A stretch of 64,000 nucleotides of DNA, taken from contig CT868008.1 in assembly GCA_000165425.1 (NCBI GenBank), forward strand, positions 372,001-436,000. The letters run 5' to 3'. Positions within the stretch are counted from its first letter, which is position 1. The number at the start of each line of letters is the position of its first letter. Source of the stretch: Paramecium tetraurelia (Eukaryota). Made by a program: the position numbers and the translations under genes. Below, in pieces: positions 1 through 64,000 of this stretch. The notes below the pieces were generated by a model. That model ran no database searches. It saw only the letters and a program-made list of their open reading frames with translations, and was not told where the DNA came from.

Positions 1-897
1 AGAAGGCATTAAATTAAAAAGAAGAATCATCAGGAGAAGACGAAACTCCGAAATAGGTTCAGAGTGCCTAAATAACAAAAAAAGAACCAAACTAATAAAT
101 AAAGTAATAGTCATCAGGACAATGTATAATTAAATCTCATTCCTTTGTTATTCAAAAGTATATTGAAAAGCCTGCATTAATTAATAAGAGAAAATTTGAT
201 ATCAGAGTCTGGGGTTTGATAACTCATGAATTAGATGCTTACTTCTTTTAAGAAGGGTATATAAGAACATCCTCTGAAGATTTTACATACAATATTGAAA
301 ATACATTTGTCCATTTAACAAATAATGCTATCTAAAAATATTCTCAAAACTATGGTTAATTTGAGGATGGAAATCAATTATCCTTCAAAAACTATTAGGA
401 TTATTTGCAATCACAAAAGATTAATTGCAATGTTTAAGATGTATTTATATATATATAAAGTAGTTAATTAATAAAATGAAGGAAAGAATTTGGATGGTTT
501 TTAATTCAGTAAAGAATAAATTAAACTTTGAAGATAGAAAATACTGTTTTGAAATATTTGGATTTGATTTTATCTTAGATGCTGATTAAGAAGTGTGGTT
601 AATAGAAGTCAATACAAATCCATGCATAGAAGAATCAAGTCCATTGTTAAAAATGTATATTCCTAGAATGCTTGATGATGCATTTAAACTAACTCTTGAT
701 GTTTTATTCCCACCTCCAAATTCTCATAAATAATCACTTCCATAAATATGTATAATTAATATTTCATATAAGATTAATTACCTTAAATAAAGGAGGAGTA
801 GCACTCTGACTATCCGGTAGTTGGCTACTCTAATGATGAAAATATGTGGATGCTATTGGGTTCATTAAACGATCGAAAAAATAAAAAGAAAAAATGA
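1..897 (+). CDS. Tubulin-tyrosine-ligase-like (TTLL) protein, 3' part (glycylase vs glutamylase not resolved)
   Basis: Table-6 translation gives QKYIEKPALINKRKFDIRVW, EGYIRTSS, HLTNNAIQK, FEIFGFDFILD and VWLIEVNTNP. Intron 441-463; TGA 895-897. The 5' end lies outside the window. Confidence 0.92.
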
Positions 898-1290
898 TTA
901 TTTGTTATACTATTTAATTATAATTGCTACTTTTATGTATTTCTACTATCCACTCATTATAATAATGAGGGCAATAGTTTGCAAAATTTCACTTTCTTAA
1001 AAACTTGTTAGAAATTTAATCAACGATGTGTTCTTACTAAAATAAACAATAAATTTAAATTAAGAATCTCAAGATTTATAAAAAAAGTTTGATATAAAAA
1101 ATTCGTAATTTATAATAAAGAAACACCATTTATTTTCTTTTAATTTTGTATTTCCAAAACAGTAACTTCTCTTTACAAATATCATTCTTTTATCTTGTGT
1201 TCCATTTTAAAAGGTTAACCCAAATTTAATTAATACTTTCATTATATTTATAATCATACAAAGAATCCTTTGCATTAAATAAATATTAAG

Positions 1291-2257
1291 ATGATTAAAA
1301 AAACGTCTATTGATAGAAAAGCTATTTATGATCTATTCCAAAACATTGACATGATATATGCTTAAGCATTAATATCGAATTCTTTTCCTTTTATATATGG
1401 CATTCCGGACCAATAATAAATTGAGAGTAGTTTGAACAGAGTGGAAGCTGAATTAATTTAAAATAAAGGAATTTGGACTGAGGCTCAGGATTAATATTTA
1501 AAAATAATAGTCTTTGGAACTTGTTTATAAACTAGAACACGGCCTTTAGATTTGGTAATATAAAGTTTCTTATAAATATAGTCAACATTGTAATGGGATT
1601 AAATCTCTAGAATATTCAAATTTCATAATTGGAAAGCATGCAGGAATCGGTGGCTAAATGAGAAACGCAAAAAAGTTAACTGGACTCCTTAAGAAGATTA
1701 AGTGCTTGTGTAATTGTAATAATTACATCCAAATAAATGGTGCGAAATCGCCATAGAATTAATGAAAATCTGCTAAACTCCATATGTAAGATTGGGAAAA
1801 TAATGTCGAGACAGATGGGTTAATAAGCTTGACCCAAAAATACTAAAGTATGAAAATTTAAAAATAAAATAAAAGTGTACCATGGTATAAGGAAGAAGAA
1901 TTAAAATTATTTTAGGAAGTAAAGAAAAGGGGTAAACGATGGGCGGATATATCAGCTTAAATTTTTAAGTTTAAGAGAACAGAAAATACAATAAAAAATA
2001 GATTTTACAATTTGTTAAAATAAGAGGAAAACAGATAGAGATTAGGTAGAGTACCTAAAGAAGAAAGGGATATCCTATTAATTGATTCGGTCATTGAGAC
2101 ATTAACAAGAGATCTGAATAAATGTGACAAATCGACAAGTCAAAATGAAGCCAATATTGAAAATAAGAATTTTGAATTCTTAGAATTTAATTCTTCAGAC
2201 CTCGATGGATTAGTAATAATAAAACACAAGAAAATATAAAAATTAAATAATCCTTGA
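1291..2257 (+). CDS. Multi-repeat Myb DNA-binding protein
   Basis: Myb repeats WTEAQDQYL, WTPQEDQVL..NKWCEIA..GKQCRDRWVNKLDP and WYKEEELKL..GKRWADIS..RTENTIKNRFY. Two short introns near 1554 and 1848. Confidence 0.9.
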
Positions 2258-2483
2258 ATGTTTTATAATCTATATAGATATAAATTCTTTTAAACTATTC
2301 TACATTTGGAAGTAAATTATTTGTTTATTCAAATCAAATGTTTAACATAAACGAATTTCCTACTCTTTATTATAATCTCATTAATTTAAAAAAACGGGTT
2401 AATTGCAAATTTTTAAATATTAAAATATAATTAATTTCTGTTAATAAGAAAAATATTGGTTTAAATTATAAAAATCAATATGT

Positions 2484-3580
2484 TCATACCTATATTTATT
2501 AGTTAATCTATCTCATCAAATCTAAAAAAATTTGTTCATTTTCGAATTCTCTTATAATTTCTTAAGTAGCACGTTTCAACTTTTCCCTTTATTAATCATT
2601 TTAGTTCTCTGTATTTATTTAGTAAATAAGAAGTGTCTTAAAACAAATGTATATTTTTTTGCAAATCTCTTAATTTGTTTCAGAGCACATAATAAGTTAT
2701 ATCCTCTCAATCAAAGAGGCAAGATTTTCTTCAGGATTATTGATATTGAATTTAATTAAGCATTTAATAATCTTCAATAAAAAATATAGAGTATTAAGAC
2801 TAATTCTATCAATCTCCCTAATTTTAAGCATTTGTTACAGCAAACCATTTAATTCCTTATTTATTATTTAAGATGGGAATTTTAATTAATGATTATTCTA
2901 ATACAATAGTAGAAGTTATAATGGATCATAATTTTATAAAGGAAATGATTTATATAATATATAATAAAGCAAGCACCCAATACTCCAAACATCGCATTTG
3001 GATGAATAAGCAAAATCAAGTTAAACTTCAGGAGCTCTACAAATAAAAGTTCTAAATGAATTATTGAGTTTACCCTATTCGAGACTGTAATTTGGAGAAA
3101 TCTTAGCCATAATATTTGCAGGTTTCGAAATCTATAAGTTTAAATTTTGTTCCATCAAATACAATATTTTGAGGTTTAATGTCTCTATGCATATATTGAT
3201 GTTAGGATAATTATTATAATCCTTTTATAATATCAAGTAAGCAATTTATAATCTAGTTGTTTGTAAAATTCTGATTGTTCTTAAGAAAATCATGCAAATT
3301 CCCTTGTTAATTATACTCTTCCAATACAAATATTTTCTCTATATCCTAATGGTATTCAACTGTATGTATTTATATGCAATTATGAAACTTTTCTCTCTAA
3401 ATTATTGTTAAAATCTTAATCCATTTAAATATTTACATTATAAAGTTCATAGGAAAAGTCATAAATTTTCTTTACAAACTTTTAATTATTAGATATGGAG
3501 TACACTAAAAACACTTTGTGATTAATTTATTTCTCAATCCTATAGTTTTTCTCGATAAAACTTATTGAAACTTGATTCAT
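2484..3580 (-). CDS. Divergent Ser/Thr protein kinase (DFE motif, no Gly-rich loop)
   Basis: FVKK, EEYNQQGNL, HRDIKPQNI, KLIDFET, GTFICRAPE and KCDVWSIG. Short introns; 3' end approximate. Confidence 0.85.
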
Positions 3581-4050
3581 TTTTTCAGTTTATATAATAT
3601 AATTTTATTTGTAAATATGTCATAGATATCGTCATTATTTGCATTCATGATATTTTATAATTCAATTAATCTGATAATTTATAGATCTTTCAGTTAATAA
3701 TAAACTTTATTAAATTTTATTGATAAACTTAATTTTGCCAACTAAATGATTTACTCCAATAAATTTTGGGATGGATTTTGAGAATAATTTCGTATTGATA
3801 CAAACTACAAAGATTTACAATTTAAAAATACATAATTAGTACATGGTAAATTTAATAATAAGTTGAACAAGTATATAAAATAAAATGACATCTATTTACT
3901 ATTCAATTAAGATGAAACACATAGGAAATCAATCTTCATTGCTATGTAAAATCAGTTCACAAATTGAACTGTGTAATTGTTGTTCAATTCTTTGAATAAA
4001 TATTTCTTATACAATTATTATAAATATATATATATATTCTATATACACAT

Positions 4051-6175
4051 ATGACTGACGCAGAGAATTTGAATGACTAATTCGTTATTGAGACTCTCCA
4101 AAATTTGTTGATTGAATACAATGAACCTTATGTAGAAAAAAGAGCTAGAATTTGTGGTTAAAGTGATGATTACTAATGTATAGAACTAAGATTATGATTA
4201 GCCGAGTTTTTTGTTTCCCTTGAGTAGATAACAAAAAATGAGTAAACCATAAAAAATCTAATTGAGTTGTGCATGTTTATTTTAGATAAAGCATAATAAA
4301 GTAATTTTGAAAGGGAAGAGGATATGGCTTAACATGAAGAATAAATCAATCAATTGTAAGAGAAAATTAACTTTGAATCCAAAAACTCAAAGGAGTATCA
4401 AGTAACAAATCCTTATATTCTCTAAGAAAATGTATAAAGAAGAAGCATAAAAAGTTAAAGAGCAACTCTCAGAAATTTAGAAATTAGAATAGAGTGTGCA
4501 GGATTATGCCAACGAATTAGCAATTTTGAATTAAAACTAAAAACATCGTTTAAGTGAATAGAAAGTAAGTGCACTAATCTAATTAGTTTAAAAATGTAGA
4601 ATAGAATGATAATAAAATTATTGAAGACCTAAAGTAATAGATATCGATTTAAAAGGCAGAGAATATTAAGCAAAAAGAAAAAATTGATTATTATAAAAGT
4701 CTATACGACAAGTAAATGACAGAATTAGAGGATGCCTTGAATGAATTAGCAGTTCTAAGAATGGAAAAGATTAAGAACGACTCCAAAGTTAAAGCTTCAG
4801 AATAAGAAATATCTAAGTTAAATCAGATTATAATGGACTATGAATAGAAATCTTAGATTGCTGACCTGAAGATTGGTTAACTTAACAAATAAATATATGA
4901 TTTATAAAATGCTTCTGGATATAAATTTGATGGTGATATTCATGGCTCAATGATATAAAGAAACTCTATTTCAACATCAACATTCTAATAATAAAATTAA
5001 TAGACTGCTTCATTTAATAACAACAATTCAATGGTTAGTAATGCAATCAATAGCAATCTTAAATGTGATTTGCCTGAATTATCGTATAGATAACCCCATC
5101 CATCTCAGTTCAATGAAATCGAAGAGATAAAAGAAGCACCTGAAAATTTAGAATAATCAGCTATGCATTCAAAAAAAAATACTGTTATTCCTCCTGAATT
5201 TGTTTAAAATCAAAATCAATAATATGATATACAAAAATTAGAAGAAAAGCTTTAAAAATTAGCCACTCCTAGATAATTGGTGACTCCAAGAGGTTAAGCT
5301 AATGTCACTCCAAGGAATGTAATTTCAAAAGCAGTTTAAGAATCTTAAGAATTAAGAGCAGCTAAATTGCAAGATAAATTTAAATAAAGTTAAATTAATT
5401 TAACATCCCCTAGAATCTAATTGCCATAGCTCTAAGTTACTAAACTCGACCTTCAAAAATAAGAAGATTCTTAATGGAAATTATAATAATAGGAACCACA
5501 ACCAATTACAATTAGAAATGAAATTGACATAGGCTCTATTGTAGATGATGATTACGAAACCTATTTTTATGAAGAAAAAGTGAAAGCTCCTTAAGCAAAA
5601 AAACAATTCAAATTACCTCTTTTATCTATAGGAGCAAACGGTGGAAATTAGTAGACTTAAGAAGGATCTAATTAGCAAGCTTCGCAACTGCAATAAACTT
5701 AAATAGCTCAATAAACTCAATAATAATAATAAGCTTAATAATCTTAATAATAATAAAATTAACAAGGAGTACAATAATAACAAAATTAATCAAAGTTGAT
5801 TAGTGCTCCCCATTAAATGTATAAAGAAATTTATTAGGCAAATGAAGCTTACTTCTTAAATATGAAATAGGATTAAATTAAGATTACAACTCAAATTGAT
5901 AGAGGACTTAGACAAAGCATGATCTAAACAGGAATAGGAGGGGGAAAACCTACAAATAAGAGAGATCCATATAGAGAGTTCTTTGATTTGGTAAGATTAA
6001 CAAATATTTATAGTTATGCTAATGTGTAAAATTGAATTCAGATTATTTTGATGACATAGTCTATATCGATACTTAAAATTACTATTAGGAATGTAAGGCA
6101 TCAGGGAAACCATTTAATGAATGGGAAGACTGGATCAGAAGTAGATTAGAATCGCAGGTTGACTTTTCAGATTGA
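4051..6175 (+). CDS. Coiled-coil, Gln-rich protein of unknown function
   Basis: Long table-6 reading frame with several short introns, E/K/Q heptad-like composition and a poly-Gln tract near 5650-5790. TGA 6173-6175. Confidence 0.75.
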
Positions 6176-6199
6176 GCATAATATTTATTCATAAAGAAA

Positions 6200-7772
6200 T
6201 CATTCATTTTCATATAATTTTTTGGCTAAAATACCCCCATATTTTTTCTTTTCTAATTCTTATTATTGATATTCCTCTGGAGTTAATGGCTTCTTTTATT
6301 TTTGATTTTTGTTCTCTCCCTTAGGAATATCTTTAGGATCAATCATAAACATCTCCTCAATTTTTCTATCCAATTCTACATCATTTAAATTACGCTCTAG
6401 AACTTCACCTTCATCTTCATCTACAACCTCAGATTTATCTAGTTTTTAAGAGTTCATCAGATCATTTTCTCTCTCTTTTTCAATCCTTTCCTTTATTTTT
6501 GGATTCATCATTATGATTTCAAGATATTTTTATTCATCAAATGAGTATTGATTTAGCGTAATATCTTTGCTATATTTGACCACATCCTCATAGATTGTAC
6601 AAAACTTTTAGAAGATAGAAATCATAGATTCCAAAAAATCCATATTGATTCCTTAGAGATTCTTCATCCAAGCATTATTCCAGTCGGTTTCAACTGTCAC
6701 TGACTCCCAGAGAGTTCTCAAACGTACAGGTCCCATGTAAACTATGTTATCAATAGTTAGCACTATGCCGAGGAGGACTTAGAGCAAAGACATCTCCTTA
6801 ATTTCGTATAGTGTATGATCGTAAACAAGTTATTTGAATTCATTTAAACATTCAATTCTAAAGAGAAAAAACAATAAATTTATTTAAATACTTCTAATCT
6901 TTTGTCTCATAAAGAGGATCCAATTAGGCTTGCATGATTGATTTCATCTCTAAAAATACTTTATTTAAAAACTCTTCAACATTCGTATAGTAACTGGGTG
7001 GTCTCTCAAATGAGTAACTATCCAACCCATAAATATATTCATAATCAAAAGATAGATTATCAATATCATGCAAATCCTTTGTTGTATCAGTGTATCTAGG
7101 TTCTGTTCTGACAATCATATGTTCTGAGTTTCCACTATTTTTCCAGATCTCTAATGGGAATCTACTTGGATTATTGATGAAAATATCTAAACCCATAAGA
7201 AATCCAACTTTAATTAATCGATGTCTGCTTTGTGGGTCATAAAAGTTAAATATTTTTCCAGCCCTTGCCTTTCCCATATATGATAGTGTGATTCCAGGCA
7301 AATACTCTTAGATCTCTAAATAAGGATTCTCAAGTCGATTTGTTATTTTTTAATGCAATTATTTTAGCATAAATGTTGCTCTTTATAATTCCTTAGTCAG
7401 AACTTTGAATTCACTTGAGTCCCATCTAACAATTCTCTTATTTGGAACTGGGATTCCTAACACAATTGCTAATTATGAAAAGAAGTATCCTTAAGCAATA
7501 TTCGGGTACCCTTTTACAACTACAGATCCTTCATTAGTTTCCACAAATATGGCTCCTTTGTCTAAAGAATCACTTAATGCTATTGCCCTTAAATCGCTCC
7601 AAACAATTTTTTTGGTTAAAGTTTTGCTTGCAAAGTTAAATTCCTTTAAATTATAATCTAATGGGATATCACTCTTTCTGTCATCCTAACCTGGGCCTGG
7701 TCTCCTTAATGGGTATGGTGCATAATCAGGATGCTCCATTTTTCTTTTAGGTTTAGTAAATTAAGAAATCAT
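6200..7772 (-). CDS. Actin-fragmin kinase (AFK)-like protein, probable pseudokinase
   Basis: GAIFVETNEGSVVVKG, LAIVLGIPVPNKRIV, QEYLPG, LDIFINNPSRFPLEIWKNSGNSEHM and IYGLDS follow the AFK motif order. One 34-nt intron (6858-6891) restores the frame. Confidence 0.75.
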
Positions 7773-7824
7773 AGAAAAAATAATATATTTTATGCAAATA
7801 AAAATTACAAATTAAATATGATAA

Positions 7825-9198
<1,374 letters not shown>

Positions 9199-9442
9199 TT
9201 ATATAAAATAATGAAATTTAGTATATAATCCAAATTAAAATTTGAAAAAGATAGTAATAATCATCTCTTCATTTTTCAGAATAACTAATGATCATAGTAA
9301 TAAACGAAGCCAGTTAAATTATCAACTGTTAAAAATTGCTAAACGATATGAAATTAATAGATATTATAATAAAGACTAAAAACCGAAAAATATAAATAAA
9401 TAAATTTTAATTACAAACATAATTAAAATATTTATCATAATT

Positions 9443-10008
9443 ATGCAGGAAAAATAAAATGAATTATTTGAAATCCTATAAAAATAAGCTGAAGAGAGGA
9501 AGTTATTCAAAAAACAAGAAATGATTTCACTAAAGAAATAAAAAATAGCAGAAATTAAATAAGACAAAAAAAAAATTGTAAATAATGCAATTTACTATTA
9601 TTTGGATAGACTGATGGTCTAGCTAAACATCCTTATTCATTTTAACCAGGCAAAGGAGTTGGATAATATTTTTAGAAAAGTGACTTCCTCTTACCTAAAT
9701 CACAAAAATAAGGTTTGGAAAGAATTCAAAGTGCATGGCTGCCTACATACAGTCATTCTCGTTTAATTAGTGCTACACCCTTTGATACAGAGCCATTTCC
9801 TCGTCCTCCATCAGTCAAAGAGAAGGTTTGGAGGCCATTTTCATCTTAACCGAATAAGCTGAACTTGATATAATTAGTACCTCATAGTCCAAAAGACAAT
9901 GCATTAACACCCAAAAAGAACTCGTTGGCTTTTGATTCAGGTGAGAAGCTAATTCCTATGAAACCCATCCTTCCAACCAGAAGAATATTCAGTGCATTTC
10001 CAAAATGA
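9443..10008 (+). CDS. Hypothetical protein
   Basis: ATG 9443, one inferred intron (~9578-9609), Pro-rich frame (PFPRPPSVKEKVWRPF) to TGA 10006-10008. Confidence 0.55.
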
Positions 10009-10136
10009 TAGAACTCAATTTACAATATCTAACTACAAACTTAAATCAAACATAATCAAACTATTGAAATCTTAGATTAATAAGTTATAATTATAAGTAG
10101 AGCAACATAAATATCAAAAATAGACTTTAATCAAAA

Positions 10137-10821
10137 TCAAGATAGTAGAAATGAATTTGTTCTCCTTTGTTATTCCAGCATTTAAAATTGCATTTTACAT
10201 TTCTGTCTGTGCACAATTTGCTGTTCTAACTTAGCAAGTTCTTCATTTTCTGCCATTCTTTTTGCCAAAAATAAATATTCTTATTCTTTAGATTTTAGTT
10301 TTTCTTATTCTAAATGTCTTCTTTCACTTTACTGGTTTCGAAACAATTCAGCTTCCTTATAAAACTGTCTCTTTCTATCAGTTTCCAAATTCTCTCTCAA
10401 TAAAATTGCTTATTAAATTTTAGAGACTTCCAGTTATCTTTATTTCTCTTCCAATTCTAATTGTTTCCGCTTTTTTTACAAAATCTATATGAATGCTTCA
10501 TTCTATTTCTCATCCATCAACCATTTGTTTCTTAGATTATTATAATGAAACTCTGTCATCTATGATCTAACATTAGTTATAATGTCTATACATGTTATCT
10601 TTGTTTGTGATGTTTGACACTTCAACAAATGAACTTTTACTTTAGTCTGTTTTGATTTTTGTGGATAAAAATTTAGATGGATCCACACTCCTATTCACTT
10701 TTTTTAAGTCCTTTTTTACACTAGATCTGAGCATGAAAAAATTGTGATAGGCTTTCCTCAGAAATATTTATTGAATTGAATTTTTTTATCCATACTTCTA
10801 TATGAATAGATCCTTATCCAT
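10137..10821 (-). CDS. Hypothetical coiled-coil protein
   Basis: E/K/R/Q-rich frame (ENEELAKLEQQIVHRQK) ending at a TGA at 10137. The 5' exon structure is uncertain. Confidence 0.6.
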
Positions 10822-10875
10822 GGTTATTAATAAATAATGAATAAATAAAAATATTGGGAAATCAATAAACAAAAT

Positions 10876-12329
10876 TCAATGATGATCCTTATATTTAGAG
10901 CCTACTACAAAGTTTCTAACATATAGACAAGGTGAATCATCTTGATTTGGTGTATAATCATCGTCACAGTCATTCTCTAAAGACTAGACTTAAACATCAA
11001 TAAATTATTTATAAGAGGCGAGATTTCTATTTGATCCCTCATAATGATTCATTTTAGAGGTGTTAAAGGAAACTATAGTTCCTCCAGGACTAGAAGCTCC
11101 TTCAAGAATTGTAGAGTTTCTTTTGGGAACTTCCAAATATATGATATTTCTCCGACTATTATCTAATCTACCATTTATAAATTTAGTTTCTTATTGTGTC
11201 ACTTTACACATCGAATTTTACAAACCAGGATATATATCAATTAAATCATCAAATTAATTTGTATTTGACTAGACATCAATTGAGACACTCATATTGTTCT
11301 TCTCCGAAAAAAGACCTTGTATTTTCTCCCAATCAAATTTAGAATCTATATTTAAATCATCTTAAAGGAGCTTCTTCAAACCAGCATAATCTGGAGTCTG
11401 TTGAAATTCGTATGACATTGATACTTTCAGCAACTTTACTAGGGACTTAATAAATTATTGATTAATACTTTAGGTAATAAGTCATTTAATTTATCCAAAG
11501 AATTGTTTTATTTCATTTGTAGTATTTTCTTATATTTATCTTCTTTGTTAACTACTTAAATATTTTACCAAGGCAACTCCCCCAAATAGAAATAAATGAG
11601 TACATAAGCTAATGATTCGATATCATCTCTTCTGGATTACTCATTTCCTAATAGCTATATCTATTGTATATATAACCTATTAATGCATTCACACTAGCAT
11701 ATCTAGCTGTACCAATCAATCCTTTGTTACTCGTAAAGGGAATATGCTTCCCATTGCTGTCTCGATAATACTTAGATAATCCGAAATCAATAACGAAAAT
11801 TTGAGTACTATCTTGCCGACCAATCGTAAAATTTTCTGGTTTGATGTCTCTATGAATTAGGTTTTTTTCATGAAATGCTACTATTTTTAAATTTTAATAC
11901 CTTAAACCCTATCTAACAATTATAGACCAATCTTCAATACAGTATTTTAGCTAAACTTTCCATTGCATTTTCTCATTAGTTACTCTAGATTCATTCCTAA
12001 ATAAGATTCCATAAAGAAGTTGTAATGGTCATCTCGACCATAGAATTTTAATTATGGAAAACCTTTAAATTTAATAAAATAATACCTTTCAAACCTTTTA
12101 CATCTTATAAAACTTTGATTTCTCTAATTAGCAAACTTACACCTTTTTGACTTTCGTCCCTCTTCTCAAATTTAGTTGCTATCAATTCCCCATTTTTGAG
12201 GTTTTAAGTTTTAAAGACCATTCCAAAAGATCCTGCACCAATTTTCTCCAACAATTTATATTTGCCTGCAATAACTGTTCCAGGATTTAATTTTTTGGAA
12301 AACATCTTGCTATTGTCTCCATCATTCAT
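10876..12329 (-). CDS. Casein kinase 1 family protein kinase
   Basis: KIGAGSFG, HRDIKPENF, IDFGLSK, HIPFTSNKGLIGTARYASVNA and [24 protein letters not shown]. The last exon is inferred. Confidence 0.93.
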
Positions 12330-12734
12330 TTGATTTGATTATTAATAATTATGAAATTCGGGCAAATATTAATTAGAATATTTATTTTTTCTATGATTGT
12401 TTTATCTATCAAACAAGATTAAAGAATAAGTTAATCGAAATTACAGTAATTTTGTCATCATTTAAACATCAAATGCATTTAAAATTCTGTATCCCAATTT
12501 AGTATCAAAATAGCTACATCATAAATAATTGACTTATATATATAATAATTTTAAATGTTACTCATTTAGATTTTGAGGGCTAGATGTTCATGAAAATGTA
12601 GCAAAATCAAAATAAGGAATATAAGAGAAACTTGGGCACCAATCATAGAGATTTTTGATAGAAATTAAATATCATATTATATGTATTGAATTAGACTTTA
12701 ATACTCAATATTTATTATTAAACTCTTCAATTCA

Positions 12735-13570
12735 ATGTAAACAAGGGACGAAGAAAAACACCCAATCGTCGATAGTAGCTTACATATAAAAGAAGCAGAT
12801 GTAGTAGATTCTTCTTTGACCAGTAGATTAGGATTCATTAGAAAAGTACGTTTTTAGACTTATGAATTTAGGTGTATTCTATCTTATCCTTACAATTACT
12901 ATTTACAGCATTGCTAACTATATGGTGTATAACATAAGAACCCGTGAAGAATTTTGTAGTACAATAAATAATTCTTTTTGTCCTTGCTGCCATAACTGCT
13001 ATAGTTTTGATGTGTGTTCTCCTTTGTTGCAAGGCCAATGCAAGAAAAGCACCAAAAAACTATATTTTATTGAGTCTTTTCACCTTCTGTGAAGCATATG
13101 TAGTCGCCTTCATTTGCTGCTCAACTGCCACTGAAAATTCAAATGGAAGTATTAGATGAATAATTACATTAGTCGAGATAATAGTTATTGCCTTATCTAT
13201 GACAGTCCTAATGACAATGGGATTAACACTGTATGCATGCACAACAAAAGAGGATTTTACAATTTGCACAGGACTCCTTTGGTCTTTAGCTATATGTTTA
13301 ATAATGCTTTTTATTTTCTCTCTGATATATCCAAGCCGCTTGTTGTCAATCATATATTCAATTTTTGCGATATTCTTGTACTCCATTTACATTATTGTTG
13401 ACACCCAATTAATAGTTGGTTCCAAGGTATTAATTTTATAGATTATTTTACAGAGACACTCTTTACAAAAGGATGACTACATTATTGGGGCCCTCATTTT
13501 GTATATCGACATAATAATACTATTTTTGGAATTAGTAAAACTAATAGCTTAGCTAACAGGAAAGCATTGA
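12735..13570 (+). CDS. Bax inhibitor-1 / Lifeguard (TMBIM) family membrane protein
   Basis: RLGFIRKVYSILSLQL, LTLYACTTKEDFT, YIIVDTQLIVG and DDYIIGALILYIDIIILF. Multiple hydrophobic helices; three short introns. Confidence 0.92.
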
Positions 13571-13647
13571 GAAGAAATAAATGAATAATCATTACATAAA
13601 CAATAAAATTATAAAATCTTCTTATTTAAGAAATTGAAACTAAAAAC

Positions 13648-14815
13648 TCATGGTTTTCTTAATTCTACTACCCATAAACATAAGTCAGTGACTTTTTACA
13701 CAAAGACAGCCTCTTTTTAAATTCCTATTTTGCTTTCTGTCTGAAAATTCGATTAGGATAAGTAAAGGTTTTTCGTACTATGTTTGATTAAGAATGGGTG
13801 ATTGACTTGCAGAGGTTGATTATCGAATTCTAAATTAAATAATATTATTTTATACTTTCAAATAGAAATCCTATATTTGTGCTGCACTCAGACCCATAAA
13901 CTTAATATCCTGATTGGCTGTATGATTATCTATTTGAGCATGAAAGAAACTTTTGAGTTTAATTATGTCGAAGCACAATTTCATCGTTTTTTCTAAATAT
14001 TCCATCATCTCTTTCTTTTAGGTTGGATTTTGTAATAATCCAAAAGTCATTGTCTATTATTTAATATTAAATATAGTACAATCTCTTGGATAACTGAAGA
14101 GAGAGATTTCTTATAATTTCGTTGATTTATAGCATGTTGTATGAGAATGTAGGGTCCATCCTGTCAAAAGATTCCTAATTATTATGATGTCTCCGTTGTA
14201 TATTTTAATTTATTCATAAGTTTGAACCTTGTGAATAAAGTTCTTGATTAAGTTCTCTTGAACAGGAAGGATTTCCCATAAAGTATTGTTATCACAATCC
14301 TTAACTCCTGAAACTTCATTATATTGCGATAGATTTTAGGATTTATAAGGAACTATATGAGAATGCAAACTATATCCATTATCAATAGATGTAAATCTAA
14401 CTTATTTTTAAGCTATAGAAGTGTCAATAGAGTCGCTATTATTAGTTAATATATTATTCTTAGGTTGGATAACAAAATAGTGTTTATCTTAACTGAGACA
14501 TACATAACCCTGTTAGGTAACTTCTGATTATTTAGATGGGTTTAGATTCACATATTATTGTTATCCATAGTTTTGTATCGATACAATACTCCCTAGTTCT
14601 AAATTATTATCAGTGGGCAGGTATTTTTCAATAATGAAGTAAGTATAGAAGTCATCCTCTTTCGGAGTGGTTCCCAAATAGTAATCTTAAAGCTCTTTAC
14701 TCCTTAAAAAGCCTTTAATTACAACAAAATGAATGGTTCCCTTTAAATATTATTTCGTAGTCACATGTCTTAATTAAATCAACGTTCCTTATTTTAATTG
14801 GGAAGTTTAATCCAT
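13648..14815 (-). CDS. Tandem MIR-motif (beta-trefoil) protein
   Basis: Repeated MIR-like units: GTLIQLRHVTTKQYL, GYSLHSH..NEVSG..DNNTLWEI, GDIIIIRNLLTGWTLHSH..QEISLF..DNDFWII and DEIVLRHNQTQKFL. Confidence 0.8.
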
Positions 14816-15047
14816 ATGAAATAGAGCTGATTTTCTTAAAAAAATAATAACACAATTCAATATATATTTTAATGTGAATATTGATTTAGACTATTCTATA
14901 ATATTTATTTAATATATAAAATTAAAGATAGATTTTCTATGTAATGATGTCAACAATACTTTGTTCCTAATTCTAATTCTAAAAGACTATACTAAAACTT
15001 ATGGAAAAATATAAAGAAAATAATTGTGAAAACTTTGTTATTTAAAT

Positions 15048-16706
15048 TCATTACTATTGACCCTATTCTTGTTGTTGGTCTTCATTGTTCTACCATTATC
15101 CTATCTCTGAGGTGAATACATTAAATTTTGAGCCTTTCTTATAATCAGTATAAGGTGCTGTTGGAGTAGTTCCAATAAAGGCAATAGCTGATTAAACATT
15201 GAAAAAGGAACTGCCAGCATAGGATGAAGAGAATGCTTATCCCTTCTCAAATAAAGATCTTCCCTGAACCAAAGATTCTTAGGTATCAGTAGGAGCGACA
15301 TCATGCTATTATTCATATACAATATTTACAGTAGATTGAGTGACTGCTCCTCTGCTAATTCTAATGAATGAGAACAAAAATAAACCAAGCAATTATAAAC
15401 CCATGTCCAAAACCAAAGTGATTGTCACTCTAGCCATAGTGCTATTGGCACCACCAACCAAAACAGCCTCCCCTTGAGTGAAGATAACCAACAATAATTA
15501 AGATCCTATATACATTATCCCAATAGCAAAGCTTGGACTGATGGGGAAGATGACATCACAACTGATATCCATCAAAACAGGTGCTATTGGCATGATGAAG
15601 AATCCCACAAGTCCAATAGCTAAGTAGATGAAAAACAAATTGCCATTTACTAAAGAAAAGTAGAATAATCCCAAAGAGCCTGTCGATATTGCCATCAGGA
15701 CTTTAATGAGTTAGGTTTTTACATTTTTAAATTTCTATATAAAAGCAGCCAATGTAGATTAACTAACGGCCGCAGAAGCCATGGCTATTGATCCAGCTAT
15801 GGATACTTCCCCTTTGCCATAACCAGCAGGTCTGATGAGGTAAGGTAGGATCAAGACTAAGCATTTGACTAATCCTAAATAAACGGAATATGCCAGTAAA
15901 CAACACTGAAAATTGTGGTTGGACAATATCTTAATAATAGTTTTCTTAATGTTGCCTTGCTTCTCCTCTTTCTATACTAGTGCAGATGGGGCTGTGGGAG
16001 CTGCACTCCTCAAGAAGAAAAAGCAAGGGATCAACGTCAATGCCATATACAAGCAAACCATATTTAATTTATTCATCAAATCCTTTCCCTCTTCAATGGA
16101 TTCGGTGGTGTCCTCAAAGTCATAGGTTCTAAAAATCCATTTTCCTGGTATCATTAATGTTACGACATTAGATATCAAATTAAGAACATTTAAAGCTATA
16201 ATAATTGAGGTTCTTGATTCTGGATAAAACCAGTTTTATGCCATTGAAGCCTGAGCATTCAAAATAAAAGGCTTTCCAGCTCCAATTAATGCTTAGCCAA
16301 CCACTATGATATAAAATCTATATGAATCTATAAAATAATTACCCCGTTTGATTAACAAGCAATTTAATTAAACTGCCTCCTATTGTCAATGCCACACCTA
16401 TGTTTGTTGCCTTTGCCCATCCATACTTCACAATGACTATTTTTTATGTTTGTATTCATTACACTAAGAACAAGGGATTGATAAAATCGGATGCATAATT
16501 ACATAACTAGTTTAAGCCAAGGTAATCATGGTTTCACTTTCAGAATAAATTAGCTAAGTCTCACTTGAAGCAGGAACATAAATTTCACCTGGTATGCTAT
16601 TCATAAACACAGCCAAGGTGAATAAAATCAAGACAACCCATCTCCATTTATATAGTTTAGCCTTCTCTTGATTTTAGGATTATTTATTAGCTTCACTATC
16701 TTACAT
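15048..16706 (-). CDS. MFS transporter, FLVCR/SLC49-like
   Basis: KLYKWRWVVL, VVGQALIGAGKPFILNA..AQNWFYPESRTS and APTAPS. Multiple TM helices and an acidic/Gln tail. TGA at 15048. Confidence 0.88.
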
Positions 16707-16875
16707 TTAATATTTAATGATAGCAAAACATGTAAAAATATATATATACTCAAATAACAGAGAAAAATTATTATTTTTGGTTTTAATTAAATATATTGAA
16801 CCACACATAAACGTTTATCTATAATACCTTCTTTAATATAGATTGATGATCCAAATAATTCCATATACAATTCGA

Positions 16876-17623
16876 TCAGTCTGAATTCTCATTTAACAAG
16901 ACGATGGACGCTTCCAATCTTCTCCTCATTTGATGGCTTAGTGAATAGACTATTGAATGGAAATAGCATTTCATATTTATCTTAAATTAAGAACTTGCCA
17001 AAAATAATACTGTATTATTAAATATAATTTAATTTTTGTTAAAAAGAGAAAGCAATTAAAATACCATCCATTCATTCCGAAAGTTCTTGCTATAATGAAT
17101 CGAAATGATGATTCATTTAATGGTCTTATTTTGTCAGAACATCTTTGATTAGTCGTTACAATTTTTTCATTTCCTCCAATTATTGACCTCTCAAAACCAT
17201 AAGACTTTGGCTATTTCTTTATTTATAATTAACATTCATAGGAGGTAATATTTTTGTCGATCTTCTGGCTGGTGATTAGCTTCTCTTTTTTGGACCTTAC
17301 CATTTCTCCAGTGAAAGAATTTAACTGTCTTCCGATTTCTTTATGTCTACATGTAACTTAAATGATTAATTAAAAGAATCGTTTCTCTGTCTCCGTATTT
17401 CCGGTAGTTTCGGTTCATCGTTGTAGTTAATTGTTTAATATTGTTCAATTGTAGATAACGCAAATGTGAAATGTTAATTTCTCTTCTTTTTAGGTTTGAT
17501 TGGACTATGAAAATTGGTTTGTGTAGGTACGTATTCTTGATTTATTTGGCTCATTATCTTCTAACAATTCAGTTTCATAAGATTTATTGGCTTCTTTGAT
17601 AATACAGGAATTGAAGTTTTCAT
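16876..17623 (-). CDS. Hypothetical protein (boundaries uncertain)
   Basis: ATG 17623 after an AT-rich leader, with coding-like composition. Exon structure and stop were not firmly resolved. Confidence 0.35.
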
Positions 17624-17713
17624 ATAATATAAATATAAAATTAAAATCCTTATATTTTCCTATGTGTTCAATTCAATCATTAAATATTTCTCTTATTTAG
17701 TCATTTTCTCATA

Positions 17714-18195
17714 TCAAAATATTATAATTATCATTTATAAACTCTACCAAGTACTTGACTTAATTATATTTGAGATCTCTATATTGTTTTCGGAGAATTC
17801 AACAGCAAATTGCTCATATTTACTATATTACACTTTGAATTATTTTTTGTAAATGAATTTTATGATGAAAACTAAAGACTTTGTTTAGTTGGAGAGAAGG
17901 ATAATTATGATAAATGAGAAAGATGATTTGATCTTTTCCTTTAAAGTATTTAATCCAAAATTACAAAATTAAATTACAAGTTCTATTTCGCAGTTTGAAT
18001 TTATGATCTGGATATCATATGCTTTCTACATGACTAAATACTAGAAGGGACTATTTTTGGTTATGACAATGTCCTAACTCTATGGCTAGTAATAACGAAT
18101 TTTCTTTTCTCCTATGTCTTTTCAAGATTTCCACTAATCAAATTATCAAGGTATTGAGATTCATCAATCTCCCAACCTTTTTCATCCTTAAGCAT
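17714..18195 (-). CDS. Hypothetical protein
   Basis: Table-6 frame MLKDEKGWEIDESQYLDNLISGNLEKTQEKRKFVITSHRVRT...; 3' end approximate. Confidence 0.45.
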
Positions 18196-18897
18196 TGAAC
18201 AATTATATATATTTATATATAATTATTAAATTATATTATAAAATTTTAAGATCAAGTTCAATCAATTCAATTATCTAAGAATAGGAAATACAGAGATCTT
18301 TAAATTATACATTTAGATTACTAGTAATAATCTTTATTTAATTTAATAATAAGTATATAAAAAATCATATTGCATAAAATATATTCTTTTTATAATTCAT
18401 TCAAAATATTAGGAGAAGTAATGTGTTGAAATATTTTTTTCATAAAAATTAAGATATTTATTATAACCCAATCTTCGTTATTAGCAAGATAGGTTGAACT
18501 CTTATTTGATTATCAATATATTCGCAATTCTTCAGTTAATTATAATTATATAAAAATAAACTTAATAACAAATTAAAAAATTAAAAATTATTAACCCAAA
18601 TAACTTTAAACATATCAAATCAAGCATGGATATAATATTTCAAAGCATCAGCAGAAATATTATATCCATACTATGTTTTTATTTAATTGTCTATTTTAAA
18701 TCTTATTTTATTACTAAGGTTGAATCAATTTGTGATTAACTAAATTAGAAAAAAAATAATTAAAACCAAAGAGCCAAGCAATTCATATTTAGAACTTCCA
18801 TTTAAAACAGTAAACTTAAAATTCAAATATACTGCAGGATACGAAGTGACTTACATTGAAATAATCTTAAATATGATTAATTTAAAATTATTGAAAA

Positions 18898-19134
18898 ATG
18901 GAAGTGCCTTAAGTATCAAGAACAAGGTTGAGTTCTAAGAAATTGAGTGAAGGAGTAAGAATTGATAAAAAAGGTCATCCTATATTGAAGGGATATAAAA
19001 TGCACTAGGTTACTTTCATTGATGAAATTATCAAAGAAAAAAAAATACATTAAATAATATTGGTAGATTGTTGGAAAGAGCATAACTTTAATAAATACGA
19101 TAATGAAAATTAAAAGTGCTGTTTGATTAGCTGA
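18898..19134 (+). CDS. 78-aa microprotein with an RVxF-like motif and C-terminal CaaX (KCCLIS)
   Basis: Intronless ORF MEVPQVSRTRLSSKKLSEGVRIDKKGHPILKGYKMHQVTFIDEIIKEKKIHQIILVDCWKEHNFNKYDNENQKCCLIS*. Confidence 0.75.
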
Positions 19135-19648
19135 AAAATAATCAGTATTATTATTTATATACTGAAAAAACATCTTTAAAATTATTTTGCCTGATTATAT
19201 AAATTATAACATAAAATAAATATTTATTCTGATTAAGAGCAAGACTTTCATCACAATTTGAAGGATCTAAACAAGAATAATCAAAAATTATGAACTTTAT
19301 AAACTCTACAGCCTTGATGGATTAATACTTCTTAATCTATATATAATTATACGTTTCAGCCAAATAGTATTGACAAATAGAAGAAAAATAAATTCAATTC
19401 AGAAATTTAGGATAAACAAAAGTAAGGTACGAATAAATTTGAAAAGACTACTCATTAGGAACATGTAATTTTGAATACAAAAAATAAAATATCTATTATC
19501 TTAGAAGTAATTATTATACAAACAATAATAGAATAAAATAAATCTTGAATTACGCAAAACTTATACTTTCTTATTTAAAACGAATATTATGATGCATATT
19601 AATTTTTTAATTGCATTTAATATAATTTTAAAACAATTTCTATTAGAA

Positions 19649-21749
19649 ATGATTTAATTATAAGAATTTCTTTTTGGAAAAAACATAGTAAAAATTATTC
19701 ATATATTAGGAATCAGCTATAGTAAATAATGAAGATGAAATAAACTTCTTAGCCTAATATGTTGTTTAAAAAATCATTGAACTTAAAGTTCAAGATCTAA
19801 ATTCTTTAAATAATTAGTAAGCATTTGCTTATAAATTTGGTTCTGTGTATATTGATACATGTAATGATATAGAGTTCCAATTCAAAAATAAATCAAAGCA
19901 TAATTACCTTATGTACAAATAAAGAATTGAAATTGTTATTGCTAAAAAATTAAGAAAAATAGCAAAAAAAAATTAATACTCAATGTATTAATAACTTCTA
20001 TCACCTTTAAAATAAAAATATCAAAAAATTGATATAACTTTGTCAAAAAAGAAGAATATTATTTTATTAAATGAAGAATATTAAGAAACTTATGCGAAAT
20101 TTATATAAAATATTTACTAACTTTAACCAAAAAGTATGAATTGGGTTTTGATTAAATTTGAAGAATAATTGAAGAAAAAATTGATTTATTAAACAATTGA
20201 AATATAAAAAGCAATTACCCAAAAAAAATATTACAAACCAATTGTTAAATATTATGTTGAAACTTTTTTAATTAATTAAAAGTTTTAGATGTTGAATAAA
20301 AATTATGTAGTATAACTTATTTAATTTGCATACAAATTGAATAAATCGAAATTTTAAGATGTTCAATTAGGTTTTTAAAAATTCATTATAGAGTTATCTA
20401 GTATTTAGTATCTTTAATTAAATTAAGATGACATTAATTAGATATTTAATTAAAAAGACAAGTATTTTTTCGAAAATTTCTCAGCAAAACAAACGATGGA
20501 ATTAATTATTGAACTCTTCCTTTTATTATCAGGTTTTAAATATAACAATTAATCATTGGATATTGAAAAATATTAACCATCAAGCCATGCTTTTTTATTG
20601 AAATTTTGTTAAGAAATCAACGATGGGAAATGGGAATTCACTAATTGTTGTATCTTAAAGCTGGCTGATAAGGTTCTGGGAAAAATTCATTACTAAATAG
20701 TGTAATAGTTAAATGAAAAATCAACAAATATTGTAGTTCTTAAGATTTAAAATAAATAACAGTAATTTGAACTTTTTCGTAAGAATCCACAAGCTTTAGC
20801 TAATTTTAAATCCTAAAATTAGGCTTACTATTTTTCCTCTTTATATCAAAATAATGATAAGTAACAGAAAATTGATGTTATTCTTAACGATAAGTTTTCT
20901 TAATTTATGAATAATATCGTATAATAGAAACCATAAGATTTAAAATAATATGCGAAACCAGAAATGTTCTATTTATAATCTCTAAGCGAAGGTAAGCTGA
21001 GATCTAATGTGATAACTATATTTGTTAATGGATTTATAACATAAAGTGACCAGAAAGTTGCTTCACTTTGGCCATTTAATAAAGATTCTTACCTTGAAAC
21101 ATTAGTTCTTGGATGGACTGCATCATCTGTTAGTTCTCTAGCAAAATATGCTGGAATAGCTGCCATGTTTAGTACCACAGTAGTTGGAATAGCAATATAG
21201 CCGATTTTTTTGGCTGTGACTTGCGTAACTATAAAATAATTTTATGATGCTTATAAAGAAGCAAAAATAGTTGGAAAATATTTAGCTTATTTTCTTAATT
21301 AAAATTATTTAGGAACTAAATCCATAAATCTAGTTGGTTTTTCTTTGGGAACTGTTATTGTATATTATTGTTTAAAATAATTAATTAAATTGCAAAAGCA
21401 AGAAAAATATTAAATAATACATAACGTATTAATGATGGGAGGAGTTGCAGATAAGGATTTATTATCAAAATTGGATTACAGATGTATTTCTGGGACCTTT
21501 CATAATGTTTATAGTGAATAAGATGGCGTATTAGGTTATGCGCTTCCTTTGTATAATAATGCCATTAATCCTTGTGGTAAATATCAAATCGATATTAATT
21601 TAGGACTTAATTCAGTTGAAAGTATGTATCCTAATGTGAAAAACCACAATTTTACTCAAAAAGTGTCAGGCCATCGAAAATATGAAGGAGAAATTATTTA
21701 AGAAATATTAAAATTGACTAATTTTGATGATTAATATTTAATATTTTGA
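19649..21749 (+). CDS. DUF726/TMCO4-like alpha/beta hydrolase with a long helical N-terminus
   Basis: TIFVNGF, AYKEAKIVGKYLA, INLVGFSLGTVIVYYCL, HNVLMMGG, NVYSEQDGVL and VSGHRKY. Start inferred, with one early intron. Confidence 0.8.
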
Positions 21750-22197
21750 TTCAAATATATAATAATTTCAAAATTTGTCTTTTTTAAATTAATAACTTTA
21801 AAAAAAACAATTAAAATAAACTTATTTTTAGAATTTCATAGTTTCTATATCTGATTTTGATTTTGAGGATTGATTGATAATTGCTTATATAAAAAACATT
21901 TACTTGAATTCTTTTCTATCATACTGGAAAAAGATTATTATGCTATTCTAAATGAAATGATATTAATCAACTGTTATTAATTTTCAACAAGCAAAATATT
22001 TAATTAAAGTCTAATAGAAAACATAACTATTAAGATATTTTATGGGATTTTTAATATTGATAAGTTTATCATTTATTTTTATTACTTAAATATAATAAGA
22101 TATTAATGGAGTACTTAAAACTAGATTGATAATATAAAACTATTGTTTCTATATTTATTAAGCAAATATAAGTTGTATTTATTTAAGAATTATTATA

Positions 22198-23431
22198 TCA
22201 AAACAGTTAAATCATTTTTTTCATAACACTTCCTATAATAAGAAATATAACGCTAGTCAAAAGCATATGCCATATGTATATATGATAATGATAAGTGGAT
22301 GACTTGTTTTTGGAATGGAACATAGCTTTAAATTTCAATTATTATAGCTCAGCTTAGAGGGCTTCTTTACTAACCTTCAATTCTCCCTAAGAATTTAATA
22401 ATAATATTTACAATTTATTTTTAGATTTAGGATTCAATCTCTTTATTTTTGTCAAAGCATTTCTGACTTCCAACTGCTGACTTTGGATTAGCAATCAAGG
22501 TTTAAGACACTCTTAATTTAGGTTTTTCATTAAATTACTATTTACTTTATTATAAGAATGATATTTTTCGCTATTCAAATCTCTAAATTGAAGTAGTCTC
22601 ACTTATACTCAAGTCTTGTTATGCATTATCACTAATTTATTTTTAAGAATGGGTTTAAGATTATAATTAAGATGGAGTTAAATTGTAATTGGGACTATTG
22701 AATGAATCTATTTGATCCAAAAACTAATTCAAATCATTTTGCATAGTAAACAACGGTTGTAAAGCAGGAGTAGTTTAGATTTGGTGATATGATTCAAAGC
22801 TATTTGTAGAATTTCTGAAAATATTTTGATTTGAGGTTTAATGATTTTTATTATCTTCTCCAATCTTGATTGAATTGATAATTTATAAAGACTATTAAGA
22901 ATGTTATTTTTGTTTGTTTGATTAATAATCACTTTCATGATTATTGTCACTCTATTTAAGAACTTGATTGTCGAGTTTGATTGAATTATCATTATTAATT
23001 TATAGTATTTTCTAATCTTGAAACGTCTAATTCATTGATGGTAACCTTTCAAATGAGGTGAAGGAATTAGATCTATGTACATTAGAAGGAGCAGGCAGAG
23101 AGGTAGATTATGTCTTTAGGGAACCTTGCACTTTTTCGTTCCAAAACGGTGGAACAGACTTACAATTAGAATATAATCAAATTACGAAAGAATCAAGTTT
23201 GCGTTCATCAAACTCTATTGCTTCAATTTTTATATCCCGAAAATCCTTTTAATTTTATTTATGCAGTATCTGAAAATATTTGCATTCCTCTAATTTTAGT
23301 AATGAGAAAGTTGGAATAAAGTTATAGACATTATGGTCTAAGATTCTTACCAAAATAGGGAATTGAGCAGTGTTAGTAATTGCAATCCTTTTGCTTTATT
23401 CAATATTGGAGTAGTCAATTGTAAATAGCAT
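22198..23431 (-). CDS. VAP-like protein (divergent MSP-like N-terminus, coiled coil, C-terminal TM anchor)
   Basis: The N-terminus RIAITNTAQFPILVRILDHNVYNFIPTFSLL resembles MSP beta-strands. A Ser/Gln-rich linker and coiled coil lead to the tail IYIWHMLLTSVIFLIIGSVMKKMIQLF*. Confidence 0.55.
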
Positions 23432-23959
23432 TAATTAATTATATTAGTTAAGTATACTAATGATCAAATTCGTGTTTTTTAATACACCTACCTAGGTAAT
23501 CGAATTTATTAAAATGCTTGATTTGAATCTATTCTCTAAGAATAAGAAATTTATTGCATCTATCATCATAAAAAATACTTTTTAGAGAAGTTGATCTATA
23601 AAATAGATTGAAAACTTATAAATTTTTAAAGGATAATAAATGACTTAGTCTTTAATTAAAAATTTGATCAATTTCATTTTCAAATAATCAAAATGAACCA
23701 CTAGAACATAGAAGAAAAGATGATAAAAACATAGATCTTTTGAGGATGCTGAGAATACTGGAAACAATTAGAATATCTTAGTGGTTATAGACATTCTAAA
23801 AAGTCTATGTATTAACCCTACTTTTAGATTATAATATAAGTGAAGTATATAAGAACAAATATCAAAATCAATAGATTCTGATTAATAAATTATTATTAAA
23901 AGGAGTAATTTCAAATAATATAAATAAATACCTGTTTAATATTAAAAATATTAATCAAA

Positions 23960-25855
23960 TCAAAATAAATCTAAATCTATTAAATGTTTCTCTTTCTCAT
24001 AATTGTATAAATACACCCATTAGTTTCTCTTAGATATTGGATCAAATTCTTCCTTAAAGAATCTTGGAATATGTTATTATTTCTTTTCCTCCATTATTTT
24101 CCTTCTTTCCCTTTACTTTTCTTCAATTCTGACTTTTTCTTCTTAACCCAGGTCTTTGAATCCACATTCCAAAGCTCTCATATCTGATCTCATTCTACTG
24201 TCAGTCTGTGGTATATTCTTATATAATAATAATAGAATAATACTCTTAAAATGTCTTCATTTAAATGATTTAATTGCAAAATATGATGAGAATAAAAGTA
24301 ATACCATCTACTTTCTGGATCAGCCTAATTTCTTTTCCAAATTAATTCATTGTTGGCATAAATTTCTTTATGGAAATACCCACTTAATTAGCATCTAACA
24401 TTTCCATGTTTGTCTTTAATTGCTGCTTTTACCTAATGAGCATCCTATGAAATTGATAAATTATATACTTTTTCACTAGATCTTTCCTTCAATGTTAAAA
24501 TTGCTACATCTCCTGTTGTATGATTAGTATAAATAGCTTCGCCTACTTATTCGAAATACATTTTGCCAAATAGCAAATTCTTAACAGCAATACTGGGGAA
24601 TGAATAAGTCATATGTTCATTTGTTTTTTTATTTCTGAAATGCACTAAACCAGGTAATTTAGCCTTGATACTGGTTCCAGAGAAACCAACTGTGGCTTCC
24701 ATTGTGATTGATAATATGAAATCTTCACTTTCACAATGGACAGCCGTGATTGGAGGATGGTGACACACTTATTCACTTATCACTTTGTATTCAGGAGTGA
24801 AGTATTCATAAGTTTCCCCCAGAACAGGATTGAAGAATTTCTTTTGACAATCTATTCCAAGGATGCATCTAACCAAGGAAAAAACTATCAGATATGACAT
24901 TCTTTTGTATGGATCTTCTGCCCTTGCTGCCTGTTTTAAGATTTCATAATATTCAAATGAGGCTGCAAAAAACTACAAAGCAGATAGAGGCTGATGAAAT
25001 AATACTAAATTAGACTTTCATAAGTATACATGGCATTGGAATTCTTGTTAGGTCTTTGCCTATGCACTCTTTTAAAAATGGCCAGAATGCAAACTTTTCA
25101 TCTGGATCCTATTTATACGGCAAACATTTCCTCGTAGCTTCATTAGTTATATTGATTCTAGAATAGACTCTGTTGAATTTAATATTATTATATTTGATTG
25201 GATTCAATAGTTTAATACTCTCCAAAAACTGATTGGAGTTGAAATTTTCTAATTAATTTTATTTTTATTCTTCTAACCTATTTGAGTAATTCGATGTTTA
25301 GGTATTTAATGGAATTTCATTCTCAAAATCGAAACTCTCATATATTGTATCTGATTCCCCATATAATTTTATTTTTGCTTCTTCTATCAATGTACAACAT
25401 AAGGTAATTCCATTTTTTAGGTATTGTCCTAGATTAATAATGTTACTGATTTCTTTATACATGCTCAAGGTGACTTTCTCTTGAAGATAGGTCAGTTATT
25501 CATCAAATAATGCAAAATTGCTCCATATATCTGTTAAAAGTTCTTAAATTCTTTAACCATAATTAAACACTTAATGTCTTTAACAATATTCCTGATTTTT
25601 CTTTAAAGCGATCAACCACTTATTTTTCTCTTCGACAGTAGCTGCCTTCAACAAAATCTAACCTGTTCCTGTATTTATGATTATTCTTAAAGCATCATCC
25701 TTGCTTTCATCGATTCCTGCCACCTTCAGATGGATTTGTCCTTTTGATCTGCCTCCAGGTTGATCGCAATACGTAAGTATATGATCATTAAGTATAAAGT
25801 ATCGTTTCTACCATCGTTAAAATGGATTAACCCATTTCTATAAGTAACCCTCCAT
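23960..25855 (-). CDS. Oxysterol-binding protein-related protein (PH + ORD domains)
   Basis: PH domain MEGYLQKWVNPFQRWQKRYFIL..KWLIAL. ORD motifs IGKDLTRIPMP, QPLSALQ, KFFNPVLGETYE, EQVCHHPP and TDSRMRSDMRALE. Confidence 0.95.
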
Positions 25856-26223
25856 TGCTCTCTAATTATAATTTTTATTATGTATTATTTATTAAATGTT
25901 AATTTCAGATACAATATTTAACTATTAACAATCAGAGTTCAAAGTATTCCTAAAATCTAAATCATATAGAATGTTGATAATTATCATCCAATACATTCTT
26001 AGTATTTTGCGATTAAAGTTTCTTATTCATTCACAGAATTTACATCTACATCTGAGTCATCCCTTAATTACTAAAATAGAATTAATAAGAATCTAAAAAT
26101 ACACAAAAATCATAGAGATGTACCTAACAGATCATTTATTTATGTTATTTATTTATATAAAAATATTAGATATCTTTAACTTACTTTAAAGATCATAATA
26201 TTTTCTTTTAAGAATAATATAAT

Positions 26224-27842
26224 ATGGAAACAGATGTTTAATAAAAACATAAAAATGATATGAGAAATAGAGCATTTATTATAATTTAGAATAGTTTATA
26301 GTTTCTTATTTACTTTAATTAATTTAAGATGATTTACAGCTGCTAAGTCATTCGAAAACACTTTCTGTTTAATTAGACATACAGGTTGTAGATCTAGGAA
26401 GATAAATTATTTATTGGATTAGATGTACAATTTAATAATAATGTTTTAATAGGATCGGCCAGCAAAGTATGAGTTGGAAATAAATTTGCACAATAAAATA
26501 GGCTGGAAAGTCAATGATAAAGGGATATTACAGGCTTTAGGTCTCAAATATTAAAATTCTTGGAAATGGTTTTATGGGTAACCTTCGGATTTGTTACAAA
26601 TAAAAGCCATTCTAAATAATCGAATATTTTTTCATAGCATTTCTAGTTTCTATGCATCTAATGAATAAATAGGATCAGGAGCCTCATGCAAAGTTCTTTT
26701 GATAACAGATATATAAACAAAAAAAAAATACGCAGCTAAATGCATAAGCAAAGAATATGTAACAAAGAAAAAAACACCTGATAGACTAAATAGATTATTC
26801 AATGAAATACATATTTTGAGATCTATCCTGAATCATAGAAATATTGTTTAGTTGATTGATGTTTTCGAAGGAGAATAAACATATTATCTTGTTTTTGAAT
26901 ATTTAGAAGGTGAAACTTTACATAAATTTTAAAAATTATAAACTGATCTCATTCCAGATATTTCAATACGGATTATATTGCTGGTAAGTTTGAATATTAA
27001 CACACTAGTAACTTTTAAATGGTATCAATTCATTTCATTCTGAAAATTATATCCATCGAGACATCAAATTAGAAAATATTGTTTTTTGTAAGCCCAATGT
27101 CATAGGTTCCCTAAAACTAATAGATTTTGGATTGGCAATTTCGAATATTCAATCTGTTTCATTTGCTGTTTGTGGAACACCAGGGTATATAGCTCCTGAG
27201 ATATTTTAATATGATGAGAGCAAACAAGGTTAGAAATTTAGATTTACTTCTAAAGTAGACATGTTTGGCATCGGAGTCATTCTTTATCGATTGTATTATT
27301 ATTTTAATCCTTTTAGAATGAATAGACAACCACTGTTTGAATCTGAAAAAACCAAAGATTTGCTATAATTGAATAAAAAATGCTATATTAACAAAACTTA
27401 TCATAATTTTTATAGCAATGCCCTTAATCAAATTTTGTTTGGTCTTTTAGAAGTGAATCCAAATAAACGTTTGTCATCAGAGGAGGCTATTCAATTACTT
27501 TCTTAATAATAATTAGGGAAATAAATAGGAGGATCGTTCGCCACTACAAAAAGTCATCAAAATGACATTGATGAATTTGAGGTAGAATAAACCATAGATC
27601 ATGCAAATTAACCTTATCCATTTTCAGCTAAAATTCTAAAACAAGAACTAGAAAATAGTTATCATTAAAATGATGATAATAGATTTATCACTTCCCTACA
27701 AAAGTCATACTTTCCATCTTTTAGCTTGGCCTTAAGTTAAGAAATGTTTGATAGTTCAACTTAATAAATCTCAATGCGAAATGGATTATTTGAAGATGAG
27801 ATAATTGAATCAGATACACATTAAAATTAAAAGTAAAAGTGA
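26224..27842 (+). CDS. CAMK-group Ser/Thr kinase with a degenerate PH-like N-terminus
   Basis: IGSGASCKV, YAAKCI, HRDIKLENI, LIDFG, CGTPGYIAPE and VDMFGIG. TGA 27840-27842. Confidence 0.9.
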
Positions 27843-28119
27843 TTGTATCTTTGAAATTTAATCTATACTTTAATTAAGTCTTGAATCTAATTCTTATTAT
27901 AATCTTTAAAAAACCAATTCAAAATTAAATTTATTATCATCTTATATGATCATTATCTATTTATTATTATTTCATCTTGATTATAAATTGTTATCATATT
28001 ATTCTATAGCCAAAATAAAAGGGTTTAATTAAATAAATTTTAATATTAATATCGAATAATTATAAAAAAAGTATTAAGAAAATAATTGTTAATACAATTT
28101 ATTTATTGTTAATTAAATT

Positions 28120-29920
28120 ATGAATAAATCAGAATTTTTAAATTATAAGAAAAATTTGAAGATTAGAGAATAGTCGTCATCTAATACTCTTTGGTTAGTT
28201 ATTTATGTCTGCCTTATTTATTTGCTTTTTGGATCCTTTAACATTTGTGGTAAATTTTTTCTAACTTGCACATACATCTATTCATTTTCAGATAGCATTT
28301 CAATCTTAAACTATCGTTCCTTAAATTTGGCAAACTTTCAGTAATTCAATTTTTAAAGATAACATAGATGGTTTCTATTTGAAATGGTCGGACCATTGAG
28401 TCTTCCTTTAATACCTGATATTATTGGCAGAATGAAATTCAAGTTTATTTTCCTAATTGCGTCACTTGGACCGATAATATTTTTGACCCCTGCTTTGTAT
28501 GCAAGTATTTGTAAAGACTCAAACAATTCAGGTTGCAACATATTGTTCATATATTGTTGTGCATTTGTAGTTTCGATAATTGCTGGTTTAATGTAATCTT
28601 TACTTTTATTTGTTATGTTATTCTACCTATCTAATTTAGCAAAAAGTAGAGAAAAAGTTATATATTATGGTTCATTTTTTTTTATGTAATCGATGGTCCT
28701 ATTTAAATAGACATTCTCTTTAATGGCTACTTGGAAGTTTAATAGGGGAGATTTTCATAACCTATGATAATATGAGTGCAAATAATACCATATCTAAAGT
28801 CTTTGGAATCATTATAATAATGCAATTCTCAACAAGTTTAATCTATCTTACTATCCCAGAGAAATCTAATGGAAGATACTATAGCTTTTAGAAAACATTA
28901 ATTCATTTCTTTAATTAGAAATCACAAAAACAATCAAAATTAGATACTAATTAGCAAGACATCAGAGAACTATTACTAAAATCATCGAGTTCAGATTATA
29001 ATGATGATTCAAACAATACATTTAATGATACTGAATAAAGTGATAAAATTTCAACTCAATCTGAAAAATAGCAAAATGACTTACATCTATTTACATCCAA
29101 ACTCTTGTAAAACTCCAATACAAAGTCAATCCTGACCTTATAATGCTTCTCAATTGAAGAAAGAAGCTTAATTGAGCTCTTAGAATCTTCATAAGACAAT
29201 TAATTTTGCTCAAATTTTATATCTATAGATGAATATCAAAATCGATCTTACTTTTCAAAACTTTACATTACGTTAGATAAACTATACAAGGATGGTTTCT
29301 CATGGGTTCTCTTCTTATTATGTTTTATTGCCAGCATTTAATCATTTTTGTATATTTATTTCTTCCCTTTTTTTGCTTAACCAGATACTAAATAATTAGC
29401 AAATTAAGCTGCCTTAGTTTTATAAGGGTATTTATATGTTGGTGTTGGGGAATTGTTTGGTTCATTTGGAATAGGAATGCTTGGAGAATCTAAAGATAAG
29501 ATAAAGTAATTTACATTTAAATTGTAGTGCTCTAATTTATATACTTTATGTATTCTAATTTGGATGCTTTGTAGCTTGGACTTCTTATTTCTTGAAATAT
29601 GAAATATTAATCTTAGTATTCTCTATCACAACAGGATTTTGTGATTCATCAATGACCTCTACTGTTATTTCAGTCTTGACTTTGAGATTTCCTAAAGTAA
29701 TAACATATTGTTATAATAGTATATTTATTTAGTGGACCTGATGTACTTTATTTATTCCTTATCATTTGCAGTCCTAGCTTTTATATTTATATCTTGCAAT
29801 TTTGATAACAATACTTTTCTATCCTTAATTTTACTCTAAACTTTTGGCTTTCTAGGGCTACTTGCAGTTTATAAAATCAATCACTTAATTGAAAATAATT
29901 AAATTAAAGTAGTTTAATGA
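28120..29920 (+). CDS. MFS-fold membrane protein, UNC-93-like
   Basis: Two hydrophobic multi-TM halves separated by a long hydrophilic loop (~28860-29280), e.g. PDIIGRMKFKFIFLIASLG and YVGVGELFGSFGIGMLGE. Several short introns. Confidence 0.7.
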
Positions 29921-30174
29921 TTTATTATTAATAAATAATATCTATTAAATTCTCTTACAAGATATATTTAATTGTAATTCATAATTTAAAAACAGTTATT
30001 CTCATACTCTAAATTGTAATATCATTTATTCTCAACACATATATAATAGAGGAAATCTTTAATAATAAATTAGTCGTAAATAATTGATATTATAATTTCA
30101 TGATTAAGACTTTAAAATTAATAAGTACTCTATATTTATAATATTATATATTATTATAATAAGTTAAATACAAA

Positions 30175-30884
30175 TCATTTTTATTTCTTTTTCAATTAGG
30201 AGTTGATAACAGAGGCCAATTTAACCATTTCACTTGTATAAGCAGAACTAATTTAATTAACATTTAACTGGGCATTTTCTAATTTGTTTCTCATGTTCAT
30301 AATTTCGTGTAGAGGTATCATACTGGTAATCCTTGAAAAACTATAAAAAATCCTTACGGCTTCTAAGCAAAAGATGATTTTTCTTGGACCTCAGTTTCAA
30401 ATCGAACTGGATATATTTTTCTATCCTCACTTATTGGTCCATTGAACTATTAATTGTTATTAACAGATGCAAGTCTCATTTGTTTTTATGGCAATGTAAA
30501 ATTAAAGGTCCCTATCTTAGAAATTCTATTATTTTCTTAATAGATTACTACTATTGAATGCCTGAAGCTCTAGTTGGAGAACCGTGATCAACTTTTGATT
30601 TTAATGGCGAAGCACTTTTTTTATTTGAAAATTCCTTTAATTTAGTTTGTAATAAATCAAAACTTGGATTTCTATTACTCACTATATTCAATACACAATT
30701 TTATTATTCTTTTTAGGAGATGAGGGTTAAGTATGTTAAGATGCTACAGGCGATTTTCCATATAAATCATTTAGTTTTTCTCTGTATATTTTGATATTAA
30801 ACTCCTCAAGGGGCTTGCATGGAACAGTCTTATCTTACTTTCAAAAATGATGCAAATTTTTACTAAGTTGATGTAGCGAGACAT
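30175..30884 (-). CDS. Hypothetical low-complexity protein
   Basis: ATG 30884, early 25-nt intron, Ser/Pro/basic-rich frame. Internal exon structure is uncertain. Confidence 0.45.
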
Positions 30885-31844
30885 TGTTATTATTTATGAA
30901 TAAATTTTATTTAATTACTTTACTGTTATAAAATAAACTCTTTCTCATAAAGATATCATTTAATCAATTTATTCCCTTTTTCTCCAAATTCACTAAGATT
31001 GGCTCCATATTTATTAATTGTTTATCGATCTACATATAAATTGTCACCAATTTGAAATTCAATTATATTCGATTTATTAAATACTTATTATTTTGGTATG
31101 AAACAAAATTTTTTATAAGTCTTTTTAATTTAAGTAAAAATATAATTCAATAAATCCTATTTACTTATCTCTGATAATTTTTAATTCTATTAAAATGAAC
31201 AAGTGAGTTGCTTTCCTAAGCTCACTAAATCTTATTAACCATAACCTTTTATTTTGAATAGAATGACATGTGATTATAATTTATCTATTGGTTTGCCTAT
31301 TATTCAATGGATAATTTAAAGAAAGACTTCCATATTTATTCATTATCTATATCTCAAATAAATTTTGTTGAATAATAATAATACTAACTTTATTTAAATT
31401 AAGCTCCCCTTAAAAATATAACTCATCCAAGCCGCATTTAAATAGTAAGAATACAAATAAACATATTCAAGTTAAGATCATATAAATAATATCCTTGTAT
31501 AATTAATTATGATTGAATCGATATATTTAAAGCATATTTATTAAATTTATTTAAATATAATTGAAAACTATTTGATTTTATTAGAGATTATGCAATATTT
31601 ATTAATCTATTGTGTTATAATTAGGAAAATGTGGAAAGTAATTAATTTATAAAATTTGTCATTCATCTTCTTTCAATTTTGAATTAATTTAGATTTAATT
31701 GAAAAAAATAAAATTGACTTCTAACCCCCTTTGTATTATTAAGTAGTATTGTAAGAGTATTTGTAGATAGTTATTTTCACATTCTCTCAAATTTTATAGT
31801 ATATCACTATAGCTTTATTAATCGCTTCATTTTTATTAAAATTA

Positions 31845-34823
31845 ATGAATTATGCTTCATAATTAGACTATTATCTATTTAGGGTTAAACTAAGATTGTT
31901 CAACAATAATTTTTAGAGCTAATAGGATTTATTAGGTTTTTCTTTCATTCGCGGATGGTAATAGTATATGTGGCAATTGAATTTCTTTTGTAATGTACTT
32001 GTCGCTAGCTCATCATATTGATTTGATATGAGTAGAGTATTCATTTGAAATTGCTATTGGATTGATGCAAGTTGCTCTTCCATTTAACATTTAACATTTA
32101 ATTAATTTATTTAATGCAACTTCCAACTTTTGGAGAAGTGTTTTTAACAACAGATGATGTTCAGGGAGGTTTGGAGAACTTGAAGCTGTTTAAGGGAAAA
32201 CTAATTAGCAGTTTATGTGGTGGTTGTAGGAAATTGTTTGTAATTGAAGAAGGATTAGATAATCAAGGGTATGAATGTAATTATATGTAGGATAATATCA
32301 ACATTGCATTCACCTGAGCATGACGAGTATGATTAAACATTTTCACAAGATTCACATAATTTATAATCATTTGATTTCAAAGGATCAATCAAAACAATAG
32401 TGACTGGGAAAAAGCATACAGTTTTCTTAAGTGATTAAGGAGATATTTATAGTTATGGTTATGGAGAATATGGAGCATTGGGACATGGTGGAATAATAGA
32501 GTTACCAATACCTAAGAAGATTATACGAATTTCAAAGGTTGATACAATTGCTTGTGGCGAGTATCATACTTTAGCATTAAGTAATGGAGATTTATTTGCA
32601 TGGGGAAGAGGGTTTGAAGGATAATTAGGAATTAGAAAGGACGTTGAAACAGCAGCATCTCCTATGTTTTTAAGTTACTTTTATAAGAACAAAATTTAAT
32701 TGATTGCATGTGGAGCCTATCATTCACTGGCTGTAGATTAATAAGGAGCATTGTATGGTTGGGGAGAGGCTAGATTTGGTTAATTGGGAACAGGTAGAAA
32801 GGTTTCTGAACAATTGCCATCTAGAATAGACTTCCCGCCTGAGTAGCCAATGAATTAGAGTGAGTTAAGAGTAGGTAAATTCTTGCCTTAAGAAACTTCC
32901 TTTTAAGTAGTTTCTATTTCAGGGGGATATGGACATTCTGCAGCTGTTACATCTACAGGGGAATTATATACTTGGGGGTTTAATCAGAGAGGACAATTGG
33001 GAAATGGAGATAAAGATAAGAAGAGTAGTTATTATCCAAAAAGATTAATGCAAGATATCAGTGGAATTTAATTGCCTGGTTTTAATAAGGTTATGTGTGG
33101 ATATTACACTACATATGCTATTGATCAAAAAGGAGGTCTTTGGAGTTGGGGTGGAGGTAATCTTGGTCATCAAAATGATAAATTAGTAGATTTACCAAGA
33201 AAAATAGTATTAGAGGATCGCAAATTCACTAACATGTATGCAAATGGATAAGCTGCAGCCTTCTTTGCTTCTTTAAGAACAATCTCTATGAAACCTAATC
33301 ATGGACCTTCTACTGGAGGCACCATTATTAGTTTGATTGGTACAGGATTCTGTGATACTGGCAGATAAAGTGCAAGATTCAAATTAGGTGATTAATATAC
33401 TGAGGTTGGATGTGAATATGATTCTTTAACTGACAGTTTCAGATGTACAACTCCAAATTTTGAAGAACATCTTGATAAATATCCAGTTGAATGTGTAGTC
33501 GAGGTCACTCTTGATGGTAATGTGTATGTTGAATGTGAGTAGAAGTTTCTAGTGTATTCATCCAAAATTGTTATTTCTTCACTCTAACCTAAATGTGCAT
33601 CCATCTAAGGAGGAACAACACTCATTATCAATATCAATATAGATGATCTGACTGCCTCCTATATGAAACATTTGAATGTTGGATTTCAACCAAGAAATAA
33701 GAAGAAGGAAGATAAATCCGCTATGAAATAAAGCACTAACAAACCATTGAATCCTTTGGATCTCAGTATCAATGATCCTGAATTAGATAAAGAAAACTGG
33801 ATGTGTGTTGAAGGCTTTTATGAAAAGGGAAAGATCTCTTGTACTATCCCTAATGTAAGTTAATTACAAACAGACAGTCTTAACTTTAATGTCGATGTAA
33901 GTATCAATGGATAATAATTTACTGGAAACCCTATGGTCTTTAGATTTTATGATATTTAAATAAAGGAATTACAACCAGATAATGTTATGTCTGAAGGAGG
34001 AGCTTCTGTTAAAATTATAGGTGATGGCTTTTTTGATACAACCAATAAAAGAGTGATCTTTAAAACTCTATTTGGAGAAAGACTCATTGAAATCATGTGG
34101 GATAAGCAAGATAGGTTTTATTCCTTTGTTGCTCCTCCTTTATCATGGCTCTTAGGTGGATAACAACCTACTCCAGAGTTGCTTAATGCTGTTAAAGCCA
34201 ATGGAGTCACTGCTTTATTAACACTTTCTGGTATTGAATGGATACCCATTGGAACATTCTATTACATTGATCCAGAAGTCTTGCGTCTTGGTCCTTTCGT
34301 TGTTGATGAGAAATTACCAGAAGAATAGAAGAAATTATTAATTCATTAAGAAGAATAGGAGGTCGACCATTTAAAGGATTTACAAGGAGCTGATTTATAA
34401 AAGAAGAAAGATGAAGTCTAGAAATAGTTGGAGGCTGAAGAATAAGAAATCAATTACTTCTTCAAGAAGGCTGGTCATTATTTGAGTGTCTATGGAGAAA
34501 ATCTAGCCAATACTGAATCTCTTTTAGTTTAATTCATTTTCAACGGCAACATGGCTGTTAATTAAAAGGTACAAAATATTATTTATTAAAAGGCTATATT
34601 CAAAAATAAAAGCAAATTAGTAGTATAAATTCCTGAATTAGAGTTGCCGACAGGAATCCATGACGTTGGTGTGGAAATTACATTCAATGGCACCTCATTT
34701 AGTCATTCTGGAAAAGTATTTAAATATATGGCATTTGATAAATCGTTGAATGAACAGTAGAAATTAAAGTTGGAAGACGAGGAAATTAAGAAATTAAAAA
34801 AAACATAACCTAAAAAGAAATGA
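31845..34823 (+). CDS. RCC1-repeat plus IPT/TIG domain protein
   Basis: RCC1 repeats ([62 protein letters not shown]), then IPT/TIG-like units ([50 protein letters not shown]). Start approximate. Confidence 0.88.
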
Positions 34824-34953
34824 TTATTATATATTTGATCAAAATAATGAGATATGTTTTAAATAATATTTTATTAATTGAATATAAATAAAAACAAGAA
34901 AATAAGACCAAAATATTTAGACATCTCTGATCCAATCAATTTTTAATTATTAA

Positions 34954-36453
34954 ATGTATTCAACCTACAAGCACATCTTTAAACAAATGAATGATATTAT
35001 GCAGGATCCCATCATTAATGAATTTTTATCAGTGAAATAGATTGAAGACAATATTCCTGACAGAAAGAACATTATCAAGTTTGGATTGATACTCAAATAA
35101 TTAGATTAGTTTATGAAAGAGCAAATGGTCATTGAATAAAAAATAAAAGGCAAATTATTGGCCATCATCAAATATGACAAGTCTTTTCCTAAATTTGTGA
35201 ATTTCATCTAAATAATTAATGATGAGTATACTATTGAATTTTCATAAGCACATCTTGATGAACTAAGTCATATCACTGACAGTCATACTGACGACTTGTA
35301 CACCTTATAAGATATCATATACGAAGTTGTAAAAAGAATTAAAACCAGAGTCAATATGGAGCATCTCAAATATTTGCTCGATTAATAAATTTAGCATTCA
35401 ATATCAACTAAACTCTATCAAATTAATCAGCCTCCAACATTAATCTATTTGTTATAGCACAACGAGAGAATAGTCTTCATTTTAATTGCTGTTTGTAATC
35501 AAGAGCAGATTCCCTTGCCTTGCTTCATTAATTGTTTGTATTTGACTGGAGATCAGATGAAATTGAGAATAGATTAGAATCTAGAAAGAACCATATTGTC
35601 AATTGTGTAAGTAAAAAAGGTGGCTGAAGAATTGGGTTATAACAATGTATCATTAGCAGAACAAGGACTTCTAGAACTCAAATTACAATATTATAAGTAG
35701 TATTTAGAGATACCTGAATAAGATTTAATCGATTCAACATTATCCGTTCTTGTAATGAAAGGAATAGAAGTAAATTAAGTGCAAATAAGAAATTTGTTGA
35801 CTCAAACGTTGAAAATTTAGAATTGTCCTTAAATCAATCGATTGAAAACTCTATTTAATCAATTATTAGAGACATCATAACAAATGACAGAGAGAAGACA
35901 ATAAAATAGAAATCTCAAAGTCAATATTGTTATTGTCTTGAAATAAGTTATTTTGAAAATGATAAAGGATAAAACAGGATTCCCATAAATTATAAATTTG
36001 ATGAAATTAAGAAATGGAAACCTTAAATTTGATGCAACTGATACAGTGCTAAGGAAATACTTTTAATATATTTAAAAACCACTTGTTGAACTTTATAGTG
36101 TTACTAGTTTCACTCAATTAAACAACTTTTGTAGAACTTCAGTATTAAATCCAACAGAATAGTGTGAGGCTGAAATAATTGAGAAAATGCTTGAATTAGT
36201 GTATTAGGAGCGTTCAAAATATTTGGTTGAGTTAAAGAGTATTTTTGAGGAGTCAAAATAAACTAATAACAGTTTACTTATGATACTCAGTATTTGTCAA
36301 GAGAAATCAAATAAGCCTATTGAAAAATCGGACAAAATTGAGATTCTGTTTTAGATAAAAGTGTTGATAGAATAATTGTTGTCGTATACAGAAAAAAACA
36401 AAATAATTGAATTGGATAGTGATGAAGAGTTAAAGAAATTATAGAAGATATGA
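34954..36453 (+). CDS. Hypothetical alpha-helical protein (~499 aa, apparently intronless)
   Basis: 1500-nt table-6 frame from ATG 34954 to TGA 36451-36453, L/I/Q/E-rich. Confidence 0.7.
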
Positions 36454-36605
36454 TATGATCACTCATTGCGATTGAATTATAATTTATATAAATATTTTAT
36501 TTACAGCAAATTTATAATATCAATATAAAAATCATTAAATTAATTTGTTAGGAAGAGCATAATTACACATCTGCGAATTAAAATAAATAGATTAGGATTA
36601 GGATT

Positions 36606-38441
36606 ATGAGAAAAGCTTATGAATAAGATTATATTAATAATTAAAATGCTGGGTTATTATAATAGGATGAAGATGATTAGCATTATGGTTAAAAAAAGTC
36701 TATTAATTACATAAGACCAAGACCATTCCCACATGAAAATAACAGGGAATGTAAGCTAGATGTAGTATGTCATGAAAATGAATGAAGAATTTTATAAAAG
36801 TTATGCTGTTAAGAATGTGCACATTTTGTTCATCCAAATCATAAAACTGATAGTTTAGATTGGTATATTAATCACATAAGAGAAAAGATTAAGCGTAGAC
36901 ATGGAGTGCAATAAACTACAACTCATGAAATCTCGATATTGAAGAGTGAACAAAGGAAAAAGAGGATGAAATATATGAAATACATAATCAAATAATTGAA
37001 AAAGGTTGAAAAAGAGTGTAGATCTATAGAAGATACAACAGAATCGAAGATCAAGATCAAGTTGAGTTCCACCTCAAGAAAGGAGGCATTTGATAAAATG
37101 ATAAGACTACTAAAACTTGTGAGACATCAGAATTTAGATTAATTTAAATAACATCATTAAGAATTTTTGGTTAAAGATGAAGTTGATTAATAAATGGCAC
37201 TTCAATACAATGAAGAAAGAGAAAGGAATTACAAAGGCAGATAAGTGAAATTGTGGATTAATTCTTTTTAGCAGATGAAAGAGAAAGATAAAAATTACAA
37301 CAAAATTAATCCTTATAAACATAATAATAAGAAGAAATAAAGGCATTGAGATTGACAGGTGATCTATGGGAAAGAAATATGAATAAACTAGCTGGTGCTT
37401 TGAAGCGTTTTTCAAAACGCATGTTATCACAAAGTAAAATGAGTATTCGACCAAATTCTTCTACTCATAACATTGTCCTGGTTGAAGTTGATTTAGCAAC
37501 AAATGAAGATGATCCAACATAAACTCCTAAGATCTTATAAATTTTACCATTAAATGCTGAAAACTTGATTACAGTGCATCCTAATGAAATTAAATTATGG
37601 AAATATAGTAAATGTTATTTAGAATTTAAACCAATTGCTCCTTTGCCTTTTTTAAAATTAAAATATGTATGTGTTGCAGATAAGAAAGATGAATTTGTGG
37701 TTCTGTTTGGTGATAATTCTATTATGTCTATTTCAAGTAAGAGCATGAATTCTAAAAATAAACAATTCATATGTCCTAAATAAGGTATGACACTCTATAG
37801 AATACTAATTAGTCCATGTTAAAACTTTTTAATTGCATCAGGAGGATGTAAATAAAATTGCTTTTATGTGATAATTTGGCATTTTAATGAGATATTAATA
37901 TTCATTTCCAAATGAGGGTGATTTATTGATGAGTGAGACCAATCAGCATATATTTAGATGCAATAAAAATAAAATTGATGTTTTTGGTTTAATAGATGGA
38001 GTCAAAAAGTAGACGTTATAGCTATAAAATGTAAGAGATTGTATAGAATAAGCAACAATTTTACACAACTTTTAGGAATAAGATACCTTGTGTGTTAGTA
38101 CTAATAGAGGATTTTATGTATATACTTATGATGATAATGTTGTTGAGAATAATTATAAATTAGTATATAGCTTTTCTCAAACTTGCCATTGCATTTTCCA
38201 TGAATTCTATTAATATGGTTTGGAAGAAGAAGGGTTTATGCTTGTCGTTTTAGAGAATAATGAAACAAAAGTTAAATTTTAAGATTTGAATAATAAAATA
38301 CTTTTATAAGGAATACAATTTGATGATTAAATATTAACAGGCAAATTGATATTTTAAAGAGAATTTTAGAATCAACAATTGGTATTGTTATTAGGGTTTG
38401 AGAGTGGGAAGATGAGAGTGTTAAAATTTATTAAGAAATGA
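36606..38441 (+). pseudogene. Disrupted zinc-finger / coiled-coil / beta-propeller-like gene
   Basis: In-frame TGA at 36783-36785 inside a Cys/His motif. Two frame changes (~37215 and ~37890-37915) are not explained by canonical short introns. Confidence 0.65.
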
Positions 38442-38463
38442 TTATTTATAATATAATAATATA

Positions 38464-39812
38464 TCATGACTTTAGATATTTATATATTTGTGACTTGAGT
38501 TCTTAAACAACTTCCTTTTTGCAACGATTATCATAATGTTATTCTTGCTCTTTGTATTAATCACAAAAATATCGAAAAATTTGTTAAGCATATTATGATG
38601 ATTCATCTCCTCTCTACAACAAAATTATGCAATAGTTCAAATAGATCAAATAGTCTCTAATCAATAATCAATACTGCATTATACTTTTCTTTATCAAGCT
38701 CCAAGGCTCTCTCAAATGATCGGCATGCATTCTGGAAATCATTCAATTTATTTAAGGCTATTCCTAAATACATATATGATTAGGAATCATCTGGATTTAA
38801 AGTAATTGCAGTTTAAAAGTAATGAAATGCTGACATATATTATTTTTCATATAGATGTACTAAACCCATATTAAAGTGGATTGTAGACTCAAAAGGATCA
38901 TAATAAATTGCCCTTTTCAAACTAATTATTGCTGGAAGAATTTCCTGTTTCCCATAATAACACATGGCAATATTATTCCAAACTTATGCTGATGTCGGAT
39001 GTATTGCTATTAGCTTTCTGTAATATACAAGAGCCTCATCATAGCTTTCTTGATCCTGCATTATTGACCCTAGACCCAGCAATGCTAAATTATATATGCA
39101 TATATACACTTTGTATCGGTTGCAGTAACGCTTTCTAAATACCTCTTGGCTTCTTGAGTTTAACCCATCCTCAAAAGCAATACACCAAGCAATGCCTTAA
39201 GTTCATTATTTTGTGGTTATGAATTTAGAGCAGTCTTATAAACTGCTAAGGCTTCATCGTACTTTTCCAAGGACAAGTAAAATTTTCCTAATCGATTATA
39301 GGTTGTTTCATTAATTGAGAGTTCAAATGCCCTTTTATAATTTATAAGTGCTTTATCAAAATCTTTTTAGGCATAATAGCAATTTCCAATAGTATAAAAT
39401 ACTTCCCAATCATTCTTTTTCAAATTTAATGCCTTCTAAGCAACATCTAAACTAATCTTGAATCTACCATCTGCATATTACAGATACTAATACCTAATTG
39501 TAAGTTCTTTGCAATAGTTTTTAGGACTTCTTGATCTTATTCATTAAATGATAAAAACTTCTTGAATGTCTCAGTTGATTTGGAAAGCTACCCAGTCATC
39601 TTAAAAATATATCCTTATATCTAGTTTGCATATTCATGAATATCTCCATGTTCTTAAGTTAGTTTTTCAATTAATTCTTAAGCTGATTTGAAATCCCTAA
39701 TCACAAAATAATTATAAAGCAATTAATTATGTTTGTATCTATTTATGATTCTCTGTGGTTTTTTTAGTATTAAAGATTCTTAAACTTACTAAACCTATCC
39801 TTCCTAATTCAT
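38464..39812 (-). CDS. BBS4: Bardet-Biedl syndrome 4 protein (BBSome TPR subunit)
   Basis: TPR array colinear with BBS4 as recalled: NQLLYNYFVIRDF, KNDWEVFYTIGNCY, VWNNIAMCYYGKQ, AIISLKRAIYYDPFE, FNMGLVHL..QYMSAFHYF, YMYLGIALNKLND and YLNYCIILL. Confidence 0.88.
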
Positions 39813-40813
39813 AAAGTATATTATATATATATATATATTTATATTCTCAAGAATAATTATATAGTAAATATTAATTGTTTGATAATTTAACCAAAACAAG
39901 TTTATTAGTCAGTCAGTTTCATCCAAAAATAATATATCAATGTTAATCAATTAAAATATTAACACCAAGTAGCTATCTTTTCAGGCTAATTAGGATAATT
40001 AGCTAATTCTCCTGTTGTAAAACTGTAAAAATTTGAGGGTTAACCTATCAAAATATTTCTATATTAATTAACGCTAAATAATATTTTTAAATTAAGACAA
40101 TATCGAATTAGGTTAGAAGCTTTTTAAACTGACTATTAAAAGAGGTTATTCTACAAAAATTGTAATTAACTATATTACAATTAACGATAAATAAATTAAA
40201 AATTTTATCATGCTTTTTTTTTATCAAAATACTATGATAGTAATTTAAAAAAGGAAGCCATTGAGTCTAACCTATTCCAAATTTTATAAAGAAATTCAAA
40301 AAAAAAAATAGTGAAGTAAAATTTACATCTATTTGAATTATAACTACATTTCTTGATTTCTGAGAATTGATTTTCTGATTAAGAACATATAATCGTTTGA
40401 AGGCATACGTTAGAAGTAAGCAAGGACTTTGAGAAGACAAATCTTTGAAATTAAATTTATGTTTATTCATTTATAGAAAAGTGGTTTTTAAAAAATTTGT
40501 TTTTTTTAATTCTATATTTCAGACATATTTAGGCACTGAAATTGCGAAATTTGGTGAAAAAAGCATATAATATTAAGTTAAAGAGTTTTTGTCATTTTAT
40601 TATACAAATACCATATTTTAATTAAATTTCAATAATTAATAATCATACGGTTTATTTGTTCAAGTAATATATTAATATGACCATAAAGACTTAACAAACA
40701 TGAAGTTAAGAACCATAAAACTGTTAAATTGTATTTGGATATCACACTGAAAGAGTGAGATGTTATTTCATCATAAATAAAACTCGAAGATATTAAATAA
40801 ATCAATTTAAAAA

Positions 40814-41329
40814 TCATATTGGAAAAGATTTGATAAATGAGAACAGATCGCTTACTTGGCCGATGAAATTTTCTAAAATTACTTTGTATTCTTCTTCAAT
40901 GCCAACATTCTGTAATTAAACACTTAATTCGTGATAATTGCTTTAAGAATTCTTATTTTTCTTCGGAGCTTCATGGGAAACATAAAAGAGACTTCTAAAT
41001 AATGATGATAAATAATACTTAGGATCGAAGATTTCATTTTCTCTGTCTCTTAAGTGAGTATAGTATCTATTTTTCAATTCATGTTTAGATCTTTTCGGAA
41101 AATTTCTTGCAATTGCTTCAAACCTCTTTCCAATCCTAATCACTTGCAAAAGAAGTAATTAATCCTCCTCTAAAGTAAATTGTTTGGCCTTTTATTTTTT
41201 ATGAATTGGTTTCTTTTTTAGTTGAAGATTTGGCTTTTTATCTTATTTTCGACACCCACAAGTTAAAGATTCATCGTTTTTGTTTAGTATTAAAATGTCT
41301 GTTTCTGAATTATTTGTTTCTGAATGCAT
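40814..41329 (-). CDS. Single-repeat Myb-like protein
   Basis: FTLEEDQLLLLQVIRIGKRFEAIARNFPKRSKHELKNRYYTHL in a 516-nt intronless frame. Confidence 0.85.
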
Positions 41330-42507
41330 TGATTTCAAATTAAATTAATTAAAGTTCTTCAGATAAATATTATTGCTATATAGATAAGTTGTTATGTTAT
41401 AGATTTAAATTTACATTAATATAATTTATTTCAAAGTAAATTTTATAAGAAATTTGGCATCATATAAAATTAGATTTCTAGTGCTGAATGGTGGATGTTT
41501 AGTTAAATAGATTGTAAATTGCTGATATTTCAATAAATAATAAAGAAATATTAATTTAGATATCCTTTTTTCATACATAAACAAAAATAAGAGTTAATGA
41601 ATCTTCGCTGTTGTTTTTAACATGAAAAAGTACTGTAGCTGATGAATGGCATTTTATATAAAATATGATATTCTTAAATTTATTTTTAATAAATATAAAA
41701 ATAAAATATTAAAAATATTTAACTTTATTTAAAACAATGAATAGCCAAAAGGTAAAAGAATATATAATTCAGGTTAATTTATGTTTGAATAGTTTAGTAA
41801 ATTGCTTTCTGATAATATACTTAAAATAAGTTTATTTTTATCTCATTTCATTTATGCTATAAAGTTTTTTTGATTAAATGGCGCTAAAATCATATTGGAG
41901 GATAATGCTTTAATATATATATTGAAATCAAAACTCTATATCTTCCAAAATTAATCAAAACTATAAATAGCTTCTAAATTCATTTATAGTAATATATTAT
42001 AAACAATAAATTCTGAATAAAAATTGCATAAAATAAAATTATTATGACACAGTATTTTATCAAGTAAATTGATACATTATATATTCTAATGGATTAAATC
42101 TAAATTGAAATCAATATTTTAGATTATAATTGTTAAGATTTCCTAGAAAATATTGAAAATTTTATATTTATATATTTCAATATTGAAATTATAAGTTAAA
42201 AAATTTTATCAATTAAAATGATTTAGTTTTGTAATTTATTAGCAATATAAATGCCTGAATCTAAAATTATTAAATTTCATTTCATAAGAGAATTTCCCTA
42301 TATGATGATGAGGTAAGTAACTAAATAAATAAAAATTAGTGGAAGTGAAATATTATTCTATTTTAAAAATTCGACACTTGAGGATATTCAGATTAAAAAT
42401 TCATATCATATATATAGAGGGGGTATATAAATTCAAAATTTTGGTAATATATGTGAATAAAAACAAACAATTTGTTATATTATATTGAAATTAATTATAT
42501 AAAAGAA

Positions 42508-44573
42508 ATGAATCCTCCTTAAAAAAAAAAGAAAATAAAGTGTAAAGATCATTAAGATGAAGATATTATTCAGATTTGCAAGAGTCAAATTTGCGAAGTA
42601 GACTGGAAAATTAGTTGTATGAGATGTTTAAAGGATGTTGACCATTTAAGCTGTGATTCAATTTCGATAAAAGATGTTCCGTAGCATGTAGAAAGCCATA
42701 ACAAACTGTTTGAAGAAACATAAAGAAATCTCAATAAAGTGGAAAAAAAATTTATTGAAAATATAAAATTTATAAATGAAGTCCTAGAGGGGTATAAAGT
42801 TGATGAAAGCTTCAAAGTCATTTCTTCTTTGGAGGACTTAAATTATTTGGGAAAAGTAATCACAAAATTTCCAACAGTCTATTATAAAATAAAAGAAATT
42901 TCAGAATCGATTTAAAAAGTATTAGAAAAATGCTCTATTCAAAAAATTGACACATTAAAATAGTTTAAGTAAGATAACCTGTAGGCTACAATGATTCAGA
43001 GAAATACCCAAATATTATCATAAACTCAATAGAATTAAATGCAAATAAACCTTGAAGAAACTACTATTAATTAACAAGATCTTATAAATGATTAATTAGA
43101 GGTGCTACTAAAAAAAGGAGAAGAAAACATGACTTCGTAAAATTATTAAATAGCAATAAACTGTTTTGAACAAGTTCTTTCATAAAGGCCTGAAAACATC
43201 GAAGCCAAATCTAGTTTAAGTATATAAATATTAAATTAGTAAATGCTCTAAAAGAAATGAATTATTTTCACTCCTGTTTTATTCTTTAAGAAAAATTAAA
43301 AGAAAGGGATCCTTTAAATTTTGACGCTGTTTTCTATAAAGGTAATGCAGTATTTTTGTAAATTAGGATTAAAATTTTATCTAAATTAACAATACAGTTA
43401 ATCTATTGCATATATCTCGCCTAAATTAAACAATTTTTCAGATCCAAATTAAGAAAAACAATTATTAAAATTGCTTTGTAAATTTTATTATAATCAAAGG
43501 CAATAACTATATGGAGAATAATTAATTTGTTGATGCTAGAAAAATATTGAAATAATTAGCATCAAAATAGGATAATGCTTTTGATGTTTTTTAAGAATTT
43601 GGTAAAGAAAATGTAATATATTTCAAAGCAAAATGTTATTTATTGGAAGGTTATTTGGAGGAGGCTGAAAAAAGTTTAAAGAAAGCAACTGAACTAAATA
43701 ATAATGATTTCTAAAATATTATAATTTAAAGTAAGTTATTAATTTATTTAAGTTCAAATATTTAAAAAAAAAAAAGAATACAAATAAAGTTTGGATCTTA
43801 TAAATTAATAATTAAATCAATAAATAAGAAATAAGGATAAGAAGAATTTAATGAAATTGAAAAGTATTGATAATATCTATTTTTAGCATTTATTCTTCTT
43901 GAATAAAGAGAATATTAGGAGGCTATGGTCCATTGTTAATAGTTCCTAGAAAATTATGATGATGATATTGATATTTATTCAATTTATGGAAAGTGTTTAT
44001 TGGAAAATAAGTAGTATCTATTGGCTATACATTTTTTTGAGAAAATATTAAGTTAAAAATAAAATCATTTGAAGCCTAGGATGGAAAAAGTAGTTTTATA
44101 TAATAAGTTAGACTCGGCTTAATAAATTTTAAATTCATAAAATATTAATTAATAGAATTAATTGGATAAAAACTAGATGAATCAAATTTCTTCTAGAACT
44201 CTTAGAAATAGGTAATTGTAGTAATGTTCACAAGTTCCACCTTTTTAAGGAATGGATTATAAAAAATGGTTACATGAGGCTGGTAATTTCAAATTCAATT
44301 TTATTAGTCAATATTTTGATTGAATGCTCATACGCACTCACAGATACTTTTTTGGATGACTGCATTAGAAGTTTTCCCTTAGATGAGACGCTTCTAATTT
44401 GCAAAGCTCGATATTATCTCAAAAGTATTAATACTATGCCAGAGTACAAGATAAAAGCTACTTAACAGCTTTAAGGAGCATTAAATATAAATCGCCATAA
44501 TAAAGAAGCTTAAAGCCTTTTAAATTCACTTAGACCTCAAACATCATTTGGTAGAGGGTAAACTTATAAATGA
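42508..44573 (+). CDS. N-terminal B-box-like zinc finger, coiled coil and TPR-repeat protein
   Basis: CKDH..IIQICKSQICEVDWKISCMRCLKDVDH, then TPR-like units (YQIAINCFEQVLSQRPEN, KCYLLEGYLEEAEKSLKKATEL, YGKCLLENKQYLLAIHFFEK). Many short introns. Confidence 0.82.
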
Positions 44574-44635
44574 TTTATATTAAAGGAAAAATTGTATATG
44601 ATTTATAAATTTTAAAAGAATTTGTTATAATTAGA

Positions 44636-46435
44636 TCAATTTAATTCATTTAGTGATTCTATTATTTGCATAGCAGTTGGCCTTCTCTCTGGGTATTCAC
44701 TCACCATATTTATTATTAATTCAAATTCACTTGGATAATCATTAAATAATTATTAGGGTAACTTATAATCTTATGTAAGATTTTATATCAACCTAAATAT
44801 TAGATATTATCTTACTTAAGCTTTTCAGAATTAGTTTGAAATTTCCATAACATCTCAAACAAAATAATCCCCAAAGCATAGATATCAGCAGCAGAACCAA
44901 ATTAACCACCTTTGACTTCTGGTGCCATATATATTGATGTTCCTGAATTATTTATGTATTCTAAATTTGTTTCGAATGCTTGTTCTTCACCCTAATTTAT
45001 TTGATTATTGCATAATCCTAATACTCCTATTTTAACTTCTTTCTTTGAATTGATAAATATATTCTGAGGTCTTGGATAATATATAAATATACTTTAAATC
45101 TCTGTGAATGAATTATTAATTATGCATATAAACAACTCCTTCTATAATTTATTTGAAGATAGATTTTATTAATTTTTAATCTTTTTTTCTATCAATATTT
45201 TCTATAAAATCTTTTAATGTAAAATCACATAATTCCATCTAATAATATTATTAATATATTACTTCAATAAATAACATAAATAATTAATATTATTCATCAT
45301 TTTGATTAGGATTAAAATGAAATTTTCGCATAAGGGCTTAAATTTAGCTGCTAAAATCAGATGGGATTAAATTTCGTTTAGTTTTAGAGTTTTTAGAATT
45401 AGTTTATATTTATTTATCATTTTCAGTTCCACTATCTCCAACAATTTGCACACAATCATTTAGATGTGATATTTCATCAGTATTTTGAGATTACAATTAA
45501 TCAATAAAGACATTGTTTTACATTTCTTATTGTTTTTCAGTAACTAGATCATGTAGTTTAGTTATCTCTTCAATCATTTCAGTACTTAATTCTTAAATCC
45601 AACTTGTATAATATCTTACGATATTTTTATGATTAATTTCTTAAAGGCCATTGATTTCACGGAATATGGGATGATCTCTCAAATTTATTTCATTTTAAAC
45701 TTTGAAAAATATTCTTTTCACTGCATATTATTTGAGATCAACTATTTTTTGACATTTATAAACTTCTCCAAATGCCCCATTCCCTAAAACTGTTGGTGAT
45801 GCATACAACTTCTCAAATTTACCATTCTCCAAATATTGACTCCAATCTGGGTTAGTTTATTAGATTCTATGAGTTTATTTCCTTCCACTATTTTGTTCAA
45901 TATTATTAGACGTCTTAAGATTCTTACATTTTTCATTGCTTTTCATGAACTTTTATTATATTACATAATCTTCAAACTAATATAAGTCTTTATTTTTTTC
46001 TCTATGAACAAAATTATTATCAGTTTCATTCTTTTCCAAATTAAGTTATTCTTCTCTATCTTAAGAAATATCGGTGAGTTTTCTTTTATTTGATTGTTTG
46101 ATGTCTGAAACAATATCCTAATTGGATGCATAAATATTTTGTCTTGGAGAGCTTTCTGTGCTGGATGTAGAATCTTTTTTGGGTAACTCATTCTATTCAG
46201 TACTCAATGCTAAGGAACTACGTTACAATATAGACTCTATACTTTTGCATGTCATCGCTGGCTAAGCTTTCTTTTCTGACATTAACGACCATATTTGTAG
46301 CTTTCTTGCTAAAGGCTTTGTACAAAATGTAAAATGTTATGCAGTATATCAGTAATAAGAGTATTAGGAACCACTCGAGATTGTCAAACATTAGCTACTT
46401 CCATTGATTGGTAGGTTGTTCATAGATTATTTCAT
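44636..46435 (-). CDS. eIF2-alpha kinase (PEK/GCN2-like) family protein with DFG replaced by VLG
   Basis: LGNGAFGEVYKC, QYAVKRI, HKNIVRYYTSWIQE, a long kinase insert, QMELCD, IHRDLKPQNIF, KIGVLGL, GTSIYMAPE and DIYALGIILFEM. Confidence 0.88.
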
Positions 46436-46662
46436 GTTATTTAAACCAAGAAAACTCAACGATTTGAGTTCCAACATAGATTGATTGTTATTTTGACAGA
46501 GTTTATTTTTTTATCATTAGATTTATTATAATTTATATAATAAAAATAAACATAGAAGGAGTAATATATTGTGTTGAATGTTTTATAATTTATCTATTAT
46601 TTAATATAATATATAGGCTATATGAATTAAATAACTCAGAAATAATTTAAATATCTTTAAAT

Positions 46663-48746
46663 ATGGGATAAGGATAATCTAAATTTTACGCAGTGCCAGT
46701 GGGAGAGAAGAAAGAAGGAGAAAGTCATATCTATCGAAATCCAAATAATACAGAGAAGCTCTTGGACAACTTCGAAGGAGAAACCACAGTTTAGGGTATT
46801 TTCTTAAGATCTTGCCGTAAATTTCCTAACAATAGATGCTTGGGTAAGCAAGTAGCCACAGGAGGGAATAGTAGCCATTATGTCTACAAAACCTATATTG
46901 ATGTCAGAAATGTTGCAGAGTAAAATCTTAAATAGAAACTAGATAACTTGGGTCAGGTATAAAGAATTTAAACTTGATACCAAATCCAGTATAATACGAG
47001 GGATAAGAATTAAGAATGATAGGAATATTCTCAAAGAACAGAGAAGAATGGCTACTCTTAGATATAGCCAATACATTGTATGGAAATACAATGATTCCTC
47101 TGTATGACACTTTGGGATTGGAGAGCATTCCTTACATTTTAGAACACACTTAGATCTCTACATTGTTCATATCAAGTTCAATTGTTGAAACACTTCTAAA
47201 AGTTAAAGAATACCATGCACTTAAAAATGTAGTTACTTTTGATGAATTACCATAAGACACAATTTAAAAGGTAATAGTAAATAGTATCTATTTAGTTTGG
47301 TGAAAAAGGAATAAAGGTATTGAATTACGAAGAAGTATTGAATGCTGGAAAGGATAAAATACACCCATTTGCAGAAGTACATGGAAACGACATATTCACA
47401 TTCAGTTATACATCAGGAACTACAGGAATGCCAAAAGGTGTTATGTTAAGACATGTGAATTTTGTAACAGTAGCAGGTGGAGTTGTTTATCAAGGAATTT
47501 AATTATATCCTAGTGATGTTTATTTGAGTTATTTACCTTTGCCCCATGTTTTAGAGAGAGTTGTAGTAACAGCCTTACTTGGATTCGGTTGCACAATATG
47601 CATGTATGGTGGGGACGTATAAAAAATTAATGTTGATATTCAATTGGTAAAACCAACTATTTTTGTGAGTGTTCCTAGATTGTATAGAAGATTATACAAT
47701 ACAATTAAAGAAAAAGCGGATAAAATAACAGGATATCAAAAAACATTATTTGAAAAGGGATTAGCAAGCAAAATGTATTATTTGTAAAACGGAGGACATG
47801 TTTAACACAAAGTTTGGGACAACTTAGTATTCAAAAAGACTAGAGAAGCTTTTGGTGGTAGAGTCAGACTAATGTTATCTGGATCAGCACCAATGTCACC
47901 TGAAGTTGTAGATTTCTTGAAATGTGTTGTGTGTGTTCCATTCCTTGAAGGATATGGTTAGACTGAAGGATGTGGCGGTTCATTCATTAGTAGAGCTGAT
48001 GATCCTATTAGTGGGCATGTCGGAGGTGTCTTCTCAAACATCGAATTTAAAGTTGTTGATGTTCCATAAATGAACTATTTCAGCACTGATAAAGATGAAC
48101 AAGGAAGACCTACTCCCAGAGGAGAAATCTGTAATTAGTCAATCATTATTTTTAGGCATTAGAGGAAATGGATTGTTTGCAGGATATTACTAAGAACCTG
48201 AAAAAACAAAGGAAATGATTGATGCTGACGGCTGGATGCATTCTGGAGATATTGGATTGATCAGACCTGATGGATCTTTAAAGATTATTGATAGAGTTAA
48301 AAACATTTTTAAGTTAAGTCAAGGTGAATATATTGCTCCAGAAAAAGTTGAAGGAGTCTATTTGAAGGTCAAAGGCATCGCAGAAGTATTTGTTTATGGA
48401 GACTCAACCAAAAGCTTTTGTGTAGCTATTATTGTTCCTGAAAAACACCTTGTTTTAGACTTAGCAAACACTTTAGGAATCTAAGGTACATTTGAATAGT
48501 TGTGTGGAAATGATAAAGTAAATAAGTACTTTTTTGATGAGATGGTTAAATAAGTATACATAATATCTTATCTATTAGGGTAAAGCAGAAAAATTGAATG
48601 GCATGGAAAATGTAAAGAAGATTTTCATTGAACCAACCTCCTTTATTGCTCATGGTCTAACTAGTAACACACTTAAGGTGATGAGACATAAGGCAAGAGA
48701 ACATTTCCTTAAATAAATTGAGGATATGTATAAAGGAAGCGAATGA
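46663..48746 (+). CDS. Long-chain acyl-CoA synthetase (AMP-binding)
   Basis: [42 protein letters not shown] and [23 protein letters not shown]. The N-terminus MGQGQS fits myristoylation. Confidence 0.96.
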
Positions 48747-49465
48747 GTATGAGAATAAACAAACAAAATACAATATAATTATGCGTTTCTTCTATTCATT
48801 AATCCATAACAGATTCAATCTATATCATAAACATATCTGCAATAATTTATAAAGTGTAAATATTTTGAAATGCTAATTCCATAAATTTCACTTCCAAACT
48901 TGGATTAATTCTAATTCATAACATTTGTAAAGAATTTTTGTACATATTTTTGATCTATTTTCAACTTTCAAATACTAGCGATTAATTATTCAAATTTTCT
49001 GCCATTAATAAGCTTTCGTTTCTTAAAATACTTAATTATATAACTCATTAAAATTGCATTAAATTTAATATAAAACTGCTCAATAAAGAGTGGAATACAG
49101 AGATCATTTTATTGGATGAAAATATACATTTCACCAAAATTATTCAACTGATTTAATAATACCTGACTTTGTTTATAATAAAATATTTTTCGGTTAAATC
49201 AGTAATTTACACTATTTAAAGAAAAAATAAATAGAAAAGATATTTGAAAGAGTATCATGTATTTGTATGAGGAGTTTATATTCTAATAATTATTTTCTTT
49301 GTTAGAGATTTCTTCCAGAAAAAATAAATGTTGTTAAGTTTTATAACTTGCACAAAAAGTTATGAGTATTTTGATTTTAGAGCAAAGTTTGAGTCAAAGT
49401 TAGACTAAGCTGAGAATGAAAAGTTGCTATTTTTGATTAATAATTTACATAATTTAATTAAATAA

Positions 49466-50684
49466 TGGGAACATGTTGCGGTACGCAAGGTTAATTGTAA
49501 ATTGTTATGCCGAAATTTGAACTATCCTTCCTGAGTGTCTACACCTAAAAAGCTATTTTAATACAAAGGGCTTACAGATGTATTTTGGGTTTAAACAATA
49601 AATAGAGTTCAAGAATCGGAAGAGACGACCAACAGTTCCAGTATCTATTACAAACGACAGCTAGAGAAGTCATTAGGAGCCTATTGAAATTGCAATTGTT
49701 CATTAGTAACCTTAAGATGAAGTTGCATAGATGGAATAGATAAAAGAAGTCCCTATTATTGTAGATCATTCTCCTCCTGATGGTGTCAAAGTAGAGAGAA
49801 AATAGAGTGAATATCCTGCATCGATCAATTCTTTGATATTTCGAATCGGGAACTTTAATTATAAAGAGTATTTAAAGAAGGAAAGCTAAAACTATGAGGA
49901 GGAAGAATTGAGTGCAGCCTTTTTAGACCCATATTTACTTGCCGATGGAACAATATATTTAGGTTAATGGAAATTGGGTAAAAGACATGGAAAAGGCAGG
50001 GCAATTTTTCAAGACAAAAGTGTATATGAAGGTTTTTGGAAAAATGATTAAATGGATGGTTATGGTAGGTTGATTTTTGTGACTGGAGATTATTATGAAG
50101 GAGAATTCAAGGAGAATAAAGCAAATGGATTTGGGAAATAAGTGACTTCATTAGGGTATTCCTATGAAGGCTATTGGGTTAATGATAAATAATAAGGAGA
50201 TGGGAATGAAAAGTTTTCAGATGGAACAAATTTCAAAGGAAAATTTGTGGATGGAAACAAAACAGGTTTCGGAGAATTTGTTTTTTCAGATGGATCCAAG
50301 TATTAGTTCAGCTAAAAAAAGGTATAAGGGTTAAATTGTTAATAATAAATTTAATGGAAAAGGAGTGTTTAACTTTCCAGATGGCCGTAAATATGATGGA
50401 TACTGGAAGGATAATTAAATGGATGGATATGGGACATTTACTTGGCCGGATGGTAGATGCTATGATGGATATGTAAGTTTAATTATAATGATTAGTATGT
50501 GAAAGATAAAAAACATGGATTTGGGGATTTCACATATGCCGATGGGTCAATGTATAAAGGCAACTGGGTTGATGGCAAAGAACATGGATAAGGAACTTTC
50601 CATTCAAAAAGTGGATTATATAGAGAAGGGGAATGGATCAATGGCAAAAGAGTAAAATGGATTTCTACATACTAAACTTCCTGA
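49466..50684 (+). CDS. MORN-repeat protein with N-terminal MGTCC and an IQ motif
   Basis: Repeated Y-x-G-x-W/F..G-x-G units (YEGFWKNDQMDGYG, YEGEFKENKANGFG, YKGNWVDGKQHGQG) and AILIQRAYRQFK. Confidence 0.9.
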
Positions 50685-50757
50685 ATACAAAAAAGAAGAT
50701 ACTAATTTATTTCTTGTTTTTTCTTTCAAAATTTTTAATTATTATTAGATTATATTT

Positions 50758-51181
50758 ATGCCTCATATTAAGTTGCCTAACTTTCGACTTGGTATTTAAC
50801 CATCAGTTAGATCATCTTATAAAATGGACAAATTGACTCCATCATAAAAATTAGATCTGGTAGCAGCTCGTATATTTGGAATTTCCTTTGGTGGTAATTT
50901 GAGAAATGGAATGAAGGCTATTAAGAGATTAGATTCAGGCGAAAATAGAGCTCGATAGTATAGTGTCCCTGTATGGAATCCAGCGTAATGATTTATAATA
51001 TCCTAAAAGATAATGGTTTCCATTTATGACATAATGGAAAAAACTTGAATTCAATAGGAAGTTAGTAGATGGTAGAAAAATGAGAATTATGATGAGAGGT
51101 GTTAAAATTGGAAGATAGAAGGGAGGTGAAAAGATATCTATCCTTAACATTTATGAACGCAAGAAGGCTAGCATGGAGTGA
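50758..51181 (+). CDS. Mitochondrial small-subunit ribosomal protein mS33 (MRPS33/Rsm27-like)
   Basis: Small basic protein with LDLVAARIFG..NLRNGMKAIKRL..G..RQY and C-terminal MMRGVKIGRQKGG. One 25-nt intron. Confidence 0.7.
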
Positions 51182-51234
51182 TTTATAATATATATAAAAA
51201 GAAATAAGAGAAACTATTTATTATTTATTTTAAA

Positions 51235-52041
51235 ATGATATCATTTATAATAACAATGGCTTTCATATTTAACACAACTGCAATCAACATCAACTAAAAG
51301 AAAAAATGCGATTGCATATCATACCTAAATGATTTTGAATGCAATTTAAATTAATAATGTATGTGGATCAACTCCGCTTGTTAAACCAAAACATGCTCTT
51401 AATTTTATTATCCATTTTAATGTAAGAGTTCGCAAGGATGCTTTTACAATCCTAAGGATAATACTTGTGGAGTTTATGCAGAGTGTAGTCAATTGACTGC
51501 AACATCCTAATAAGATTGTGAGTCGCAATCATACTATTGCGGATTATATAATACTACATCGAAAGTATGCTAAAGCTTGCCTCTGAATGCATGTCCCCAA
51601 TATACAGTATAATAAGAATGCTTGTATTCTGGTTAAGGTTAATTATGTTTATGGAGTGATAATTAATGTTAAGATTTTAATTGCTCTCTAATAAATACTT
51701 AATCTTAGTGTTAAACCTATAATTTATATTGCACTTGGATGATTAACACTCAATAATGTGTTACAGCTACCTGTGATAATAAAGCTCCATCCGAATGTAC
51801 ATTATTTTTATCCAAAAATGGTAATAACACTGATATTTAACCTTGTTATGTTGATTATTCAGCAACACCAGCAAAATGTCGGGATGCTTCATTGTCTGAT
51901 TTATCGGCATACACATGCAGCTTAAATACATTGAATTATGCACTATGGAATAATGGGAACTTGCATAGTGGAAGTTGTGAACTTTGCTATGCCCCTTTAA
52001 TTTAAATCATCATTCTAGCGATATTAATTATGATTTAATGA
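51235..52041 (+). CDS. Small Cys-rich surface protein (mini-antigen-like), putative GPI anchor
   Basis: Hydrophobic N-terminus, periodic Cys with C-x-W motifs (CMWINSAC, CLWSDNQC, CTWMINTQQC) and hydrophobic C-terminus LIQIIILAILIMIQ*. Intronless. Confidence 0.85.
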
Positions 52042-52164
52042 AATTATTATTATACAAGTTATGATTTATTCTTTTTATAATATTTCATTTTATTCTTAGA
52101 ATCTTCTCTGGGAGCTCTATAAAACTTTCCTTATTTTGGGGTTCTGATGTAATAAAATTTAATT

Positions 52165-54167
52165 ATGATTATTTTTAGAAAGTTCTGTTATAGGTTTGCC
52201 TAAGCCATATAAGAATCCTAGTAACAAATCTCTAAATATTCAAACCCAGACAGCATCCCTACAAAAATGGTTTTAAAAAACATAACCCTCTCTGAGTAGC
52301 TTTCAATCTAATAGCTCTCTATCTTGACTGATATTGACCAAAAAGAACTAATCAGAACAATAAATCAATTTTCTAAATAACCTGTTAATTATACTAAAAT
52401 AACTAAAGATCTTATCGAACCGATTTTGCCATTATATAATTTAAGCTCCTACAAAGAAAATCCAATTACAAGACCACCAATTATAACTATTATGGGGCAT
52501 GTTGATCATGGAAAAACTACATTATTGGATAGACTAAGAAATTCAAATATAGCTGAAGGAGAAGTGGGGGGAATAACATAAAAAATTGGTGCTTTTCATG
52601 TAAAAGTGGGAGACAATTAAATCACATTTATTGATACTCCAGGACACGAGGCATTTTCTAATATGAGATAGAGAGGAGCTGAGTTTACTGATATGATTAT
52701 TTTAGTGGTATCTGCAGCAGATGGAGTTTAACCTCAAACCAAAGAAGTCATCTAAATTGCTTCCTAATTAAATATCCCTATTATTGTTGCCATCAATAAA
52801 ATCGATGTTCCTAATGTTAATCCAGAGGATGTTGAATTAGAATTATTGGAGTGTGGTCTTGATTTGGAATCTTAAGGAGGAAATATCCCAGTTGTACATA
52901 TAAGTGCAAAAAATGGGAAGAATATTGATTTATTATTGGAATTGATTCAATTTTAAGGAGAGCTCTTAGAATTAAAGGCAGATCCTACAGTTCCTGCTTA
53001 AGGAGTTGTTCTAGAAGCAAGATAATCAGAATTGACTGAAGAAAGAGGATCTACAATTATTGTACAAAAAGGAAGTCTCAAAATTAATGATATAATTGTT
53101 GTTGGCAATTAATATGGAAAAGTTAGAGTAATGAGAGATGACAGAGCAAATACAATGTAGATAGCAGGACCTTCAAGTGCGATTGAAATTGTATTTTATC
53201 ATTTTTATATTTTAAGATTGGATTAAAGGAGATTCCTTAGAGTGGTTCCAAATTCTTTGTTGCAAAGAATGAATTAATAGCTCAATTAATTGTAAATAAA
53301 AGAAAAAAAGAAGCAGAATTTAAATAACTATAAAATGCAGAAATGATTGATGGATCATTTGGAAAGATTAAATTTTAAAATAAACATGAAAAGCGAGATG
53401 TTTATGGTGATACTAAGCATCTTATAGAGAAATATAAGGAAATTTAAAATATGTTGAGAGAAGAAATAGAATCAACTGAGGATCCAGAAATCAAAGAAGC
53501 TTTGGTAGAAAAACTTAGATAACATGAATTATTCTCATCTTAAATGATTAATCTTGCTCCAGATACATAAGTCTTAAAACTAGTGATTAAAGGTTAAGAT
53601 TTTGGAACTTTAGAGACTCTTATAAAATTAGTGAATCAATTAAAGGAGAAGGAGAATGCTGAGATATTGATACTTTCATCAGGTGTTGGAGATGTAACCT
53701 AAAAAGACTTTAAGGATGCTTAATTGTTTGGTGCTACGATAGTTACATTGAATTCCAATGTTCCAAATGATATCATTAGATAGGCTTAATAAGATAAGAT
53801 AGACATAGTCTAGCATTAGATTATCTATCATTTAATTGATGACTTAAAAACTCTTGTCACAGCTCCTAGAAATGCTAAAGTTAGTATTATTGGAACAGCC
53901 AAAGTATAGAATGTCTTCGATGTGAAACTCAAAGGGCAATCAAGAAAGATTTATGGTCTGACTGTCACCCATGGAATTTTGAATAAAAAATGCAGGGTGA
54001 GATTATTGAGAGGGGGGAAGGTTGTTGCTGCTGATCTGGAAATTGCCAATTTAAAGCACTTTAAAGAGGAGGTTGACCGTATAGAATCTGGGAAAGATTG
54101 TGGATTATCAATTATATCAAATGTTGAAGTGAAAGTTGGCGATGAATTTGAATGCTATAAAAGTTGA
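52165..54167 (+). CDS. Mitochondrial translation initiation factor IF-2
   Basis: [52 protein letters not shown] and [14 protein letters not shown]. The N-terminus is presequence-like; one intron near 53192. Confidence 0.95.
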
Positions 54168-54372
54168 TTATATTAATTATATGATAATTTTATAGTGTGT
54201 TTGAGTTGAAGCAGAAATTTATATTAGTTTTTCAGGAATCTGACTAGATCACTGCTTTCTTGCCCAAAAAATAGAATGATTAAACATCTGATATTTATTA
54301 TAAATATAAATTAATATATTCCTTTTTTCAATGATTTAGGATTTCACTTTCTAACGAATATCTTCTTCTTCT

Positions 54373-55521
54373 ATGTAAACCAAAGAGTTAAAATCAAAGT
54401 TTATTATTCAAAAGAATATTGGGTATGGCGATTATGGGTAAATTGATCATTTTAATCTTAGAACTGTATATCAAGGTGTGAATATGCACACCAGAGAGAC
54501 AGTCGCCATCAAAGAATTATCCCATCGTATTAATGATTAAGGGGTTTGATATATTATTCTATATAAGATAAATGCTTAAGCACTAAGAGAGATTGAAATA
54601 CTCCGATCTCTTCATTGTGATTAAATAGTGTTATTTAAAGAATTAGCTTATTAAAATCGAAAGACTTATATAATAATGGAATATGTGGAGGAAGATTTGC
54701 TTACCGCTATGAGAAGAGACATCTTCACTGAGGTTTAAGCCAAGTAGATTATGTTTTAAGTCTTAAAAGGCTTAGCTTATTTACATGATCTCGGCATAAT
54801 ACACAGAGACCTTAAACGTAAAACTGTTGAAACCTATTTTAGCTAACAATATTTTACACAAAAATTTAACAATTAAAATTTGTGATTTGGGAATGGCTCA
54901 AAATTTAAAAAAATTCAAGCCTCAAACCACCAGAATATAAAATCATCAATACAGGGCTCCAGAAGTGTTCCTTGGTTTATTAAATCACTAATATTAGGTT
55001 AAAAATACTGCTCCAAGGTTGATGTTTGGTCAGCAGGGGTTTTGTTTATCGAACTTCTCTTTAGAAGCAATCCCTTCAAGGGATCGTCTGAAATCAATAG
55101 TTTTCAATAAATTTTAAAACTATGTGGAACTCCTACTGAAGGTATTTGATTCATACTCAACTTTCGTAGAAACTTGGTAAGGTGTGACCACACTAAGAAA
55201 TTACTCTAAATTGATCAACAGTGAGAGTTTTCCCAAGATCTTACATTCATTACTTGAAAGGAAAATGTCTCCCCTCTTAGTCAATCTTATAGACTAGATG
55301 TTGACTCTTGATCCTACGAAAAGGATATCCGCTCAGACAGCTCTATAGCATTTATACTTCAAAGGTATAAATATAGATAGGTAATTATCACTTACAAAAT
55401 AAGATGTCTCAAAATAAACGGGACAGGAAAAAAAAGAGTCTAAACTCAAAGTTAAACTGAAACCTAAGTGCATAATTATCCAGATGGATAAAGAATAATT
55501 GTTATTTCGAAAAAGTACTGA
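54373..55521 (+). CDS. Divergent cyclin-dependent kinase-like protein
   Basis: IGYGDYGTVY, VAIK, GINAQALREI (PSTAIRE position), HRDLKPNNI, ICDLG, YRAPE, DVWSAG and LCGTP. The 3' end depends on an inferred intron and may extend to ~55780. Confidence 0.85.
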
Positions 55522-55917
55522 AAAGCAATTATTTATGCTTTTGAAGATGATTGCTATATTTTGGGCAAGTAAATCAAATTATCTGACTTCATTCAACTCA
55601 ATCAATTCTCTTTAAACAAATAAATAGAGTAGAAATAGTTATTAATCAAATAATATACCAAAAGGATACTCTTAAACATGGTGGTTGAATGGTAAGCTCA
55701 TTTCATTTATAATAGCCTTCATAATCAGTTAATTGATTTACACACCTTAAATACGCTTTCTATTCAAAAACTAAAATGAAAATAATTTATAATATATATT
55801 AACTACTACAATTTTCTTCTCGTTTTGGATTATCAAGTATTAATTTGATAAACTTTGTTTTCAGATATATAATTCTTTATCAAAACCACTAAAAAAACAT
55901 AAATTATTTTATAATAA

Positions 55918-56154
55918 ATGGGTTGTACATAAACAAAACTAAAATCTAAGAAGGATATGTGTTTTGTTGATGTTCCCCTTTAAGTTGGTAGAAAAATGAG
56001 CAAAGAGGAAGGAATAGTATCAAGAGAATACAAAATTAACTCCACAAGGATTACTTAGGCCAAAAAGCAAATATTGACTGGAGTTTCTCCTGCCTTAAGT
56101 GAAGGAAAGAACGTCTCATACATGTCTACTCATAAAGAAGCACAAAAATAATGA
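55918..56154 (+). CDS. 78-aa microprotein with N-terminal MGC dual-acylation motif
   Basis: Intronless MGCTQTKLKSKKDMCFVDVPLQVGRKMSKEEG...HKEAQKQ*, flanked by AT-rich DNA. Confidence 0.65.
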
Positions 56155-56807
56155 ATTGAATATACTAAATGTTTATGTATTATTTATTAAGTATTATGTT
56201 ATTCTAAACTATTTACTCTAAATCCTAATGGTAGTTAAATGAAAATTTCTCGAAATTCTATTCAATAAATAATGTCTATCTATCCATGTTTGATGAGTGC
56301 GATTTTTATTCAAATTTTTTTCGAAATTTTGTTTTTTAGTTTCATTTCTTGATTTTAAGTATAGTAAATTTATAGGCTATTACATATGTAATGAATGAAT
56401 TTACTAAATAAAGAAAACAATAACACTGAATTAATATATAATATAATATAATATTTATATTAAATAAATGATATTATTGTTTTAATATTAAAAAAAGGTG
56501 TGAGTAAATATTTTAGTATAAATAAAATCTAAGTAAAAGGTTTATATTCGTACTATTAATAACAGCTTTATTATAACTCTCTTAAAGTACTCTATGGCTT
56601 GAATTATATAAATACTGATCTGATTTACAACTGCAAACATCAAAATTACGGAGTTTCATAAAAATTATTAAAGCCCAAAAAAACGCCGCTCTATATCATA
56701 ATAAATTGCCAATTATTTAATTTGAATTAATTACTAGTTAAACTATATTTCTTTATTTCTTGTTAAATATTTAATTTTATTTTATCTCTAAACTAACTTA
56801 AAACTAA

Positions 56808-57038
56808 ATGGTCAAGAAGGTGAATGTAAAGGCTTTTTCAGAGAACTTGTTAAAACTCGCCGAAGAATATTAAGTGAATTCTATAAATTATTTGTATATC
56901 AAAACTTTTCAAAAAGATATGATGAGTTGGATTGAAAATGATTTTTATAAAATAAGTTCCATCACTTCAAATGAATATTTTGAAGTGAGGAGGATTCGTG
57001 ATAATATCTGTTTATCAAATTAAAATCTAACTTTTTGA
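56808..57038 (+). CDS. Possible small hypothetical protein (76 aa)
   Basis: Table-6 ORF MVKKVNVKAFSENLLKLAEEYQ... with no recognisable motif. Confidence 0.3.
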
Positions 57039-57098
57039 AAAACATAATAATGAATATACACTCGATATACTATTTATAAATATTCATCATCAGTACTC

Positions 57099-57841
57099 TC
57101 ATAAAAATTGTGTATGAATATTAATAAATGTTGTAGATAAACAACCTAAAAATTTGGATAGTACACATTCTGCTTCAGGAAACAATTATAGTTCTTCTAT
57201 CGTTTCTATTTTTATTTAATCGGCTTCATTTTCTATTTTTGGAAGTTGATCCTTTGAAATGCAATCCACAGGGTGGTATTGTCTAAAATATTTAACATTG
57301 TACTTTCCCAAAATATTATCCCAAACGAATCTTAGTTATTTGTAATATCTATTTTTTAACATGTTTGATGTTTTTCCAGGGAAATATCTGGAGAACTTAT
57401 GGAACTTGGGTCCTTTCTTAAGAACGTAGTTGAGTAATCGTTAATCATCTTCTTTAGAAAATGTCTTAACTCTATTTTTAGACCTTTTATGTCTTATTTC
57501 ATTATCTTTCTTCAATGAATAGCGTATTTATTTCATCTTCTCTTGTTTAAGGTTTTTGTTTGCTTAGTTATCTTTATGCTTCAGAAATTATTGCGAATAA
57601 ACGTTATCTGCATTTTCAGTTATATCACACACTTCTAAGAATGACATAAATGTTTACTATTAGGTTCTTCATTATTTGAAGTTAATGATTCGTGATCAGA
57701 CATGAAGATTTCAGAATTTGAATTGACAGGATGATGAAATTCTTACTATAATATTACATTTTTGTTTCTTCCTTAATCCTTATCTTTCTTAGTTTTTATG
57801 GCTTTTGAGTTTCTTTTTGTTATTTTAACTTAAGTTAACAT
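57099..57841 (-). CDS. Single-repeat Myb-like protein
   Basis: FSKEDDQRLLNYVLKKGPKFHKFSRYFPGKTSNMLKNRYYKQLRFVWD. At least one short intron. Confidence 0.82.
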
Positions 57842-60819
57842 GATGAAGACAAGATATAAATAAATTTGATTAATTAATCGGTGAAATCACATTTTTAGGT
57901 GATATTAAATCTTTTATCTTATTCTATTCAGAAATTAAGTATTACTAACAATCTCATATTATCATCTACTAAAGCATTAAGCATAGTATTTTGACAAGTA
58001 AGAAGGTTATTGCGAATGTTTGAATTATTCCTAATCTTCTAAATAAAGTCAAATATCTATTTTTTTTTCATTTCTTCATTATTTTATGTTCATAAATTTT
58101 AAGGTTTAGTAATACGATAATAATGACTTTCATTTCTATTGTTTGAATAAAGTAGAGAAAAATACACAAGATACAATCTAGATTGATATTAATCTATAAC
58201 ATATTAGCTAATTTTCATATCTTAGTTAAAGATTTACTATACAATTAAATGCATATTTAATGAAATTAGCATAATATAACTAAACTTAAATATTTCTTTA
58301 TCCGATATAATTTACTAATTATAATTTCAACGTTGAAACAAAGCTTTAAATGATCACTTTTTATATTATTAAGTCAATTATCCTTTCCTTTATCTCAATA
58401 TTAAGATTGTTTAAATAATTTGATCACCTATAAAACAAGTTAACAAGTATATATGAATGATTGTTTTTATAATCTTATAAATTAAGTTCCATTTTGCAAA
58501 AGCAAACCTCAATTTTGCTATTAGCCATTATTTGATTACTATACACAATTTGTTAACTGAAATATGATATAGCCTATTTGAAATTGTTTGTAATATTATA
58601 TCAGTTTATATAAAAAAGAATGAATTTCTTATTCCTTGAAAATCTGCGCAATTAATACTTGTATTGAATCTCTTGATTAATATAATTTTATTTTCTTAAT
58701 GCAAACTTTAATATGTGTATTATTTGTGATTTTTTTTTTCTCATAATTTATTTTAATACTTTTGCCTAATTTATGAAGCATAGTCATTTTGATATAGTTC
58801 GTAATTCAAATGATGCTGTTTATATTTTGAGATTAATTATAAAGAATGTTCCTCTTTAATTATATAAAATTTTAATATGAGGTCTAATTTCTTTCAAGAA
58901 ATTGAGATCTATGATGCTTAAAACAATTAAATAGCTGTAACATGTTTAATTTACAATTACTTATTATATAAATATGTTCTTTAATGATTATAACAGTATA
59001 ATAGAGACTCATTGCTTGAAAATTAAAATAATAATCTTCCTTTACTAAATGTATGTACCTTTGGAATTTCTCAATAATGAAAAGAGAATTAAAGTTAGAG
59101 ATGTCTAAAGTCTAAGACAGTAGTGGTATTTTATGAGTTATATAACTATTGTGCAACATTTATTCAAAAATAGTACTGTATTAGTTTACTTCAGCAATTA
59201 ATCTGTTATACAAAAAATTTTTCATAATGTCCTTTTATGAAGAGGAACGTATAAGTCTAAATTTATAGTATGGTTACACAACTAAAAATTGTATAATCTA
59301 GATGTATATTTATAAGAATTAGTTGTTTTTGTTAAGGTTTAAAATGCTATACACAAAAATATAAAAGTCAAGAAAAGAAAGTTTTATAGATGAGTTCTCA
59401 ACACCCGATACAGAAAGCAACTGTTAAAGCAAAGCAAACTTTCATTGCCACTTCTCCAACTACTTTTGTGACACAATCGGTCAAATCTTTTTTTATTCCT
59501 TTTTGCATTTTTATTTCTGTTTCTTTGTTATTTTCGTATTATTCATTATATCTTTCAGTCATCAATGTGATTTAAGTTTGATTTTTAAGTTGTTCAGTCA
59601 TCTTGTTTTTTTTGCTGAATGTATATTTATAAATTAATGAGTTTTAATTAGAACATTTTTGAATATATATACGATCAGAAAATGCAGAAAATTATGCATT
59701 AATTCTGATGATGCAAATTGTGATTATATAAATTTTCTGATAATTTCTGTTAGTTTTAGTTTATATTGGAGGCAGGATTTTAAAATGTCGTCATCTTCAT
59801 CAAAACATACAGATATCCCATTTGAATCAAATCAACTTTATTAATATATTGTTAAGAGGTTCATAAGACACCAAGAAAGTGTTTTGGACCATGTAAATGA
59901 TACTTGCTAAAATTTTTGGAAGTTGCATCTATGCCAAACATTTTAATTAAGAACAAGTTTACGTCATTTAAATTAATATCAAAATTTATTACAACTGATT
60001 TGAAGTCATTTGTAAATAACACATTTCTAAATAATTATAATCATTTTGTATTAGGAATCAGTTAGTCTCCATTTTTATTTTATCTTATTTTTATAGAATT
60101 CTTGTTAAATCATTCTAAAATATTGCCTTAACTTCTTCTATTCTTGTCAAATTCTTCTACCTATCTACAATATTATCCATTAAACTAAGTGTTTAACCCT
60201 AGTTGAAGAATCAGATTGTTTAATATATCAAATAAATTTCCAATTCATACTTTTCCATTATTTATTTTAGAATTATTGCAAATTCTAAAGCTATAATCTT
60301 TGAAAATAGAAAATAAGTTTTTCTAAAGGCAATTACTTTTTGATTTTCAATTATAACAATAAAATGTATATTTTATCAATTTAGCTGATAGCCTACATCT
60401 AAAAGAAGAATTATGTAACCAACTATACATAGATGTCATCAGGAAATAATAATCCTTTATTTATATAAATTTTATAAGGATCTGTCTTCATAAGATAGAA
60501 TTAATTATTTTATGCATTTTTTTAGTAATAATTAAATCAGTTAAAGTCTCTGAGTACATTATTTTAATATACTCTTCCTTTGGTTGATTTATAATATAAT
60601 AAAGACATACTCTAAAGAAGTTCCTTTTAGATAAATGAATTAAAAAGAAAAGGTTCTTTTAAAAAGAATAGATATTATAACAAAATAATTTATAGAATGA
60701 GTTGCAATTCTAAGTAAAATATTACCCTTGTGATCATAATTTCAATATATGCGATTAAATTGCAATCCTTAGACAGAAGATATTATTTTCATAATTATTA
60801 TAGTAGTATATATAACTAA

Positions 60820-62334
60820 TCATAATTCATTAACTATTGACAATTTTCTTATTCTTTTCATATTATTTACTTGTTAACTTTATAAATTGTCAATTTCTTG
60901 CAATGGCATTTTCAATTTTGAAACCTTAAATGCACAAAAATTTTATAACTAATTATTCTGATGTTCAATAGAAAGATTGTATATTTCTTATATTGTGTTT
61001 TTATCAACAGTTTAAGCTATATAATATTATGTTTTCTGTTTTAATTATATCATGTCTAGGTAATCACACAATTCTAATAGTCTAAAAAGTTCCTCTTTAT
61101 TTAGAATAGGAAGTATCAAATTATTTTTGTATGAGAAAATCAGAACAATCCCAAAAGCAATATGATCAACATATGATAAATCTAGTTAAAGTAATTGTCC
61201 TTCTACATAATCTCCATTGAATAGTTCTGTAAAGTATCCAGAAGCGTTAATAAGAACAGATTTATCAACTCCAAAACACTTTTCATCCGTTTAGATTAAG
61301 CAATCATATTAATCATTATAAAAATGAACTCCGTTTTCAAATTAAAAATAGTTTTCAAATTGATGTTATGATATTTCTTCATAAGGTTTAGATGGTAGTT
61401 CAACTGAAAGAGGCACAGTATTAACTAGAGGTAGTTCATAGAAGCATAAATCATTTTAATATTTTCCATCGAATCCACCAAAAATAACCAAAGAATTACC
61501 AATAACAGATGCACAATGTTTTCTTCTTGCTTTAACTTTAATGTCATTCTTTATGATCTAAATTTGATGAGTTTACAAATCAAAAGAGTAAAGTTCATCA
61601 GAATCTTTGTCATCCCTTCCTCCAAATAAATAGAATAAATCATCAAATTGTACACAAGATTGTCCCCACTTTGGAAATTAAGTTTTAAGTAAACACCATG
61701 AAATATTTATTTAATCTTCTTCTTACTTGCAATTTGCTATATAAATTGATGGAGTAAGACTGTAAGATTGAGTACATCCACCAATCAAGATTAGTTAACT
61801 ATTATGATAGTGAAGAGTTGCAAATCGTCTTGGTTCTGGCTTTTTCTAGTTCTCAACTTTGACTGTATATTATGTATTGTTGCATAAATCAACAATTTCT
61901 AATTCGTCTAGATCTTTACCAGATTCGCCTCCATATATATATAATTTATTATCGCCAACACAACCTGCATGATAAGTTCTAGGTATCAAATTGGTTTTCT
62001 ATTTAATCCAAGTGTTTTTGTTAAATGAATAGAGATCTCCAAATCTAGTTTTAGTTTAGCCTCCTCCACCTTGAACATATATGGTTCCGTTATTTATAAA
62101 CATGATATGGTTTGATCTTGGCTCTGGCACTTAACCAATTTGTAGTATGGTTTGCCATAAGTTATTGTCGAAATCATAAGAATAAAAATCATTTAGATAA
62201 TTGCCATCTTGATTATAATTCTACTTTATACCGAAACCACCAAAAATATATAGTTTTTCATCTAAGGCAATGCTTGAGTGTCCCCATCGACCTCCAGGAC
62301 CTTCGTTTTAACTATTTATAGTAATCCAACTCAT
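60820..62334 (-). CDS. Kelch-repeat plus BTB/POZ protein (LZTR1-like architecture)
   Basis: Kelch blades (GGRWGHS, PEPRSNH..YVQGG, PRTYHA..YIYGG, PRRFA..LIGG, YLFGG, RRKHCA..VIFGG), then BTB (YDCLIQTDEKCFGVDKSVLINASGYFTELF..LLELCDYL). Confidence 0.88.
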
Positions 62335-62423
62335 ATTGATGAAAAAGATAAAGTTTATATTATCGTTAGAAATTATAAATTAATCTTCTGATTGGCAATA
62401 ATTAATAAATATATTTTATTAAA

Positions 62424-62981
62424 ATGGATTATAAAACCATAAATTACGAACAAGGGAAGATTGAATATGGAAGTGAGGAAATATATGTTTCCATCATTTC
62501 CAAATTTATCAACATGACCTTTGAAAAATAACTGCAAGAATTGTACTTAGCCGTATAATTGCTTGATTAAAAAAGGGTTGAGAGGGCTTGCTTTGTCCTC
62601 AAGGGAAGTGTAGGGTAAATCGCTATTAATTAAGGCAGGAAGATAGATCCTTGCATTTGATTATCTGTAAAAAACAAATGCATTATATGATATCGCCAAG
62701 AAACAACAGCCTCATACTGACAGAGATATAATTGATTTATATCACAGATATTTTGACTTGATTGATGCCAGCATTCAATTGGCAGGAGAATTGTCCACGG
62801 CTGCTAAGTAATTGATAAATATTGAGGAAATTAAATCATATAGTAAATCTGTTTACAATCGATAGGGGATACCATTTGGCCAAAGTATATTGAATTTATG
62901 TAGAGATATATATAGGAATACAGTAAGCCAAGTGATAATTAATAACGATGTCAATAATGCAAGGAATGTGTCATATTTTGA
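62424..62981 (+). CDS. HPt (histidine phosphotransfer)-like protein lacking the phospho-His, with C-terminal CaaX (CVIF)
   Basis: Introns 62615-62642 and 62843-62865 give a 168-aa protein: ..KFINMTFEKQLQELYLAVQLLDQKRVERACFVLKGSVGQILAFDYLQKTNALY..CQQCKECVIF*. Confidence 0.72.
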
Positions 62982-63140
62982 ACAATGTATTATAAGTTAT
63001 TTAAAAATTGATCTAATCTTATATCTCATTTCTTAAGATCATAAATTGAGTTTAGATTTTTGGAAATTCCTATATATGTATAATAAATGCCGAATCCAAT
63101 AAAATAATATTATTATTGATTCAAGATTTTACGATTATTA

Positions 63141-63949
63141 ATGCTAAGGAAAAGGGTTGTTCATTGTAGTGCTGACTATGATTACACTCAGAATAGTAAA
63201 AAATGGCCTGATATTCACGAATATTACTTTAGAAAATCGAATTAGTCCCTTGTCAACCTAGATTATAATTATACTAATAAGAATGTAGAATATACAATCA
63301 TAAAATAAGGAAGATGACTTTTATTTTTTCCAAAATACAAACCAACCAAAGTGAGAAATATAAAAAACTATACTTGTCATAATATAATATCAGCTAATGA
63401 TTAAGATAACTTCGGTCCTTTATACACAGTCAACTCTTGGTCTGATAGTGTTGCATATGGTGGGAAAATTATATTCTTTAGAAGTGAAGCTGAGCATAAG
63501 ATTAATGGAGTCTAATATAATTTAGAAGTGTAAATCCAAAATACTATGATCTTTGCAACAATTTAAAATATTTCAACTGTTTCTGTATTTTATATTCAAG
63601 ATGACGCTGCACAAAATCATCGATTCTTATAATCAGTATTATTCTGTAGTAATTATTTAAGGTGATCGATAATTATTGAAAGGATTAGTTCACCTGTGAT
63701 TTAGTCCAAGTGATTACTTCAGCATTTTCTACCTAGCCATATTATATGGAGGCTCTTTCACATTCATGGTACATTTTTGAGAAGCCATTCAAGGCTCCGA
63801 GTTCTTAACTTTAAATCATCCACAATCTATATCGAAATACTGACATTTTACCAATGGAAACTCTAGATAAAGTAGTTTAAGATAGAAAAACTTCAGCAAA
63901 GAAAGTCAAAGTATATGATCCTTATTCTAACTTACAGGATGAGAAATGA
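63141..63949 (+). pseudogene. Disrupted alpha-carbonic-anhydrase-related sequence
   Basis: YDYTQNSKKWPD..NQSLVNL, FFRSEAEHKINGVQYNLEVQI, WYIFEKPF..SSQL and NGNSR occur in alpha-CA order. They are split by in-frame TGAs (63315, 63663) and frame changes. Confidence 0.65.
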
Positions 63950-64000
63950 AATTAAATTATGTATTTTAAATTAGTTCAAATTTCTCTTTTATGCATATTT

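Follow-up and report, generated by a model that had tools for sequence, protein, structure and literature searches.

A conserved Paramecium gene for an HPt-like protein with phenylalanine at the histidine site and a putative CaaX lipid-anchor tail

The window analysed here is the whole 64,000-nucleotide stretch of Paramecium tetraurelia contig CT868008.1 between positions 372,001 and 436,000 of the forward strand (assembly GCA_000165425.1), numbered from its first letter; its base composition is AT-rich, with a GC content of 0.20-0.32. On the + strand, a reading frame that starts at the ATG at 62424 and is translated with the ciliate code (translation table 6) reads MDYKTINYEQGKIEYGSEE...QKRVERACFVLKGSVG; the window is open only under this code. 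Joining the three exons listed in Table 1 gives a CDS of 507 nt, encoding 168 aa, in which the single stop is the terminal TGA. An earlier sequence-only reading had proposed that removal of two introns, of 28 and 23 nt, yields a clean open reading frame of this length, and had described the product as an HPt-like protein lacking the phospho-accepting histidine. On re-translation its coordinates, intron sizes and motif strings all proved correct, and the clean frame is supported both by the single TGA and by the identity of 162 of the 168 residues to an annotated Paramecium pentaurelia protein of equal length (P0002). There is little doubt that the spliced gene model and its 168-aa product are right.

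Table 1. Positions in the window of the exons, introns and protein features of the gene
Feature	Position	Strand	Description and basis
Exon 1	62424..62614	+	From Met1 as far as the second base of the Gly64 codon; translation and splice model
Phe57 codon (TTT)	62592..62594	+	Aligned to the phospho-accepting His position of HPt domains
Intron 1, 28 nt	62615..62642	+	GTAAAT..GAAG (GT..AG); splice model, depth dip, molecule and contig ends
Exon 2	62643..62842	+	Remainder of the HPt-like bundle and start of the extra C-terminal helix
Intron 2, 23 nt	62843..62865	+	GTAAAT..GATAG (GT..AG); splice model, X21 reads, conserved exon 3 frame
Exon 3	62866..62981	+	Helix 124-150, disordered tail and TGA stop (62979-62981)
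Cys-rich tail CQQCKECVIF	62949..62978	+	Cys159 and Cys162 upstream of the CaaX box C165-V-I-F168 (codons 62967-62978)

Exon 1 carries the N-terminal helices of the HPt-like region and the motif ACFVLKGSVG, and residues 1-120, which make up the domain, end at 62811 in exon 2. The sequence VGQILAF, which spans the junction at intron 1, is read in the orthologue models, and the frame of exon 3 is kept as far as Paramecium bursaria (P0008: ...WPSYIQF...RCQQCKECNMF).

Transcription of the gene is evident in three raw oligo-dT RNA-seq runs with the same species label and in one contig run (X3). The RNA-seq runs contain 141, 238 and 160 reads at the gene, covering about 62405-62993, and these are all in one orientation, as expected of a + strand mRNA. 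Within each intron the read depth falls. At 62642 there are 15 molecule ends, 10 of them from X20 and five from X21, and the X3 contigs break off at 62614, the end of exon 1, and resume at 62642. At the second junction, three X21 reads have the last nine letters of exon 2 directly before 62866. Minor read variants at 62477, 62534, 62694 and 62707, in exons 1 and 2, are synonymous in the spliced frame in all four cases.

Confirmation of both introns by RNA-seq, as the sequence-only reading had called for, was obtained in part. The ends mark both junctions, but the reads are 58 nt long and no formal splice joints are listed, the splice evidence consisting of read and contig ends together with loose ends, and intron 2 is unspliced in one X3 contig. 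The retained form would encode 300 aa and would lack the CaaX tail. One X3 contig points to a 24-nt variant of intron 1, with which the protein would be truncated at 70 aa. An alternative intron 1 of 25 nt (62610-62634) is in frame, but was rejected as no contig or read end supports it. This alternative would give GSAGRQILAF, as is seen in the paralogue model P0003.

The gene has been publicly deposited as GSPATT00005306001 (A0BPT9; P0004, 163 aa), with the UniRef name "HPt domain-containing protein", and the HPt domain call itself is therefore not new. The deposited protein is identical to the spliced product through residue 119, then differs, and has the same CKECVIF end. It makes use of two 19-nt introns, at 62809-62827 and 62885-62903, which were rejected here because there is no dip in read depth at either and because they are absent from newer orthologue models. 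The deposited P. tetraurelia model thus appears to be mis-spliced in its last third, with other residues at 120-143 and the same CaaX tail.

A search of a word-indexed protein set gave seven hits in Paramecium. Besides P0002, four further Paramecium models have the same junctions, including P0003, P0005 (Paramecium sonneborni) and P0007 (Paramecium primaurelia). The P. tetraurelia ohnologue GSPATT00009117001 (P0001) and P0006 are represented by models in which intron 2 is translated rather than removed. When 1.84 billion representatives were searched exhaustively with HMMER, no more than seven relatives came up at E<=0.001. Two of these are full-length but distant: P0012 belongs to Furgasonia blochmanni, a nassophorean ciliate, and P0014 is an unnamed environmental protein. 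A second protein-word search, with the profile A3 described below, added no new members. The comparisons that follow concern ten relatives, namely eight Paramecium models and these two distant members. The gene is real, expressed and conserved in Paramecium.

The fold was modelled with AlphaFold2 on the P. pentaurelia orthologue P0002, rather than on the window's own product, from a seven-sequence alignment (A3). The model has a pLDDT of 86.2 and a pTM of 0.78, with six helices (8-15, 18-45, 49-65, 69-82, 90-118 and 124-150) and a tail that is disordered from residue 155; residues 155-168 have a pLDDT <50 and no packed structure. Foldseek gave no match at E<=1e-3, the best being E 0.03, but its 10 highest rows are occupied throughout by HPt or CheA-P1 chains. 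When the Foldseek matches were re-examined with VIA-align, 19 of the top 20 rows had HPt titles, with Z from 13.6 to 10.1 over residues 1-123. A caveat to these Z values, and to those given below, is that the mere arrangement of helices can bring a bundle to about 13.

The same family emerged from a VIA-align scan of the full set of 48,161 PDB representatives, which was independent of Foldseek. Ranks 1-9 are HPt proteins (Z 13.4-9.7), with 95-122 residues aligned within model residues 1-123. The best match is 3myf (Z 13.4, 113 aligned residues, rmsd 2.3), and the others include HptB (12.4), a Chaetomium HPt (11.1), ArcB (11.0), YPD1 (10.6), ShpA (9.7) and the AHPs of rice and Arabidopsis. The title of the chain at rank 5, 4euk_B, is uninformative. 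At rank 10 comes BRIC1, a designed repeat protein based on CheA P1; the first design unrelated to HPts scores a Z of 9.4. The HPt-type fold is accepted because the match extends over the entire domain, N-terminal cap helices included, because the ranking is pure for the family and because the sequence profiles agree. It is very likely that residues 1-120 form a helical bundle of HPt type and are distant homologues of HPt domains. The confidently predicted helix 124-150 is additional, lying outside the matched region.

Sequence comparison reaches the same family less directly. With Pfam Hpt (PF01627, gathering score 24.6 bits), neither the exon pieces from the window nor any of seven Paramecium proteins matched at E<=10. 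Other Pfam rows, such as Fe_hyd_SSU, Toxin_BN_H and Mad3_BUB1_I, are far below their cut-offs and were dismissed as chance. The best score in the family is that of the Furgasonia protein, which at 24.0 bits (E 4.7e-5) is just under the cut-off, followed here by the environmental protein with 15.2 bits (E 0.027). Two profiles were compared with PDB sequences: A2, made from Paramecium members only, and A3, which also includes these two distant members. A2 found no HPt, its only match being a chance one to a GPCR fusion (E 1.1), and the Furgasonia protein alone gave chance matches only. A3 matched BRIC1 at E 2.3e-7, CheA P1 at 0.018-0.056, HptB at 0.05 and MtHPt1 at 0.14, and nine of the 16 listed sequences are of HPt type.

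An independent profile was built from the six PF01627 domains of Escherichia coli K-12 (CheA, BarA, RcsD, ArcB, TorS and EvgS). Against it, hhalign aligned A3 over 58 columns with P 3.7e-5 and a probability of 71%; the best P in 20 column shuffles was 0.037, and the reversed alignment gave 0.41. For A2 the P was only 0.0051. Hpt clusters accounted for 28 of 30 feature hits in the ESM Atlas (score 0.93), with 159 of 256 features shared, which is below the 170 typical of same-family matches. Homology to bona fide HPt domains therefore seems detectable, as a weak but specific signal in the sequence profiles. Of the earlier description of the protein as HPt-like, the fold and this weak, specific profile homology hold, but a match to Pfam Hpt does not extend to the Paramecium proteins at E<=10.

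The residue aligned to the phospho-accepting histidine is Phe57, both in hhalign and in every printed alignment with CheA-P1-type proteins and HptB (kAcFvLKGsvG against rAAHSIKGGAG and hTAHSFKGGSS), which agrees with the placement of phenylalanine at this position in the sequence-only reading, and the codon is TTT. After Phe57, the Lys60-Gly61-Ser62 of the H-x-x-K-G-S motif is retained. Nine of the ten relatives, all of which cover the position, likewise have Phe (the eight Paramecium models and the environmental protein), and the Furgasonia protein has Tyr; none has His. The motif is F-V-L-K-G-S in all eight Paramecium models and F-D-L-K-G-A in the environmental protein, and the Lys-Gly at +3/+4 is not kept in the Furgasonia protein (Y-V-L-H-H-C).

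His at this codon, in reads or in orthologues, had been named as a finding that would count against the interpretation; no read variant at the Phe57 codon was reported in the RNA-seq runs, and the count among relatives is as given. The question had also been raised whether His-containing and His-less versions coexist; within this family no His-containing version was found, the profile search having returned His-less relatives only. As there is no His in ten relatives, the loss is old and fixed, rather than a sequencing error or the mark of a young pseudogene. Judged by these alignments, it is a family-wide loss and not a recent paralogue-specific change. Among the attributes of a functional HPt, the protein has the fold, the remote homology and the Lys and Gly at +3/+4, and lacks a score above the Pfam threshold and the phospho-accepting His. 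What defines a pseudo-HPt, namely an HPt fold in which the residue in place of the His cannot be phosphorylated, is found here.

The protein ends in C159-Q-Q-C162-K-E-C165-V-I-F168, with a Cys exactly at -4, a mostly aliphatic pair after it and, in the predicted model, the flexible and accessible tail that is typical of a CaaX box. A Phe as the last CaaX residue is accepted by prenyltransferases and suits geranylgeranyl or farnesyl transfer, and the two cysteines and the lysine upstream are reminiscent of the second membrane signal in the tails of Ras-type proteins. The resemblance to a prenylation signal, which had been pointed out from the sequence, gains from conservation, since a C-terminal CxxF is kept in seven of the ten relatives, as CVIF, CIIF (four relatives), CNMF (P. 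bursaria) and CQVF (the environmental protein). Of the three relatives without it, two are the models with intron 2 read through, and the third is the Furgasonia protein, in which an internal NCEIF is followed by Q and 29 more residues. Transcripts of F. blochmanni have been treated with the universal code, as described in PMC6920121; if the Q after NCEIF is a read-through stop codon, this protein would also end in a CaaX box. By analogy with known tails, it is fairly probable that the CaaX tail is a lipid anchor.

These features suggest how the protein may act. Cys165 would be prenylated, with Cys159 and Cys162 possibly palmitoylated, and the lipid tail would tether the HPt-like bundle to the membrane, where the transmembrane hybrid histidine kinases of ciliates are located. 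There, the conserved HPt face of the bundle would serve for docking on receiver domains, and the protein would act as a non-phosphorylatable regulator of the phosphorelay, either as an inhibitor or as an anchor. Being unable, with Phe57, to accept phosphate, the protein would influence the relay and would not itself be a carrier in it. The potential partners are numerous in ciliates: in Tetrahymena thermophila 70 histidine kinases have been counted, all but one of them hybrid (PMC6324907), or 83 by another count, many of which are predicted to be transmembrane (PMC1557398). Within the window, no histidine kinase, receiver or HPt was found by Pfam in the 51 long ORFs scanned, which are those of about 220 aa or more out of 281 ORFs of at least 110 aa.

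Taken as a whole, the reading of the gene product as a lipid-tethered, non-phosphorylatable HPt-fold regulator of a phosphorelay is given about even chances. Its parts differ in strength. By analogy, the protein is probably located at the membrane and probably binds its partners without phosphate transfer. That it is specifically a receiver-binding regulator is a tentative proposal. Four elements are inferred from analogy with known proteins: prenylation, a location at the membrane, binding to receiver domains and inhibition as a decoy. A decoy that acts by competition, as the sequence-only reading had envisaged, would require canonical His-containing HPts to coexist with it in Paramecium. More speculative still, and rather doubtful at present, is that an ancient conversion of the HPt fold, in oligohymenophorean and nassophorean ciliates, produced a lipid-anchored, non-phosphorylatable receiver-docking module that lies next to the greatly expanded transmembrane hybrid histidine kinases and determines their output. 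If so, it would form a membrane-tethered pseudo-HPt layer that evolved independently of plant AHP6, and, if Paramecium is without canonical HPts, the module could be the only HPt-type partner of its hybrid kinases.

An unlikely alternative is that the HPt fold has been co-opted outside two-component signalling, the protein being a small lipid-anchored adaptor for non-receiver partners in which the LKGS turn is only structural. The ancient loss of His throughout the family would fit such a role, as would a similarity to canonical HPts so low that Pfam misses the Paramecium proteins, the additional absence of Lys-Gly from the Furgasonia protein and the presence of the extra confident helix beyond the matched residues. 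However, the K-G-S directly after the site is kept in the Paramecium proteins, and the environmental protein, with K-G-A there, is counted likewise; in canonical HPts, such as the YPD1 and AHP structures, this K-G-S is part of the receiver-facing surface. Ciliates also have very many hybrid kinases, which need HPt-type partners.

Still less likely is a membrane-tethered positive scaffold, which would bring receiver domains or response regulators to the membrane, or position them there, with no inhibition of signalling, and may protect phospho-Asp from hydrolysis. It draws on the same structural evidence as the proposed regulator, since the data do not tell inhibition from recruitment. The only characterised His-less HPts known to us are those of the plant AHP6 and PHP type. 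These are inhibitors (PMC3572949), which speaks against a scaffold, although membrane-bound plant HPts with transmembrane helices, as described in PMC12785465 and PMC13206810, lend it some plausibility.

With regard to the tail, it is improbable that the CxxCxxC cluster binds metal or forms disulfides instead of carrying lipids, with CVIF being incidental. Its cysteines are invariant in the models of the Paramecium aurelia group and in P. bursaria, and in P0005 the stretch has a chance-level Pfam match to a 4Fe-4S region (E 0.085). The environmental protein, however, has only C-D-C-Q-V-F and still places Cys at -4 and Phe last, the tail is modelled as disordered, and the recurrence of this Cys and Phe in seven of the ten relatives is what a CaaX box predicts. 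Most improbable of all is continued phosphotransfer by way of a different residue, such as Cys56 or His98: Cys56, adjoining the site, is invariant in Paramecium and in the environmental protein, and His98 is invariant in Paramecium, but the Furgasonia protein has Ala at the Cys56 position, neither distant member has His98, and we know of no HPt that uses such residues as a phosphate acceptor.

The downstream partners of the dozens of hybrid histidine kinases of ciliates are essentially unstudied, and a conserved, expressed HPt-fold protein without the usual phosphosite and with a lipid-anchor signal offers a concrete entry to the pathway. If the proposed regulator is borne out, pseudo-HPt regulation would have arisen a second time, independently and outside plants, and to our knowledge the protein would be the first of HPt type with a lipid tether. 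Full-text literature searches brought up nothing relevant to HPt proteins of ciliates, to prenylated HPts or to the identifiers of this gene.

Compared with canonical HPts (PF01627; YPD1, AHP1-5, ArcB, BarA, HptB and CheA P1), the predicted helical-bundle fold of residues 1-120 is shared, as is the layout of the motif after the site, x-x-L-K-G-S-x-G-x-I-x-A. Like the Paramecium protein, YPD1 and the AHPs are small stand-alone proteins. The Paramecium protein differs in having Phe for His, an additional helix towards the C-terminus and a CaaX tail rich in cysteine, and in not being reached by the Pfam model. Its tail resembles those of Ras-type GTPases, which are likewise flexible, with a Cys at -4, two aliphatic residues and upstream cysteines with a lysine; here, however, the tail is on an HPt-like bundle instead of a GTPase, and the lipidation is predicted.

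The pseudo-HPts of plants, such as Arabidopsis AHP6 and the PHPs of rice, similarly have an HPt fold without His and do not accept phosphate. They inhibit by competition and carry Asn or Gln at the His position, whereas the ciliate family has Phe or Tyr. They are also soluble and have no lipid box, unlike the Paramecium protein with its CaaX tail, and in plants the His-less form is one paralogue among canonical ones, whereas all members of the ciliate family are without His. As there is no plant protein among the seven relatives found in the profile search, the origin of the ciliate family is independent of the plant pseudo-HPts, which provide the precedent for inhibition (PMC3572949). The transmembrane HPts of plants also place a phosphotransfer-type domain at the membrane (PMC12785465, PMC13206810), but they are anchored by transmembrane helices, where the Paramecium protein would be held by a predicted prenyl group, and they are phosphotransfer proteins by description, where the ciliate family has no His at the site. 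The plant pseudo-HPts (AHP6) and, as so described, the plant transmembrane HPts are thus the nearest precedents, and the novelty of the ciliate protein lies in three features together: the absent His, the CaaX tail and conservation across the family.

The deposited P. tetraurelia model of the HPt-like gene (P0004, 163 aa) has two 19-nt introns in place of the 23-nt intron at 62843–62865. In the RNA reads aligned to the window there is no dip in depth at either 19-nt intron, and the orthologue models are also at odds with them, therefore residues 120–143 of this public model look mis-spliced. At intron 1 of the spliced gene (62615–62642, 28 nt), the alignment of one contig from the contig run X3 begins at 62638, with seven unmatched letters ahead of it, which is consistent with use of an alternative 3′ splice site that would shorten the intron to 24 nt (62615–62638). 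This form keeps the exon-1 frame, reaching a stop after 70 aa, and may therefore be a non-productive isoform.

The aligned reads also carry minor variants at four positions within the gene, with the highest share being 13 out of 34 reads. All four are synonymous in the spliced frame. They are probably due to cross-mapping of reads from the ohnologue, the second P. tetraurelia copy (GSPATT00009117001), or to allelic or strain differences.

Features identified in the HPt-like gene and elsewhere in the window
Feature	Position	Strand	Evidence
Actin-fragmin kinase	6855–8060	-	
RCC1 and TIG protein	32184–34820	+	
Kelch-repeat and BTB protein, LZTR1-like architecture	60823–62340	-	Kelch, E 1e-51; BTB, E 3.5e-11
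Minor variant, G>A	62477		Aligned reads
Minor variant, G>A	62534		Aligned reads
Minor variant, C>T	62694		Aligned reads
Minor variant, C>T	62707		Aligned reads
Implied 19-nt intron	62809–62827		Deposited model P0004
Implied 19-nt intron	62885–62903		Deposited model P0004

The Kelch/BTB gene and the HPt-like gene are divergently transcribed, with approximately 90 bp separating their start codons; reads of opposite orientation at 62250–62373 come from the former. Further away (365–55996), a domain search covered 51 ORFs with a minimum length of about 220 aa, and none contains a histidine kinase or receiver domain. The gene content here is ordinary for Paramecium, including a tubulin-tyrosine ligase, Myb proteins, several protein kinases, an MFS transporter, DUF726, an oxysterol-binding protein with a PH domain, an AMP-binding enzyme, a MORN protein, a surface-antigen repeat, and an IF-2-like GTPase.

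In the distant relative from Furgasonia blochmanni (P0012, EukProt), His-His is present at +3 and +4 from the Tyr that stands in for the active His. At residues 180–213, approximately, its sequence reads NCEIF, followed by Q and then by 29 residues of hydrophobic character. Should this Q represent a stop codon that was translated as sense, P0012 would end in a CaaX box, the C-terminal prenylation signal, like the other members of the family.
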